From positions 32,283-96,282 of the forward strand of contig CACPCZ010000001.1 of assembly GCA_902632555.1 (NCBI GenBank): a stretch of DNA of 64,000 nucleotides, read 5' to 3'. Below, in pieces: positions 1 to 64,000 of the stretch (its first letter is position 1; each line of letters starts with the position of its first letter). The position numbers were made by a program, and so were the translations under genes. The notes beneath the pieces were generated by a model. It was not told the DNA's origin, did not search any database, and was given only the letters and a program-made list of their open reading frames with translations. The DNA is from an uncultured SAR86 cluster bacterium. Lineage in GTDB: Bacteria; Pseudomonadota; Gammaproteobacteria; Magnimaribacterales; D2472.

Positions 1-230
1 GACTTACATTAAATTCAGGCATCTATGGATCAACTTTTTTTATGTTAACTGGGTTTCACGGTTTCCACGTTATGATGGGAGGCTTTATGCTAGCAATTAT
101 GTTAGCAAGATCAGTTTTCGCAGGGCATTTTGAAGAACATGACCATTTCGGCTTTGAAGCAGCATCATGGTATTGGCATTTTGTTGATGTTGTATGGGTT
201 ATGCTTTTCTTGTTCGTATATATTCTTTAG
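1..230 (+). CDS. coxC: cytochrome c oxidase (aa3-type) subunit III, C-terminal fragment; the 5' end lies outside the window
   Basis: The frame is open from the window edge. The tail LNSGIYGSTFFMLTGFHGFHVMMGG...EAASWYWHFVDVVWVMLF matches the conserved subunit III C-terminus. SURF1, ctaA, ctaB and SCO1 follow. Confidence 0.9.
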   Translation, partial: LTLNSGIYGSTFFMLTGFHGFHVMMGGFMLAIMLARSVFAGHFEEHDHFGFEAASWYWHFVDVVWVMLFLFVYIL

Positions 231-452
231 TTAAGAGTCGTTCCAAGGCACTGCATTATTACCAAGCTCGCCAGTATAAAGACCGATAGCAACTAAAATG
301 ATAAGTAAAGCAGCAAAGAAAACCCTCAAACCAAGCATGTATACTGTCCTTTTTCTGCCTGTGTCACCTTGATCAATGAAAAGAAAAAAGAATCCTCCGG
401 CAAGTGAAAGGACTAAAAGAACAGCAACTATATAAACAAGAGTTTTGATCAT
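231..452 (-). CDS. small twin-transmembrane-helix protein (DUF2909-like), associated with the cox cluster
   Basis: 73 aa with two hydrophobic helices separated by a basic loop (GDTGRKR). It sits between coxC and SURF1 on the opposite strand, as in other gammaproteobacterial cox clusters. Confidence 0.55.
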   Translation of the reverse strand: MIKTLVYIVAVLLVLSLAGGFFFLFIDQGDTGRKRTVYMLGLRVFFAALLIILVAIGLYTGELGNNAVPWNDS

Positions 453-486
453 TACAAAATTTTAAAGCATATATACTTGAATAGAT

Positions 487-1188
487 ATGAAAAAAAATAA
501 ATTTAGACCAGGAGCAAAAATAACAATTTTTTTTGTTTTTTTTGCAATCTTGTTTTTTTCACTGGGTGTATGGCAAATTGAAAGAGGACAAGCAAAAGCA
601 AATATCTTGAATGAATTTAATGATAATCTCAAAAAGACTCCCTCAAACTTAGATGAAAGTTCAAAGAAATGGGACAGAGTATACGTCAGAGGCAGTTGGA
701 TAAATTCTGAACAAATCTTAATAGATAACATAATAAATAGAGGTATTGCAGGATATAAAGTCATTACTCCTCTTAATATTGAGGGAAGTGACAAAACTAT
801 TCTCGTCGACAGAGGATGGATTAAACAAAACAAATATAGAGGGGTATTACCTGATATAAGTTTAGAGGAAAAAAGTGAGACAGTAAGCGGAATTTTAGAG
901 CTACCGGAGCTCGGGCTTGTTCTTTCAAATGACATTGTTACTTCTGAGTGGCCAAAAATATCTCAGTCTAAGAATTTCAAGATATTAGCAGAACAATTTG
1001 ATATGAATCTTTTCCCAATGATTTTATTAGCTGATCCAATTAATCAAAATAGCCTAGAATATATTAAAATTACACCCACTAACATGACCCCAACAAAGCA
1101 TTATGGATATTCAGCACAATGGTTTTTGATGTTTGTTGTTTTATGTGCAATGTATATTTGGTACGGATTAAATAAAAATGAAAAATAA
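487..1188 (+). CDS. SURF1-family cytochrome oxidase biogenesis protein
   Basis: N- and C-terminal TM helices with motifs GVWQIERGQAK, ILVDRGWI and HYGYSAQWF. It lies in the cox cluster. Confidence 0.8.
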   Translation: MKKNKFRPGAKITIFFVFFAILFFSLGVWQIERGQAKANILNEFNDNLKKTPSNLDESSKKWDRVYVRGSWINSEQILIDNIINRGIAGYKVITPLNIEGSDKTILVDRGWIKQNKYRGVLPDISLEEKSETVSGILELPELGLVLSNDIVTSEWPKISQSKNFKILAEQFDMNLFPMILLADPINQNSLEYIKITPTNMTPTKHYGYSAQWFLMFVVLCAMYIWYGLNKNEK

Positions 1189-1729
1189 GTTCTTTTTAGC
1201 AGCAATCTTATTAACTCCTATCTTGGTTGTTGTGTTCTCATCTATGTATTTTTCTTTTGGCATGTCGCCAGACGGAACAAAGAATAACGGAGTATTTTTT
1301 GAAAACTATTTTGAATTTAATCAATTCAAAAACGAAGAAGAAAAAAGAGACTTGGTAGAATTCGAAGACGGAAAATGGGTGCTCTCTGTCTACATAACAG
1401 ATCTTGATTTGAGCAAAGAATCAATATATTTGATGAGACAATTAAATGTAGCTTTGAACAGAGATATTAATAAGTTAAAAAGAATTGTTTTTTACTCCAA
1501 CAACACGTTAGACCTAAAAATGATCGACTTAAAAAATAAATATCCAAGAATTGAAATTATCAAGGATACAAATGGTGCCTTACTGGATGTTTTACAGGAA
1601 AATTCAAAAATTAACTTTAATGTTGAAAATCCTATTTTTGTCATTGATCCATATGGGAGAGCAGTAATGTATTTTGAACCAGAAACAGATCCAAAGCTGA
1701 TGTTAAAAGATTTAAAGGTGCTAATTTAA
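1178..1729 (+). CDS. membrane-anchored hypothetical protein conserved between SURF1 and ctaA
   Basis: 183 aa with an N-terminal TM helix. The C-terminal IFVIDPYGRAVMYF...DPKLMLKDLKVL resembles the strand-helix end of SCO/TlpA-like folds, but no Cys pair is present. It overlaps the SURF1 stop by 11 nt. Confidence 0.5.
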   Translation: MKNKFFLAAILLTPILVVVFSSMYFSFGMSPDGTKNNGVFFENYFEFNQFKNEEEKRDLVEFEDGKWVLSVYITDLDLSKESIYLMRQLNVALNRDINKLKRIVFYSNNTLDLKMIDLKNKYPRIEIIKDTNGALLDVLQENSKINFNVENPIFVIDPYGRAVMYFEPETDPKLMLKDLKVLI

Positions 1730-2703
1730 TGAATGCTATAAGAAATTTATCATTTGCTGGTATTTGTATGGCTTTTGTCGTGATTGCATTAGGTGCATGG
1801 ACAAGACTTGTTGATGCCGGTTTAGGATGTCCTGATTGGCCTGGTTGTTATGGATTTATAGTCTTTCCTACCACTGAGGCAGAAATTGCTCTTGCCGAAA
1901 GTAGATATCCGATGTTCCCTTATGACATTAACAAGGCAATACCAGAAGTCGTTCACAGATATTTTGCTGCTGCATTAGGACTCTTTGCTATTTTTTTGGT
2001 TTATTTATCATTTAAAAAAACAAAAGATAGAACAATTAGAGGGTGGTCACTATTTCTTTTATTTTTCATATGCTGTCAGGGCTTATTCGGATATTTAACG
2101 GTTAGTCTTAAATTACTACCAATAATTGTTACTGGACATTTATTTGGAGGATTTACAACGCTAACCCTTTTCTATTTTATATATTTGAAATCAAGAAATT
2201 TTGAAATTTTTAATCAAATAAATATTTCAAGTTTAAAGTTAATTGCTGGTATTGCATTTGTAGTTCTGATATTTCAAATATTTTTAGGTGTCTGGACTAG
2301 TACTAACTATGCGTCTCTAGCTTGCGCAGATTTTCCAACATGTCAGGGCTCCTATCTTCCAGAAATGGACTTTAAAAGCGGATTTGATTTGAACCAAGAA
2401 GTAGGACCAAATTATTTATATGGACTATTAGATAATCCAGCACGAGTAGCAATTCATTATACTCACAGGATTTCTGCTTTACTTGTAACTTTTATTTTTC
2501 TGATTTTAATGTCAAGACTTTGGTTTTCAGACGCAGCACCTTTGGCTTCAACACTAGGAATTCTTTTGCTTACTCAAATTACTCTTGGAATAATCAATGT
2601 TGTTAAAGTTTTGCCACTTTATGTAGCAATCGCACATAATCTAGTTGCCGCTTGCTTATTACTTGCAACGTTTACTGTAAACTATCTCGCCTGGAAAAAA
2701 TGA
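1729..2703 (+). CDS. ctaA: heme A synthase (COX15/CtaA)
   Basis: Polytopic protein with the GCPDWPGC motif and conserved His residues. It sits directly upstream of ctaB. Confidence 0.85.
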   Translation: MNAIRNLSFAGICMAFVVIALGAWTRLVDAGLGCPDWPGCYGFIVFPTTEAEIALAESRYPMFPYDINKAIPEVVHRYFAAALGLFAIFLVYLSFKKTKDRTIRGWSLFLLFFICCQGLFGYLTVSLKLLPIIVTGHLFGGFTTLTLFYFIYLKSRNFEIFNQINISSLKLIAGIAFVVLIFQIFLGVWTSTNYASLACADFPTCQGSYLPEMDFKSGFDLNQEVGPNYLYGLLDNPARVAIHYTHRISALLVTFIFLILMSRLWFSDAAPLASTLGILLLTQITLGIINVVKVLPLYVAIAHNLVAACLLLATFTVNYLAWKK

Positions 2704-3566
2704 CACTTTTAAAGAGCTATTATCATCTTTGTAAGCCAAATGTTGTTTATATGATGTTAATTTGTGCAGTTGTTGGAATGCTTTTAGCAGAGCAATATGT
2801 AAGCTCATATCTATACCTATTTATATCATTGCTTGGCATAGCTTTATGTGCGGCCTCAGCGGCAGCGATAAATCAAGTTATTGATAGAAAAACAGATGCG
2901 TCTATGACAAGAACCGATCAAAGGCCGCTCCCTCAAGGAGAACTCTCGCCTATGCATGCATCTATATTTGCTTTGATAATTGGGATATTAGGATCAATGA
3001 TTTTATATTTCTTTGTAAACACTCTAACTATGGTGCTGACAATTACGTCATTAATAGGCTACGCATTTATATACACAGTTTATTTAAAAAGAGCAACTCC
3101 ACAAAATATAGTAATAGGTGGATTGGCGGGAGCTGCTCCACCTCTATTAGGATGGTCTTCCATCACAAATACTATAGATCCTTATGCCTTACTACTGGTT
3201 TTAATTATATTTGTATGGACGCCACCACATTTTTGGGCTTTAGCGATTTACAGGAAAGATGAATATGCTAAAGAATCAATTCCAATGTTGCCAGTCACAC
3301 ATGGAGTCCAGTTCACAAAATTACAAATCGTTTTGTATACGGTAATTTTGTTTATCGTAAGCATTCTTCCGTATGTTGTTCTTATGTCAGGAATAATTTA
3401 TCTTGTTTCAGCCTTGATTCTTAGCAGCATGTTTATGTACTACTCCGTGAAACTTTATATCAGCAAAGATAACGAGATCGCAATGAAAACATTTCAGTTT
3501 TCTATTTATTACATATTTTTAATCTTTCTAGCCTTGCTTGTTGATCACTTTATAATTATTGCTTGA
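2700..3566 (+). CDS. ctaB: protoheme IX farnesyltransferase (heme O synthase)
   Basis: UbiA-family motif NQVIDRKTDASMTRT, plus WTPPHFWALA. I place the start at the ATG at 2700, which forms an ATGA overlap with the ctaA stop, rather than at the track start 2652. Confidence 0.9.
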   Translation: MTLLKSYYHLCKPNVVYMMLICAVVGMLLAEQYVSSYLYLFISLLGIALCAASAAAINQVIDRKTDASMTRTDQRPLPQGELSPMHASIFALIIGILGSMILYFFVNTLTMVLTITSLIGYAFIYTVYLKRATPQNIVIGGLAGAAPPLLGWSSITNTIDPYALLLVLIIFVWTPPHFWALAIYRKDEYAKESIPMLPVTHGVQFTKLQIVLYTVILFIVSILPYVVLMSGIIYLVSALILSSMFMYYSVKLYISKDNEIAMKTFQFSIYYIFLIFLALLVDHFIIIA

Positions 3567-4201
3567 TGACAGTTAAGAAAAATATATTAATTATTATAAT
3601 TTTTATAGCTACAGTACTGAGCCTGTTTATTAATAAGCTTACAACACCAAGAGTTCTTAGCACCAATGAGCTTTTGATAAATGGACTATTCTTATTTGAG
3701 CAACCTAAATCGATTTCAGATTTTACATTTTTTTCTGGAACTGATGATGAATTTAAAAAGTCGGATTTGTTGGGAAAATGGACCTTAATATATTTTGGCT
3801 TTACCAGATGTCCAGATGAATGCCCAACAACAATGTACCAAATGTCAAAATTAATTAAAGTTTTAGATGAAAAGGAATTTCCATTGGAAAACAAACAATG
3901 GGTTCTAATTTCCATCGATCCTGAAAGAGATAACTCAATAGATATAGATCAATATGCCAAAGGTTTTGATAAAAGATTTATTGGAGCTGTAGGCAGTAGA
4001 CCGATGTTAATAAATGTTGCGACACAACTTTCTGTTAACAATGTCATGCCAGATAAAGATTCTAGTGATCATTCGCACCTAGATAACCATGTAAACAATA
4101 TTATTCTAATGGACCCAAATGGAAATTTTGCAGGAGTATTTAGACCGCCTTTCGATATCTCAAGATTGTCTCTTACTTATCAGTCAGTTACACAAGATTA
4201 A
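3563..4201 (+). CDS. SCO1/SenC copper chaperone
   Basis: N-terminal anchor, thioredoxin-like fold with the CPDECP (CxxxC) motif and a downstream His (DHS). Confidence 0.85.
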   Translation: MMTVKKNILIIIIFIATVLSLFINKLTTPRVLSTNELLINGLFLFEQPKSISDFTFFSGTDDEFKKSDLLGKWTLIYFGFTRCPDECPTTMYQMSKLIKVLDEKEFPLENKQWVLISIDPERDNSIDIDQYAKGFDKRFIGAVGSRPMLINVATQLSVNNVMPDKDSSDHSHLDNHVNNIILMDPNGNFAGVFRPPFDISRLSLTYQSVTQD

Positions 4202-4238
4202 TTTTCAGAACCAATAAAAATTATAAAGATAATTTTAG

Positions 4239-5030
4239 TTAAAGTTTTTTGAATAATATTGTCATTCTGTCGCTTTCTCCAATATCAAGATATTTTTGTT
4301 TATCTTTTTCCTTTAATCTTAATACCGGAGGCAAAGTCCACACACCTCTAATATAATCTTTCGTATCTTTTGGGTTTGAATTAATTTCTGATTTAGAAAT
4401 TAGAGTAAATCCATGTTTTTCTGCAATTTTAATTGCATATTCTTCTGTTACATATCCTGTTCTTTTCATTTCTTCTAGGCTTGTTCCTGGGTTAGCTCTG
4501 TGCTCAACCACGCCAAGTATGCCACCTTTTTTTAAAGCTTTATGTGCGTTTGAAAATATTAAATCTATTTGAGGGCCAATCCAATTGTGTAAGTTTCTAA
4601 AAGTTAATACCGCATCAACTGTTCCAGGTTCAGCCAATTTAGAACTAAGGTCAACTACAGAAACATTTTTATATAATGGGTTCTCGTTAACTTTATTTTC
4701 AAAATTCTTTCGCATCCTCACATAAAAATCTCTGTTAGAATTCTTATCAAAATGCGCAGCTATTATTTCTCCAGGAGAATGAATGTAATTAGCAAGTATT
4801 TCCGTATACCATCCACCACCGGGTGACAATTCTACAACTTTCATATTCTGCTCTATCTCAAAAAAACTTAATGTTTCATATGGATTTCTGTATCGGTCTC
4901 TCATAACGTTCTTTGAGCTACGATCTTTGCTTTTAATAGCGTCTTCAAGCGAATGAGAGGATGAATAAGGAATTAAAAATAATATGGCATTTAAAAATAA
5001 TATATATGTAAAAGTCTTATGGTTTTTCAT
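4239..5030 (-). CDS. class I SAM-dependent methyltransferase-fold protein with N-terminal signal peptide (COG4798-like)
   Basis: Hydrophobic leader FTYILFLNAILFLIPYSSS, motif I-like VVELSPGGGWYTEIL, and a later GGILGVVEH. Confidence 0.6.
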   Translation of the reverse strand: MKNHKTFTYILFLNAILFLIPYSSSHSLEDAIKSKDRSSKNVMRDRYRNPYETLSFFEIEQNMKVVELSPGGGWYTEILANYIHSPGEIIAAHFDKNSNRDFYVRMRKNFENKVNENPLYKNVSVVDLSSKLAEPGTVDAVLTFRNLHNWIGPQIDLIFSNAHKALKKGGILGVVEHRANPGTSLEEMKRTGYVTEEYAIKIAEKHGFTLISKSEINSNPKDTKDYIRGVWTLPPVLRLKEKDKQKYLDIGESDRMTILFKKL

Positions 5031-5031
5031 T

Positions 5032-6030
5032 TTAAATTTGAATTATTACCTTGCCCTTGGCTTTTCTATTTTGTAGATGAGAAATCGCATCAGCAGCATT
5101 GATAAGAGAGAATTTATCAGAAACTTCAGGAGCAATTTTTCCATTAACATGAAGGTTAAATATTTCCTTAAAATTTGCTACATTTCCTGACGGATCGAGT
5201 CCAGTCCACGCGCCCCAAAAAACTCCAACTATTTGACATCCTTTGAGCAAAGTTAAATTTAATGGAATCTTTGGTATTTCTCCTGCAGCAAAACCTATTA
5301 CTAAATATCTCCCTTCCCAAGCTATAGCTCTCAATGCTGGTTCTGAATAACCTGAACCAACAGGATCATAAATAACATTAGCACCTACACCACCGGTAAG
5401 CTCTTTAATCTTTGCAGATAACTCTTTTTGTTGGTCTCTAGTTAAATCACCTGTGGGGTAAATAAATCCTTGATCAGCACCATGCTGCATACAGATATCA
5501 ACCTTTTCTTGTGTTGATGCTGCTGCAATAACATTTGCGCCCATTGCTTTTCCAAGTTCAACTGTAGCTAATCCAACACCGCCAGCAGCTCCAAGAACCA
5601 ATAAAGTTTCACCTTTTTTAAGTGCAGCCCTCTGTTTTAATGCATACAAAGATGTACCATAGGTCATGGGTAGAGCAGCTGCAGTTTCAAAATCCATTGA
5701 GTCAGGTATTTTCATCACAGCATTTTCGTGTGCGACAATTTTCTCAGCAAAGGCACCGAGACCAAGCATTGCAACAACTCTGTCTCCTACTTTTAAGTTT
5801 TCAACACCCTCGCCAACTTCGGTTATTGTTCCAGCAGACTCGCCACCTGGCGTGAATGGAAGTTCTGGTTGAAATTGATATAGTCCTTGTATCATCAATA
5901 CATCAGGAAAATTAACACTAGCTGCTTTATTATCAATCATTACATGATTTGGTAATAATTCTGGATCAGGTATATCGTTTATTTGAAGTTTATCTGGCAT
6001 ACCTAGTTCAATACACTGCAATGCTTTCAT
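5032..6030 (-). CDS. NADPH:quinone oxidoreductase / zinc-type alcohol dehydrogenase superfamily (MDR)
   Basis: GroES-like N-terminal domain and the Rossmann motif LVLGAAGGVGLATVELGK. Length is 332 aa. Confidence 0.8.
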   Translation of the reverse strand: MKALQCIELGMPDKLQINDIPDPELLPNHVMIDNKAASVNFPDVLMIQGLYQFQPELPFTPGGESAGTITEVGEGVENLKVGDRVVAMLGLGAFAEKIVAHENAVMKIPDSMDFETAAALPMTYGTSLYALKQRAALKKGETLLVLGAAGGVGLATVELGKAMGANVIAAASTQEKVDICMQHGADQGFIYPTGDLTRDQQKELSAKIKELTGGVGANVIYDPVGSGYSEPALRAIAWEGRYLVIGFAAGEIPKIPLNLTLLKGCQIVGVFWGAWTGLDPSGNVANFKEIFNLHVNGKIAPEVSDKFSLINAADAISHLQNRKAKGKVIIQI

Positions 6031-6039
6031 AAAATCTCC

Positions 6040-7545
6040 TTAAATACCCTCATTATAATTTTTAACAAAATTATTCATTTCTTCAGAGGTATTTTCATTA
6101 ATATTTTTTAGTCTAGATAATGACATCTCTGTTTCATATTTTATATTATCAAATTTATTATTCTCATGTTCTCTTAAAAATTTTGTAACTTTTTTTGCCT
6201 TTTTTATGCCATCCTCATGAAAAGAAGTTTGAGGAAGATCGGCTTTACTATATTTTTTTACATAGCTAATTGAATCAATAAATTTTTTATTATCTTTAAA
6301 ATATTCGGCTAGAGTTAAAAGGTCTCTATAAATATATCTTTTTGCATCTCTTATCGTTTTTTGTTCAGATCCAAATGTTAGTATAGTATTCTCATCTCTT
6401 CCGGCATACACGGCCTCTAAATCATTTTTATCAATTCTTAATTTTTCTTCATCTGTAATTTTTGGACTTTCAGAAACTAAACAATAAATCAAAATTAAGT
6501 CTAAGAACATAATATGATTTTTAGAGATACCGGTTACTTCGTTTGAATCTATATCAATTCCTCTTACTTCAAGATACTCTATGCCAAACTTTTTAATTTG
6601 TTCATAGGGCCTTAGGCCAATCTCTGAAGCCCTTTTAGGTCTTATAGAATCATAATATTCATTTTCAATTTGTATTACCCCATCAGAAATTTGGTGGTAA
6701 TTATCATTTTCATCTAATAAACCTTTTTGTTTGAATTCTGTATAAGGTATCTTAATTGCATCTCTTATCTTTAATAAAAATTCTTCAATACTATTGTATT
6801 TTACGTTGAGATTTTTTTGAGCCTCACTCACATATCCAATTTCACTCATTCTTAATGAGGTAGCATTTTTTAGAAAAAAATCTTTTTCATTTAGTTTATT
6901 TAAGTTATGAGCTCTATTTTTGATAAAAGATTTATCAACTATATTTGTTTGACCAAATTCACATAAAATAAACCAAAATAACCTTTTAAAGTTTCTGATA
7001 AGGCCTAGATATGCCTTGTTATAGTTATCTTGTGAAGCTCCTCCAACTAATTTATTTAAAGATAATTCATCAACAGAAAAGTTGTAATGCATTCCTGATA
7101 CGCATTGCATTGTGGAGCCATATCTTACTTTCAGACCTCTTCGATAAACATGTTTAAGAAGTCCGATATTGCTTTGATGATAGTATCCAAGATTAATTTC
7201 TGATTCATCTTTAATATGAGGAGGCATTGAAAATGGCCAAAGCATTTCATCTTTATGAATGTTATGAGCAACAAATTCATGAAGTTTATGAAGAAAATTA
7301 TGAAGATCATCAATATTTTTAAAAACTGGAGTAACAAGCTCTAGCTGAGCCTCTGCGAAATCAGTTGTAATATATTTATTTGTGAGAGCTGAACCTAATT
7401 CTTTTGGATGTGGTCTTTTAGATATATGACCATTCTGATCGACCCTAAAAAATTCTTTTTCAATACCACGGTTAATATTTATTTCATCAAAAAAATTTTT
7501 ATTTTTTAGCTCATGAAGTTTTTTTTCAGATAGCTCATTAATCAT
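6040..7545 (-). CDS. gshA: glutamate--cysteine ligase
   Basis: 501 aa, collinear by eye with E. coli-type GshA ([34 protein letters not shown]). Confidence 0.85.
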
Positions 7546-9085
7546 TAAATCCAGGTCCAGCAGATATTATTTCAGATGAAACATCAAATTTTTTAAAATT
7601 TTCTTGAAATTTTGAAATAAGATCTTTTAGATAATTATCGTATTCCTCTTTATTTTGCCAAGTCTCAATTGGATTTAGAAGCTCTGGATCTACTCCATTA
7701 ACCATTAAAGGAACTTCAAGATTTAGGCCAGGAATTTTTTGAGTCTCAACATCATTTAGCTCCCCATCTTGAATGGCATTAACGATTCTCCTTGTCGTTG
7801 GTATTTTAAATCGAGATCCAATCCCATAAGGACCTCCGGTCCAGCCAGTGTTTACCAAAAATACCTTTGATCCAAAGTTATCAACTCTCTTCATTAATAA
7901 GTCTGCATAGATGTGTGCAGGCCTAGGAAAAAAAGGAGCTCCAAAACAAGTCGAAAAAGTAGATGATATATCGGAGGCTGAGCCAATTTCAGTTGAACCT
8001 ACTTTAGCGGTATAACCACTTAAAAAGTGATAAGCAGCCGCCTGTTTTGATAGTATGGAAACGGGAGGTATTACACCCGTTAGATCACATGTTAGAAATA
8101 TAACAGTTTTAGGTTCTCCAGCAGAATTTGAGTCTACCGCATTTTCAATATGAGATCTTGGATAGCAGCATCTGCCATTTTCTGATAAAGAGGTATTCGA
8201 ATAATCTGGCACATTATTTTCAAGAAAAACATTTTCAATAATACTTCCATGTTTTATAGCTCTAAATATTACAGGCTCATTTTCTTCAGTTAGATCTATA
8301 GTTTTTGCGTAGCAACCGCCTTCAAAATTAAAAACTGAGCCAGGGCTCCATCCATGTTCATCATCTCCAATCAATGAACATTTTGGATCTGCAGAAAGTG
8401 TAGTCTTTCCTGTACCTGAGAGGCCAAAAAATAATGCAACATCTCCATTTTTATTTACATTGGCTGAACAATGCATAGGTAAAACATCTTTTTCAGGCAA
8501 CAAGAAATTTTGCACTGAAAACATCGACTTTTTCATTTCACCTGCATATTTCATGCCAGCAATTATCACTTTTCTTTTTGCAAAATTAATAACGACACAG
8601 CTTGCTGAATTTGTTCCATCTTCATCGGGGATGCATTCATAGTTAGCAGCTGAAAGAATTTGCCATTCTTGTTTGTTATTTGGATTATATTTATCCGTAT
8701 AAACAAATATTAACCTTGCAAAAAAGGAATGCCATGCAGTCTCAGTTGTTATTTTTACTGGTAAATAATGATCAGAATGCGATCCTACATGAACATGAGA
8801 AACGTATCTTTCTTTTTCAGCAAGATAAGCTTCAATTTTTTCCCATAAAGAATCGAACTTATCCTCATCAAATGGCTTATTAACATCGCCCCAATCTATC
8901 AAGCTGTCTGTACCAGCTTCTTTTACAATAAATCTATCGTTAGGACTTCTTCCAGTCCTCTTGCCTGTTACAGTTGATAAAGCACCATTAGAGGCGATAA
9001 CACCTTCTCCATTATTAACAGCAGCAGATATTAGTTGATCATTGCTGAGTTCTAACGCATCAGAGGTGTGATTTGGAGTTTCCAT
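7538..9085 (-). CDS. pckA: phosphoenolpyruvate carboxykinase (ATP)
   Basis: Motifs TGRSPNDRF, the kinase-1a [19 protein letters not shown] and NTGWTGG. Length is 515 aa. Confidence 0.95.
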
Positions 9086-9086
9086 T

Positions 9087-9181
9087 TTATTACTAACAAA
9101 TATTATAGGTACTTGGGGGGAATAATTATATATGTAGAGGTGATAATTATGTACCTATAATATTAGCTTTGTTAGCAATAA
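9087..9181 (-). promoter_or_regulatory. extended imperfect hairpin in the pckA 5' leader (possible translational control element, operator palindrome or bidirectional terminator)
   Basis: Hand-paired stems are 9087-9100 with 9169-9181, 9100-9112 with 9151-9163, and 9122-9129 with 9143-9150. There is a 13-nt apical loop and a C6-containing bulge. The base of the stem lies 2 nt from the pckA ATG. Confidence 0.4.
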
Positions 9182-9306
9182 TTCGAATTACTATGTAGTG
9201 AAGTAAAATATATGAGCACTAAAAAGTCAATTATTTTAATAAATCCTTTAAAATAGGCATTTTGAGATAATAATTCTTGTAGTTTTGCTACAAATATATA
9301 TAAAAT

Positions 9307-9798
9307 TTAAGCTTTTATTAGTTTATTAGCCGATGCGATTAAATATATTAAAAAGAAAATAAGACCCCATTCTGCAAAGTTAAATATAAATCTCATGCCA
9401 TCTTCAGCACAGCTGGGACCACCTCTTAAGGTTCTTGTTACAGCTTCAACAATACCAAAATAATCGATCATGGTGTGAAAAGGCATACCGCAACCCGAAA
9501 GTTGAGAAAGTTCTTCTAAAGCTAAATTTTGAATGTAAATTTGTTTTGATGTTACAAAAATGCCCATTGCTGATGAGGTTACAATCAACATGTAACCAAA
9601 TTTATTTTTAAAAAAATATGTTGTTAAAGAAGAAATCATCACAAGTCCGAATACATATCTTGTAAGTATGCACATCGCACATGCTTGCAGAAAAAAAGCT
9701 TTATCGAGAAAATAGGCAATTATAATTATTGTAGCGGCACCAACAGCAGAGGCTATTTCAAAATAGTTTTGATAAACTTCTTTAATTAGATTTAGCAT
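9307..9798 (-). CDS. dsbB: disulfide bond formation protein B
   Basis: Four TM helices, a first-loop CxxC (CAMC) and a second-loop Cys pair (SGCG...GPSC). Confidence 0.8.
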   Translation of the reverse strand: MLNLIKEVYQNYFEIASAVGAATIIIIAYFLDKAFFLQACAMCILTRYVFGLVMISSLTTYFFKNKFGYMLIVTSSAMGIFVTSKQIYIQNLALEELSQLSGCGMPFHTMIDYFGIVEAVTRTLRGGPSCAEDGMRFIFNFAEWGLIFFLIYLIASANKLIKA

Positions 9799-9852
9799 TT
9801 TGATTTATTTTAAAAAATACAAAAGCAATAATACACTAAATAATAATTAATA

Positions 9853-12525
9853 ATGAAAGACAGAATTTTTGTAATCGATGGCTCTTCATATTTATACAGA
9901 GCATTTCATGCTATGCCTCCATTATCAACATCAACCGGACAACCAACAGGAGCAGTAAAAGGCGTAACAAATATGCTAATGAATCTTAAAAAAGACAGCG
10001 AGGGCTCTCCAATTATTGTTGTTTTTGATGCAAAAGGAAAAACATTTAGAAATGATATTTATTCAGAATATAAAGCTAATAGACCACCCATGCCCGATGA
10101 GCTTCGCAACCAACTTGAACCAGTGAAATCCATATGTAAGGCCATTGGCTTTCCGTTGATTGAGATTGCGGGTGTAGAAGCAGATGATGTAATTGCAACA
10201 ATTGCAAAAAAAGCTAAAGATGCAAAATTAAAATGCGTAATATCATCATTGGATAAAGATCTCATGCAGTTAGTAGATGATCCTGACACAACATTAATGA
10301 ATACAATGAAGCATGAAATTTTCAATGAAGAAAAAGTTCTTGAAAAATTTGGAGTTAAACCTAGTCAAATAATTGACATGCTTGCTCTTGTTGGAGATTC
10401 ATCGGATAACATTCCTGGAGTTCCAAAAGTTGGACAGAAAACTGCTGCTAAATGGTTAAACGAATATGGCAACATCAAGACTATAAAAGAAAATGCCGAA
10501 TCTATTAAGGGTGTTGTAGGAGAAAATCTTAGAAATAGTCTAAATGACCTCGATAGGAATATAAAGTTAGTATCTCTAAAAACTGATGTAGATATAGGTG
10601 TGGATTTTAGCGAACTTTTGAAATCAAATCCTAATAACGAAGACTTAGAGAGAATTTTTGCTGAATTGGAATTTACTCCCCTTAATAAAAATATTTCGAA
10701 AGAACCTGTCAAGAATAATACAAAATATGAAACTATCCTTAACGAGAAAGATTTAGAGAAATGGATTTCAAAGATTAAAAAAGCTGACGCATTTGCAATT
10801 GACACAGAAACAGACTCTGTTGAAATTGTTTCTGCAAATCTTTTGGGCATCTCTTTATCAACTAAAGAAAATGAAGGTTGTTATATACCTATTGGACACA
10901 AATATGAGGACTGTCCTGAACAGCTTAAACTAGATTATGTTACTAAACTTTTAGGCCCGGTAATTGAGAAAAATCAAGATAAAATTGTTGGACAGAATCT
11001 TAAGTTTGATATACCAATACTGGCAAGACATGGGATAGAGATTTCAAGGTTTTTGGGTGATACGATGCTAATGTCTTATGTCCTTAACAGCACTGCAACT
11101 AGACATGGAATGGATAGGCTGGCCGATTTTTACTTAAATTACACTACAACTAAATATACTGATGTCACTGGTACTGCATCAAAACAGATAAGCTTTGCTG
11201 AGGTTAAATTAGACATTGCCACTAATTATGCAGCCGAGGATGCCGATATAACATTAAGACTGTTTAATGTATTAACACCTTTACTGAAAGAAAAACCTAT
11301 TCAACTAAAATTACTGAGAGATATTGAATATCCTTTAGTTCATGTTCTATCAAGAGTAGAGCAAAACGGCGCAAAAATAGATAAGAACAAACTAGCAAAA
11401 CATTCCGAAGAGCTAAGTAAAAAAATTAGTGAATTTTCAAAGCAAGCCTTTAAGATTGCTGGAGAAGAATTTAATTTAGATTCTCCAAAACAGCTTCTTG
11501 AGATCTTGTACGAAAAACAAGGATTACCAGTTTTAAAGAAAACTCCCAAAGGTCAACCTTCAACAAATGAGGACACCTTGCAAAGACTTTCCGAAGAATA
11601 TGAGCTTCCAAGAATTATTCTTAAATATAGAACTTTAGCTAAGCTAAAATCTACTTACACCGACAGCCTTATAAAAATAGAGAATCCAAAAACGGAGAGA
11701 ATTCATACTTCTTATCAACAAGCTGTAACTTCCACAGGAAGGTTATCATCGACAGAACCAAATTTACAAAACATACCGATTAAAACAGCAGAAGGAAGGA
11801 GAATAAGAGAAGCATTTATTCCCGAGAAAGGGAATGTTCTTATATCAGCCGATTACTCACAAATTGAATTGAGGATTATGGCGCATTTATCTGAAGATAA
11901 AAATTTAACCCATGCATTTAATAATGATATTGATGTTCACTCATCAACTGCATCAGAGGTATTTGGCGTTTCAATCGATGATGTTACTAAAGATCAAAGA
12001 AGAAGCGCAAAAGCAATTAATTTTGGTTTGATGTATGGTATGTCAGCTTTTGGTCTCACTAGACAACTTGGAATTGCAAGGGATGAAGCTCAAGAATATC
12101 TAGACGCGTATTTTGCAAGGTATACAGGCGTAAGAGACTATATGGATAATATTAAAGCTCAAGCCAAAGAAGATAAGTTTGTAGAAACGATTATGGGAAG
12201 ACGTTTATATTTAAATGAAATAAATGCGGCAAATGGTTTAAGGAGACAGGCCGCTGAAAGAGCAGCTATTAATGCACCTCTTCAGGGATCAGCAGCAGAT
12301 ATTATTAAAAAAGCGATGTTGGATATAGATATGCTTATTAATGAAGAAATTAGAGACGTAAAAATGATTATGCAAGTTCATGATGAGCTGGTATTTGAAT
12401 GCCCTAAAGAAGCTGCCGATGAAGTAATGAAAGAGATTAAGCTCAGAATGGAGAATACTGTTAATCTTAAAATACCTCTAATTGCTGAAGCAGAAATCGG
12501 AGATAATTGGAATGAAGCGCATTAA
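9853..12525 (+). CDS. polA: DNA polymerase I
   Basis: 5'-3' exonuclease, 3'-5' exonuclease and polymerase domains. Motifs DYSQIELR, RRSAKAINFGLMYG and QVHDELVFE. Confidence 0.97.
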   Translation: MKDRIFVIDGSSYLYRAFHAMPPLSTSTGQPTGAVKGVTNMLMNLKKDSEGSPIIVVFDAKGKTFRNDIYSEYKANRPPMPDELRNQLEPVKSICKAIGFPLIEIAGVEADDVIATIAKKAKDAKLKCVISSLDKDLMQLVDDPDTTLMNTMKHEIFNEEKVLEKFGVKPSQIIDMLALVGDSSDNIPGVPKVGQKTAAKWLNEYGNIKTIKENAESIKGVVGENLRNSLNDLDRNIKLVSLKTDVDIGVDFSELLKSNPNNEDLERIFAELEFTPLNKNISKEPVKNNTKYETILNEKDLEKWISKIKKADAFAIDTETDSVEIVSANLLGISLSTKENEGCYIPIGHKYEDCPEQLKLDYVTKLLGPVIEKNQDKIVGQNLKFDIPILARHGIEISRFLGDTMLMSYVLNSTATRHGMDRLADFYLNYTTTKYTDVTGTASKQISFAEVKLDIATNYAAEDADITLRLFNVLTPLLKEKPIQLKLLRDIEYPLVHVLSRVEQNGAKIDKNKLAKHSEELSKKISEFSKQAFKIAGEEFNLDSPKQLLEILYEKQGLPVLKKTPKGQPSTNEDTLQRLSEEYELPRIILKYRTLAKLKSTYTDSLIKIENPKTERIHTSYQQAVTSTGRLSSTEPNLQNIPIKTAEGRRIREAFIPEKGNVLISADYSQIELRIMAHLSEDKNLTHAFNNDIDVHSSTASEVFGVSIDDVTKDQRRSAKAINFGLMYGMSAFGLTRQLGIARDEAQEYLDAYFARYTGVRDYMDNIKAQAKEDKFVETIMGRRLYLNEINAANGLRRQAAERAAINAPLQGSAADIIKKAMLDIDMLINEEIRDVKMIMQVHDELVFECPKEAADEVMKEIKLRMENTVNLKIPLIAEAEIGDNWNEAH

Positions 12526-13603
12526 AGCAAAATATTACATAACAGTTTTATTATTTTCAGTTTTTTTAGATGCTGAAAAATTTGATAATTATTTTCAAGA
12601 CATTTTTGAAAGTGAAAAAATTGACTTTAATCAATGTGTTATGGAAGAAGGTCTCTCTCCAGAAGAAAGACTCAATACAAAATGTAAATATTCAGAAAGA
12701 GCTAAAAAAGCTTTTTATATTTTAGAAAATGAGATGCAATTTTCCACATACAATATGTTGCCAGATTTTTCAAAATATCAAACTATTTCAAAAATGAAAT
12801 TACGCTTTCCCCGAGCAATGCAAGAACGTAACGAAATGGGATATGTTATTTTAAACTTTGATATAGATATTGATGGTAATACTAAAAATATAACTGTTGA
12901 CGAGGGAATGTGCGGAAACATGCATTCTCCTTTTGCAAAATTTAAGCCTTGCTCTGGATTTAATAAAGTTGCAATAGATTTGATTAAAAGAACAAAATAT
13001 AAACCAGCTTCTTTTTTGGGAAAAAATATAGTTACTGAAAACGCAAAATATAGGATGCGCTTTATTCTTGATGGCGCTGAACTAAGCATAAAAAAATCTA
13101 GTCATGTTAAGAAATACAGAAGGGTCTTAAATTTAATCGAAAATAAAAATTTCGAGGCCGCAATGGAGATAGCATTAGAAAATAAAAAATATGAAAATGA
13201 GTTTCTGTTTGAGCTTGCAAGAATTCAGTTCATCCTAGGAAATCATTTAGACGCTATTTCTTACTTAAATGAATTTTTATTAAATGTTGAAAACGAAAAA
13301 GATGAAATTCCTGAATCAATGCTCGTCGGGGCTGTTTCAATAATGATCGAGTCCCTTTTTAACCTTGAAAATTATGAAAAAATTATTGAATTATCAATAA
13401 CCACAGATAAATATTTAATTAATAATAAAGCTTTTGAAGAGGTTCTTGCTATTTCTTATCTTTACATAGGAGCCTCATATGTAAATTTGAGTAACTTAGA
13501 AACTGGATTATTCTATTTAACTAGATCAAAAAGAATGTCAAAGAACGAGGGACAAATTAAATATATTGAGAATTTTATAAACAATGTAACTAACTATTTA
13601 TAG
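12512..13603 (+). CDS. secreted hypothetical protein with a TonB C-terminal-like domain and a TPR-like helical repeat region
   Basis: Probable start is the ATG at 12512 (MKRIKAKYYITVLLFSVFLDA signal-like). The mid region GYVILNFDIDIDGNTKNITV resembles TonB_C. The C-terminal half consists of helical repeats. Confidence 0.45.
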   Translation: MKRIKAKYYITVLLFSVFLDAEKFDNYFQDIFESEKIDFNQCVMEEGLSPEERLNTKCKYSERAKKAFYILENEMQFSTYNMLPDFSKYQTISKMKLRFPRAMQERNEMGYVILNFDIDIDGNTKNITVDEGMCGNMHSPFAKFKPCSGFNKVAIDLIKRTKYKPASFLGKNIVTENAKYRMRFILDGAELSIKKSSHVKKYRRVLNLIENKNFEAAMEIALENKKYENEFLFELARIQFILGNHLDAISYLNEFLLNVENEKDEIPESMLVGAVSIMIESLFNLENYEKIIELSITTDKYLINNKAFEEVLAISYLYIGASYVNLSNLETGLFYLTRSKRMSKNEGQIKYIENFINNVTNYL

Positions 13604-14104
13604 TTTTATTCTTTTTACTGGAACATAACTCATTTCTTCAGGAAGAAGTATTTTAATACCATGTTCTTTTCTTAAATCAGATATTTTTAATTTAAGATAT
13701 TCTTCAGGCATTCTAAAAGGCCATTTTTTCTTCATTTTTAATGCTCTAAACATAACTTTTCTTTTAATTGCTCCCAGCTTCCAAAAGATTCTAATAAAAC
13801 CAATTACACCAAATTCTTTATATAAATCCTTATAAAGTTGTTTTATTTGAGGAAGGCTTTGATATCCCCATAAGTACTTTAATTCCCACTTGCTTCCCCA
13901 AACAACCCAGCTATCAAGAATAGATTCTTGTTCAATAGATATATCAAGACCAAATATGACATGAGTGCAATCATGATCTCTCAAAAGTGTTCCAGAGCCT
14001 TCAGTATCCTGCAAAATTTCAGTTGTACCCGGAAAAGAATTGTAATAACAGTCTAAGCCTTCTTGAAGGGTTAAATCACAATCTTGTTTTTGATATTCCA
14101 ACAT
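13598..14104 (-). CDS. Coq4-like protein (HDxxH-x11-E putative metal motif)
   Basis: 168 aa containing HDCTHVIFGLDISIEQE, which fits the HDxxH-(x)11-E signature described for the Coq4 family. No other recognisable domain. Confidence 0.4.
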   Translation of the reverse strand: MLEYQKQDCDLTLQEGLDCYYNSFPGTTEILQDTEGSGTLLRDHDCTHVIFGLDISIEQESILDSWVVWGSKWELKYLWGYQSLPQIKQLYKDLYKEFGVIGFIRIFWKLGAIKRKVMFRALKMKKKWPFRMPEEYLKLKISDLRKEHGIKILLPEEMSYVPVKRIKL

Positions 14105-14685
14105 CAGTCGACAAATTCTAGTATTTGTTTAGAAAGCTTGTCAAAGCCATTAATATCTTTTGATGAGACAGCTAGCGGAGCTGAGCCTGGAATTTTATTT
14201 TTAACTAAATTTAGAGCCTTAGATATATTGTTATTAGATAATTTATCGCTTTTTGTAAGAACCGGAATACATGGAATATTAAAATTGCTGCATAAATGTA
14301 CCATTTCCCAATCACTTTCTTTTAATGGATGACGAATGTCCATAAAAATAATCACAGCAGCTAGCGCTTCCCTTTTTTGAAAGTATTCTCCTAATAATGG
14401 TCCCCAATCTTTCTTTTTTGCTTTGCTAGATTTTGCAAATCCATAGCCAGGTAAATCTAATAACATTAAGTCGTTATTAACCTTAAAAAAGTTTATTTCT
14501 GTAGTCCTTCCCGGAGTTTTACTTGTTCTTGCCAATTTTTTATTCTCAGTAAGGGCATTCAGCGCACTTGATTTTCCAGCATTTGATCTGCCAGCAAGCA
14601 AAATTTCAATTCCTTTGTCTTCAGGGAGTTTTTTATATTCGGTAACTCCAAAAACAAACTTAGTATTTTTAAAAAGGTTTTTCAT
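14104..14685 (-). CDS. engB: ribosome biogenesis GTPase YihA/EngB
   Basis: G1 motif GRSNAGKSS, G3 DLPGYG and G4 TKSDK. It lies next to polA and cytochrome c4, as in Pseudomonas-type synteny. Confidence 0.9.
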   Translation of the reverse strand: MKNLFKNTKFVFGVTEYKKLPEDKGIEILLAGRSNAGKSSALNALTENKKLARTSKTPGRTTEINFFKVNNDLMLLDLPGYGFAKSSKAKKKDWGPLLGEYFQKREALAAVIIFMDIRHPLKESDWEMVHLCSNFNIPCIPVLTKSDKLSNNNISKALNLVKNKIPGSAPLAVSSKDINGFDKLSKQILEFVD

Positions 14686-14751
14686 TTAATCGTTTATATC
14701 ATATCAACCTATGTTTATAATACACATCAACAATACACTCTAATATTTTCT

Positions 14752-15417
14752 ATGAAATATTTTTTAATATTTTTTGTTTTTTTGGGCACCCTAGGTAATC
14801 TTTTTGCTGCTGATGCTGGCAACAAAGATATTAAAGTACCTGAGAACTTTCAATCAGGAAATGCTGACAACGGCTCACAGTTGGTTGCATCCTGTGCTGC
14901 CTGTCATGGCGCTGACGGAAATAGTATCAGTAGTGACTGGCCAAAGCTTGCAGGTCAAAATCAAAAGTATATCTATGAGCAGCTTAAGTATTTTCGAGAT
15001 GGAGCCAGAATGAACGCTTTAATGATGTCTGTAACTCCGTATTTACAAACCTTAGAAGATGGAGATTTATTAGATATTGCTGCATATTATTCAAACTATA
15101 ATTCTACTGTTGGTCAAGCTCAAAACGACGAGGAATTACTTCAATTAGGAACACAACTTTATAGATTTGGTAATATGAAAAAAGGTGTGCCTGCTTGTAC
15201 ATCATGTCATGCAGTTCACGGACAAGGAAATAGTTTGGCAGGTTTTCCCTCTGTTGCAGGCCAACAAGTTGGATACTTAAAATCAACATTAAAAGCATAT
15301 AGATCAAAGGAAAGAAATACTGGAGAGTTAGCTGAAATGATGCAATCCATTGCTCAAAATCTTTCTGATGACGAAATTAATGCTTTAGCGAATTACATGC
15401 ATGGGCTATATCAATGA
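14752..15417 (+). CDS. diheme cytochrome c4
   Basis: Signal peptide and two CxxCH heme motifs (CAACHG, CTSCHA), each followed by a Met-containing segment. Confidence 0.85.
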   Translation: MKYFLIFFVFLGTLGNLFAADAGNKDIKVPENFQSGNADNGSQLVASCAACHGADGNSISSDWPKLAGQNQKYIYEQLKYFRDGARMNALMMSVTPYLQTLEDGDLLDIAAYYSNYNSTVGQAQNDEELLQLGTQLYRFGNMKKGVPACTSCHAVHGQGNSLAGFPSVAGQQVGYLKSTLKAYRSKERNTGELAEMMQSIAQNLSDDEINALANYMHGLYQ

Positions 15418-16043
15418 AAATATATATTAAGAAAAAAATAAGTTTAGTTATCTTACTACTAATTACATTAGGAGTAAGCGCAGAGTATAGACAAGGTGTT
15501 GATTATCAATTGATAAATAATCCAATTCCTATTAAACAGGACGGAATTGTAGAGGTAACTGAATTTTTTTGGTATGCATGTTTAGGCTGTTATTCATTTG
15601 AACCTGCACTAAGCCTTTGGGAATCTAAGCAAAAAGCAGATGTAAAGTTAAATAAAATACCTATTACTTGGCAAGGTGTTCATCAACTTCATGCCGCTTT
15701 ATATTACACAATTGAATCTTTAAAGTTAGATCCCTCAACACATACAGCTGTTTTTGTAACAATTCATGATGAAGGTAATTTTCTTGGAAGTCCAAAAGCT
15801 ATACAGGAATTTTTAAAAAAATTTGGAGTAGCACCAGAACTTACAATTAAGTACTTGAATTCGTTTGCAGTAAAACAAAAAGTTAATAGAGCTATTAAGT
15901 ATGGTAAGCAATTAAAAGTAGATGGAACACCAACAATGATTGTTGATGGAAAATACTATGTGAAAGCGAGACCAAACCAACCATTAGCTGAAATGTTAAA
16001 TGTTGTAGATTATCTTGTAGAGCTTCAAAAACCTGTTAGTTAA
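15414..16043 (+). CDS. dsbA: thiol:disulfide interchange protein DsbA family
   Basis: Signal peptide, active-site FFWYACLGCYSFE (CxxC) and GTPTMIVDGKY (the cis-Pro region). Confidence 0.75.
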   Translation: MKIYIKKKISLVILLLITLGVSAEYRQGVDYQLINNPIPIKQDGIVEVTEFFWYACLGCYSFEPALSLWESKQKADVKLNKIPITWQGVHQLHAALYYTIESLKLDPSTHTAVFVTIHDEGNFLGSPKAIQEFLKKFGVAPELTIKYLNSFAVKQKVNRAIKYGKQLKVDGTPTMIVDGKYYVKARPNQPLAEMLNVVDYLVELQKPVS

Positions 16044-16046
16044 GAT

Positions 16047-16634
16047 ATGAAAAATAAAAACCTGTTAGTAATTTTACCTTTATGCTTTTTAATTTTATTT
16101 AATGGTAAGAAGTATGAAGAAGCCGTAAAAGAGAGGTTATTTTTGCCAATTAAGTTATGTTTAGAAGGGCAAGATTGTGGAACATCTTCACAAGCAAGCC
16201 AAATGGCAACATCGACTCAAACTGAAATTAAAAAAGTTCAGCTCTCTGAGGGTTCTGAACATGAGGTAAAAATGCTAAATTCGGGTGAAGGCGGTCAAAT
16301 GATCTTCGAGCCCGCAGTAATTAAGGTTTCTCTTGGAGATACCATACATTTTAAAGCTACAGATATGTCTCACAATTCTGCATCAGTTGAAGGCATGGTG
16401 CCGGAAGGAGCAGAGTCTTGGGCCGGTCAGCTTAATCAAGACATCAGCATAACTTTAAATACCGAAGGCGTATATGTTTATCAGTGTGATCCCCATGCAA
16501 TGATGGCAATGATTGGAGTGATTCAGGTCGGAGAAGCTTTAAATATGGAAGATATCAAACAGGCTTCCCAGAACTATAGATCAACTCTGGTAATGAACGC
16601 AGACAGGATAGACAACTATCTCAATCAACTTTAG
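16047..16634 (+). CDS. pseudoazurin-type blue copper protein with N-terminal extension
   Basis: Cupredoxin ligand pattern: H in ATDMSHNS and YQCDPHAMMAM (C-x2-H-x4-M). A roughly 75-aa N-terminal extension carries a hydrophobic anchor. Confidence 0.7.
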   Translation: MKNKNLLVILPLCFLILFNGKKYEEAVKERLFLPIKLCLEGQDCGTSSQASQMATSTQTEIKKVQLSEGSEHEVKMLNSGEGGQMIFEPAVIKVSLGDTIHFKATDMSHNSASVEGMVPEGAESWAGQLNQDISITLNTEGVYVYQCDPHAMMAMIGVIQVGEALNMEDIKQASQNYRSTLVMNADRIDNYLNQL

Positions 16635-16860
16635 TTTTTTCTAGCTCTGAAAGTCTTTTTTCTAAGTCTTCTATGATTTTCTTAAGATTGAGATATTTTG
16701 ATCTTTTAATAAAACCACTTTGCTCAATTATGTTTTCTATCTGTGGAGCAATATTTTTTTCTACATTTGAGAGAATATCTTTAGGTATTAATTTGCTGAA
16801 ACTTTTAAGTTCTTTTTCAATAATACTTTTAATTGCACTTGAAAGATCTTCGTTAGTCAT
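16621..16860 (-). CDS. ubiK: ubiquinone biosynthesis accessory factor UbiK (BMFP/YqiC-like coiled coil)
   Basis: 79-aa coiled-coil protein whose C-terminus (EDLEKRLSELEK) resembles the E. coli YqiC C-terminus (LEQRISELEN). Its start overlaps the yigB-like stop by 8 nt. Confidence 0.55.
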   Translation of the reverse strand: MTNEDLSSAIKSIIEKELKSFSKLIPKDILSNVEKNIAPQIENIIEQSGFIKRSKYLNLKKIIEDLEKRLSELEKTKVD

Positions 16861-17557
16861 ATTTTTTTGATATTAATTCAGGTAAATTTTTCCACGAACT
16901 AAACTCATCTGGCTTAGTAAAGCTTTGATTCCATTCCACACCTTTATTATTAAACCAAAGCGATTCAATTCCAAGGTTAAATGCGCCAAAGATATCATTT
17001 ATTTGATGATCTCCTATATGAAGAATATTCTCGAAGTTAATGTTATCAACACGCTTTATTGCTTCATCAAAGTGTGCGCGATTGGGTTTGCTATCTTTTG
17101 CCTCAAGTGAGCTTATTGAAAACTTAAAATATTTACCTATATCAAATTTAAATATATCCGCGTTACCATTTGTTAATACCCCAAGGACGAAATTCTTAGA
17201 TAGTTTTTCAAGAGCCTCCTCTACACCCTCAAATAAAGTAATTTCATGTCTTTTTGTAATAAATATTTTAAATGCTTCTTCAACAATCTCATCCCTTAAA
17301 TCTCTCGGTCGAATATGATCAAGTTTAATTTTAAATATTTCTTTTCTAAGCTTGCTAATATCCCACGCAATACTTTCGTCATTCTTTATAAGTTTCTCTC
17401 GAGTTTCAAGGAAGTCTTCAAATGTTCCCCAGTCAACTTTTCCTGTTTGTTCTTCTATCCAATTTCTTGTATCTATCTCGGCTTTTGTAATTGTTGGCAT
17501 ATTATCCCAAAGGGTGTCATCTAGATCGAAAGTAATCATCTTAATGTCCTTACTCAT
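16853..17557 (-). CDS. HAD-superfamily hydrolase, YigB-like
   Basis: Motif I FDLDDTLW, motif II LGVLTNG, and GDHQINDI. It sits downstream of xerC, as E. coli yigB does. Confidence 0.7.
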   Translation of the reverse strand: MSKDIKMITFDLDDTLWDNMPTITKAEIDTRNWIEEQTGKVDWGTFEDFLETREKLIKNDESIAWDISKLRKEIFKIKLDHIRPRDLRDEIVEEAFKIFITKRHEITLFEGVEEALEKLSKNFVLGVLTNGNADIFKFDIGKYFKFSISSLEAKDSKPNRAHFDEAIKRVDNINFENILHIGDHQINDIFGAFNLGIESLWFNNKGVEWNQSFTKPDEFSSWKNLPELISKKYD

Positions 17558-18450
17558 TTTTTTGCCCTTGGGTGAGCTTGATCATAAATTTTTACAAGAT
17601 GTTGATAATCCAATTTTGTATAAATTTGAGTGGTTGATAAAGAGCTATGACCAAGTAGTTCTTGGATTGTTCTCAAATCACCACTTGATTCAAGCATGTG
17701 TGTCGCGAAACTGTGTCTCAACATGTGTGGATGAATTGGAGGAAGGCCTTGCTTGAGAGCCATTTTCTTCAATCTAATTTGAATACTTCTAACAGAAAGC
17801 CTCGTTCCTTTTGAGTTTAAGAAAAGAGCGTCTGTATTGTTTACGATTTTCTCTCTTTCAATTAGCCAATTTTTAATTGCATTTATTGCAAATTTTCCTA
17901 ACGGCACTAATCTTGTTTTAGAGCCCTTACCAATTACTCTGAGAAATGCCATATCTTCCTCAAAATCTGAGATATTAATATTTATTGCCTCTGATACTCT
18001 TAATCCAGACGAGTAGATTAATTCAACAATAGCCATATCTCTTATTTCAACAAGCGATGACGGTTTAAAATTCAATAACTGCTCAACATCGTCAGGAGAT
18101 AGAACATCTGGAAGATTGCTAGGAGTTTTGGGTGCAGTAATTAAATCAAACGGAGACACATTTACTAACCCATTTTTTTTTAAGAATTTAAAAAATCCTT
18201 TTGCTGATGAAAGATGTCTTTGTATGCTCCTTGGATTAATTCCATTAGAAAATAAGTCACCAATCCACGCCGAACATATTTCATCATTGATAGAACTATA
18301 TTCAGTTATCTCCAGATCGATTACAAAATTTGCTAATTTATCAAGATCTCTTTTATATGAGCTAGCAGTATTCTTGGAAAGATTCTTTACATCTGAAATA
18401 TAAGATACATATTCTTCAACATTTTTATGTATAAATGTCTCATTCTTCAT
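17554..18450 (-). CDS. xerC: tyrosine recombinase XerC
   Basis: Catalytic residues are in LRVSEA, LRHSFATHML and LGHSSLSTTQIYT. The gene lies in the dapF-yigA-xerC-yigB synteny. Confidence 0.85.
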   Translation of the reverse strand: MKNETFIHKNVEEYVSYISDVKNLSKNTASSYKRDLDKLANFVIDLEITEYSSINDEICSAWIGDLFSNGINPRSIQRHLSSAKGFFKFLKKNGLVNVSPFDLITAPKTPSNLPDVLSPDDVEQLLNFKPSSLVEIRDMAIVELIYSSGLRVSEAININISDFEEDMAFLRVIGKGSKTRLVPLGKFAINAIKNWLIEREKIVNNTDALFLNSKGTRLSVRSIQIRLKKMALKQGLPPIHPHMLRHSFATHMLESSGDLRTIQELLGHSSLSTTQIYTKLDYQHLVKIYDQAHPRAKK

Positions 18451-19072
18451 AGTTTGATGTTAATTTTTTCTCAAGTATGTCTCTAATGTATTCTATAAAT
18501 GTTGTATCCTCATCGCCAAGATATTTAGTTCTGTCGTAACTCCCAAGCTTTAATAAACCCATTTTTTTGTTAAACACAATGACAGCAATAGCTAAAGATT
18601 GAATTTTCTCATCATTAAATAGAAAAACTATTTTTTCGTTTGAAAAAGAGCCGCAATGAACAGCACCTTTATGTATTGAGAGACCAGTTGCCTCCTCTAT
18701 TTGATCCAAAGCAGAGCTATCAAAAAACTCCAATACGCACTTATCTACTCCAAAGTCATTTTCAAAACTTTTTTCGACTGTTTTTTTTATATCATCTTCA
18801 TTTTTTGATTCTAGTATTTTAAGTGTGAGATCTTTAGATTTTTTAAATAAATCTTCATTAATGGATGCCGTATCAATAAATGACCTTAGGAGCTCAATAA
18901 TATTTTTGTGTTCTTCTCTGAGCTTGATTACTTGTCTTTCTAGAATGGAGGAAGCAGAACTCTGTGAATGTTTAAACTTCAATTCACTTACCAAGGATTC
19001 TCTGCTTTCAAAAAAATTCAAATTATCTAATAAAAATAATTCAACATCTTTGGGATCTAGTTTTTTAGTCAT
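18440..19072 (-). CDS. DUF484 (YigA) family protein
   Basis: 210 aa with a coiled-coil N-terminus and a GAF-like C-terminus. It occupies the conserved position between dapF and xerC. Confidence 0.65.
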   Translation of the reverse strand: MTKKLDPKDVELFLLDNLNFFESRESLVSELKFKHSQSSASSILERQVIKLREEHKNIIELLRSFIDTASINEDLFKKSKDLTLKILESKNEDDIKKTVEKSFENDFGVDKCVLEFFDSSALDQIEEATGLSIHKGAVHCGSFSNEKIVFLFNDEKIQSLAIAVIVFNKKMGLLKLGSYDRTKYLGDEDTTFIEYIRDILEKKLTSNYEE

Positions 19073-19850
19073 TTAGATTACCTTCAAATATAAAATTTGT
19101 ATCACCTTTTATTAATATACCATTTTTGAAATTTTTGAAATTTAATTTTCCACCCATTGAAACTATCTTGATATATCCTTTTGTTTTCTCTGTAAATTGT
19201 GACGCGACACAAAGTGAAGCTGATCCACATGATAGTGTTTCACCAACGCCGTTTTCATAAGTTCTTATCTGAATCTTATGATTTCGAATTTCATAAATAC
19301 TTAGATTAACTTCAGTTTTTTTAATAGAGTTTGGCAATCTTTGATATAAACTCTCAAGATTAAATTTTTCAATTGAGTCCATTTTTACGCATAAATGATT
19401 ATTACCAATATTAAATAATTTAAAAGGTTCTTTTATTACTTCCTTCACGGTTTTATTCATTATTTTATCTTCGATTAATCTCGGTTTTCTTACACACATT
19501 GATACACTCGAAAGATTAATCGGATTAGAGCTTATATTAATATTTTTAGTCATCAGAACTATTTTTTTTCGAGGAGCAAAACTGTTTTTCCATATGTAAG
19601 ATGCAGCACACCTTACTCCATTGATGCACATTCTGGCCTCTGACCCGTCAGCATTAAAAAATTTAATAAAGAAATCATGATTTTCATTTGTAGGTAGATC
19701 AACCTGAATTAATTGATCAAAACCTATACCTTTATTTCTATCAGAAATTTTTTTAATAAATTTTTTTGTAATTTTAATTTTGGCATCAATGTTATTGACT
19801 ATGACAAAATCGTTGCCATTTGCATGCCACTTTTCAAATTTTATTTCCAT
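19065..19850 (-). CDS. dapF: diaminopimelate epimerase
   Basis: Motif HANGNDF and two catalytic Cys regions (SEARMCINGVRC, ETLSCGSAS). Confidence 0.85.
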   Translation of the reverse strand: MEIKFEKWHANGNDFVIVNNIDAKIKITKKFIKKISDRNKGIGFDQLIQVDLPTNENHDFFIKFFNADGSEARMCINGVRCAASYIWKNSFAPRKKIVLMTKNINISSNPINLSSVSMCVRKPRLIEDKIMNKTVKEVIKEPFKLFNIGNNHLCVKMDSIEKFNLESLYQRLPNSIKKTEVNLSIYEIRNHKIQIRTYENGVGETLSCGSASLCVASQFTEKTKGYIKIVSMGGKLNFKNFKNGILIKGDTNFIFEGNLND

Positions 19851-19870
19851 AAAAAAGTTTGATAAAACTT

Positions 19871-19957
19871 TTAAAATATAATTGGGCCCCTAACACCACA
19901 TCCTGTTATAAGAAATAATGATAAAAAAGCCAATAAAATATAATTGATTCGATTCAT
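19871..19957 (-). CDS. lptM: minimal LptM (YifL)-like lipoprotein, 28 aa; not in the ORF track
   Basis: My translation is MNRINYILLAFLSLFLITGCGVRGPIIF*. It has a lipobox (LITGC) followed by CGVRGPIIF, matching the E. coli YifL mature N-terminus CGLKGPLYF. It sits directly upstream of dapF, as in E. coli. Confidence 0.7.
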   Translation of the reverse strand: MNRINYILLAFLSLFLITGCGVRGPIIF

Positions 19958-20000
19958 AGTTAATGTTTTGAGAAATTTTGCCCCAAAAAACATTTAAAAA

Positions 20001-21395
20001 TTAATATTTATAACTTTCTTCTTTAAATGGACCATCTTGTGGAACATTTATATAGTCTGCTTGATCCTTGGTTAATTTAGTAACTGTTCCGCCAAACCCT
20101 TCAACCATTAGACTTGCAACTTCTTCGTCTAATTTTTTCGGCAAAACTTCAACAGTTATCATTTCAGCTCTTGTATCTTCATCGTTAATGTTTGCAAAAC
20201 CTTGCTTATACAAGTGTATCTGAGCTAGAACCTGGTTCGCAAAAGATCCATCCATTATTCTGCTAGGATGCCCGGTAGCATTACCAAGATTAACTAGCCT
20301 TCCTTCAGCAAGAAGAATTATATAATTTTTGCTTGATAGGTCTGGAGTTCCATCTGGAGCAGTATCTCTGAATATTCTGTGAACTTGGGGTTTTATTTCA
20401 TCCCAATAAAAGTTTTCTCTCATATAAGCAGTATCAATTTCGTTATCAAAATGACCAATATTACATACAACAGCTGTATTTTTTAGAGTACTCAGCATTG
20501 CGGAATCACATACATTTACATTGCCTGTTGTAGTAACTACAAGATCAGTATCCCCCATTACTTGCATATTAATGTCAGATGCTTCTCTTGTTACAATTCC
20601 ATCTTTGTAACATGAAACAACCGAAAAACCATCCATACATGCTTGCATAGCGCATATAGGGTCTGATTCAACTACACTTACAATCATTCCCTCTTGAGCT
20701 AAACTAGCTGCCGATCCTTTACCCACATCACCATATCCTATGACAAGGCCTTTTTTACCAGAAAGCAACATGTCTGTTCCTCTTTTTAAAGCATCATTCA
20801 AACTGTGTCTACAACCGTATTTATTATCGTTCTTTGCTTTAGTTACTGAATCATTAACATTTATTGCAGGAACCTTGAGCTCACCTTTTTCAAGCATTTC
20901 TTTTAATCTATGCACCCCAGTTGTGGTTTCTTCTGAAACACCATGAATTGTTTCAAGCATTTCAGGAAATTTTTCATGCACCATTGCTGTTAGGTCGCTA
21001 CCATCGTCAAGAATCATATTTGCGTCCCATGGTTTTCCGTCTTTACAAATGGTCTGCTCAATACACCACTCAAATTCTTCTTCTGTTTCTCCCTTCCATG
21101 CAAACACAGGAACACCTTTAGCTGCCATTGCTGCGGCAGCATGATCTTGAGTAGAAAAAATATTACAGGATGACCATCTTAGCTCTGCTCCAAGGTCCAT
21201 AAGAGTTTCCATTAGGACAGCTGTCTGAATTGTCATATGAATGCAGCCCATTATTTTTGCGCCTGCCAGAGGTTGCTCCGATCTATATTTTTCTCTTAAT
21301 GCCATTAATGCAGGCATCTCATTTTCAGCAAGAGAGATTTCTCTTCTTCCAAATTCGGCTAAATTAATATCTGCTACTTTATAATCATTTTCCAT
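20001..21395 (-). CDS. ahcY: adenosylhomocysteinase
   Basis: 464 aa with the NAD-binding motif GYGDVGKG, plus DDGSDLT and GHFDNEID. Confidence 0.95.
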
Positions 21396-21418
21396 TTTTT
21401 TTCCTTGTTAAATTATTT

Positions 21419-22570
21419 TTATGAAATCTCTGAAACTTTATCTGTTCTTTCCCAGGTAAGATCAATATCTGTTCTTCCAAAATGACCGTATGCTGCAGTT
21501 GGAAGATAAATAGGTCTCTTAAGATCAAGCATATTAATGAGACTTTTAGGCCTTAAATCAAAATGCTCCTCAACGATTTTTTCAATAGCTTCTTTAGAAA
21601 TTTTTTCACTATTAAAAGTATTAACATTTATTGAAGTTGGTCTTGCTACCCCGATAGCATAAGAAACTTGAATTTCGCAGTAGTCAGCAAGTCCAGCAGC
21701 AACAATATTTTTTGCAACATATCGTGCCGCATAAGCTGCTGATCTATCAACCTTTGATGGATCTTTGCCAGAAAAAGCACCACCGCCATGTCTAGCCATA
21801 CCTCCATATGTATCTACAATAATTTTTCTTCCAGTTAAACCACAATCGCCTACTGGTCCTCCAATAACGAATTTGCCAGTTGGGTTAATAAAAATTTTAG
21901 TTGAATCAAGTATCCATTCACTTGGTACTATTGGTTTAATGATATTTTCCATTACGCCTTCTTTGATTTCATCCTGACTGACATCCTCGTCATGTTGTGT
22001 TGATAAAACAATTGCAGATAAACCCTCAATTGTTTTGCCATCATCTGAATATATTGCACTGACTTGACTTTTAGCATCTGGCCTTAGCCATGGAAGACCA
22101 TTCTCTTTCATAACATCAGCCTGTTTTTTAACTAATCTATGAGATAAGTCAATAGGAAGCGGCATTAGGGACTCTGTCTCAGTACACGCATAACCGAACA
22201 TAAGACCTTGATCACCGGCACCTTGTTCGAGATTTTCTCCCTCTCCTTCAGTAACTCCTTGAGAAATATCAGGAGACTGCTCAAAAACCAAATTTGTAAA
22301 TTTACAAGAATCACCATTAAAACCGTATTCATCAGTATCATATCCAATTTCATTTATTGTTTTTCTTACAACTGGTTCCAGATCAGGACTGCCCGTAGAA
22401 GTAATTTCCCCTGCAATAAAGACCATATTATTTTTAATCATAGTTTCGCAAGCGACCCTACTATTTGGATCTTCAGCTAAATATGCATCAAGAATGGCAT
22501 CCGAAATCTGATCGCATACTTTATCTGGATGTCCTGCAGATACTGATTCCGATGTAAATATATAACTCAT
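21419..22570 (-). CDS. metK: S-adenosylmethionine synthetase
   Basis: Motifs [52 protein letters not shown] lies upstream. Confidence 0.97.
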
Positions 22571-22681
22571 AAATTTTCTCCCTGAATTTTGTGAATTTTT
22601 AGAGCAATTTTAAAAAAATTTATTCAAAAGATATCAAAAACCTCTGCTAAACATTTTATAACAAAATATCTATTTATACCT

Positions 22682-24721
22682 ATGCTTTTGTCTACAAAAA
22701 TATTATTATCATTTAAACCAGAGGTTATTCAATTGCATCAATTAGACCATATAAATGTTCTTAGATTTTTGTCAGCTGATGCTGTACAAAAGGCAAAGTC
22801 TGGACATCCAGGTATGCCTATGGGGATGGCTGAAATAGCTACTGCTTTATGGAGCAAACACCTTAAACACAATCCTTCAAATCCAACCTGGTTCAACAGG
22901 GACAGGTTTGTTTTATCAAATGGTCATGGCTCGATGCTTTTATATAGCTTATTGCACTTGACTGGATATAAGCTTTCAATGGAAGACATTAAGGACTTTA
23001 GACAATTAAAATCAAAAACTCCTGGACATCCAGAGTACGATATAGACATTGGTGTTGAAACAACCACAGGACCTTTAGGTCAAGGGATTGCAAATGCAGT
23101 TGGCATGGCAATTTCAGAAAAAATATTGGCTGCTGAATTCAATAAAGAGGATATAAAGCCTATTGACCATTTTACATATGTTTTTTTAGGAGACGGTTGT
23201 TTAATGGAAGGGATATCACATGAGGCATGTTCATTTGCAGGAACACATAATCTTGGAAAATTAATTTGTTTTTATGATGAAAATGGTATTTCGATAGATG
23301 GCGAAATAAAAAACTGGTTCACAGACGATTCTGTTGATAGATTCAAAAGCTATGGTTGGCAAACAATCTGTGTGGATGGCCATAACGTTGATGAGATTGA
23401 TAATGCTATCAAAAAGGCAAAAGAGGAACCTAATAAACCTTCTATGATATTTTGTAAAACAACAATTGGTTTCGGTTCTCCAAATAAAGCAGGTACTGCT
23501 GATGTTCATGGCGCACCATTAGGAGAAGAAGAAATTGAAAAAACAAGAGAGGCACTTGGTTGGAGTTATCCGCCATTTGAAGTTCCTCAAGAAGTATATG
23601 ATTTTTGGGACTCAAAAAATTCTGGGGCTGAGTTAAATTCAGATTGGGATAATCTAATAAAAACATATCAAGATAATTATCCAAATGATTCATCCGAGTT
23701 ACTTAGAAGAATCGATGCAGCGATGCCAAATAACCTCCAAACAAAATTTGAAGAATTTCTTCATGATTGTTGTTCAAATGATTCCTCCATGGCAACAAGA
23801 AAAGCATCTAAGGTATGCTTAGATTTTTTTGTGGAAGAAATGCCTGAACTTATAGGTGGTTCAGCAGATTTAACTCCATCAAATAATACATTTTCTGCTT
23901 CAAGTACTACATTCTCGAACGAAAACCCATCAGGAAATCATATTAATTACGGGGTCAGAGAATTTGGGATGTCAGCTATCATGAATGGCATGGTTCTTCA
24001 TGGAGGCATAAAGCCCTATGGTGCAACTTTTTTAGTTTTCACCGATTATGCAAGAAATGCAGTCAGACTTTCAGCCCTAATGGGGTTGCCAAATATATTT
24101 GTTTATACACATGATTCTGTTGCGCTTGGTGAAGACGGACCTACTCACCAACCTATTGAACATATGGTAACTTTGAGGTCAACACCCAATTTAAATAATT
24201 GGAGGCCAGCAGATCTAGTTGAAACTGCAGTTGCTTGGAAAGCTGCTGTTAGCTCAAATAAAACACCAACTTGCTTAATTTTTAGTAGACAAGGAACAGA
24301 TCCTATTAAACGAACATCCGAACAAGTTTCCTGTATTGAAAAGGGAGGCTATTTGCTTGAAGAAAATGAAAAACCAGACCTAACAATTATCGGAACTGGA
24401 AGCGAAGTTCAGTTAGTTCAAGATGCATCAGAAGAACTAAAAAATATATCAATTAAAGCAAACGTTGTTTCAATGCCATCTTTAGATATTTTCCTAGAGC
24501 AAACTAATGAATATCGGAATACGGTTATCAATCCGAATAGACCAGTGCTCGTAGTGGAATGTGCTCACCCAAATTCTTGGTATAGAATTTTAAACAGAAA
24601 CGATAAAGTAATAGGGATAGAAACCTTTGGAGAATCTGCACCTGGTAGTCAATTACTAGATCATTTTGGTTTTAATAAGACAAACGTAATTGAGACCGCA
24701 AAATCATTAATTAATGATTAA
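22682..24721 (+). CDS. tkt: transketolase
   Basis: Motifs SGHPGMPMG, GDGCLMEG and THDSVALGEDGPTHQPIEH. The track start at 22682 adds about 17 non-conserved residues. An in-frame TTG at 22733, preceded by GAGG 8 nt upstream, is the more likely start. Confidence 0.93.
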   Translation: MLLSTKILLSFKPEVIQLHQLDHINVLRFLSADAVQKAKSGHPGMPMGMAEIATALWSKHLKHNPSNPTWFNRDRFVLSNGHGSMLLYSLLHLTGYKLSMEDIKDFRQLKSKTPGHPEYDIDIGVETTTGPLGQGIANAVGMAISEKILAAEFNKEDIKPIDHFTYVFLGDGCLMEGISHEACSFAGTHNLGKLICFYDENGISIDGEIKNWFTDDSVDRFKSYGWQTICVDGHNVDEIDNAIKKAKEEPNKPSMIFCKTTIGFGSPNKAGTADVHGAPLGEEEIEKTREALGWSYPPFEVPQEVYDFWDSKNSGAELNSDWDNLIKTYQDNYPNDSSELLRRIDAAMPNNLQTKFEEFLHDCCSNDSSMATRKASKVCLDFFVEEMPELIGGSADLTPSNNTFSASSTTFSNENPSGNHINYGVREFGMSAIMNGMVLHGGIKPYGATFLVFTDYARNAVRLSALMGLPNIFVYTHDSVALGEDGPTHQPIEHMVTLRSTPNLNNWRPADLVETAVAWKAAVSSNKTPTCLIFSRQGTDPIKRTSEQVSCIEKGGYLLEENEKPDLTIIGTGSEVQLVQDASEELKNISIKANVVSMPSLDIFLEQTNEYRNTVINPNRPVLVVECAHPNSWYRILNRNDKVIGIETFGESAPGSQLLDHFGFNKTNVIETAKSLIND

Positions 24722-25868
24722 TCTTACCTCAATAGATTTAACCAATAAAAATCTTGTTATGAGGGTTGATATGAATGTGCCACTTAAAGATGGAACTGTT
24801 CTTGATGCTACCAGGATAGAAGCATGTTTACCGTCTATTGAGTACGCGCTAAAAAATAAGGCAAAGATTCTACTTATAAGTCATCTTGGAAGACCATCTG
24901 AAGGAAATTTTGATGAAAAATTTTCCTTAAGACCAGTTGCAGAGCATCTTTCAACAATAATTAACCAATGTTGTGAGTTAATAGATAGTCCAGAATCAAA
25001 TAAAATTTTTAATAGCAATTCAGATGTTCAACTTCTTGAAAATATAAGATTTTTTAATGGAGAAAAAATAAACTCAAATAAGCTTGGACAGACGCTCGCT
25101 AACCTTGGAGATATATATGTATTTGACGCTTTTGGAACTGCGCACAGAGAACAGGCCTCTACTCATTCAGCAATTGAGCAATCAAAGATTGCATGTGCGG
25201 GGCTACTACTTGAAAAAGAGAATAATTTTCTTACAAAGGCACTAAATAATTATGAAGATCCATACGTTGCTGTTATTGGTGGAGCAAAAGTATCGACAAA
25301 GCTTGAATTAATTCAGCATATTAATTGTGTTGCTAAAAATATAATTGTTGGTGGAGGCATTGCTAATACTTTTATTAGAGCTGCTGGTTTTAATGTTGGA
25401 AATTCTTTAATTGAAGAATCTATGATCGGAGTTGCAAAAGAAATTTTAAGCGACGGTAGAATTCTTTTACCTAAAAAAGTAATAACGTCAAAAACTTTTG
25501 AAGGAGAAAATATACAAGAAAAATTCATTGAAGAAATCGAAAATGATGACATGATTTTAGATTTATGTATTGAAAAAGATATCTACGAAATACTAGCTTC
25601 ATCTAAGACAATTCTTTGGAACGGACCAATGGGTGTCTTTGAAAATAAATTATTTGAGAAGGGAACAAAAGATATATCTGAAGCTATTGCAAAATCGGAT
25701 GCATTTTCAATCGCCGGAGGTGGAGAAACATTATCCGCTATCAATAAATATATTAATTCAGATGATGTATCATATTGTTCTACAGGTGGAGGAGCATTCC
25801 TTGAGTTTATGGAAGGTAAAATCCTTCCATCAATTAAAGCTTTAAATGCTAAAAATAAGGAGGGATAA
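24714..25868 (+). CDS. pgk: phosphoglycerate kinase
   Basis: Motifs RVDMNVP, SHLGRP, FDAFGTAHR and STGGGAFLEF. Confidence 0.95.
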   Translation: MINLTSIDLTNKNLVMRVDMNVPLKDGTVLDATRIEACLPSIEYALKNKAKILLISHLGRPSEGNFDEKFSLRPVAEHLSTIINQCCELIDSPESNKIFNSNSDVQLLENIRFFNGEKINSNKLGQTLANLGDIYVFDAFGTAHREQASTHSAIEQSKIACAGLLLEKENNFLTKALNNYEDPYVAVIGGAKVSTKLELIQHINCVAKNIIVGGGIANTFIRAAGFNVGNSLIEESMIGVAKEILSDGRILLPKKVITSKTFEGENIQEKFIEEIENDDMILDLCIEKDIYEILASSKTILWNGPMGVFENKLFEKGTKDISEAIAKSDAFSIAGGGETLSAINKYINSDDVSYCSTGGGAFLEFMEGKILPSIKALNAKNKEG

Positions 25869-25871
25869 AAT

Positions 25872-26879
25872 ATGACTTTAGAAGAAATAGCAAATTATAT
25901 TGTTTCAGACGGTAAGGGTATTTTGGCAGCTGACGAGAGCAATCCTACTTGTGGTAAAAGATTTGATTCTATTGGCGTAGAGTCAACTGAAGAAAACAGA
26001 AGAGATTACAGAGAAATGTTATTCAGGTCTGAAGGCATGAAGGGAAATATTGGCGGAGTAATATTATTTGATGAAACAATACGACAGGCAGCCTCTGATG
26101 GCACTCTTTTGAGAGATCTAATATCTAGTCAAGGAGCCCTACCGGGCATCAAAGTTGATAAAGGACTTCAGCAAATTGAGAATTGCCCAGGCGAGACCGT
26201 GACAGTTGGCCTTGATGGTCTTAGCGAAAGATTGAAAGAATATGCTGAGATGGGAGCAAAATTCACTAAATGGCGAGCAGTAATTAATATCGGAGAAGGT
26301 ATCCCAACTGATAAATGTATTAATGCAAATATGGATGCTCTTGCGCAGTATGCAAAATGTGCACAAGATAATGGGATGGTTCCTATTGTTGAGCCAGAAG
26401 TTCTAATGGATGGCGATCATTCAATAGAAGATTGCTACGACGCTACTGATAGATCTCTTAATGCCTTGTTTGAACATCTAGAAAAACATGGAGTCAACTT
26501 AAAAGGAACGCTATTAAAACCAAATATGGTTACATCTGGTTCAAATTGCCCTACTCAAGCTGGGATTGATGAAGTCGCAAAAAAAACTATTGATGTTCTC
26601 TCCAAGAACGTACCTCAAGAACTACCAGGAATAGCATTTTTATCTGGCGGACAATCAGATGTTTTAGCAACTGCGCACCTAGATGCTATGAACAAAATAG
26701 GTGGATTTTCTTGGAAACTAAGCTTTTCTTATGGACGTGCCTTACAAGCTGCTGCTCTTAAAGCTTGGGGAGGAAAACCTGAAAATGTTTTTATATCCCA
26801 GGATGAACTATCTCATAGAGCAGAGATGAATAAATTAGCATCTCTTGGTCAATGGGAAGAAGATCTAGAAGACAGATAG
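25872..26879 (+). CDS. fba: fructose-bisphosphate aldolase, class I
   Basis: Motifs GILAADES, the Schiff-base region LLKPNMV, and LSGGQS. Length is 335 aa. Confidence 0.9.
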   Translation: MTLEEIANYIVSDGKGILAADESNPTCGKRFDSIGVESTEENRRDYREMLFRSEGMKGNIGGVILFDETIRQAASDGTLLRDLISSQGALPGIKVDKGLQQIENCPGETVTVGLDGLSERLKEYAEMGAKFTKWRAVINIGEGIPTDKCINANMDALAQYAKCAQDNGMVPIVEPEVLMDGDHSIEDCYDATDRSLNALFEHLEKHGVNLKGTLLKPNMVTSGSNCPTQAGIDEVAKKTIDVLSKNVPQELPGIAFLSGGQSDVLATAHLDAMNKIGGFSWKLSFSYGRALQAAALKAWGGKPENVFISQDELSHRAEMNKLASLGQWEEDLEDR

Positions 26880-26882
26880 AAC

Positions 26883-27320
26883 TTGTTAGCAACTGTTCAA
26901 AGAGTTTCTCAGGCTTCAGTAATAATTGATAATGCAGAATATTCTTCTATTCGTGAGGGTATATTAGTATTCATCTGTATTGAGCAACAAGATTGTTCAG
27001 AAACTTCAAAAGAGATGGCACATAAGATATTTAACTTTAAGATGTTAGATGGCTCAAAAGGTATCACTTCACTATCTTTGAAAAATAGCGATGAAGAGAT
27101 TTTAATAATCAGCCAATTTACACTTGCTGCAATAACAAACAAAGGCACTAAGCCAAGTTTTCATAAAGCAGCTAAACCAGATGATGCGAAATTGCTGTAT
27201 GATGAATTTGTTGGAGAATTTAAGAAATTGTCTAATAAAGTCAAAGAGGGAAAGTTTGGAGCATTTATGGAAGTTTCAATGAATAATAAGGGCCCAGTAA
27301 CTTTTAATTTTAAGGTCTAA
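26883..27320 (+). CDS. dtd: D-aminoacyl-tRNA deacylase
   Basis: 145 aa with a TTG start. Motifs VQRVSQASV, SQFTL and NKGPVTF. Confidence 0.85.
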   Translation: MLATVQRVSQASVIIDNAEYSSIREGILVFICIEQQDCSETSKEMAHKIFNFKMLDGSKGITSLSLKNSDEEILIISQFTLAAITNKGTKPSFHKAAKPDDAKLLYDEFVGEFKKLSNKVKEGKFGAFMEVSMNNKGPVTFNFKV

Positions 27321-27326
27321 AAACAT

Positions 27327-27908
27327 ATGAAGAATATTTCAATATTTTGTGGTGCTCATGAAGGAAAAAATCCTAAATATGCTGAAGATGCAAAACTCGT
27401 TGCAGAGAATTTAGCAAAAAAGGGTATAAATGTTGTATTTGGTGGCGGCAACGTTGGTCTTATGAAAATCATTTCTGACACGGCCCTGGATAATGGTGTA
27501 GAAGTTTTGGGTATTTCTTTAAAATCTTTACATGCTTTAGAGTTAGCCAATCCGAGGCTAAAAGACATCGTAGTTACAGAAACATTATTGGACAGGAAAG
27601 ATGAGTTTATGAGTAGGTCAGATGCATTTATAGTTCTGCCTGGTGGTGTGGGTTCACTAGATGAACTAGCTGAGATTATGGCTAGCAATCAGCTGGGAAT
27701 TATAAATAAACCTTTAGGCATTCTAAACACAGAAGGTTACTATGATTATTTACTAAAATGGTTTGAAAAAGCGGTTGAAGAAGGTTTTATCTCATCTTCA
27801 AACCTTAAAGAGTTGTTGGTTTCTGATTCACCCGCAGAACTTGTAGAGATGGTAGTAAATCATAAAAGACCATCTGATAACGACTGGACTAATAGATTAG
27901 GATTGTAA
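27327..27908 (+). CDS. LOG-family nucleotide 5'-monophosphate nucleosidase (TIGR00730)
   Basis: Motifs FGGGNVGLM and PGGVGSLDELAE (PGGxGTxxE). Confidence 0.8.
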   Translation: MKNISIFCGAHEGKNPKYAEDAKLVAENLAKKGINVVFGGGNVGLMKIISDTALDNGVEVLGISLKSLHALELANPRLKDIVVTETLLDRKDEFMSRSDAFIVLPGGVGSLDELAEIMASNQLGIINKPLGILNTEGYYDYLLKWFEKAVEEGFISSSNLKELLVSDSPAELVEMVVNHKRPSDNDWTNRLGL

Positions 27909-27911
27909 GAT

Positions 27912-28511
27912 TTGTCTTTCGATGAAGTTCGAGTTATTACAGTTGTTTATTTTGCTGTTTTTATACCACTTTTAATTTATATTTTTAGAAAGTCGGCATT
28001 ACCAAGCTGGGTTCCAACATTTTATATTGTTGGCATTGTTGTTTGTGCATTGGGGTGGGAATTATGGTTTACATTTGGATGGTTGAATGGCGATCCAGTA
28101 AGCATAAGGAGATCAGAGGCGCTGAATTACTGGCTTCCTCAAAACATAAACTGGCTCATGAATTCAATGGGAGATTCGGGCACAGTTTTGCTTGGAGGAT
28201 CATGGTTAATGTGGCTGTCTCACAATAAAAATAATTTAATATTTCAAAAGTGGAAATGGAGTGCTTTTTTAGTTTTATTAATTTGGTGCATAGGTCAAAA
28301 TATATTCGTAGAAATGTTCTTATACCATGATCAACTGGCAGAAGGAAAAGATTTATCTTGGGCGCCATTATCTCCACTTGGTCCATATATTAATCCTGTG
28401 TTATTTGAATTTAATGGAAGAACAATAATGCTTCAGTCTCAGATGCCTTGGTTGATATTGCCCTGGTTTTTTTATGGGACGTTAATAAATTTGAACAGAT
28501 CTTCTGACTAA
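27912..28511 (+). CDS. Trp-rich polytopic membrane protein, unknown family
   Basis: 199 aa with a TTG start and about 5 predicted TM segments. It has many Trp residues (WELWFTFGW, WLMWLS, WKWSAF, MPWLILPWFFYG). I recognise no motif. Confidence 0.45.
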   Translation: MSFDEVRVITVVYFAVFIPLLIYIFRKSALPSWVPTFYIVGIVVCALGWELWFTFGWLNGDPVSIRRSEALNYWLPQNINWLMNSMGDSGTVLLGGSWLMWLSHNKNNLIFQKWKWSAFLVLLIWCIGQNIFVEMFLYHDQLAEGKDLSWAPLSPLGPYINPVLFEFNGRTIMLQSQMPWLILPWFFYGTLINLNRSSD

Positions 28512-28522
28512 TTGCCCATTAT

Positions 28523-29221
28523 TTATTTTTTGGACAATAATAGCCCTATCTCAAAGAGCAGCCACATTGGAACTGCTAAAAAAAGTTGAGAAAAAATATC
28601 AGGTGGAGTTAACAGCATTCCCACTACTAAGAAAAAGATAATTAAATAAGGCCTAGACTTTGATAAAGACGTTTTTGAGGTTATACCACTTTTTATTAAA
28701 AGAACAGTGGCTACAGGAATTTCAAAAGCAACTCCAAAAGCAAAAACAAGCTTTAATACAAAGTTAAGATACTGATTAATATCTGTCATCACCTGAATGG
28801 TATCTGGCGACATACTAATAAAGAAGTTAAAAATTATTGGACATACAACAAAAAAGGCAAATGCAGCCCCACAAAAAAATAAAACAACTGTTGAAAGCAT
28901 TAAGGGCGCAGTTAGTTTTTTTTCGTTTTCATATAAACCAGGTGATGTAAACATCCAAATTTGAAAAAATAACCACGGCATCGAAAAAAGCATTGCAAGG
29001 TACAAAACAAGTTTGATAGGTGCCATAAATGGTGAAGCAACTTCTGTTGCAATCATAGTCGTTCCTATTGGAAGAATCTCGATTAATGGTGCTGCAACAA
29101 AAGAATAAATTTGTGTGGCAAATGGAAAGCCAATTAGTGACAAAATACCAAATAAAGCAAAAACCCTTAACAGCCTAGACCTTAACTCTAAAAGATGATT
29201 TGAAACAGAGTCTTTAGTCAT
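28523..29221 (-). CDS. tatC: Sec-independent protein translocase TatC
   Basis: The N-terminus HLLELRSRLL matches the TatC start, and there are six TM helices. I place the start at the ATG at 29221 (ATGACTAA overlap with the tatB stop) rather than at 29275. Confidence 0.9.
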   Translation of the reverse strand: MTKDSVSNHLLELRSRLLRVFALFGILSLIGFPFATQIYSFVAAPLIEILPIGTTMIATEVASPFMAPIKLVLYLAMLFSMPWLFFQIWMFTSPGLYENEKKLTAPLMLSTVVLFFCGAAFAFFVVCPIIFNFFISMSPDTIQVMTDINQYLNFVLKLVFAFGVAFEIPVATVLLIKSGITSKTSLSKSRPYLIIFFLVVGMLLTPPDIFSQLFLAVPMWLLFEIGLLLSKK

Positions 29222-29459
29222 TATTATTTTTTTCATTTTCTTTAAGTTCTTCCATTCTGAGCTCATTGAAAACATCTTTCTTTAGTTCATCAACTCCAAT
29301 ATCTTCTTTAATACTATTCTTAAAATTAGTAAAAGCATTCTCTAGCCTTTTATAAAATTTCAGAATTAACTTCGCGAGATCAGGAAGTCTTTTAGGCCCG
29401 ATAATTACCAAACCTATTACAAAAATAACAAGAATTTCAAGGAAACCTATTTGAAACAA
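29214..29459 (-). CDS. tatB: Sec-independent protein translocase TatB
   Basis: MFQIGFLEILVIFVIGLVIIGPKRLP matches the TatB N-terminus. It lies between tatA and tatC. Confidence 0.8.
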   Translation of the reverse strand: MFQIGFLEILVIFVIGLVIIGPKRLPDLAKLILKFYKRLENAFTNFKNSIKEDIGVDELKKDVFNELRMEELKENEKNNND

Positions 29460-29461
29460 TT

Positions 29462-29626
29462 TTATTCTTCTTCTTTAGAATCTTCTTCTTTTATAGCCTT
29501 TTTAAAGCCTTTGATGCTCGACCCCAAATCAGATCCAATTGACTTTAATTTACCACTACCAAATATTAGCAATACCACCACTAAAATTATAAGTAATTGC
29601 CATAAACTTATGCCGCCAAAGCCCAT
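29462..29626 (-). CDS. tatA: Sec-independent protein translocase TatA, 54 aa; not in the ORF track
   Basis: My translation is MGFGGISLWQLLIILVVVLLIFGSGKLKSIGSDLGSSIKGFKKAIKEEDSKEEE*. It has the canonical TatA TM helix, hinge and amphipathic helix, and a GGAG RBS 6 nt upstream. Confidence 0.85.
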   Translation of the reverse strand: MGFGGISLWQLLIILVVVLLIFGSGKLKSIGSDLGSSIKGFKKAIKEEDSKEEE

Positions 29627-29634
29627 ATATACTC

Positions 29635-31116
29635 CTATGTGACTATTAAAATAATAGCTGTAGCAAACATTATACCAATAGCAACAGTTCTGATGAGGTA
29701 TTTTTGTCTTGAAATCTTATCTTCAAGCTCTTTTATTTTTTTGGAATTGATGTCTTTATTTTTAGAATAACTTCTTATTTCATCTAATGCCTCAAACACA
29801 ACTGAAGGTATCTCTGATGCTTTAAACAAAATATCTTCTTTATTTTCAATAATATAATCTTTAAGCTTTAAAGGACTAAATTGCTCAGTAAGCCAATTGT
29901 CAAGGTAAGGTTCAGCGATTCCCCAAAAGTCAAGTTCCGGATAAATCTGTCTTCCCATTCCTTCAATGTGGATTAATGTTTTTTGAAGTAATACAAGAGA
30001 TGTTTGCAGAGACAATCCGTACTGTCTGGTGCTTTGGAATAAGTACAACAATAATTTCCCAAATTCTATTTCTGAGAGTGGCTTTTCAAATATCGGTTCA
30101 CAACAAGCCCTAAGAGTATTTTCAAGTTCAATATTGTTTGTATTTGAATTTACCCATCCTGAAGAAATGAATAAACTTGCAAGTGACTTGTAATTTTGTT
30201 TCAGAACAGCTTGTAACATTCTTGCAAGAATATATCTTTCATCATTTGATAATGATCCAGTTATTGCACAATCAATAGCAATGTAACCTGGAGAATTTGG
30301 ATTTTTCTTTGATACAAAAATATTTCCTGGATGCATATCTGCATGGAAAAAATTATCACGAAATACTTGATTTAAGAAAATCATTACTCCATTTTCTGCA
30401 AGTTCTTTTTTATTAATTCCATATTTTTCTATTTGAGCAATATCTGTGCATGGTATCCCATCAATCTTTTCAAGAACCATCACATTTGAAGTAGTAAGAT
30501 CCCAGTAAACCTCAGGTATATACAACTCTTTTGAGTTTAAAAAATTTTTTCTTGTTAAATTGGTATTAGAAGCCTCAAGTTTAAGGTCTAGTTCTTTTAA
30601 TATAGTTGTTTCGTAATCTTTAATAACTTCATTAGGTTTTAGTCTGTAGCTTTCTTTATATAAATATGAAAATATTTTTGCTGCAGATTTAAGCAATCTA
30701 AGATTTTTTTTGACACTTTTTTCAATGCTAGGCCTTAAAACTTTTATTACAACCTCTTGACCAGTTTTTAGCTTTGCAGAATGAACTTGGGCCAGAGAGG
30801 CTGCAGCAAGAGGACTTTCATCAAAACTTTCAAATATATTTTCTATAGAATCTCCTAATTCCTTTTCAACTATTTTCTTAAAAGTAGAAACTTTGAATGG
30901 TTTACAGCTATCAGTTAAGCTCTCAAGTTCTTTTGCAGTCTTATAATCAAGAATGTCAGTTCTAGTTGAGAGCAATTGTCCAAATTTAGTAAAGATAGGA
31001 CCAAGTGACTCTAAATATATAGCAAGCTTTTTCCCGTTTGGTTTAAAAAATACACCCTGTTTAATCCCAACAAGGCCCATTTTCATTAACTCAAATATAA
31101 CTATTACAAAATTCAT
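29635..31116 (-). CDS. ubiB: ubiquinone biosynthesis regulatory protein kinase UbiB (ABC1 family)
   Basis: Motifs FGQLLSTRTD, LAAASLAQVH and HADMHPGNIFV, with C-terminal TM helices. Gene order is ubiE-ubiJ-ubiB-tatABC. Confidence 0.9.
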   Translation of the reverse strand: MNFVIVIFELMKMGLVGIKQGVFFKPNGKKLAIYLESLGPIFTKFGQLLSTRTDILDYKTAKELESLTDSCKPFKVSTFKKIVEKELGDSIENIFESFDESPLAAASLAQVHSAKLKTGQEVVIKVLRPSIEKSVKKNLRLLKSAAKIFSYLYKESYRLKPNEVIKDYETTILKELDLKLEASNTNLTRKNFLNSKELYIPEVYWDLTTSNVMVLEKIDGIPCTDIAQIEKYGINKKELAENGVMIFLNQVFRDNFFHADMHPGNIFVSKKNPNSPGYIAIDCAITGSLSNDERYILARMLQAVLKQNYKSLASLFISSGWVNSNTNNIELENTLRACCEPIFEKPLSEIEFGKLLLYLFQSTRQYGLSLQTSLVLLQKTLIHIEGMGRQIYPELDFWGIAEPYLDNWLTEQFSPLKLKDYIIENKEDILFKASEIPSVVFEALDEIRSYSKNKDINSKKIKELEDKISRQKYLIRTVAIGIMFATAIILIVT

Positions 31117-31616
31117 AAAATGTTGTGTGCCTCAAGCCTATCTATTCTAATTGAAATATCTCTTACTCTTCTTTTGAGATCTCTATGCTCAACATCTTTA
31201 TAAATTTCTGGCGTATTGAATAACTTTTCAATAAAAGCATGAGAAAAAACAGCTGGAAGACTCCCAAAATATTTATCAATCAAATATATTAAATCAATCT
31301 CAGACTTCATAATTACATTAAAAAATACAATTGCAGTCTCAGCATCACCTGCGATTAAGTTTTTTTTAAGTTTTCCAGATGAAATAGTTTTAACAATGCT
31401 CATTAAAGATCCCTTGATATGAAATTTACATTCAGCTGTCTTTGAAAATGCAATTTTTGAATTTTCATGATTTAAAAAAACAAATATCGGTCTATGACCT
31501 TCAACATCTAGAGAAAAGCCAATTGGTAAGATTTCCTCTAGGGAACTATCTAAATTAGGTGATGATTTTCTAAGATCATTGACCAGTTTAGTTAACGCGG
31601 CATTAATGTTAATCAT
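31113..31616 (-). CDS. ubiJ: ubiquinone biosynthesis accessory factor UbiJ (SCP2-like)
   Basis: The call rests mainly on position between ubiE and ubiB and on an SCP2-sized N-terminal domain with a helical C-terminus. The start is placed at the ATG at 31616. Confidence 0.6.
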   Translation of the reverse strand: MININAALTKLVNDLRKSSPNLDSSLEEILPIGFSLDVEGHRPIFVFLNHENSKIAFSKTAECKFHIKGSLMSIVKTISSGKLKKNLIAGDAETAIVFFNVIMKSEIDLIYLIDKYFGSLPAVFSHAFIEKLFNTPEIYKDVEHRDLKRRVRDISIRIDRLEAHNIL

Positions 31617-32349
31617 TATATCCAATGTGAATTGCAACAATACCATTAAGAAGGTTATAAAACTTACAATTTGAAAAACCTTGTTTAATCATCATCTCTT
31701 TTAAAGCTTCTTGATCAGGATGCATTCTTATTGATTCTGCTAAGTATTGATAGCTATCTGAATCATTTGCAAGTAAAGAACCTAGTTTTGGAAGAATATT
31801 AAATGAATACCAATCATATAATTTGGAAAAAAAGGGATTAAGTGGTTTTGAAAACTCCAATATCAGAAGCTTTCCATTTTTCTTTAAGCATCTTTTCATC
31901 TCTTTTAGGCCTCTATCTTTATCTGTGAAGTTTCTTAGACCAAATCCAACAGTAATCATGTTGAATGAATTTTCTTTAAAAGGAAGCTCTTCGCCACTAA
32001 GCTGGCAAAAATAACAATTTTTATCAAAACCTTCATCGATAGACCTATTTCTTCCTTCATCAAGCATTTCATAATTTATATCACTCATAAAAATATCAGT
32101 TTTTGGATATTCTTTAGAAATTAGCTTTGAAATATCCCCGGTTCCACTTGCAATATCTAAAATGACATCATTTTCTCCAACTGCAGCAAGCTCAACTAAT
32201 ATTTTTTTCCATAGTCTATGCATACCAAACGACATGGCATCATTCATAACATCATAATTTTTCGCAACTGAAGTAAAAACTTCTCCAACATATTTCTGCT
32301 TATCAGATTGATCTACCTCTTGATATCCAAAATGAGTTTTTTTATTCAT
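31609..32349 (-). CDS. ubiE: demethylmenaquinone/ubiquinone C-methyltransferase UbiE
   Basis: Motifs YDVMNDAMSFGMHRLWK, LDIASGTGD and FGLRNFTD. Confidence 0.95.
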   Translation of the reverse strand: MNKKTHFGYQEVDQSDKQKYVGEVFTSVAKNYDVMNDAMSFGMHRLWKKILVELAAVGENDVILDIASGTGDISKLISKEYPKTDIFMSDINYEMLDEGRNRSIDEGFDKNCYFCQLSGEELPFKENSFNMITVGFGLRNFTDKDRGLKEMKRCLKKNGKLLILEFSKPLNPFFSKLYDWYSFNILPKLGSLLANDSDSYQYLAESIRMHPDQEALKEMMIKQGFSNCKFYNLLNGIVAIHIGYND

Positions 32350-33208
32350 TGTTATTTTCTACAAGTTTGATGAAATTATTGTATCTACTTTTACTTATTT
32401 CACCATTTAATAAATACTTTGCAATATTACATCCATCATTGTCTATATGATTACAATTATTGAATTTACAATATTTCGATGCTTTAAAAATTTCTTCAAA
32501 TCCTTGAGTTATTTGACTTGTTGAATAATTAGTTAACTCAATGTCACGCATACCAGGCGAGTCTATTATTTTTATTTTTTGATTGACTTCATACAAGGAC
32601 GATATAGAAGTTGTGTGCACCCCTTGATCATTTGATAAAGAACTTATTTTTAAGTTTTTCTTTATTATTTTTGATGTTAATGTCGACTTTCCAGCACCTG
32701 AATTACCAACAAATAGTACGCATTTATTTTCTAAAAATTTTAAAAGCTCATCAGTGTTTTTCAGATATTTTGCGGATATATCTATTATTTTTAAGTTCAA
32801 ATCTTTATATATATTTAGTTTCTTCAAATATTCAGAATCTTGCTTAATATCGATTTTATTGTTAATTATGAACGGCTTTATTTTTGAAATCTTTGATTTA
32901 ATTATCCATTTATCAATAAATTCTGAAGAAGTCCTTGGCGTTGGTGTGACCAGTATGCCAACATGAGTCACATTTGCTGCAAAAAGCTTCTCCTTGTTGT
33001 TTATTAACTTTGATATTTTAGAAAACCTCTTATTTATTTTTAAAATCTTTCCGAGTGTTTTTTTGCTGTCTTGTATTATTTCTATTTCAACAAAGTCACC
33101 AACCACAACATTTTTGATAGCTATACAGCTAAATTCACCAACTTTGGTTTTTACTAAACAACTATTTGAGTAGAATTCTTTAACTTGTCCAGTTTGAACT
33201 TTTTTCAT
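32342..33208 (-). CDS. rsgA: ribosome small-subunit-dependent GTPase RsgA
   Basis: Circularly permuted GTPase with NKIDI then GNSGAGKSTL, and a C-terminal zinc motif CKFNNCNHIDNDGC. The start is taken at the ATG at 33208. The track's TTG at 33268 would overlap the orn start. Confidence 0.8.
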   Translation of the reverse strand: MKKVQTGQVKEFYSNSCLVKTKVGEFSCIAIKNVVVGDFVEIEIIQDSKKTLGKILKINKRFSKISKLINNKEKLFAANVTHVGILVTPTPRTSSEFIDKWIIKSKISKIKPFIINNKIDIKQDSEYLKKLNIYKDLNLKIIDISAKYLKNTDELLKFLENKCVLFVGNSGAGKSTLTSKIIKKNLKISSLSNDQGVHTTSISSLYEVNQKIKIIDSPGMRDIELTNYSTSQITQGFEEIFKASKYCKFNNCNHIDNDGCNIAKYLLNGEISKSRYNNFIKLVENNNE

Positions 33209-33249
33209 AATAAGAACAAAATACACTAAAGAGGTGATTTTAAGAAGAG

Positions 33250-33798
33250 ATGAAGACTTTACAATCAAGAGATAATTTAGTTTGGATCGACCTAGAAATG
33301 ACAGGACTTGATCCTGAAAAAGAAAAAATAATCGAAATAGCCACGCTTATTACTGATTCTGATTTGCATATTATTGCGGAAGGCCCAAATTTGATAATTA
33401 CTCAGCCAAAAGATATTTTGGATAAAATGGATGAATGGAATCAAACGCAGCATGGCTCATCTGGCTTAATAGACGAAGTTAAAAAAAGCGATGTAACCGA
33501 GCAAGTTGCTGAAATAGAGACATTAGATTTTATATCTAAATATGTTGGAGAAAAAAAATCACCTATGTGTGGAAATACTGTTTCTCATGACAGACGTTTT
33601 TTATCAAAATACATGCCAAGGCTAGAAGCTTATTTTAATTATAGACATATTGATGTTTCATCTTTTAAGGAAGTAGCTGTTCGATGGATGAATGAAGCAC
33701 AAGTATATGAAAAGAAAGGTTCTCATAGAGCCCTTGGAGACATTAAAGAGTCCGTGGAAGAATTAAAGTTTTATAAACAATTATTTATGCCTGATTGA
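33250..33798 (+). CDS. orn: oligoribonuclease
   Basis: DEDDh exonuclease with WIDLEMTGL, CGNTVSHDRRFL and HRALGDI. It is divergent from rsgA, as in E. coli. Confidence 0.9.
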   Translation: MKTLQSRDNLVWIDLEMTGLDPEKEKIIEIATLITDSDLHIIAEGPNLIITQPKDILDKMDEWNQTQHGSSGLIDEVKKSDVTEQVAEIETLDFISKYVGEKKSPMCGNTVSHDRRFLSKYMPRLEAYFNYRHIDVSSFKEVAVRWMNEAQVYEKKGSHRALGDIKESVEELKFYKQLFMPD

Positions 33799-33799
33799 T

Positions 33800-34126
33800 C
33801 TATTCTTTTTTTGAAGATGGTTGAAAATTTATTGGAAATGGACTTATTTCACCTTTATTTTCTTTTATTTTAGCTTCGCCAGTTTCATTAACTTCATCAA
33901 TTCTAACTATCGAATTTATAGGAATATAGCTTCTTTCAACTTTATTGAATTCGTTTTTAAGTTTTTCAGAACTCGGATCAACTACTAGCTGTTTGTCTTT
34001 ATTGAAGATATACTCTTCCACCTCGATAAAACCGTACATATCACTTTGGTAAATTTGTTTGGCAAATACTTCGTAAATTTCACCAAGTTGAATGAAAATT
34101 ATCTTGTAAACATTTTTTGTTTTCAT
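33800..34126 (-). CDS. DUF1820 family protein
   Basis: 108 aa. YKIIFIQLGEIYEVFAKQIYQSDMYGFIEVEEYIF resembles the DUF1820 N-terminal signature as I remember it. Confidence 0.55.
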   Translation of the reverse strand: MKTKNVYKIIFIQLGEIYEVFAKQIYQSDMYGFIEVEEYIFNKDKQLVVDPSSEKLKNEFNKVERSYIPINSIVRIDEVNETGEAKIKENKGEISPFPINFQPSSKKE

Positions 34127-34184
34127 AATACTAATTATATGGGATCAAATTATGAGAATTAAAGTTGTAAAATAGTTATAAAGA

Positions 34185-35510
34185 ATGACAAAAAAATTAT
34201 TTATTAAAACTCATGGCTGTCAGATGAATGAGTACGATTCAGCAAAAATGTTTGATTTGCTGGAGGAGAAGGAAAACTTTGAACTAGCGGAGTCCGAGGA
34301 TCAAGCCGATTTATTAATTTTAAATACATGTTCTATAAGAGAGAAGGCTCAAGAAAAAGTCTTTCATCAAATAGGAAGGTGGAGAAAGATTAAAGAAAAA
34401 AATCCCAAGCTTAAAATAGCAATTGGTGGTTGTGTTGCTTCTCAAGAGGGTGAAAAAATAATAAAAAGAGCACCTGCAGTTGATATAGTTTTTGGGCCTC
34501 AAACTCTTCATAAACTTCCTGATTTATATAACGAAAAGAATAATACAAATTTAAATCAAGTTGATATATCTTTCCCTAAACTAGAGAAATTCAATCATTT
34601 GCCGGTTCATGGTAAAGGAGAACCGTCTGCATTTGTTTCAATTATTGAGGGATGCAATAAATACTGCTCATTCTGTGTTGTTCCAAAAACAAGAGGTCAT
34701 GAAGTTTCAAGAAGTATTGAAGATATATTAAATGAAATTTCAGTATTGGCTGATAAAGGCACAAGAGAAATTCATTTACTTGGCCAAAATGTTAATAACT
34801 TTAAGGGAACTCTTGGCGGAGAAAAATCATCGCTTGCAAAACTTATTGAGCTTACTGCTAAGATAGAAAATATTGAACGAATTCGGTATACAACCAGTCA
34901 TCCGCATGAATTTAAAGATGACTTGGTTGAAGTTTACGATAAGGTTCCTGAGCTTGTCAGCCATGTTCACCTGCCTGTGCAAAGTGGGTCTGACAGAATT
35001 TTAAAGCTTATGAGGAGAAGGTATAACATCGATAAGTATCTTCATTTGGTTGAAAAAATTAGGGATGTAAGGCCTGAAATGAGTTTTTCATCTGATTTTA
35101 TTGTTGGATTTCCAGGTGAAACTAAAGAAGATTTTCAAGGAACCATGGATGTAATCAATGAAGTTAAATTTGATGAATCATTTAGTTTTATATACAGCCC
35201 TAGACCTAATACAACCGCCTCAGATATGCCAGATGACGTTAATGATGAAGAAAAAAAAGAAAGATTAAATATACTTCAAACAAGATTAAATCAATTATCT
35301 TTCGGATTTAGTAGAAAAAAAGTTGGTACAACTCAAAATTGCCTTATCTATGGGCCATCAAAGAGGGATCCTGGACAGCTTCAAGGTAGGACCATATGCA
35401 ACAGGATAGTTAATTTCAAATCAAATGACATTGATTTAGTTGGTCAGATGGTTAATATTCAAATAAATGAAGCTCTACCAAACTGTTTAAGAGGGAATTT
35501 GCACAATTAA
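34185..35510 (+). CDS. miaB: tRNA-2-methylthio-N6-dimethylallyladenosine synthase
   Basis: UPF0004 N-terminal Cys residues ([22 protein letters not shown]), a radical-SAM CNKYCSFC motif, and a TRAM C-terminus. Confidence 0.95.
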
Positions 35511-36472
35511 TGTCTAAAGATTCAGCATTAACACAAATCGAACTTAATCCTTCAGACGCAAACGTAATGGTGAGGTTTGTTGGAGAGCTAAATGAGAATC
35601 TAAAATTTGTAGAAAAGACTTTTAATGTAAAAATTTATCAAAATGGAAATAATTTAAAAATTCAAGGCTCTCAAGGCGATGTTAATCATTCTGCCGATGC
35701 TCTAAAAAAATTATATGAAGCAGCTGGTCAGGGAATAGAGATCACGAAAGAGACATTACATTTATATATTCAAGACTCTTATCAAAAAGATAATAATTTT
35801 GATGTCAAAATAAAAACTCCAAAGAAGAGCATAATACCCAGAGGTAAGAATCAAAAATTATATTTAGAAAGCATTTATAAAAATGAAGTTAATTTTGGCA
35901 TTGGTCCCGCAGGAACAGGTAAAACTTATTTGGCTGTGGCTGCTGCAATTGATGCATTATTAAGCGAGAAAGTCGATAGAATAATTCTTATAAGGCCTGC
36001 TGTTGAAGCTGGCGAAAAGTTAGGATTTCTTCCTGGAGACTTATCTCAAAAAGTTGATCCATATTTGCGCCCTCTTTACGACAGTTTGTATGAAATGCTC
36101 GGTATTGAAAAGACTGAAAAATTTCTAGCAAAGGGCGTTGTTGAAATTGCGCCTCTTGCTTATATGCGTGGAAGAACCTTAAACAATTCTTTTATAATTG
36201 TAGATGAAAGTCAAAATACAACCAAAGAGCAAATGAAGATGGTCCTGACTAGAATGGGCTTTGGATCCTATTTGGTAATCAATGGCGATCTAACTCAAAT
36301 AGACTTGCCTAAAAATATAAAATCAGGACTTTCAAATGCAATTAAAGTTCTTAAAGACACTGAGGGTATTGGATTCACAAATTTTTCATCAAGAGATGTT
36401 GTTCGTCATCCTCTAGTCAGAAAAATAATAGATGCTTATGAATATTTTGAGGATAGAGTAAAACTCAAGTGA
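35510..36472 (+). CDS. ybeZ: PhoH-like ATPase (YbeZ)
   Basis: Walker A GPAGTGKTYLAVA and Walker B-like IIVDESQN. It belongs to the miaB-ybeZ-ybeY-corC-lnt operon order. Confidence 0.9.
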   Translation: MSKDSALTQIELNPSDANVMVRFVGELNENLKFVEKTFNVKIYQNGNNLKIQGSQGDVNHSADALKKLYEAAGQGIEITKETLHLYIQDSYQKDNNFDVKIKTPKKSIIPRGKNQKLYLESIYKNEVNFGIGPAGTGKTYLAVAAAIDALLSEKVDRIILIRPAVEAGEKLGFLPGDLSQKVDPYLRPLYDSLYEMLGIEKTEKFLAKGVVEIAPLAYMRGRTLNNSFIIVDESQNTTKEQMKMVLTRMGFGSYLVINGDLTQIDLPKNIKSGLSNAIKVLKDTEGIGFTNFSSRDVVRHPLVRKIIDAYEYFEDRVKLK

Positions 36473-36918
36473 GTCTAACAATCCTGAATCATAAAAGTTT
36501 TGAAGTCGATAAGACTTTATCGGAGAAATTAATCAATGCATTTAACCTCATTTGTAATGAAGAAAGTCTAGAAAAGTGCTCAATTAACCTTAAATTAGTT
36601 GATAACAAGGAAATTACTGAACTTAACAAAATTTATAGAAATAAAAATAAACCCACCAATGTTTTGTCTTTTACTAATGATGATATATCTAAGTCAAGAA
36701 CTAATGATTTGGGCGATATAGCAATTAGCTTCGAATTTGTTGAACAAGAGTCTAAAGAGCAAAATAAAAAATTTAATGATCATGTTATTCACATGTTCAT
36801 CCATGGGATATATCATATATTAGGATTTGATCATGAAAATGATAGTATGGCAGATGCCATGGAAGAAAAAGAAATTCTATTACTTGAAAAACTACAAATA
36901 AAAAATCCATATAAATAA
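36469..36918 (+). CDS. ybeY: rRNA maturation endoribonuclease YbeY
   Basis: GTG start and the zinc motif HGIYHILGFDHE (HxxxHxxGxxH). Confidence 0.85.
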   Translation: MSLTILNHKSFEVDKTLSEKLINAFNLICNEESLEKCSINLKLVDNKEITELNKIYRNKNKPTNVLSFTNDDISKSRTNDLGDIAISFEFVEQESKEQNKKFNDHVIHMFIHGIYHILGFDHENDSMADAMEEKEILLLEKLQIKNPYK

Positions 36919-37773
36919 ATGAGCGATAAAAATAACAACGAAGATCCACAGCCTCCTTCGGGAATAATCGATAAAGTTAAAAAATATTTCAGAAATCCGT
37001 TTTTCATAAAAACACAATCTGTCTCAGAAGTAACTGATTTTTTAAAAGATGCTGTTGATCAGAATGTAATAGACAAAGAAGCAGAATCGATTGCATCTAA
37101 AGCAATAAAGTTAGGTGACATCACCGTTAAAGAAATAATGATACCAAAGGTAGACATGGTTACTATTCAAATAGATGAGAATACTACAGATGTAATAACC
37201 AAAATAATTGAATCAGGTCACTCTAGATATCCAGTTTTAGGATCAGAAAGAGATGAGGTTGTTGGAATTCTTCTTGCAAAAGATATACTACCCAAGTTAT
37301 TTAAAGGAATAACCGACTTTCAACTAACTGATATGTTGAGAGATCCTAATGTAGTTCCAGAATCTAAAAAAGCTGATTCACTCTTAGAGGAATTTAAACA
37401 AGATAGACGACATCTTGCTGTAGTAATTGATGAATATGGAGCAGTTTGCGGCTTAATTACAATTGAAGACATTTTGGAAGAACTTGTCGGTGAAATTGAA
37501 GATGAACATGACGTAGAAGAGCAAGAAATTCTAGAAATTTCTGAAAATAAATTTTATGTCGACGCAAAAGTTGAGCTAGAAGAATTCATATCCTTTTTTG
37601 AGCTAGGACTTGACCATTTATCTATAGATGCTGAAACTCTTGGTGGATATTTTATTTCTGAGCATGGCGTATTACCCAAAATAGGAGCAAAACTCAATGT
37701 TCAAAATTTATCAATAAAAGTAACGGATACTGATAACAGAAGAATTAAAAGTTTTGAAGTCATAAAAAAATAA
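36919..37773 (+). CDS. corC: CBS-pair / CorC_HlyC domain magnesium-cobalt efflux protein CorC
   Basis: A tandem CBS region (MIPKVDMV..., VIDEYGAVCGLITIEDILEELVGEI) plus a C-terminal transporter-associated domain. Confidence 0.85.
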   Translation: MSDKNNNEDPQPPSGIIDKVKKYFRNPFFIKTQSVSEVTDFLKDAVDQNVIDKEAESIASKAIKLGDITVKEIMIPKVDMVTIQIDENTTDVITKIIESGHSRYPVLGSERDEVVGILLAKDILPKLFKGITDFQLTDMLRDPNVVPESKKADSLLEEFKQDRRHLAVVIDEYGAVCGLITIEDILEELVGEIEDEHDVEEQEILEISENKFYVDAKVELEEFISFFELGLDHLSIDAETLGGYFISEHGVLPKIGAKLNVQNLSIKVTDTDNRRIKSFEVIKK

Positions 37774-39242
37774 TGATTTTGAAGGATCTCTTTGTTGCCT
37801 TTTCTGCAGGATTCGTTGGTATTTTTGCATTTGCTCCATTCTCTTTAAAATTTTTAATTTTTATATCTTATGGCTACATAATTTATATCCTCATTAACAA
37901 CAAAAAAAGATTATTTTTAAAGCTGTTTTTTTGGGGAATTAGTCATTGGGGTTTTGGGATGTCTTGGATAATAGTAAGTGTTTACTATTATGGAGAAACA
38001 TCTATAGCAGTTGCTTCTGCAATATATATATTATTAACAATAATATTATCTTTAGTATTTACGTGCCCTCTTCTACTAATCAAATACATTAATAATAAGA
38101 TTGGAAATTATGATCAAATCAAACAAGCTTTATTAGTATCATCCCTATTGCTAATTAGTGAATTTAGTAGAGAAATCTTTTTAAATGGTGTTCCTTGGTT
38201 GATACCAGGCAATGTTTTTCTTGATACATATGCGCAAAACATTTATCCAATACTTGGCGCAGCATTTGGGTCATATTTAATTTACTTTATTACATCAATA
38301 GTTATAACAAACACAAATAATAAAAAAGTTTCATTTTTGTTTCTTGTTATCGGTATTGTATTGATGTTTCCACAAAAATTTGTGCAGCAAAATGGAGAAA
38401 TACCTATTTCAATTATTCAACCCTCTTCAGACCCTTTTGATAAATATAAGCCTGGTTATTATTCTTTTATCGAAAATAATTTATTAGATCTAATTAAAAA
38501 AAGCTCAACAGAAAGCAAGATGGTGGTTATACCTGAGGCAGAGCTTCCATATCCTACAAATGACTATAGATTTAACTCCTTTATAGAGAAAACTAAAATA
38601 AAAGATAGATTGGTAATGGGAGCATGGTTTATTGATAATAACGAACTTTACAACACTATTTATTATCCAAAAAAAGAAATTCTCTATAAAAAAGTTCATT
38701 TAGTCCCTTTTGGTGAATATATCCCATTTATAACAAAACTTCGCGGATTAATAGACTTTTTTGATCTCCCAATGTCGAATGTAATCCCTGGTCCTGAACT
38801 ACAAGAAAATATGCGACTTATCCAGGATTATGAAGTAGCAACGCCAATTTGTTTTGATATTGCTTTTCCAAACACAGTTAGAAAAATGAACATAAGTTCT
38901 TTTTTAATAATAAATATATCTAATGATACTTGGTTTGGAGATTCAATTGGTCCTTATCATCATCTTAGCAAAGCTAGGATAAGAGCAATAGAAAATAATA
39001 AATGGTTAATAAGAGCTACAAATAATGGATTTTCTGCAATTATTGATAATAATGGGACAATAGTTGACAAAACTAAAAAGAATATTACCGGTATTCTTGA
39101 GGGTAAAGTAAACTTAATAGGAGAAAGATCAATTTTCAACAAATTTGGTTATTATTTAACAAAAATATTACCATTTTTGATGATTTTGGTATTATTAATT
39201 AATAGATTATGTACATTACGAAAAAATTTATCCCAATCATAG
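37773..39242 (+). CDS. lnt: apolipoprotein N-acyltransferase
   Basis: An N-terminal polytopic domain and a C-terminal CN-hydrolase domain with the E/K/C triad context (VIPEAELP, KVHLVPFGEYIP, ATPICFDIAF). Confidence 0.85.
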   Translation: MILKDLFVAFSAGFVGIFAFAPFSLKFLIFISYGYIIYILINNKKRLFLKLFFWGISHWGFGMSWIIVSVYYYGETSIAVASAIYILLTIILSLVFTCPLLLIKYINNKIGNYDQIKQALLVSSLLLISEFSREIFLNGVPWLIPGNVFLDTYAQNIYPILGAAFGSYLIYFITSIVITNTNNKKVSFLFLVIGIVLMFPQKFVQQNGEIPISIIQPSSDPFDKYKPGYYSFIENNLLDLIKKSSTESKMVVIPEAELPYPTNDYRFNSFIEKTKIKDRLVMGAWFIDNNELYNTIYYPKKEILYKKVHLVPFGEYIPFITKLRGLIDFFDLPMSNVIPGPELQENMRLIQDYEVATPICFDIAFPNTVRKMNISSFLIINISNDTWFGDSIGPYHHLSKARIRAIENNKWLIRATNNGFSAIIDNNGTIVDKTKKNITGILEGKVNLIGERSIFNKFGYYLTKILPFLMILVLLINRLCTLRKNLSQS

Positions 39243-39814
39243 TTTTGGGACTTTCATTATCATTTTTATTACCGGCAAACACTGATAAAACAAATCCCAA
39301 TAAGATAAAGCAACGATTATTTGAAAATACCAACAGTCCTGAATTAGTAGTTGATATTTCAGAACAAAGGCTTTATCTAGTTCAAAATAAACTTGTTCTT
39401 AAAAGTTATCCTATTTCGTCATCTAAGTTTGGAGAGGGCAGTATTGAAAATTCCTTTAAAACACCGCTAGGAATGCATCAAATCAAAGAAAAAATTGGAG
39501 AAGATGTTGAAGAAAATACCATTTTCATATCTCGAGTAGATACTCAAAAAAAAGCAGATATTATAAAAAATACCTTTGATTCTGATAATGATTTTGTAAC
39601 AAGTAGAATTTTATGGCTAGATGGTATGGAAGAAGGAATAAACAAAGGGAAGGGTATCGATTCTTATGATCGATATATCTATATTCATGGCACACAGGAA
39701 GAGGGATTAATTGGCACAAAAGCATCTCATGGATGTATCAGAATGTTTAATAACGATGTTATTGAGCTTTTTAAAAAGGTAAAAGAAGGGACAAAAGTTC
39801 TAATAAAGGCATAA
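39209..39814 (+). CDS. L,D-transpeptidase (YkuD) family protein
   Basis: Signal peptide and the catalytic motif IHGTQEEGLIGTKASHGCIRM. Confidence 0.7.
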   Translation: MYITKKFIPIIVLGLSLSFLLPANTDKTNPNKIKQRLFENTNSPELVVDISEQRLYLVQNKLVLKSYPISSSKFGEGSIENSFKTPLGMHQIKEKIGEDVEENTIFISRVDTQKKADIIKNTFDSDNDFVTSRILWLDGMEEGINKGKGIDSYDRYIYIHGTQEEGLIGTKASHGCIRMFNNDVIELFKKVKEGTKVLIKA

Positions 39815-39826
39815 TTTACTTTAAAA

Positions 39827-41980
39827 CTAAAAATTATTCGCAACTGAGGACATTTCAAAGCCTAATTTCTCTTTTCTTTGATCTTTTTCAGGTGCGTCAC
39901 CTAGCCTTTGGCTGGTTTCAGCCAGCTTTACAAGCATATCGCTTGGCTTGTATACGTCATTTTTAGTTAATTCTTGATATTTCTTTAGTTTTTCAACAAC
40001 TACATCTAAACCCATTGCGTTGGCATGATGCATTGGTCCACCTCTCCAAATTGGAAAACCATAACCATTTATATATACGACATCTATATCTACAGCTCGC
40101 TGTGCAACACCTTCTGAGAGAATATCAGCTCCTTCATTAATAAGAGCTAGAATACATCTATCAACAATTTCCTCATCTGATATATCTCTTCTTGTAAATC
40201 CATTTTCCTGTGATATTTTCTCGTATAATGCTTCATTTTCAGGTGCTGCATTTGGAGCCCTTGAGCCTTCAGAATAATTGTAATAACCCTTTCCATTTTT
40301 TTGACCAAATCTGTTTTGTTCACATAGTTCATCGCCAATTTTTGCGTGTAGAGGAGATTCTTTACCACTGAGCTTCCTTGCTCTCCATCCTAGATCTAGA
40401 CCAACAAGGTCCATCATTCTAAAAGGACCCATATTTAATCCAAAGGATTCTAATGCCTGATCAATTTGGTTGGGGAGGGCGCCTTCAAGCAATAACATAT
40501 TTGCTTGAGCTGTATATCCGAACAACATTCTGTTACCGATAAAACCTGGAGCATTTAACGAGACAACAGCAGCTTTTTTAAGCTTTTTACCTATTGCCAT
40601 GACACTTGCCAAAGTTTCATTAGAAGTCTCTTCACCTCTCACTACTTCAAGTAATCGCATAATGTTTGCAGGACTAAAGAAGTGAGTACCTACTACCAAT
40701 CCAGGCCTTTTAGTTACTGATGCAATAGAATCAATATCTAAACCTGAAGTATTACTAGCTAAAATCGCATCCGGTTTCACTTGCTCATCTAGAGCCTTAA
40801 ATATTTCATGCTTGAGCTCAAGATTTTCATATACTGCCTCAATAACGATGTCGCAATCTGCTACTCCCTCATAATCTAATCCAGAACTTACAAGACCAAA
40901 AACATTGTCTTTTTGATCAGGAGTAAGTCTTCCTTTTTTTACCATAAATTCATAATTTTTCTCGATGACAGAAATACCTCGCTTAAGGTTTTCTTCATCC
41001 TGATCTATAACATGGACTGGGATACCAGCATTTGCAAAGCACATTGCAATACCACCACCCATTGTTCCTGATCCTATAATTCCAGCTTTTTTAATTTCTT
41101 TTACTGGTGTATCCTTTGGAACATCTGATATTTTAGAGGCAGCCCTTTCTCCAAAGAAAATATGAATCATTGCTTCCCTTTGTGGATGAAGCAAACATTC
41201 TAAAAATAATTCACCTTCTTTTTTAAGACCTTCATCAAAATCATCTAAATTAATAGCAGCTTCTACACACTTTATAATTTGGCCAGGTGCAAACTGACCT
41301 TTTCTGCCCTTGGCAGCCATTGCTTGAGCTTCTAGCAATACCTTATCATTACCTCTTGCTTCGATCATCTTGTCATTGAAATCTCGGACTTTTGGATGAT
41401 TTTCAGTAGTTTTAGACTTTTCAATAACAAATTTGATTGAATCTTCAACTACATTGTCGCTAATATCATCAATTATTCCCATATCTAAAGCTTTTTTAGC
41501 AGGTACGTGACTTCCTGAAAGCATCATTTTTAAGGCCTCACTTGGTCCGGCAAGTCTTGGAAGACGTTGTGTTCCGCCTCCGCCTGGCAAAAGGCCTAAA
41601 TTTACTTCAGGAAGGCCAACAAATGCTGTATTAGATGCAATTCTATAATTACAACATAACGCAGTTTCAAGTCCTCCACCCAGAGCAATCCCATTAATTG
41701 CTGCCACAACTGGCTTTGAACAATGCTCAAGTTTACTGAAAACCTCATTAAGGCTTACTCCTTCAACATTTCCGCCAAATTCAGATATATCTGCTCCAGC
41801 AATAAAAGCTCTACCTTTACCTGTAACAACTACCCCTACTACGCTTTCATCAGATTCGGCTTTTAGAAGACTATCGTGCAATCCCGTTCTTACACCATCA
41901 CTTAGTGGGTTAACAGGTGGATTATCAACAGTCAAAACTGCTACGTTATCTATAATTTCGAATAAAACTGTACCTTTCAA
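39827..41980 (-). CDS. multifunctional enoyl-CoA hydratase / 3-hydroxyacyl-CoA dehydrogenase (FadB/FadJ/FadN-like)
   Basis: 717 aa with a TTG start and an AGGAGA RBS. It has an N-terminal crotonase fold (FIAGADISEF, ALGGGLE) and a central GIIGSGTMGGGIA NAD-binding HACD domain. No adjacent thiolase. Confidence 0.85.
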   Translation of the reverse strand: MKGTVLFEIIDNVAVLTVDNPPVNPLSDGVRTGLHDSLLKAESDESVVGVVVTGKGRAFIAGADISEFGGNVEGVSLNEVFSKLEHCSKPVVAAINGIALGGGLETALCCNYRIASNTAFVGLPEVNLGLLPGGGGTQRLPRLAGPSEALKMMLSGSHVPAKKALDMGIIDDISDNVVEDSIKFVIEKSKTTENHPKVRDFNDKMIEARGNDKVLLEAQAMAAKGRKGQFAPGQIIKCVEAAINLDDFDEGLKKEGELFLECLLHPQREAMIHIFFGERAASKISDVPKDTPVKEIKKAGIIGSGTMGGGIAMCFANAGIPVHVIDQDEENLKRGISVIEKNYEFMVKKGRLTPDQKDNVFGLVSSGLDYEGVADCDIVIEAVYENLELKHEIFKALDEQVKPDAILASNTSGLDIDSIASVTKRPGLVVGTHFFSPANIMRLLEVVRGEETSNETLASVMAIGKKLKKAAVVSLNAPGFIGNRMLFGYTAQANMLLLEGALPNQIDQALESFGLNMGPFRMMDLVGLDLGWRARKLSGKESPLHAKIGDELCEQNRFGQKNGKGYYNYSEGSRAPNAAPENEALYEKISQENGFTRRDISDEEIVDRCILALINEGADILSEGVAQRAVDIDVVYINGYGFPIWRGGPMHHANAMGLDVVVEKLKKYQELTKNDVYKPSDMLVKLAETSQRLGDAPEKDQRKEKLGFEMSSVANNF

Positions 41981-42053
41981 AGCATTTCTCCTAAATTTTT
42001 ACGTTGTTTCTGCATTATACATAAAAAAAATGCATTTTATTTTATAAATACTG

Positions 42054-42081
42054 TTGATAATAGATTATAAATATATATAAT
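42054..42081 (+). promoter_or_regulatory. sigma70-like promoter, TTGATA-16 bp-TATAAT
   Basis: TTGATA lies at 42054-42059 and TATAAT at 42076-42081. Such hexamers are easier to hit by chance in AT-rich DNA, hence the moderate confidence. Confidence 0.4.
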
Positions 42082-42087
42082 AATTAT

Positions 42088-42163
42088 GTCAGCACTCCTC
42101 TCCCCTATTAATTTTGCTGACACTCTGGAATTATGGAGGGCATTGCCCTCCATCTCTTTTTTT
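42088..42163 (+). ncRNA. candidate small RNA or cis-acting leader (unrecognised family), about 75 nt
   Basis: Hairpin 1 is GTCAGCA/TGCTGAC (42088-42094 with 42115-42121) with a 20-nt loop containing CUCCUCUCCCCU. Hairpin 2 is the terminator. The element sits just downstream of the promoter above. Confidence 0.35.
42133..42163 (+). terminator. Rho-independent terminator
   Basis: A 9-bp stem ATGGAGGGC/GCCCTCCAT (42133-42141 with 42145-42153) with a 3-nt loop, followed by CTC and T7 (42157-42163). Confidence 0.55.
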
Positions 42164-42180
42164 AAGGAAAGGTATTTTAA

Positions 42181-42267
42181 ATGGATAAAATTAAAGATAA
42201 TATTGAATTAATTTTTTTAGTCACTATCTTTATAACTTCACTATCTGCAATTACGCCGATAAGTTAG
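42181..42267 (+). CDS. hypothetical 28-aa single-TM peptide; not in the ORF track
   Basis: My translation is MDKIKDNIELIFLVTIFITSLSAITPIS*. An AAGGAAAGG RBS lies 8 nt upstream of the ATG, and the ORF ends 12 nt before the gpx ATG. There is no comparative evidence. Confidence 0.25.
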   Translation: MDKIKDNIELIFLVTIFITSLSAITPIS

Positions 42268-42279
42268 AATTACTTTCTT

Positions 42280-42804
42280 ATGAAACAACTATTAATTTTT
42301 TCTATATCATTTTTTTCATTTAATATTTTTGCTTGCAGCAACTTGCTTGATACCGAAATGCGTATTCTTGACTCCAGTGACAAAGTTAATCTCTGTGAAT
42401 ATGAAGATAAAGTTATTCTAGTAGTAAATGTTGCGAGCAGATGTGGTTATACTTATCAATACGCATCACTTCAAACACTTTATGATAATTATAAAAGTGA
42501 TGATTTTGTAATTTTTGGAATTCCTTCAAGAGATTTTTTACAAGAGTATGCTGCTGAAGAGGACGTTGCAGAATTTTGTTCAACTGAATATGGTGTAAAT
42601 TTTCCTATGTTCGCAACTTCAAAAGTTCGAGGTAAAAAAGCAAGCCCATTTTACAAAAAACTTATTAATGAAAGTGGTGTTACTCCTTCTTGGAATTTTA
42701 ATAAGTATTTGATATCACGAGATGGAACTGTTGTTTCTACATATGGATCATCTGTAAAGCCTGATTCTGCCGAACTTATTTCTGATATAGAAAAACTTCT
42801 TTAA
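42280..42804 (+). CDS. gpx: glutathione peroxidase (Cys-type) with signal peptide
   Basis: Motifs NVASRCGYT (a TGT Cys codon, not TGA) and WNFNKYLI, with an N-terminal hydrophobic leader. Confidence 0.9.
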   Translation: MKQLLIFSISFFSFNIFACSNLLDTEMRILDSSDKVNLCEYEDKVILVVNVASRCGYTYQYASLQTLYDNYKSDDFVIFGIPSRDFLQEYAAEEDVAEFCSTEYGVNFPMFATSKVRGKKASPFYKKLINESGVTPSWNFNKYLISRDGTVVSTYGSSVKPDSAELISDIEKLL

Positions 42805-42805
42805 A

Positions 42806-43459
42806 TTATTCTCCAACGAGAACAACACTAGGCTTATTAAAAGCAAACAAACCATTATCTACGACTCCTGGAATATTATTGATTAATATTTCTAATGCTT
42901 CTGGTTCATCTATGGATAAGTTTTTTACATCAATGATTTGATTACCTTGATCAGTTAAAAATCCTTTTCTATATTCAGGCAAGCCACCCATGGCAATAAT
43001 TTTTCTGGAAACCATACTTCTACTTTCTGGAATTACTTCTATCGGCAGAGGAAAGGCACCTAGTTTTTTAACAAGCTTTGATTCATCAACAATGCATATA
43101 AACTCTTTTGAAGCAGCTGCAACAATTTTTTCTCTAGTGTGAGCACCACCACCACCTTTAATTAAAAAATTTTTGGGTGAAACTTCATCTGCTCCATCAA
43201 TATAGAAAGATACCTCATCAACGTCATTAAGATTGAATACCTCTACACCAATTTCTTTTAAAAGCTCAGATGAGACATTTGAGCTTGAAACAGCACCTTT
43301 AAAATGATTCTTTAAGCTGGATAATTCTTTGATAAAAAAATTTACTGTTGACCCAGTGCCAATTCCAATAACCATATCTTTGAAAAGTTTCTTTTCAATA
43401 TAATTTATTGCTTTCTTTGCAACACTTATCTTTGAAGCACTCATGCAGTTATAATACAA
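42806..43459 (-). CDS. rpiA: ribose-5-phosphate isomerase A
   Basis: Motifs GIGTGSTV, DGADEV and KGGGGAHTREK. Confidence 0.9.
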   Translation of the reverse strand: MYYNCMSASKISVAKKAINYIEKKLFKDMVIGIGTGSTVNFFIKELSSLKNHFKGAVSSSNVSSELLKEIGVEVFNLNDVDEVSFYIDGADEVSPKNFLIKGGGGAHTREKIVAAASKEFICIVDESKLVKKLGAFPLPIEVIPESRSMVSRKIIAMGGLPEYRKGFLTDQGNQIIDVKNLSIDEPEALEILINNIPGVVDNGLFAFNKPSVVLVGE

Positions 43460-43482
43460 GAAAATATTAGAAGTGAACCAAA

Positions 43483-45039
43483 TTGAGATTAAAAATAAAA
43501 AAAACGGGAACTTATAGATATTCTAAAAAATATCTTAAGTTAATAAAAAATGCAGAAGCATGCGTTTATGATGTTGCAATTGATTCACCCACCACTCACG
43601 CAATCAATCTTTCTTTAAAAGAAAATAATAATATTTATCTTAAAAGAGAGGATCTTCAGCCAATTTTTTCTTTCAAAAATAGAGGGGCTTATAACAAAAT
43701 TAAAAACTTATCCGATAAGAAAAAGTCTTATGGGATCATTGCTGCATCAGCCGGCAATCATGCGCAAGGCGTTGCATTAGCTTGTAAAAAATTAAAAATA
43801 GAATGCAATATTGTTATGCCTGTCACGGCTCCTGAAAATAAACTTAATTCTGTAAAAAGACTTGGAGCAAAAATAACTCAGTTTGGTGAAAATCTTGCTG
43901 AGGCACTCGTAAAGGCAGATGAAATCTCTAAAAAGAAAAAATATACTTTTGTTCATCCGTTTGACGATCCATATACAATAGCTGGTCAAGGAACGGTAGG
44001 GAAAGAAATTCTACAAGATGGTATAGATTATGATGCTGTTTTTGTACCCGTTGGAGGAGGGGGCCTGCTTGCTGGAATATCTGCATGGGTGAGACAACAT
44101 AAGAAAAAAATTAAAATAATTGGAGTTGAGGTCGATGATTCCGCCTGTTTAACAGAGGCATTGAAAAATAATAAAAGAGTATTGTTGAAGAAGGTCGGAT
44201 TATTTGCAGATGGCGTGGCCGTATCCCAAGTTGGGAAAAATAATCTTGATGTTATTAAAGAATGTGTTGACGAGGTAATGATTGTTAACATTGATGAAGT
44301 TTGTGCAGCAGTAAAAGACATTTTTGAAGATACTCGAGTATTATCAGAACCCTCTGGTGCAGTAGCTTTAGCCGGCCTCAAGAAATATTCAAAAAGAATC
44401 ACTGGAAAAAATCTTCTTGCAGTAAGCTCAGGAGCAAACATAAATTTTCAGAAGCTTGGATTTATTGTTGAAAGATCAGAATTAGGAGAAAACAGAGAAA
44501 AGATATTAAGCATAAAAATACCTGAAAAACCTGGAAGCTTTTTGAAATTAGCCAAAGTGTTTGGGAAATTATCTGTAACAGAGTTTAATTATAGGAAAGC
44601 AGACGATAAAGATGCCCTTGTATTAGTTGGAATAAGAACGTCTTCCGAAAAAAGTTTTATCAAATTAAAACAAAAACTTAGAAAGTTAAAATATAAATTC
44701 AGTGACTATACCAGTAATGAAATATCAAATGATCACCTCAGACATATGGTCGGGGGTAGGGCAAGATTAAATTCAGATTCAGGCAGTATTGAAAGAATAT
44801 TCAATGGAGAATTTCCTGAGAAGCCGGGAGCACTTCTTAATTTTCTTGAAAAATTTGGAAACAATTGGAACATATCGCTTTTCCATTATCGAAATATTGG
44901 ATCTGCATATGGAAATATATTAATAGGAATTGAAGACAAAAATTCAGATAAATCAAAACTGATAAAACATCTTGAAAAATCTGGAACTGTCTTTAAAGAG
45001 GAAAGTAAAAACAAGGCCTACTTAGACTTTCTTAAGTAA
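43483..45039 (+). CDS. ilvA: threonine ammonia-lyase, biosynthetic
   Basis: TTG start, the PLP-Lys motif FSFKNRGAYN, GNHAQGVA, and two C-terminal ACT-like regulatory repeats. Confidence 0.9.
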   Translation: MRLKIKKTGTYRYSKKYLKLIKNAEACVYDVAIDSPTTHAINLSLKENNNIYLKREDLQPIFSFKNRGAYNKIKNLSDKKKSYGIIAASAGNHAQGVALACKKLKIECNIVMPVTAPENKLNSVKRLGAKITQFGENLAEALVKADEISKKKKYTFVHPFDDPYTIAGQGTVGKEILQDGIDYDAVFVPVGGGGLLAGISAWVRQHKKKIKIIGVEVDDSACLTEALKNNKRVLLKKVGLFADGVAVSQVGKNNLDVIKECVDEVMIVNIDEVCAAVKDIFEDTRVLSEPSGAVALAGLKKYSKRITGKNLLAVSSGANINFQKLGFIVERSELGENREKILSIKIPEKPGSFLKLAKVFGKLSVTEFNYRKADDKDALVLVGIRTSSEKSFIKLKQKLRKLKYKFSDYTSNEISNDHLRHMVGGRARLNSDSGSIERIFNGEFPEKPGALLNFLEKFGNNWNISLFHYRNIGSAYGNILIGIEDKNSDKSKLIKHLEKSGTVFKEESKNKAYLDFLK

Positions 45040-47316
45040 TTAAAATTTTAGTCTAATTTTTAAAGAGAATATTTCGTTATCAGGATTCTTCCAGGGATCA
45101 TTAAAAATATCTGAAAAAGATCTTTCGTCATCTTCCTCATATACTTCGCCACCTCTTGTATAGACTAAGTAGATGTTTGATAAAGGCGCTATCTCATATT
45201 TGTATCTTATTTGAAATGAATTGATACCATTTGAGAAAGGATTTACTTTTTTGCTACTCTCAAACAAGACGCCATTAATATCTGTAAATAATGATTTTGG
45301 TCTTTTAGCTTCAAGCGCTACAAATTGACTTTTAAGTCTAATTTCATGTTTAACACCTTTAAACCAGTTTAGATTTAAAGATATTATTCTTTGATTTAGG
45401 TCATATGTAGCCAAATGATTCGAATCAATCCAGTTCAACCATTCTTTCTCTTTCTTTATCCTAAATTCTGTTCGAATTTTAATATTTTCACTTGGAAACA
45501 AAGATCCTGCTATTTTGAAAAATCTTTTTCTGTAACCTTTAGAATCCCATGTGTCATAGTTAGATGATTTATCAAAACTCATTCTCCAATCATAAGTCCA
45601 GTACTTATAATTTTTAGCTTCAAAATCAGTTGTTACGCTTACTCTATTTTTTATTTTTACAAATGGGTATATTGGATCTTTTCTTGTAATTGTTGTATTT
45701 TTTCCAGAAGATTTAAATCTGAAATCATATTTAAAACTTGAAGTATCTTTAAATTGCGTTTGATTTCTGACTACGAAATCGAGTGGATTTGAATTACCTT
45801 CTGTATCAGCGTCATAGTTAAAATCATACTGAATATCTACTTGCTCAAGTACAGATTTTTCAGGGAAACCGTTTTTAGTAATATTATGACCAATGCCGAA
45901 ATGGAACCAATCATTTTTTTTAAGGTAACCAAAATCATTTAATTTAACTTTTTTGTCAAAATATAAAATACTTCCAGAAGTTCTTGTTAAATCAGTTGGT
46001 TTGTATGTAAATTGAAATCTCGCACCTTTTCCAAGATTTCCTTCCTTTTTAGTTGTTATAAAATCAGCATAGGTTATCAGCCTATTTGATCTTACGTTTA
46101 TATAATCAAAGACATTTACAGTGCTTTTAGTTCCTGCAACATCATTTTGTACATTTGTAATCATATAGCCAAGAGATCTTGTATTTATTTTTGTTTTTCC
46201 TCTCAGAGCAATAAATTCTCTTCCTTTGGAGTAATTCTCATCTGATTCTTTTGCCAGGAATATTCCATAATCATTTTTAGTATTTCTTTGGGTATATCTA
46301 AGAGAGTAATCAATATCTGAAAAATTTTTTTTATTTGCTTCACAAGCAATTTGATTTTTTTCTGATGCGCAATTATATGTTGGAGCTGAGCCTATTCTTC
46401 GCGTATTAATAATTGAGTATCTATCATAATTACTAATATCAAATAAAGACTGATTCTCAGTAAAGAAAGCTCTTTTTTCTTTATAAAATGTTTCCTGAGC
46501 AGAAAAATTAACAATCACATCATCACTTTCGGCTTGGCCAAAATCAGGATTGATAGTTAAATTAAGCTGACTGCCTTTACCAGAGCTATAAAAAATTTCT
46601 GCACCAACATTAGATTCTTCAAAATTAGTTGGGTTATTTTTATTAAATGCAAAGTAAGGAAAAAAATTGAATTTTGATTTTGTATAGTTATTTATTTCTA
46701 ATGAATCAAGCTCTTGAAAATAATCTGCTCTAGTAGCCATTGTTCCTGAACTACTTGACCAAGACTGATCTTTGGCTATATATCTTAAAAATGAATAATT
46801 TATTTTCCTTTTTTTAGACTCAGACTGGTTCATAAGAACTACATCCCATGGAAGATATATTTCAGAAGACCAGAAATCTTTATATTTTTTTGTTTTAGCT
46901 ATCCAGTCTCCATCCCAGTCTGTTTTAAAATCACCAGATTGAATTTTAATTGCATCAAACAATGAGTCACCAAGAGCAACAGCTATTATGTATGCTTTTG
47001 TTCTATCTCCATCAAAGTCTATATTTATAGAATTCTTTTCGCTAAGAGATGACATTTCGTCACGCATTGTTTTATTTGCAAGCATAGTAGACTCATCCTG
47101 ATAATTAATGAACCCAACATAAATACCGTCCTCGTTTGAAAAGATGTATGCAATAGTTTGATCAACTGTTTTGTTCATTGAATAGGGAGACGTTTCATAG
47201 AACTCATTAACCATAAATGCACTTTGCCATTCAGGTTCGTTAAGTTCGCCGTCTACAACTATTTGCTCTGCATGTATAGAAAGCGCAAAGAATAATATAA
47301 AAATTTTTTTAAGCAT
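45040..47316 (-). CDS. outer-membrane-type protein with a CBM9-like N-terminal domain and DUF5916-like beta-rich C-terminus
   Basis: 758 aa with a signal peptide, VVDGELNEPEWQSA near the N-terminus, long amphipathic beta-strand-rich sequence, and a terminal F. Confidence 0.55.
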   Translation of the reverse strand: MLKKIFILFFALSIHAEQIVVDGELNEPEWQSAFMVNEFYETSPYSMNKTVDQTIAYIFSNEDGIYVGFINYQDESTMLANKTMRDEMSSLSEKNSINIDFDGDRTKAYIIAVALGDSLFDAIKIQSGDFKTDWDGDWIAKTKKYKDFWSSEIYLPWDVVLMNQSESKKRKINYSFLRYIAKDQSWSSSSGTMATRADYFQELDSLEINNYTKSKFNFFPYFAFNKNNPTNFEESNVGAEIFYSSGKGSQLNLTINPDFGQAESDDVIVNFSAQETFYKEKRAFFTENQSLFDISNYDRYSIINTRRIGSAPTYNCASEKNQIACEANKKNFSDIDYSLRYTQRNTKNDYGIFLAKESDENYSKGREFIALRGKTKINTRSLGYMITNVQNDVAGTKSTVNVFDYINVRSNRLITYADFITTKKEGNLGKGARFQFTYKPTDLTRTSGSILYFDKKVKLNDFGYLKKNDWFHFGIGHNITKNGFPEKSVLEQVDIQYDFNYDADTEGNSNPLDFVVRNQTQFKDTSSFKYDFRFKSSGKNTTITRKDPIYPFVKIKNRVSVTTDFEAKNYKYWTYDWRMSFDKSSNYDTWDSKGYRKRFFKIAGSLFPSENIKIRTEFRIKKEKEWLNWIDSNHLATYDLNQRIISLNLNWFKGVKHEIRLKSQFVALEAKRPKSLFTDINGVLFESSKKVNPFSNGINSFQIRYKYEIAPLSNIYLVYTRGGEVYEEDDERSFSDIFNDPWKNPDNEIFSLKIRLKF

Positions 47317-47340
47317 AGATTGAGGACGTCATTCTATATC

Positions 47341-47910
47341 TTACACATAACTATGTATATTGCTTTCAGTAATAACTAAGTCATATTTTATGTCGTGATT
47401 TTCGCCAAAAATTTCTTTTAAAAGTTGATATTCATATCCAATACCAACTATTAAAGGAACTGACTTTAAAGTTTGGATATTCTCAAGGGCTCTATCGTAA
47501 TATCCACCACCGTAACCAAGCCTTCTTCCATGCCTGTCAACGCCTAAAAACGGTATAACAAGTAGATCAATTTCATGAACTTGTGCACAGTGCAAGTTAT
47601 TGGATTCCAATATTCCATATTTATTTTTAATAAGGTCTGATTCAGATGTATATAAATTAAAACTGAGTTTTTTTTGTGGCAAGACTTTTGGAAGATAAAT
47701 TTTAATAGATCTTTTGTTAATATTTTTTATTACTTGATCCAGCTTAATTTCTTGCTTAAAAGGACAATACAAGAGAATATTTTTAATAGTTTGACTATCC
47801 AGAAATTCAATAAACTTATTCTGTATATCTGTTGAAGAAGGTTTTATAAAATCTTCAGAAAGAGCAAGCCCCTGCTTAAGTAGTGATTTTCTTAATTTAT
47901 TTTTCACCAT
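47341..47910 (-). CDS. ygfA: 5-formyltetrahydrofolate cyclo-ligase
   Basis: Motif GVDRHGRRLGYGGGYYDR. It sits immediately downstream of 6S RNA, as in E. coli ssrS-ygfA. Confidence 0.75.
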   Translation of the reverse strand: MVKNKLRKSLLKQGLALSEDFIKPSSTDIQNKFIEFLDSQTIKNILLYCPFKQEIKLDQVIKNINKRSIKIYLPKVLPQKKLSFNLYTSESDLIKNKYGILESNNLHCAQVHEIDLLVIPFLGVDRHGRRLGYGGGYYDRALENIQTLKSVPLIVGIGYEYQLLKEIFGENHDIKYDLVITESNIHSYV

Positions 47911-47921
47911 AAAAAATTGCA

Positions 47922-48098
47922 GAGGCTATCAAACCAGATCACCGCCATGTGCTATACCTGAACCGAAAGTTCAGGTGGTGAATATCTTGTCAGATCAGGC
48001 TTCCCTTATAGGTATTGCACAACAAAGACAGTGGAAAATCACCTAATTATTAGTATCGGTTCAAATTTATTAGCACATTAGCAAATGAACCAGAATGT
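47922..48098 (-). ncRNA. ssrS: 6S RNA (ends uncertain by about 10 nt)
   Basis: It sits between zapA and ygfA, the classic synteny. The minus-strand sequence AUUCACCACCUGAACUUUCGGUUCAGGUAUAGCACAUGGCGGUGAUCUGG parallels the E. coli 6S 3' half (AUUCACCUUGAACCAAGGGUUCAAGGGUUACAGCCUGCGGCGGCAUCUCGG). The 5' AUGUGCUA pairs with the 3' UAGCACAU in the closing stem. A TTGACA box lies at 48118-48123. Confidence 0.8.
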
Positions 48099-48135
48099 TT
48101 AGAAAGTATAAAATAGTTGTCAAGGAAGTGAAAGA

Positions 48136-48402
48136 TTAATTTTTCAGAGCTTGATCAATTTTTGATATTATTTTTGTAAGATTTTGATCATTCATATGAC
48201 CGCCCTGAACATCTTTAGAAAGAAGTTTATCTGCAAGCGTGAGTCCAGCGATTATCAGTGCATTATTTTTATCATTAATATTATCTAATTCTTTATTAAG
48301 TAACTCAGCCGCTTTTATTAAATTATCTTTTTCTTTTGGAGGGCAGGCTATAGTAAGATCTCTTCCAAAGATTCTTAAGGAAACAGTTTCAACTTTACTC
48401 AC
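48136..48402 (-). CDS. zapA: cell division protein ZapA
   Basis: LRIFGRDLTIACPP matches the ZapA N-terminal signature IFGRxLxxxCPP, and the C-terminus is coiled-coil. Confidence 0.8.
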   Translation of the reverse strand: MSKVETVSLRIFGRDLTIACPPKEKDNLIKAAELLNKELDNINDKNNALIIAGLTLADKLLSKDVQGGHMNDQNLTKIISKIDQALKN

Positions 48403-48589
48403 TGTTTGCCTTCTTTAAATCTTTTTCAAGCTTCGTTACTATTTTTTTATGAAGCACTTTATCTTTTTTCCACTCTCTTTCTCTTTTAATATATGCATTG
48501 ATGATGCCTTTTTGTTCTTCAAATCTTTTGATAAGTAAATTTATTTTTTTTTCAAGATCTTCTGAAGTTAGATTAGCATTTTTAGACAT
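48395..48589 (-). CDS. small coiled-coil protein upstream of zapA (TIGR02449/ZapB-like)
   Basis: 64 aa, entirely heptad-like and K/E-rich. It overlaps the zapA start by 8 nt. The call rests on position and composition only. Confidence 0.4.
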   Translation of the reverse strand: MSKNANLTSEDLEKKINLLIKRFEEQKGIINAYIKREREWKKDKVLHKKIVTKLEKDLKKANSE

Positions 48590-48654
48590 TTTGATAGTTT
48601 AATTCTACTTTAATGAATTGGAAAGTTTGTTTAATAAAAGAGTAAAATAACAAC

Positions 48655-49950
48655 ATGGATATCAATGTGTATAAAAAAAGAAGAGACAATTTAGCTAAAG
48701 AGCTTCCTGATAATTCAGTTTTGCTTCTTCCAGGTGCTGATTTGCAATATAGGAATGCTGATTCAACATATCCATTTAGACAGGAAAGCAGTTTCTACTA
48801 TTTTTCTGGATTTTGTGAAGCTTCCTCTTTAATAGCAATAGTTAAAAAAAATAAAGAATATAGTTCCATTATATTTGTTCCACCAAAAGACAAATTGAAA
48901 GAAATATGGGATGGTTTTAGAGCAGGGCCAATAGGAGCGGTTGAGACCTACCTTTTTGATAAAGCTTATGACAATACTCAAATTGATTTAATGATGCCGG
49001 ATATTCTTCATGGTTCCGACCAGGTTCTTTATTCTATTGGTAAAAAGAAAGGATTTGATCAAAGTGTTATTGATTGGACAACAACTGCTAGCACAAAAGA
49101 CAGGCATAGCAAGTCAATAAATATTACAGATGCAACCTCTTTAATCGGTAATACGCGTTTAATAAAAGATGATCATGAGATTGAGCTAATTAAAAAAGCA
49201 TGCGACATATCAGCAGAAGCACATATTGAAGCAATGAAAGCTGTAAAGGATGCCAATACCGAGCAGTCCATAGAGAGTCTATACCTTCACGAATTTTCAA
49301 AAAGGGGTGCTAGATTTCCGGCCTATCCTCCGATTGTTGCTGGCGGTGAAAATGCCTGTGTTTTGCATTATGTTGAGAATGATCAGGATCTCAATAAAAA
49401 TGATTTATTGCTTGTTGATGCAGGCTGTGAGTATAAAATGTATGCAGCTGATATCACAAGAACCTTTCCGGTTAGTGGAAGATTTTCCGATGAACAACTT
49501 GAGATATACAAAATAGTCTTAAATGCTATGAATGCCGCTATAGATTCTGTGAAAGAGGGTAACAGCATAATGATGCCTCAAGAAATCTCTGAAAAAGTTA
49601 TTACAGAGGGATTGGTTAAGATTGGAATTTTACAAGGTGATCCTGTGGAACTACATAAAAAAGGCGCTTATAAAGATTTTTACATGCATAAAATTGGGCA
49701 CTGGCTTGGATTAGACGTTCATGATGCAGGTGATTATATGGAAGGAGATGATTATATGAGATTTAAACCCGGAATGATTACAACAATCGAGCCGGGAATT
49801 TATATCAGCAGTTCAATGAAAGTTGAGGATAAATGGAAAGGTATTGGTGTAAGAATAGAGGATGATATCCTTGTCACCAAAGATGGAAATGAAAACCTGA
49901 CAAAAAAGGTACCTTCAGACCCAGCTGAAATAGAATCATTAATGTCGTAA
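48655..49950 (+). CDS. pepP: Xaa-Pro aminopeptidase
   Basis: Metal ligand contexts LVDAGCEY, AADITRT, HWLGLDVHD, EPGIY and RIEDD. Confidence 0.9.
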   Translation: MDINVYKKRRDNLAKELPDNSVLLLPGADLQYRNADSTYPFRQESSFYYFSGFCEASSLIAIVKKNKEYSSIIFVPPKDKLKEIWDGFRAGPIGAVETYLFDKAYDNTQIDLMMPDILHGSDQVLYSIGKKKGFDQSVIDWTTTASTKDRHSKSINITDATSLIGNTRLIKDDHEIELIKKACDISAEAHIEAMKAVKDANTEQSIESLYLHEFSKRGARFPAYPPIVAGGENACVLHYVENDQDLNKNDLLLVDAGCEYKMYAADITRTFPVSGRFSDEQLEIYKIVLNAMNAAIDSVKEGNSIMMPQEISEKVITEGLVKIGILQGDPVELHKKGAYKDFYMHKIGHWLGLDVHDAGDYMEGDDYMRFKPGMITTIEPGIYISSSMKVEDKWKGIGVRIEDDILVTKDGNENLTKKVPSDPAEIESLMS

Positions 49951-49953
49951 ATC

Positions 49954-51114
49954 GTGAATACAGTTGTAACCATATCTGGTGGCGGGATAATCGGTAACTA
50001 TATTTCTTCTAGACTGAATGCTAACAATATAAGCACCTTGGTAATTGAAAAAAATTCTGATGTACTAGATTTTGCTGAAAATGTTAGAACAGTGACATTA
50101 AATCAACACTCTAAGAATCTAATAGAAAAGCTTGGAGTAAATATTCCACATTCCGAGATTAACGAAATTTTGGTTTTTGATGGGGAGGGTTCGGGAAAAA
50201 TAAACTTCCACTCAAAAGATATAGACGAAGAAAATTTGTCTTATGTAGTTTTCTTTAATGATCTTTATAGGGCGCTCCAAGAGAAGGAAAAACAAAGGAC
50301 AATATTCGGAAATACAATTGAAGATATAAAAGAGAACATTGAAGGCCAAATCTGTGAAGTTCTTTTAACAAATAAAGATAAAATTAATTCAAGCTTTGTG
50401 GCTGGTTGTGATGGAAGGAACTCCAATATTGCTAAATTGGCTAATTTAAATATTAATGTTTCTGATTATGATCAAACTGCAGTAACTTTTACAACAAGAT
50501 CAGATTTGCAAAATAATAAAAAAGCATTTCAGGTTTTTTCTGAAAGAGGAATTTTTGCAGCTATGCCGGTGCCAAAAAATAACTCAGATTCAACTCATAC
50601 AATTGTTTGGTCAATTGAAAATAATAAACTAAATAATGTGAAAACCGTTGAAAGTTACGTAAAAGAAAATATCTCTTATTTCGAGGAGAAGCTCAATATT
50701 GAATTTGAGATATGCTCAAATTTATTGACCTTTAAATTAACAAAGCATCACTTTGACAGCTATATTTCAGATTCAATGGTATTAATTGGAGATGCTGCTC
50801 ACTCTATTCATCCTCTTGCTGGTCAGGGAATAAATTTAGGCTTTGCAGATGCAGATGTCTTTTGTGATGAGTTAATAAAAGGTTTTGAAAAAAGTAGGAA
50901 GATAAATAGAGAACTCATTCTTAAAAGATATGAAGTAAGAAGAAAACAAATGAACCTGTTAATGCTTAAATCCATGGATTTTTTTGTTGAAGTTTTTAGT
51001 TCAGAAAATTTGTTTGTTAAATTAGCCAGAAACATTGGTCTTTCCGGAGTTAACAAGATGAAATTTTTAAAAACATTCTTCATAAATCATGCGTCTGGGA
51101 AGAATAAGCTATAA
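49954..51114 (+). CDS. ubiH: FAD-dependent ubiquinone hydroxylase, UbiH/UbiF/VisC family
   Basis: GTG start, the GxGxxG motif ISGGGIIG, and GDAAHSIHPLAGQGINLGFAD. It follows pepP, as in E. coli pepP-ubiH. Confidence 0.75.
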   Translation: MNTVVTISGGGIIGNYISSRLNANNISTLVIEKNSDVLDFAENVRTVTLNQHSKNLIEKLGVNIPHSEINEILVFDGEGSGKINFHSKDIDEENLSYVVFFNDLYRALQEKEKQRTIFGNTIEDIKENIEGQICEVLLTNKDKINSSFVAGCDGRNSNIAKLANLNINVSDYDQTAVTFTTRSDLQNNKKAFQVFSERGIFAAMPVPKNNSDSTHTIVWSIENNKLNNVKTVESYVKENISYFEEKLNIEFEICSNLLTFKLTKHHFDSYISDSMVLIGDAAHSIHPLAGQGINLGFADADVFCDELIKGFEKSRKINRELILKRYEVRRKQMNLLMLKSMDFFVEVFSSENLFVKLARNIGLSGVNKMKFLKTFFINHASGKNKL

Positions 51115-51164
51115 TTCTCACAGCACACCAAAAATATAAATCTTATTATTTGAGAGGTTTAAAA

Positions 51165-52160
51165 ATGAAAAAATTATCATTATTAATATGCATATTCATA
51201 ATAGTTTCGTGTGCTTATGAGCCACAAAATGAACTTACAATTTATACATCACGTCAACCACAGTTAATTGAACCAATTATTGAAAAATTTACTGACGAAA
51301 CTGGAATAAAAGTAAATTATTTATCAGGTAATGCACAAGAATTAATGGAAAGAATAGATGTCGAAGGTGAAAAATCACCTGCAGATATTTTTATGACAGT
51401 CGATGCTGGTGTACTTTGGCAAGCAGCTGAAAGAGATATTTTTGAAACAATTGATTCCGATGTACTTAAAAATAATATTCCTTCATATTTAAGAGATCCC
51501 AATAATCAATGGTTTGGACTATCCAAAAGGGCTAGAACTATTGTTTTTTCAAATGATCAGTTTAGCGAGGATGATTTTTCATCCTATGAAGATTTAGCAG
51601 ATCCAAAATGGAAAGGAAAGCTTTGTTTAAGAACATCAAAAAAAGTTTATAACAGATCTTTGATGGCCAGTATGATAGATACATACGGATTCGAAAAAAC
51701 AAAAGATGTTGTTTCGGGTTGGGTATCAAATTTAGCCACCGATGTCTTTTCAAATGATACAAATGCTTTAAAAGCAGTTTCTAGCGGCCAGTGTGGCATG
51801 ACAATAGTTAACACATATTACTTTGCAAGATTGTTAGATGATCCTCAATATGACAATTTAAGTTTATTTTGGGCAAATCAAGATGACAGAGGCGTTCATG
51901 TGAATATTTCAGGAGCAGGAGTTGTCAAAACTTCAAAGAATAAAAAAAATGCTATTTTATTGCTTGAATACTTATCTTCAAACGAAGCTCAGGATTTATA
52001 TGCATCAGCAAACAAAGAATATCCAGTTTTGATTGGAGCACAGGTACATGAATCTATCAAAGGATGGGGTGAATTCAAAGAGGATAATATTAACGTGAGT
52101 AAATTAGGATCTCTTCAAAAAGATGCTGTTTTTCTTGCGCAAGAAGTTAACTACAAATAA
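51165..52160 (+). CDS. Fe(3+) ABC-transporter periplasmic binding lipoprotein (FbpA/AfuA/FutA-like)
   Basis: ATG at 51165 with a GAGAGG RBS, and a lipobox IVSC. It has the type-II SBP layout with TVDAGVLW and NTYYFARL. No adjacent permease or ATPase. Confidence 0.7.
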   Translation: MKKLSLLICIFIIVSCAYEPQNELTIYTSRQPQLIEPIIEKFTDETGIKVNYLSGNAQELMERIDVEGEKSPADIFMTVDAGVLWQAAERDIFETIDSDVLKNNIPSYLRDPNNQWFGLSKRARTIVFSNDQFSEDDFSSYEDLADPKWKGKLCLRTSKKVYNRSLMASMIDTYGFEKTKDVVSGWVSNLATDVFSNDTNALKAVSSGQCGMTIVNTYYFARLLDDPQYDNLSLFWANQDDRGVHVNISGAGVVKTSKNKKNAILLLEYLSSNEAQDLYASANKEYPVLIGAQVHESIKGWGEFKEDNINVSKLGSLQKDAVFLAQEVNYK

Positions 52161-52184
52161 TGTTTCAAATTTAATAAGTAAAAT

Positions 52185-52421
52185 TTAAACTTTTTCACCA
52201 CGAGAACGAATTTCTCTGAGTACTTGGCTTATACCTTTTTTATCAATGATTCGCATACCTTTAGCTGACACCTTAAGACTTACAAATCTATTTTCTGATT
52301 CAACCCAAAACTTGTGTGTATGAAGATTAGGAAAGAACTTTCTTTTAGTTCTGTTATTAGCATGAGAAACGTTATTTCCCGTCTGCGGTATCTTTCCCGT
52401 TACTTGACATTTTTTACTCAT
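52185..52421 (-). CDS. rpmB: 50S ribosomal protein L28
   Basis: [33 protein letters not shown] is the canonical L28 N-terminus. Confidence 0.95.
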
Positions 52422-52477
52422 AGAAACGCGATTTTATAGAACAGAAGCTGACATATCAATACTATAATGAATTTAAT

Positions 52478-52972
52478 ATGAAACAAATCTATGTCCTTAG
52501 GCACGCCAAATCATCATGGGACAATTCAAATCTCACCGATTTTGAAAGACCTCTATCAAAAAGAGGCATAAGAGATGCAAACAAATTATCCATTTTTTTA
52601 AAAAATATGGATTTAATGATTGACATTGTTTTGTGTTCAACAGCTGTCAGAGCAAAAGATACCTTCGATTTAACTGCTTGTGGTTTTAATTTTGAAATAG
52701 ATAAAGCAAATTATACAGATAAACTATATTTTGGAGATGTATCAAGCATTATTATGAGGTTAAAAGAAATAGATAATAGCCTCAAAAACATTCTTATTGT
52801 TGGACATAATCCTACGCTGCATTATCTAGTAGAATCATTAACGAATAAAAAGATAGATAGATTCAAGACATGCAACTTGGCAATAATTACTCATGATGAT
52901 AATTGGAATTCACTAGGCTCCAAAAAATCTAGTTTAAAATCATTAATTAAACCAAAGGAATTGAAAAATTGA
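52478..52972 (+). CDS. sixA: phosphohistidine phosphatase SixA-like (histidine phosphatase superfamily)
   Basis: Motifs YVLRHAKS (RH catalytic motif) and VGHNPTL. Length is 164 aa. Confidence 0.65.
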
Positions 52973-53424
52973 AAAACGTTAAAATCAAGATACTAAATCC
53001 ACTTATGGGTAATAAAATTCCAATTCCAAAGTATGAGACAAGGGGGTCGGCAGGCTTAGATCTTAGAGCTTGCATCGATGAGCAATTAATTTTAAATCCA
53101 GGTAAAACTGAAATGATTCCGATGGGATTCGCGATGCATCTTGAGGACGAAAATTTAGCTGCATTGGTAATACCAAGATCTGGTCTTGGCTCAAAATACG
53201 GGATAGTATTAGGCAATCTAGTTGGATTAATAGATTCTGACTATCAAGGTGAATTAATGGTACCTGCCTGGAATAGATCAGAACAGAAATTTGAGATTAA
53301 TCCCGGAGACCGAATTGCTCAAATGATAGTTGTTCCAATAGTTCAAGTAGATTTAGAAATAGTTGAAGATTTTGAAGAGTCGGAAAGGGGTTCTAAGGGT
53401 TTTGGAAGCTCAGGTGTAGATTAA
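52969..53424 (+). CDS. dut: dUTP diphosphatase
   Basis: TTG start overlapping the sixA stop (TTGA). Motifs [17 protein letters not shown] and [10 protein letters not shown]. Confidence 0.95.
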
Positions 53425-53426
53425 CT

Positions 53427-53672
53427 TTATTTTTTCTTACCAAATCTCTCTTCAAATTTTTGAACCCTACCACCGGTATCAATAATTTTTTGTTTACCGG
53501 TATAGAATGGATGCGAGGCAGAAGAGACCTCAACGGTGTAGTAAGGATATTCCTTTCCTTCCCATTTTTTTGTTTTATCAGTCTTAAGAGTTGAACGAAG
53601 TAAGAAGTACTCGTCCACACCAATATCATGGAATAGAACTTCTCGGTATTCAGGATGTATATCTTTTTTCAT
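53427..53672 (-). CDS. rpmE2: 50S ribosomal protein L31, type B (non-zinc)
   Basis: MKKDIHPEY...HPFYTGKQK, with no CxxC pair. It is divergent from priA, as in E. coli rpmE-priA. Confidence 0.9.
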
Positions 53673-53730
53673 AATAAAATATATTCAGGATGAGAACTAT
53701 ATCAAATATTAAATCCATTACAATTAAAAA

Positions 53731-55716
53731 ATGAAAATTTTTTACTATGATATTGCTTTAAATATACCGCTTAGAAGGTGTTTTACATACAAATCAAGAG
53801 AGAGGCTCGTCAAAGGCTCTAGGGTTAAAGTAAGTTTTGGTTCGAAGAAGGTGCTTGGTATTGTGGTTAGAAGAATCATAAAACTAGATCCATCAATTAA
53901 AAAAGATTCAATCAAAGAAGCTATAGCAATAGACAAGTACAGTTGTTATGAAAAGCCATTATTTAATTCAGCGGTTTGGGCTTCGAAATATTATCATCAT
54001 CCAATTGGCGAGGTATTTTTCTCATTTATACCTACTGTTTTAAGAAAAGATTCAACTAAAACAATTATTCCGTTTGGAAAAACTTCAGATTACTTAATAA
54101 ATGAGGATGATAAATTTTTTAATTTAAATAAAGAGCAAGAAAATGCAGTCCAGAATTTATCAAAAATTAAAGGATTTAATCCTGCTTTATTGTATGGAGT
54201 AACTGGATCTGGAAAGACCGAAGTATATTTACGCTTGGCTGAGGAAAAGATTAAAAAAGGTGAATCAATTATCATCCTTGTACCAGAGATAAATTTAACT
54301 CCTCAGCTAATTAACAGAATCAAAAATAGGTTTACTGGTGAGATTGGCGTTTTTCACTCTAGTATAACTCCCAAAAAAAGATATGAAACATGGTTAAAAT
54401 CAAAATTTGGTGAAATAAAAATTGTTGTTGGAACAAGATCATCTGTCTTATTACCTCTTAAAAATCTTGGGTTAATTATTCTTGATGAAGAACACGACCA
54501 ATCTTATCGACAATCTGAAGGTTTTAAGTTTTCGGCAAGAGATTTAGCTATTAAAAGATCTCAGTTAGAAAAAGTTCCATTATTGCTTGGTTCAGCAACA
54601 CCTTCTCTTCAAACTTTGAAATTAATTTCTGAAAATAAATTCAGTAAGCATGAAATCTTAAAAAGAATAGATGGAAAGAAACCCCCCAAAATAATTACTT
54701 TGGATATTAATCATTCAAAACTAGTAGCAGGTATTGCTGAAGAGAGCATGTTAGCAATTAAGCAAACTATTAAAAATGGAGAACAAGTATTAATTTTCAT
54801 TAATAGGAGGGGATTTGCTCCGCTTTTTGAATGTGAAAGTTGTGGGTGGGTTGCAAATTGTAGTTCATGTGACTCAAATCTTGTCTATCATAAAGCAAGA
54901 AATAGGCTCATATGTCATAAATGTGAATCGGCGTTTAATGTTTCAAAAAAATGCCCAGAATGCAGTTCTAAAGAGCTTAAAGCATATGGCTTAGGAACTG
55001 AAAAAGTTGAAGAAGCACTCCGTTTAGAATTTAGAAAAACACCTATAATAAGAGTTGATCATGACTCCACTAGAAAAAAGGGAGCCATCGAGAAGATATA
55101 TTCAGATATACACAAAAGCGATGAGGCAATTTTAATAGGTACACAAATGCTTACTAAAAGCCACGATTTTCCAAAAGTCACTATGTGTATAATTTTAAAT
55201 GCTGATAATGGCTTAATAAGCCCAGAAATAAATGCTATTGAAAAAATATCTCAACAACTTATTCAAGTTTCTGGCAGAGCTGGAAGAAACAATAATGTAG
55301 CAAAAGTTATTTTGCAAACTAGATATCCAAACGATCTAAATCTTAAGAAGATAAAAACTGGAAACTACCATATCATTGCAGATCAATGTCTAAAAGATAA
55401 CAAACTCAAAAGTTTGCCACCTTTTTCTAGCATTTGTATTTTAAGATGCACATCTCCAAATTCATCAAATTGCATGAAGTTTCTCAATAAAGTTAGTAAT
55501 TTACTTTGTGAAAAAAATAAAATTGAAATCATCGGCCCCCTTCCATCCATTCCATCAAAAATTAAAGGAAATTCGAGATTTCATATAGTGTTAAATACTT
55601 CTTCAAAAGCCTATTTAAATAAAGTTTTAATATTTCTTACAGAAGAATTTTATAGATGGCCCGAAACAAAAAAAGTTAGATGGACATTTGATATAGACCC
55701 ATACGATATGTCTTAA
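53731..55716 (+). CDS. priA: primosomal replication restart helicase PriA
   Basis: Walker A GVTGSGKTEVY, DEEHD, and a Cys-rich zinc region (CESCGW..CSSCD..CHKC..CPEC). Confidence 0.9.
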   Translation: MKIFYYDIALNIPLRRCFTYKSRERLVKGSRVKVSFGSKKVLGIVVRRIIKLDPSIKKDSIKEAIAIDKYSCYEKPLFNSAVWASKYYHHPIGEVFFSFIPTVLRKDSTKTIIPFGKTSDYLINEDDKFFNLNKEQENAVQNLSKIKGFNPALLYGVTGSGKTEVYLRLAEEKIKKGESIIILVPEINLTPQLINRIKNRFTGEIGVFHSSITPKKRYETWLKSKFGEIKIVVGTRSSVLLPLKNLGLIILDEEHDQSYRQSEGFKFSARDLAIKRSQLEKVPLLLGSATPSLQTLKLISENKFSKHEILKRIDGKKPPKIITLDINHSKLVAGIAEESMLAIKQTIKNGEQVLIFINRRGFAPLFECESCGWVANCSSCDSNLVYHKARNRLICHKCESAFNVSKKCPECSSKELKAYGLGTEKVEEALRLEFRKTPIIRVDHDSTRKKGAIEKIYSDIHKSDEAILIGTQMLTKSHDFPKVTMCIILNADNGLISPEINAIEKISQQLIQVSGRAGRNNNVAKVILQTRYPNDLNLKKIKTGNYHIIADQCLKDNKLKSLPPFSSICILRCTSPNSSNCMKFLNKVSNLLCEKNKIEIIGPLPSIPSKIKGNSRFHIVLNTSSKAYLNKVLIFLTEEFYRWPETKKVRWTFDIDPYDMS

Positions 55717-56972
55717 ATATTTATTTTAAGAATCTGCCCAGGATATATAGGTTTTTGTTCGAGCTTATTTAATTCAGTAATTGAACTGATAGAAACACCA
55801 AATCTTATTGCTATTTCTGATAGTACATCACCTGGTTGAATTTCATAAATAACTGTATCTGGATTCTGTGAAATAATAGTATTAGGCAAAGGAATTTCTT
55901 TAAAATAATTGTGTAACCCTAAAAAAATTGATCTTGCTATCATTCTTCTTCCAGCCTTACCTTTTAATCTTGCAGCATCTTCAGGATTGGTTATAAATCC
56001 TGACTCAACAAGTATCGAGGGTATGTCTATAGATTTTAAAACCCTAAAATCCGCATACTCAACATTCTTTTTATGAATTTTTGTATATGGATCTCTTTTA
56101 AGTTGATCTAAGACTTTAGTGCCAAGAACTTTACTTTGATTGATTTTTTTTTCATACATTTTTGGATAATTAGTTCTTGCTTGATCCTCATCAAAATCAG
56201 TTGGCTTTAGATTTTTAATATCAGCTTGGATGCGTTTTCTTTGCTTCTCAGATAAGTTTCTAGCAATTGTACTTGAGGCCTCATCTGACCATATAAAAAC
56301 TGACGCACCTTTAACAGATTCAAGTCTAAAACCATCTGCATGAATTGATATAAAAGCATCAGCACCTTTTTTTCTAGCCTCTTGATATCTTGTATTCAAA
56401 TCTATTGTTTGATCATCTGTTCTTATCATTATGGGCTCATATCCGACAGTATCTCTCAGAGTCCTTTCAAGCTCCTTCGCAATTAATAGAGTTACATCCT
56501 TTTCCAATATATTGTTAGGACCAACAGCTCCTGGATATTTACCACCATGCCCAGCATCAATAGCTATAACAATATTTCTAAGATTAGTACTGAGATTTCT
56601 TGATTTTTTTGTAATGATTGACAGAATAACGCCTTCTTTTGTTTGTATTTGATAAGGTTTTTCCCAATAAACATTCTCATAAAGATCAATAACTATTCTT
56701 GAAATATTTTTTTCAGATGAGGCTCTAATTTTCTTTATTGGAAAGTTGTATGGCTCATCAATAAGATTTTTAAGATCACTATCGTAAACATCTAAAACTA
56801 ATCGAGAAGGATTATCTAAAGAATATGACTTCACTAAAGCAACTCTCTCAAGTAGAAAGGATATTTCAACACTTTTATCATTTTTTTCTTTAATGTCGTA
56901 AAAGGATAATTCATTAGACTGAATAAAAGAAAAAAATGACAAACTTAAGAAAAGAAATCTATTCATCGACAT
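55713..56972 (-). CDS. amiB: N-acetylmuramoyl-L-alanine amidase with AMIN N-domain and C-terminal LysM
   Basis: Amidase_3 motifs (IDAGHGG, SIHAD, ESGFITN) and LysM YEIQPGDVLSEIAIRFGVS. Synteny is nnrD-tsaE-amiB. Confidence 0.8.
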   Translation of the reverse strand: MSMNRFLFLSLSFFSFIQSNELSFYDIKEKNDKSVEISFLLERVALVKSYSLDNPSRLVLDVYDSDLKNLIDEPYNFPIKKIRASSEKNISRIVIDLYENVYWEKPYQIQTKEGVILSIITKKSRNLSTNLRNIVIAIDAGHGGKYPGAVGPNNILEKDVTLLIAKELERTLRDTVGYEPIMIRTDDQTIDLNTRYQEARKKGADAFISIHADGFRLESVKGASVFIWSDEASSTIARNLSEKQRKRIQADIKNLKPTDFDEDQARTNYPKMYEKKINQSKVLGTKVLDQLKRDPYTKIHKKNVEYADFRVLKSIDIPSILVESGFITNPEDAARLKGKAGRRMIARSIFLGLHNYFKEIPLPNTIISQNPDTVIYEIQPGDVLSEIAIRFGVSISSITELNKLEQKPIYPGQILKINI

Positions 56973-57417
56973 TTATTCCTTCAAAAATGTTATTTCTATG
57001 ATCAATTTTAACCTTTCTAGAGTTTTCTAAATGCTCAAGGTTTATTTTTAGATCATATAGCCTTTCGGTTTTTAGTCTTTCTGGCCATTCTATAATAATT
57101 ATCTTTTTATGAACTATTTTTCTCTCTAAGTTAAAGATATCAATGTCCTCAGCTTCTTCGGTTCTATATAAATCTATATGTAGAAATAACATTTTTTTAA
57201 ATTGGTACTCCTCACATAGAGTGTAAGTAGGACTCTTAACGGTTCTATCCCATCCTGAATTTTTTAAAATGGACTTTGTAAGAAAAGTTTTACCTGTACC
57301 AAGATCTCCATCAAGATGGATTTCAATTGATTCAAATTTTGATTCAAGTATTGTTTTGGCAATTGATTTGCCCAAAGCATTTGTATCAGATTCATCTTTT
57401 AAAATAAATTCAATCAT
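56959..57417 (-). CDS. tsaE: tRNA t6A37 biosynthesis ATPase TsaE
   Basis: P-loop GDLGTGKTF, SPTYTL and HIDLYR. Confidence 0.85.
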   Translation of the reverse strand: MIEFILKDESDTNALGKSIAKTILESKFESIEIHLDGDLGTGKTFLTKSILKNSGWDRTVKSPTYTLCEEYQFKKMLFLHIDLYRTEEAEDIDIFNLERKIVHKKIIIIEWPERLKTERLYDLKINLEHLENSRKVKIDHRNNIFEGINVDE

Positions 57418-58231
57418 TTATAAGCTCTCTAATTATTGGAATTAATGAAGATGCATTAAGACCTTTTTCCCCAATATTTTTTTTGAATATCGTTCCTGCC
57501 CTTGCATGAACCGATGTTGCTAAAAGACAACTATCAAGTAAATTTATTCCTTGAGCAACAAAAGATGAAACTACTCCAGCTAAAACATCCCCAGTGCCTC
57601 CCGATGCGAGTTCAGGTCCACCATCAACACAAAGATAAATATTTTTTTGATCACAAGGTACCACAACAGTCCCGTATCCTTTTAATATGACATGAGCATT
57701 ATACTTTTCTGATATTTCAATGGCTGATTTCGCTCTATCACTTTGAATTTCCTCAACTGTTTTATTTAGAAGTTTACTTGCTTCCCCTGGATGAGGTGTA
57801 AGAATTAAATTAGCTTTATGATCTAAATCTATTTCTCTCAAGAAATTCAGTACACCAGCATCTAGAATCATCGATTCAAATTGAGAATTCACTAATACTT
57901 TTTTGAAAAGATCAATTGACCATTTTTCGTTATCAAGTCCAGGACCAAATAGTAAAACTTTAATATCTTCAGGTATGCGGTGTTCGTTTTTAATTCCTAA
58001 AGCAATAACCTCAGGATTTCTTTTTAAGCTTGCTTCAATATTATCATCATGCGTATGTAAATGAACGAGGCCGGCTCCGCTAAAAAGCGCAGCTTCAGAC
58101 GATAGAATTGCTGCACCTCCCATGCCTCTTTTGCCACCTACGATTAATAATTTTCCTGAATTACCCTTATGAGAATCTATTATTCTTGAAGGGATCTTTA
58201 TATCAATTGTGTCAAAGTCAAACTGAAGCAT
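57410..58231 (-). CDS. nnrD: ADP-dependent NAD(P)H-hydrate dehydratase (YjeF C-terminal domain only)
   Basis: Motifs GGKRGMGGAAILSSEAAL and GGPELASGGTGDVLAG. At 273 aa it lacks the N-terminal epimerase domain. Confidence 0.85.
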   Translation of the reverse strand: MLQFDFDTIDIKIPSRIIDSHKGNSGKLLIVGGKRGMGGAAILSSEAALFSGAGLVHLHTHDDNIEASLKRNPEVIALGIKNEHRIPEDIKVLLFGPGLDNEKWSIDLFKKVLVNSQFESMILDAGVLNFLREIDLDHKANLILTPHPGEASKLLNKTVEEIQSDRAKSAIEISEKYNAHVILKGYGTVVVPCDQKNIYLCVDGGPELASGGTGDVLAGVVSSFVAQGINLLDSCLLATSVHARAGTIFKKNIGEKGLNASSLIPIIRELIND

Positions 58232-58238
58232 AATAAAA

Positions 58239-59612
58239 TTAATTTTTTTCTAAAACACCAATTCTATCTGAATGAAAAGACCCAAGATAAATTTTATCAT
58301 TGAACGGGACTGCAACTGTAGGTAAGCCAAAAACCGTTTTACTAAAAGAGTATGTATCTAGAGTTTTGAGTGAAGATTTCTCTAATTCATATATTGAAAA
58401 AGGTAACGAACATGCTATTTTTTCAGCACAATCTCCGGCATCATTAGGTTGCATATTTAGAGAAGTTATCCAAATTGAATTATCTTTAATGTATGGATTA
58501 TCAGGGGCTTCTATAAAAGTACTATACATTTCTTCATTATTAGACAAATCAAAAGCTGTTAATTTATCGCCTTGGTTATAACTTATGTATATAAGATTAT
58601 TCTTTTGATCAAGTGCTATACCATTTGGACCGCTGCCTTCTGTCTTTGGGACAACATTAAAATTAGATTTATTCCACTCAACAAGATATCCTGAATTTTT
58701 TTTGAGAATAGAAGTAACCAACCATTCGTTCATAGTTATCCCTCTTTTATACATATGAGTAGCATAAAAACTACCATCACTCTTAAGACTAATGTCATTA
58801 AAATAGTACTCTTCTGGAACATTTATACATCCTCTCCAAAATAATTCCCATGAGTTATTAACTTTCTTTAGTTCAAACATCTCCACAGATTCTTTTGGAT
58901 AGTGGCTTATTACTCCTATTTGAAATTTACCATCATCTCTTTGAACAAGATCTATTCCATGAGGTCCATACTTATCTTCTAGTGTTCTTTTGCATTGAGA
59001 CTCTCCCCATATGTTTTCCTCGATTGATATATTTGGAACAATTTTCGAATTATTTTTCATATGTAATAATGCAAAATATCCTGGCTCGATTTCAACGTAT
59101 GGTCCAACACCTCCCATTTCAGAGATAAACATATATTCATTATCAGGAGTCACTACAATATCTTCAGGATTTTTAAAACCACATATCAAATTTACAATGT
59201 CATCAGACTTACATATTTCTATATCTTTTTGAGGACCAACATAATCGGTTATGACAATAAAAAAAGATAGATAGAGCATAATTAAAGATATTGGAATTGA
59301 TATCTTGAAATAATGTTTAGAATAAAATGAAATAAATTTCTTTATGGCCTCTAAAAAAAACAAAGTTAAAAGCCCTCTAATGATTAAAACAATACCAAGC
59401 GAGAAAGTAATTATCATCCATAATGTTTCGTACCAATATTCTTCATTAGTACCGAAATAAATACAAATTACGCCTATTAAGATTGTAATAAACCCAATAT
59501 TTTTTAAGTCTTTAGATTCTAATATCCATCTTATAATCACATCTTTTATAAACGGCTTTATTAAAATTAAAAATGATAAAAACAGAAAGAAAAAAGAATA
59601 AAAGTAATTCAT
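58239..59612 (-). CDS. membrane-anchored six-bladed beta-propeller protein, paraoxonase/arylesterase (PON/SGL)-like
   Basis: About 120 aa of N-terminal TM helices precede segments reminiscent of the PON family (NPEDIVV, GPHGIDL, NDISL..GSFYATH, PNGIALD, DNPYI..NSIWI, LGSFHSD). The call is by eye only. Confidence 0.45.
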   Translation of the reverse strand: MNYFYSFFFLFLSFLILIKPFIKDVIIRWILESKDLKNIGFITILIGVICIYFGTNEEYWYETLWMIITFSLGIVLIIRGLLTLFFLEAIKKFISFYSKHYFKISIPISLIMLYLSFFIVITDYVGPQKDIEICKSDDIVNLICGFKNPEDIVVTPDNEYMFISEMGGVGPYVEIEPGYFALLHMKNNSKIVPNISIEENIWGESQCKRTLEDKYGPHGIDLVQRDDGKFQIGVISHYPKESVEMFELKKVNNSWELFWRGCINVPEEYYFNDISLKSDGSFYATHMYKRGITMNEWLVTSILKKNSGYLVEWNKSNFNVVPKTEGSGPNGIALDQKNNLIYISYNQGDKLTAFDLSNNEEMYSTFIEAPDNPYIKDNSIWITSLNMQPNDAGDCAEKIACSLPFSIYELEKSSLKTLDTYSFSKTVFGLPTVAVPFNDKIYLGSFHSDRIGVLEKN

Positions 59613-59619
59613 TAAATAT

Positions 59620-60510
59620 TCAAAATAAACGCTTTTTGATTATATCAACAATCTCTAGAGGCTTATCTAATGGAACATGATGAGCTGCGTTTTCAACTTT
59701 TTCAAAGTCCATTATGTCCGAATACATTTTTTTTATATTCGAAAGAATGTTTCCGCTCATAAGAAGACTGTTTGCACCATAAATAAATAGAGCAGGGCAT
59801 TCAAATGAAAACTTATAACCAAAAAGCCTTTCTAAACTATTAAACATAAGGTCATCAAATTTCCATCGCCATCCTTCTTCAACTTCCTTTACAGAATGTT
59901 CGGCAATGTATCTTAGGTACCAATAGTTTAAACACTCTTGCTTTGGCATTAACCTAAATCTTTCCAATATAGTTTTCTTATCGGGGTAATATTTAATTTT
60001 TCTTAGAGGTCCACCTTCATGCTCTGACGGATCATAATCTGGAGGCCTTATAAATGTATCAATCATTACAAGACTGGTTACGAGGTCTTTTTTTTCAGAT
60101 GCAACGTAAGCTGCAACTTGCCCACCAAGGGAGTGACCAACTATATAAATATTTTGTATTGTTTTATTTTCTGTTTCTTTATCAATAATTGAAAAAATAC
60201 ATTTTCCAAAATCTTTAATGCTATACGATTCTCTAAAGTCTGAATCACCCATTCCAGGGAGATCTACAGCTACAATATGAGAAACGTCTTTAAATTGAGG
60301 TGCAATTGGGTCCCACCATTTCTTATGAGCACCTGTTCCATGAATAAGTATTAGAAGGTTATTTGAGTGGTTGTCAGCATCCCACCTGGAGTACGATACC
60401 TTTCCTTTTTTATCATCTACAGATAAATCAAAAGACTCTATCTCAATAGATTTTAAAAACCAATCAGGAGCGTTTGATATATCATTAATTAGATTGTCAG
60501 TAATAGTCAT
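59620..60510 (-). CDS. alpha/beta hydrolase
   Basis: Oxyanion HGTGAH, nucleophile elbow GHSLGG, and a C-terminal AAHHVPLD (catalytic His). Confidence 0.7.
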   Translation of the reverse strand: MTITDNLINDISNAPDWFLKSIEIESFDLSVDDKKGKVSYSRWDADNHSNNLLILIHGTGAHKKWWDPIAPQFKDVSHIVAVDLPGMGDSDFRESYSIKDFGKCIFSIIDKETENKTIQNIYIVGHSLGGQVAAYVASEKKDLVTSLVMIDTFIRPPDYDPSEHEGGPLRKIKYYPDKKTILERFRLMPKQECLNYWYLRYIAEHSVKEVEEGWRWKFDDLMFNSLERLFGYKFSFECPALFIYGANSLLMSGNILSNIKKMYSDIMDFEKVENAAHHVPLDKPLEIVDIIKKRLF

Positions 60511-60542
60511 AAGCAGTATTCTAAGCTATATCAATAACATTT

Positions 60543-61334
60543 ATGAATAATAATTTAATTCCAGCTGCAACTATTCTTGTTCTAAAAGATTCTGATAATG
60601 GAATGAAAGTCTTAATGGTGAAGAGATCTAAAAGACCCCCATTTGAAAATTTATATGTTTTCCCAGGAGGAAAAATAGATGCTCACGATCATTCTGAGGA
60701 ATATCTTTTACACTGTGATGATTTTAGCGATAAATTGGCTTCAGAAAAGCTCGGATTAGATAAAGGTGGATTAGGTTATTGGGTTGCATGTATTAGAGAG
60801 TGTTTTGAGGAAGTTGGCATTTTAATGGCAAGAAAGAAGTCAGGAGAATGCATTAATCTTCAAGGAGAGAATAAAATTAAGTTTAATTCTTATAGAAATA
60901 AATTAATCAAGAATGAAATCAGCTTGTCTGATATTTGTCTAAAGGAAGAATTAATTCTTACAACTAGTAACATTGCACCTCTTTCTCATTGGATTACTCC
61001 AAATATTGAAACCAAAAGATTTGATACTAGATTTTTTATTGCATATTTGCCAGAGAATCAAACAGTAGAACATGATAGAAAAGAATTAACACAAAGTTTG
61101 TGGATAAATCCGGATGAAGCAGTTGAAAAGGCGTTTTCGGGTGAATTACAAATGATAATGCCTACAATTAAAAATCTTCAGACGTGTATGGAATTTTCAA
61201 ATGCTAAGGAAATGCTTATGCATCAAAAAAAACTAACTAATGATGATATTCCCGCAATACTTCCAAAGTTTTTTAAAGAGAATGGTAATTGGGTTGGACT
61301 TCTGCCAGGTGACGAAGGATATGATGATCACTAA
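60543..61334 (+). CDS. NUDIX hydrolase, CoA-pyrophosphatase-like
   Basis: VLMVKRSKRPPFENLYVFPGGKID resembles the CoA-type upstream motif (LLTxRSxxLxxHxGxxxFPGG). The Nudix core IRECFEEVGIL is separated from it by an insertion. Confidence 0.6.
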   Translation: MNNNLIPAATILVLKDSDNGMKVLMVKRSKRPPFENLYVFPGGKIDAHDHSEEYLLHCDDFSDKLASEKLGLDKGGLGYWVACIRECFEEVGILMARKKSGECINLQGENKIKFNSYRNKLIKNEISLSDICLKEELILTTSNIAPLSHWITPNIETKRFDTRFFIAYLPENQTVEHDRKELTQSLWINPDEAVEKAFSGELQMIMPTIKNLQTCMEFSNAKEMLMHQKKLTNDDIPAILPKFFKENGNWVGLLPGDEGYDDH

Positions 61335-62134
61335 TGGATAACTTATTAAAAAAAATTACAGCACCTAATGGAGGCATTTTTACAGGCCAAGGTACTAATA
61401 CATACTTGATTGGCAAAGAGGATCAAACTTTGGTTGATCCAGGACCTAATATTTCTGAACATATTGATGAGATCATTCATCAAGGAGAGGGTAAGATTAG
61501 GAGAATACTTGTGACTCATACTCACAAAGATCATTCACCTGCTGCACTGCCAATATCAAAAAAATTAGGTATACCAATGTTTGGAAGATTGGTTGATGGA
61601 GATTCTGAATGGGAAGATGAAACTTTTTTACCTGATGTAGTTCTTGGTCATGAAGATATAGTGGAAACAAATGAATATGAAATAGAAGTTATACACACAC
61701 CAGGTCACGCAAGTAATCATTTATGCTTTTTTTTAAGAAACCAGAAATGTTTATTGACAGGAGATCATATTATGGATGGCTCTACTGTTGTCATTGCTCC
61801 TCCAGATGGGAGTATGCGCGCATACCTAGACTCCCTAGAGCTTTTAAAAAATTATGATATTGAAAAATTTGCTCCTGGTCATGGAAATTTTATGGATGAT
61901 CCAATGAAGACAATTGACTCAATTTCCAGGCACAGGATGACGAGAGAGCGTAAAGTCTTAAGAAATATTGAAACTCATCCAAATCTTACTTTGGATGAAC
62001 TTTTACCATATGTTTACTCAGATGTTCCAGAACAGCTTTTTCCTATTGCAAAGATGAGTCTCATGGCGCATTTAATAAAATTAGTTGAAGACAATAGAGT
62101 TAAATGTATTGAGAATATTTATTCTTTAATTTGA
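61334..62134 (+). CDS. MBL-fold metallo-hydrolase (LACTB2-like, with a C-terminal winged-helix-like tail)
   Basis: Motif HTHKDH (HxHxDH), TPGH and GDH. Its start overlaps the NUDIX stop (ATGA-type). Confidence 0.75.
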   Translation: MDNLLKKITAPNGGIFTGQGTNTYLIGKEDQTLVDPGPNISEHIDEIIHQGEGKIRRILVTHTHKDHSPAALPISKKLGIPMFGRLVDGDSEWEDETFLPDVVLGHEDIVETNEYEIEVIHTPGHASNHLCFFLRNQKCLLTGDHIMDGSTVVIAPPDGSMRAYLDSLELLKNYDIEKFAPGHGNFMDDPMKTIDSISRHRMTRERKVLRNIETHPNLTLDELLPYVYSDVPEQLFPIAKMSLMAHLIKLVEDNRVKCIENIYSLI

Positions 62135-62523
62135 TTTTTCTTTTTAATTATTTCTTCTAGTTTTTTTAGATCAAATTCCTCTGATTTTTCAGAAACAATG
62201 ATTGACTCAATTTGATCTTTTTTCTTTCTATTAACATCAATCTCAACATCAATATTTTTTTTATTTTCATTTTTCTTGAGTGCTACTTTTCTGAGCTCAG
62301 ACTCGATACAGTCATTTGCATCAGTAACTTCTGCTGTTCTTTGATCTCTCTTATCAAGTCTAATCGGGACTGGTTGGAAGTGAGTGGGCTTTTGCAAACA
62401 TGAAATTGATGCTCTGCCAACAACAGGATCATTTGAAATTATATTAACATAAGCTCCATCTTGAGGAACTGTCTTGCAGCTCGTTACGATCGAAACTAAA
62501 AGAAATAAGAATATTTTTTTCAT
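62119..62523 (-). CDS. lipoprotein with a K/E-rich C-terminal tail, unknown function
   Basis: Lipobox IVTSC, a small Cys-containing N-domain, and a low-complexity charged tail. Its start overlaps the acs stop by 4 nt. Confidence 0.5.
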
Positions 62524-64000
62524 AAACTTTGTTTATTTTTAATTAAATCATCAACAACAGCTGGCTCTGCAAGTGTGGTCGTATCACCAAGATTTTTAAA
62601 ATCGCCTTCAGCAATCTTTCTTAAAATTCTTCTCATTATCTTACCAGATCTTGTTTTAGGAAGTGCTGGAGCATTCTGTAATAAATCTGGTTTTGCAATA
62701 GGGCCAATTTCTTTTGCTACAAATTTTATTAAATCATCTCGAAGATACTGATCAAAAGTTTCACCCGTCATTAATGTCACGTACGCATAAATTCCTTGTC
62801 CTTTTATAGGATGTTCAATACCAACAACCGCAGCCTCTGCTACTTTTTCGTGGAGAACAAGCGCACTTTCTATTTCTGCAGTACCAAGTCTATGTCCTGA
62901 GACATTTAAAACATCATCAACGCGACCAGTGATCCAATAATAACCATCTTTATCTCTTCGCGCACCGTCGCCGGTGAAATAAATATCAGTGTAAGTATTA
63001 AAGTATGTGGATATCATTCTTTCGTGATCCCCATAAACTGTTCTTATTTGGCTTGGCCAAGATTTTTCAATTACCAAATTGCCAGAGTTTTCTCCTTCTA
63101 ATATGTTCCCGGCTTCGTCATACAGTACAGGCTTTACACCAAAAAAGGGCAATGTTGCAGATCCTGGCTTTGCTGAAGTTACTCCAGCAATTGGAGATAT
63201 TAAAACAGAGCCTGTCTCAGTTTGCCACCAAGTATCAATTACATCACATGAGCTATTTCCAACAACCTCATAATACCAATGCCAAGCCTCTGGATTTATA
63301 GGTTCTCCAACTGTACCAAGCACTCTAAGACTATCTCGCTTAGTTTTTAGGACAGGCTCATCTCCTTGTGCCATCAAAGCTCTTATTGCTGTTGGCGCAG
63401 TATAAAAAATATTTACGTTATATTTATCACAGATTTGCCAACATCTTGAAGAATCTGGATAAGTTGGTACTCCTTCAAACATAATGGTTGTAGCTCCATT
63501 TGAAAGGGGCCCATAAAGTATATATGTGTGTCCGGTTATCCACCCCACATCTGCTGTACACCAATATATATCTGAAGAATTTATACCAAATAAGTATTTG
63601 AAACTTATGTGAGCTCCAAAAAGATATCCGGCAGTAGTATGAAGCACACCCTTTGGCTTTCCAGTTGAGCCTGACGTATATAGAATGAACAATGGATCCT
63701 CTGAATCCATGGGCTCAGGCTCACATTCATCTGAAACTTTATTTCTAAGATCGTGGTACCAAACATCTCTATTATCATCCCAGTTAATTTGGCCACCTGT
63801 TCTTTTTATAACCAGATTTTTTTTAATATTCGGACATTCTTGTAAAGCTTGATCTACATTTGCTTTTAGTGGGACAGTTTTTCCTCCTCTTATTCCCTCA
63901 TCAGCAGTTATAACAATCTCACAATCAGCATCTAAGATCCTATCTTTGAGGGATTCTGGTGAAAATCCACCAAAAACCACTGAATGAATTGCTCCGATTC
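62520..64000 (-). CDS. acs: acetyl-CoA synthetase, C-terminal ~490 aa; the 5' end lies outside the window
   Basis: Motifs [42 protein letters not shown] and [11 protein letters not shown]. The frame stays open to the window edge (…[12 protein letters not shown]). Confidence 0.95.

Follow-up and report, generated by a model that had tools for sequence, protein, structure and literature searches.

A conserved structured RNA upstream of a small membrane-protein gene and gpx in SAR86 bacteria: a candidate 5′ leader with a terminator-like hairpin

The fadB-gpx intergenic region

SAR86 ranks with the most abundant bacteria in surface ocean waters. The DNA analysed here (the window, i.e., the whole stretch of 64,000 nucleotides) comes from a SAR86 (Magnimaribacterales) genome, and its Gpx protein was matched exactly on Tara Oceans contigs. 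The region under study lies between a fadB-like gene and a glutathione-peroxidase-family gene (gpx) that are transcribed divergently (Table 1). A preliminary description, made from the sequence alone, had singled out this region (41981–42279) as the largest non-coding gap of the window. That is roughly true for called genes, the other large gaps being occupied by tatA, DUF1820, L28, and L31, but the gap holds a real open reading frame of 28 amino acids, and the truly non-coding stretch is ~200 bp long (41981–42180).

Table 1. Features of the fadB-gpx region, in positions of the window.
Feature	Position	Strand	Description
fadB-like gene	39827–41980	−	Enoyl-CoA hydratase/3-hydroxyacyl-CoA dehydrogenase, 717 aa, TTG start; divergent neighbour; Pfam ECH_1, 3HCDH_N, 3HCDH
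Probable fadB promoter	42014–42021	−	Extended −10 TGTATAAT; read from sequence
RNA promoter (block)	42040–42081	+	Near-consensus sigma-70; −35 TTGATA 42054–42059, −10 TATAAT 42076–42081
A/T-rich upstream block	42041–42048	+	TTTATAAA; part of RNA promoter
Dyad	42055–42070	+	TGATAAT-NN-ATTATAA; within RNA promoter
Hairpin P1	42088–42121	+	7-bp stem, 20-nt loop; MFE fold
First 14 loop bases of P1	42095–42108	+	CUCCUCUCCCCUAU; nearly invariant
Linker	42122–42132	+	ACUCUGGAAUU; conserved CUCUGRAAU at 42123–42131
Hairpin P2 and U-rich tail	42133–42163	+	Intrinsic-terminator-like; loop AUU, then CUC and U7; terminator scan
RBS of small ORF	42164–42172	+	AAGGAAAGG; read directly
Small ORF, unannotated	42181–42267	+	28 aa, MDKIKDNIELIFLVTIFITSLSAITPIS; single predicted membrane span
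gpx	42280–42804	+	Glutathione-peroxidase family, lipoprotein-type signal (…FACS…); Pfam GSHPx 4e-26, NCBIfam glutathione peroxidase

Anatomy and folding of the element

Within this gap, the preliminary description had placed a promoter followed by two hairpins, and this anatomy was correct at the coordinates it gave. The promoter (TTGATA-16-TATAAT, 42054–42081) agrees with the consensus at 11 of 12 positions and was the joint best promoter-like site in a consensus scan of positions 39000–45000. The 5′ arm of the first hairpin (P1) begins six bases past the −10 hexamer, and transcription is predicted to start at ~42087–42089, at the foot of P1. In P1, GTCAGCA (42088–42094) pairs with TGCTGAC (42115–42121) over 7 bp and closes a 20-nt loop that starts with CUCCUCUCCCCU. 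In the second hairpin (P2), ATGGAGGGC (42133–42141) pairs with GCCCTCCAT (42145–42153), and the stem is followed by CTC and seven T (42154–42163). With 9 bp (6 of them G-C) and a 3-nt loop in the window, P2 has the make-up expected of an intrinsic (Rho-independent) terminator, that is, a GC-rich stem-loop with a U-rich tract directly after it.

When an 80-nt RNA covering the element was folded, its minimum-free-energy structure consisted of exactly P1 and P2 (−25.9 kcal/mol; z = −5.4), and none of 200 dinucleotide shuffles folded as stably. Promoter-like and terminator-like sites, taken as classes, were not enriched in the region over shuffled sequence. The scan alone therefore proves nothing, and we place the weight on comparative data.

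Distribution in SAR86 genomes and metagenomes

Using the FadB-like protein as query, we retrieved one locus from each of 74 species, almost all of which carry the label SAR86; FadB identity was 98% in the nearest of them (AH-321-C05) and went down to 68%. A covariance model trained on copies of the element from these loci recognized it, with scores of 61–102 bits, in every SAR86 species genome in which the upstream DNA is present (71 of 71). Each locus had one copy, on the strand opposite fadB, and the model gave no further match in 775 kb.

Public metagenomes were scanned with a degenerate pattern that combined the loop core, the linker, and the 5′ arm of P2, and at least 120 stretches matched. 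Genuine copies numbered at least 117 and lay between a fadB-like gene and gpx wherever the contig reached that far. Among the matches listed, the divergent fadB-like gene was 108–208 nt away and gpx was 122–236 nt downstream; three of the matches listed were GC-rich chance hits without hairpins. Gene order was constant (divergent fadB-like gene, element, small ORF, gpx) in the 71 genomes and the at least 117 metagenome matches, and the divergent fadB arrangement itself was kept in 74 SAR86 genomes as well as in the metagenome loci among the matches listed. No second genomic context was seen among these listed matches, and a search for viral copies returned none. Because genome and metagenome matches share one context, the element can be described as single-copy, restricted to this locus, and kept across the SAR86 sampled. 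Some short contigs start inside the element, and we considered whether they could represent transcript ends. Their start positions are scattered and the convergent rpiA gene is also aboard, which points to assembly breaks at a conserved block.

Conservation and covariation

Per-column conservation across the 71 genomes was highest in the element itself. Mean values were 0.97 in the P1 arms and 0.95–0.96 in the P2 arms, 0.97 in the first 14 bases of the loop against 0.67 in its 3′ part, and 0.92 in the linker (measured in the fadB-retrieved set, which carries no pattern bias). The element (0.92–0.97) was thus more conserved than the flanking coding DNA (0.63–0.73), namely the first codons of fadB and gpx (0.63–0.65) and the small ORF (0.73), and other non-coding stretches reached only 0.47–0.53. 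The C/U-rich single-stranded loop, to which the preliminary description had drawn attention, is almost invariant among relatives; its C-run ranges from 4 to 8 C across copies, and the loop of P2 consists of 3–8 variable bases. The promoter block (42040–42081) was conserved at 0.90. Its variation was confined to the two central bases of the dyad and three bases of the spacer, and both hexamers, on whose conservation the earlier proposal depended, are kept in relatives.

Covariation was evaluated in an alignment of 91 distinct copies. The expectation that the hairpin pairing would be kept and would covary in relatives was borne out, with both-sided changes in 5 of the 7 P1 pairs and 2 of the 8 P2 pairs. 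About 98% of the stem cells were standard pairs (98.4%) compared with 38–56% when partners were slid by 1–3 columns, although these pairing numbers lean towards structure because the alignment was model-fitted and came in part from the pattern search. Compensatory variants of both P1 and P2 were visible already in the fadB-retrieved, pattern-unbiased set. The P1 stem occurs as GUCAGCA/UGCUGAC, ACCAACA/UGUUGGU, UCCAGCA/UGCUGGA, AUCGGCA/UGCCGAU, and AACAGCAA/UUGCUGUU. The P2 core (GGAGGG/CCCUCC) is almost invariant, and its sole double change is GGAGAG/CUCUCC, in two clades.

The stems contain 23 G·U pairs but 9 A·C pairs, the latter mostly at terminal positions, and this excess argues for an RNA read from the + strand rather than a DNA operator or a minus-strand RNA. 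Conservation in 71/71 SAR86 species genomes together with the compensatory changes raises the element above chance. We consider it, as had been proposed, a genuine conserved, structured RNA of the + strand, equipped with a strong promoter of its own and, at its 3′ end, with a terminator-like hairpin.

The small ORF and gpx

A small ORF of 28–33 aa with a ribosome-binding site lies 11–37 nt past P2 in all 70 of the parsed species genomes, i.e., those whose P2 the parsing script located. In relatives, mostly AAGG, AGGU, or GAGG is found 6–12 nt before its ATG. Entropy by codon position (23.0/13.3/36.2) gives a coding signature. The encoded peptide has invariant E, L, F, and P residues and nearly invariant S, A, and I, and the pattern E…L…F…S..AI.P sits within one hydrophobic span. 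The small protein had no Pfam match at E ≤ 10 and none in NCBIfam. Gene calls on two of the loci (L001 and L002) showed no gene at this position; the minimum gene length of Prodigal is 90 nt, and the ORF of the window (87 nt) falls below it. The comparison thus brings to light a conserved 28-aa membrane protein that is missing from the gene calls checked.

Two other readings of this coding potential were rejected. A type I toxin is unlikely given the single copy, the order-wide synteny, the purifying selection, and the lack of an antisense promoter facing the ORF. A leader peptide was also considered, as a reading frame begins with an NUG at the foot of P2 and runs through the terminator. This frame varies from 3 codons to an in-frame fusion with the small ORF, and its sequence changes along with that of the stem; it is thus not a conserved upstream ORF.

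In the window gpx begins 12 nt after the stop codon of the small ORF, without a Shine-Dalgarno (SD) sequence; in relatives this distance is 1–35 nt, again with no SD. Probably gpx and the small ORF are transcribed as one unit.

A candidate leader with a leaky terminator

The conserved ORF that follows P2 at 11–37 nt, with its ribosome-binding site, in 70/70 parsed genomes does not bear out the preliminary description of a "stand-alone" small RNA (sRNA). Better supported is the alternative that it offered, in which the element is a leader or attenuator acting in cis on the small ORF and gpx. From P2 to the small ORF the DNA has a conservation of 0.49, among the lowest of the region, and no promoter is apparent in it and none is conserved there across genomes. 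The small ORF is therefore most simply transcribed through the element, and the element is therefore at least a 5′ leader.

We place about even confidence in the reading that the element is a new, order-wide 5′ leader of a two-gene operon, in which P2 serves as the leaky terminator of a switch. Transcription would begin at the strong sigma-70 promoter, at the foot of P1, and ~45 nt further on RNA polymerase would reach P2, a leaky intrinsic terminator. Termination there would release an RNA of ~75 nt, and read-through would yield the mRNA of the small ORF and probably that of gpx too, via close spacing or translational coupling. The outcome would depend on GGAGGG, for which three pyrimidine segments could compete. 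Pairing with the 3′ arm of P2 (CCCUCC) would form the terminator, whereas capture by the P1 loop (CUCUCC, as a pseudoknot) or by the linker (CUCU) would block it. Which of them prevails would be set by some factor, such as a small ligand, a protein, or an RNA. In this model we infer where transcription starts, that it ends at P2, that the alternative pairings form, and that there is a signal.

The attenuator reading draws on the position of the terminator between a strong promoter and the ribosome-binding site of the first gene. In 69 genomes the P2 hairpin has a median energy of −12.5 kcal/mol and is followed by 3–7 T in the 9 nt after the stem, most often 6, with only 3 T in a few lineages; this range would be expected for a partial, regulated terminator. 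Pairing of the loop CUCUCC with GGAGGG would give a 6-bp pseudoknot of −8.8 kcal/mol. In the 5′ arm of P2, GGAG could also be captured by CUCU of the linker. At least 99% of copies would allow each of these two alternative pairings. Neither the loop-GGAGGG nor the linker-GGAG pairing showed a compensatory change across copies, since the bases involved hardly vary, and P2 (−15.6 kcal/mol) is far more stable than either of them.

The sequence of P2 itself bears on the same question. Ordinary terminator stems drift in sequence; here the P2 core is frozen while P1 covaries, as would be expected if GGAGGG pairs with other conserved segments too. The only substitution in the purine tract is G to A at the fifth base, which arose in two separate clades and was accompanied by a C-to-U change in the 3′ arm. 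Opposite the loop, the new base would form A-U in place of G·U, and it falls outside the linker pairing. The two events would favour the loop pairing, but they are suggestive only.

A trans-acting function and other alternatives

It is also possible, if doubtful, that the ~75-nt RNA ended at P2 is primarily an abundant trans-acting sRNA whose anti-SD-like loop would bind the ribosome-binding sites of a set of mRNAs and repress their translation, and that read-through is a by-product or a second function. Its layout is the classic one for such RNAs (strong promoter, stem-loop at the 5′ end, conserved 14-nt single strand, A/U-rich stretch, GC hairpin with U tail), and the loop is conserved at 0.97 although its stem covaries. 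There are precedents for sRNAs with anti-SD loops that are tied to a small-protein gene and oxidative stress (PMC4615179, PMC8034643), and the weak, sub-threshold Rfam likenesses of the element are to sRNAs, LhrC and SorY. With regard to targets, the few genes with strong SD sequences in the window (ADH-like, metK, class-I aldolase, fadB) gave most of the best predicted duplexes with the loop, at −7.6 to −12.1 kcal/mol. The complementarity that the preliminary description had noted to the ribosome-binding sites of the fadB-like gene (uaggagaaaug) and metK (cagggagaaaa) does exist, but it extends over only 5–6 bp, as it would for any strong SD, and across the 64-kb window such loop complementarity is generic. 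The lowest predicted duplex energy of the loop with genes of the window (−12.4 kcal/mol) was that of an ABC1-kinase gene, in front of which no strong SD is obvious, and many genes of the window have no SD. A primary trans function would moreover leave the frozen P2 stem and the conserved linker unexplained, the U tail is weak (3–4 T) in several lineages, and the RNA gene is never parted from the small ORF. A trans function may nonetheless exist alongside attenuation.

The leader could in principle be an orphan riboswitch, in which a pseudoknotted aptamer of ~65 nt (P1 loop and GGAGGG) would switch P2 ahead of a peroxidase operon throughout the order. We regard this as unlikely. P1 shows covariation, neither loop nor linker varies, and P2 could serve as the expression platform; the pseudoknot lacks compensatory changes, and a tightly packed ligand pocket would not usually have a C-run that varies between 4 and 8 C, as this loop does. 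Riboswitch aptamers can be recognized in front of several related genes, and we found this element only in the context of the small ORF and gpx. Because it precedes one operon only, in one bacterial order, gene association gives no clue to a ligand. Candidates for such a ligand would include a small molecule of peroxide or thiol stress, e.g., glutathione or its disulfide, a lipid-peroxide product, or a metal ion.

Quite improbable, in our view, is a passive structured 5′ untranslated region that stabilizes the mRNA (protection from RNase E/RppH) or fixes a level of translation, with neither switching nor trans activity. P1 does lie at the predicted 5′ end, and the element always belongs to the transcription unit of the small ORF. 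However, stabilizing hairpins need pairing only. Such a role does not call for 14 loop bases, a linker, and a P2 stem sequence that all stay invariant across genomes in which FadB is only 66–98% identical, and it would leave the U-rich tail after P2 unexplained.

Conservation at the DNA level, with the inverted repeats acting as protein-binding operators in a shared fadB-gpx control region, is highly improbable, for even though the region lies between divergent genes, the promoter holds the conserved dyad TGATAAT-NN-ATTATAA, and a promoter-like site on the minus strand (42092–42064) overlaps P1, the excess of G·U (23) over A·C (9) makes sense only for a + strand RNA, the stems covary with pairing kept where protein operators keep their sequence, and the conserved loop and linker are asymmetric.

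Two further protein-binding signals were rejected. A CsrA site is not supported, as the GGA of the linker is not conserved (CUCUGAAAU, UUCUUAAAU), and a PyrR-like box would require UCCAGAG, which is present on the minus strand only, whereas the G·U asymmetry favours the + strand.

Relation to known RNA families

The preliminary description had not recognized the element as a known family, and Rfam agrees: searches at gathering thresholds and at E ≤ 10 gave no match at threshold for it. With Rfam 15 and gathering thresholds, 6S RNA (47927–48099) was the only hit in the whole window. At E ≤ 10 the queries were the window's own intergenic region together with divergent copies from two other loci (L041, L099); the best scores were 24.5 bits for sraA (threshold 56), 20.1 for SorY (111), and 18.8 for LhrC (110). 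In these three divergent copies no family reached even half its threshold.

The closest resemblance is to the cuckoo RNAs (CcsR/NfeR) of Alphaproteobacteria, which carry CCUCCUCCC in hairpin loops (PMC4615179), share a transcript with a small-protein gene (its 5′ UTR being their source in S. meliloti), and take part in oxidative-stress defence (PMC4615179, PMC8034643). As in those RNAs, a C/U-rich, anti-SD-like loop is fixed while the stems vary, and a small-protein gene is coupled to the RNA; cuckoo RNAs are tied to oxidative stress and the glutathione pool (PMC4615179, PMC8034643). The differences are extensive. The SAR86 loop reads CUCCUCUCCCC(C)UAU in all copies and the CCUCCUCCC 9-mer is absent; there is one motif hairpin (P1 only) instead of 2–4 adjacent ones, and a single copy instead of several. 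The element occurs in Gammaproteobacteria (SAR86) under a sigma-70 type promoter, unlike the RpoHI/HII promoters of cuckoo RNAs, and its neighbour is a hydrophobic peptide of 28–33 aa (predicted to be transmembrane in the window) rather than a DUF1127 protein. Among the differences from the cuckoo RNAs (CcsR/NfeR, alpha-r14) is also its lack of a match in Rfam. The element would be an analogue of the cuckoo RNAs and not a member, as it fails every feature that defines them.

In LhrC, RsaE/RoxS, and FsrA/IsrR, single-stranded loops rich in UCCC or C, followed by a terminator, block ribosome-binding sites. The SAR86 element shares the C-rich loop with these Firmicutes RNAs, and LhrC was the best Rfam near-miss on one of its copies. 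Yet 18.8 bits against a gathering threshold of 110 speaks against homology, the phylum is another one, and LhrC, RsaE/RoxS, and FsrA/IsrR are stand-alone genes with several C-rich sites, unlike the element. As a short leader of 60–80 nt, it resembles the preQ1-I, SAM-II/SAM-V, and fluoride riboswitches as well as SreA and rnTrpL, but it matches none of them in sequence or structure and has a single gene context. It is similar to terminator-type riboswitches and attenuators that form a pseudoknot between a loop and a downstream segment in its covarying stem, its invariant unpaired bases, and a terminator 5′ arm that could pair again upstream, although the alternative pairing in SAR86 lacks support from covariation. 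As with the attenuator-derived sRNAs SreA and rnTrpL, the terminated product could act in trans.

The SAR86 genome papers examined do not mention the element. Dupont et al. 2012 report one abundant SAR86 non-coding RNA in metatranscriptomes, from a glycolysis/pentose-phosphate region. The element could in principle be identical to this abundant RNA (Dupont et al. 2012, Shi et al. 2009), though the locus described is a different one. It would represent a new RNA family, that is, a 5′ leader or attenuator and possibly a dual-function sRNA, with a conventional architecture.

Streamlined oligotrophic marine bacteria like SAR86 are thought to encode only a few transcription factors and to rely on control at the RNA level (PMC13198564). 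In this setting the element stands out: of the non-coding sequences around a peroxide-defence gene in the SAR86 order, it is the best conserved. It outdoes the neighbouring proteins in conservation and is not in Rfam. If it were indeed a riboswitch or an anti-SD sRNA, it would offer an entry point into how SAR86 regulates its oxidative-stress defence. A testable new RNA motif and an overlooked micro-protein are thereby added for a globally abundant bacterium.

DNA-level signals around the promoters

The dyad within the RNA promoter is conserved beyond the needs of a spacer, which hints at an additional DNA-binding regulator. Fur/PerR-type operators are 7-1-7 inverted repeats (TGATAATnATTATCA / TTATAATnATTATAA). 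The half-sites of the dyad are similar, but their spacing is 7-2-7 against 7-1-7, so we rejected this assignment. An OxyR operator was rejected as well, as the ATAG seen in the window is missing from relatives. No further copies of the dyad with up to 2 mismatches were found elsewhere in the window. The dyad would remain operator-like, with no known operator assigned to it.

On the minus strand, the promoter-like site that overlaps P1 (42092–42064) reads CTGACA-17-TATAAT. A separate block on the fadB side, GCATTATACATAAAAA, is conserved at 0.85 between flanks of 0.53–0.68, and we infer from its sequence that it acts as the fadB promoter.

Promoter of the RNA and probable divergent promoter of fadB

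The promoter of the conserved leader RNA contains a dyad (see table), of which the half-sites are conserved while the two central bases are free to vary; in one clade it takes the symmetric form TGATATT-TA-AATATAA. Because its half-sites are held and its centre is not, the dyad looks like an operator. A block nearer to the divergent fadB-like gene (GCATTATACATAAAAA) is conserved as well; its minus strand has the form of an extended -10 (TGTATAAT), some 35 nt ahead of the TTG start of fadB. The distance from the element to fadB is ~200 nt in more distant clades vs. ~115 nt otherwise. In one SAR86 subclade, the stretch that separates the two promoters also contains an insertion of ~50 nt (…ATGCATATTTATCCTTATAAAATCGCACATTTAGCGAT…).

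Coordinates of features in the window and, where stated, in related SAR86 loci (L-numbers)
Feature	Position	Strand	Remarks
ADH-like gene	5032-6030		strong Shine-Dalgarno
metK	21419-22570		strong Shine-Dalgarno
Class-I aldolase gene	25872-26879		strong Shine-Dalgarno
Block GCATTATACATAAAAA	42012-42027	-	conserved across SAR86
Dyad TGATAAT-NN-ATTATAA	42055-42070	+	between -35 and -10 of RNA promoter
Small ORF	42181-42267	+	predicted 28-aa single-span membrane peptide; conserved
6S RNA gene	47927-48099	-	Rfam match, 53.5 bits
~50-nt insertion	about 3895-3950 in L079, L041, L070, L047 and others		between fadB promoter block and RNA promoter

Small membrane-peptide gene and start of gpx

The small ORF between the RNA and gpx was found in all SAR86 species genomes that could be parsed, and the pattern E..L..F..S..AI.P was invariant among their peptides. 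No gene was called at this position in the two loci whose gene calls were checked (L001 and L002), and the peptide matched no family in Pfam or NCBIfam. From the stop of the small ORF to the start of gpx there are 1-35 nt in the window and in loci L011-L084, and gpx had no Shine-Dalgarno in any of these cases (42265-42282 in the window and the same position in L011-L084). Many lineages have a hexamer that resembles a -10 (TAGAAT, TAAAAT or TATAAT) 6-9 nt 5' of the gpx ATG. This could reflect a leaderless gpx mRNA; alternatively, the hexamer could occur by chance, as the DNA is AT-rich.

When all start regions of the window were considered, most genes lacked a recognisable Shine-Dalgarno. Only a handful carried a strong one, namely fadB and the three genes so marked in the table.

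Assembly breaks and weak matches of the covariance model

Contigs from many independent metagenome assemblies (L003, L144, L146, L206, L207, L209, L211, L214) end inside the element or at its edge, likely because it forms a block common to co-occurring SAR86 strains with differing flanks. The covariance model built from SAR86 copies also gave weak matches (~22 bits) on both strands at 25772-25872 of the window. This site is a hairpin where the ORF at 24714-25868 meets the aldolase gene, and is probably an ordinary terminator.

Other features of the window

The 6S RNA gene is preceded by zapA and followed immediately by a gene for 5-formyltetrahydrofolate cyclo-ligase, an order that is the classic gammaproteobacterial arrangement. 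The segment 9086-9306 (221 bp, GC 0.23) has no ORF of at least 25 aa; in it, the inverted repeat AGGTAC…GTACCT flanks a G-rich run (TTGGGGGGAA). The apparent gap at 16635-16860 reads as a minus-strand ORF of ~75 aa with its ATG at 16860 (MTNEDLSSAIKSIIEKELKSF…).
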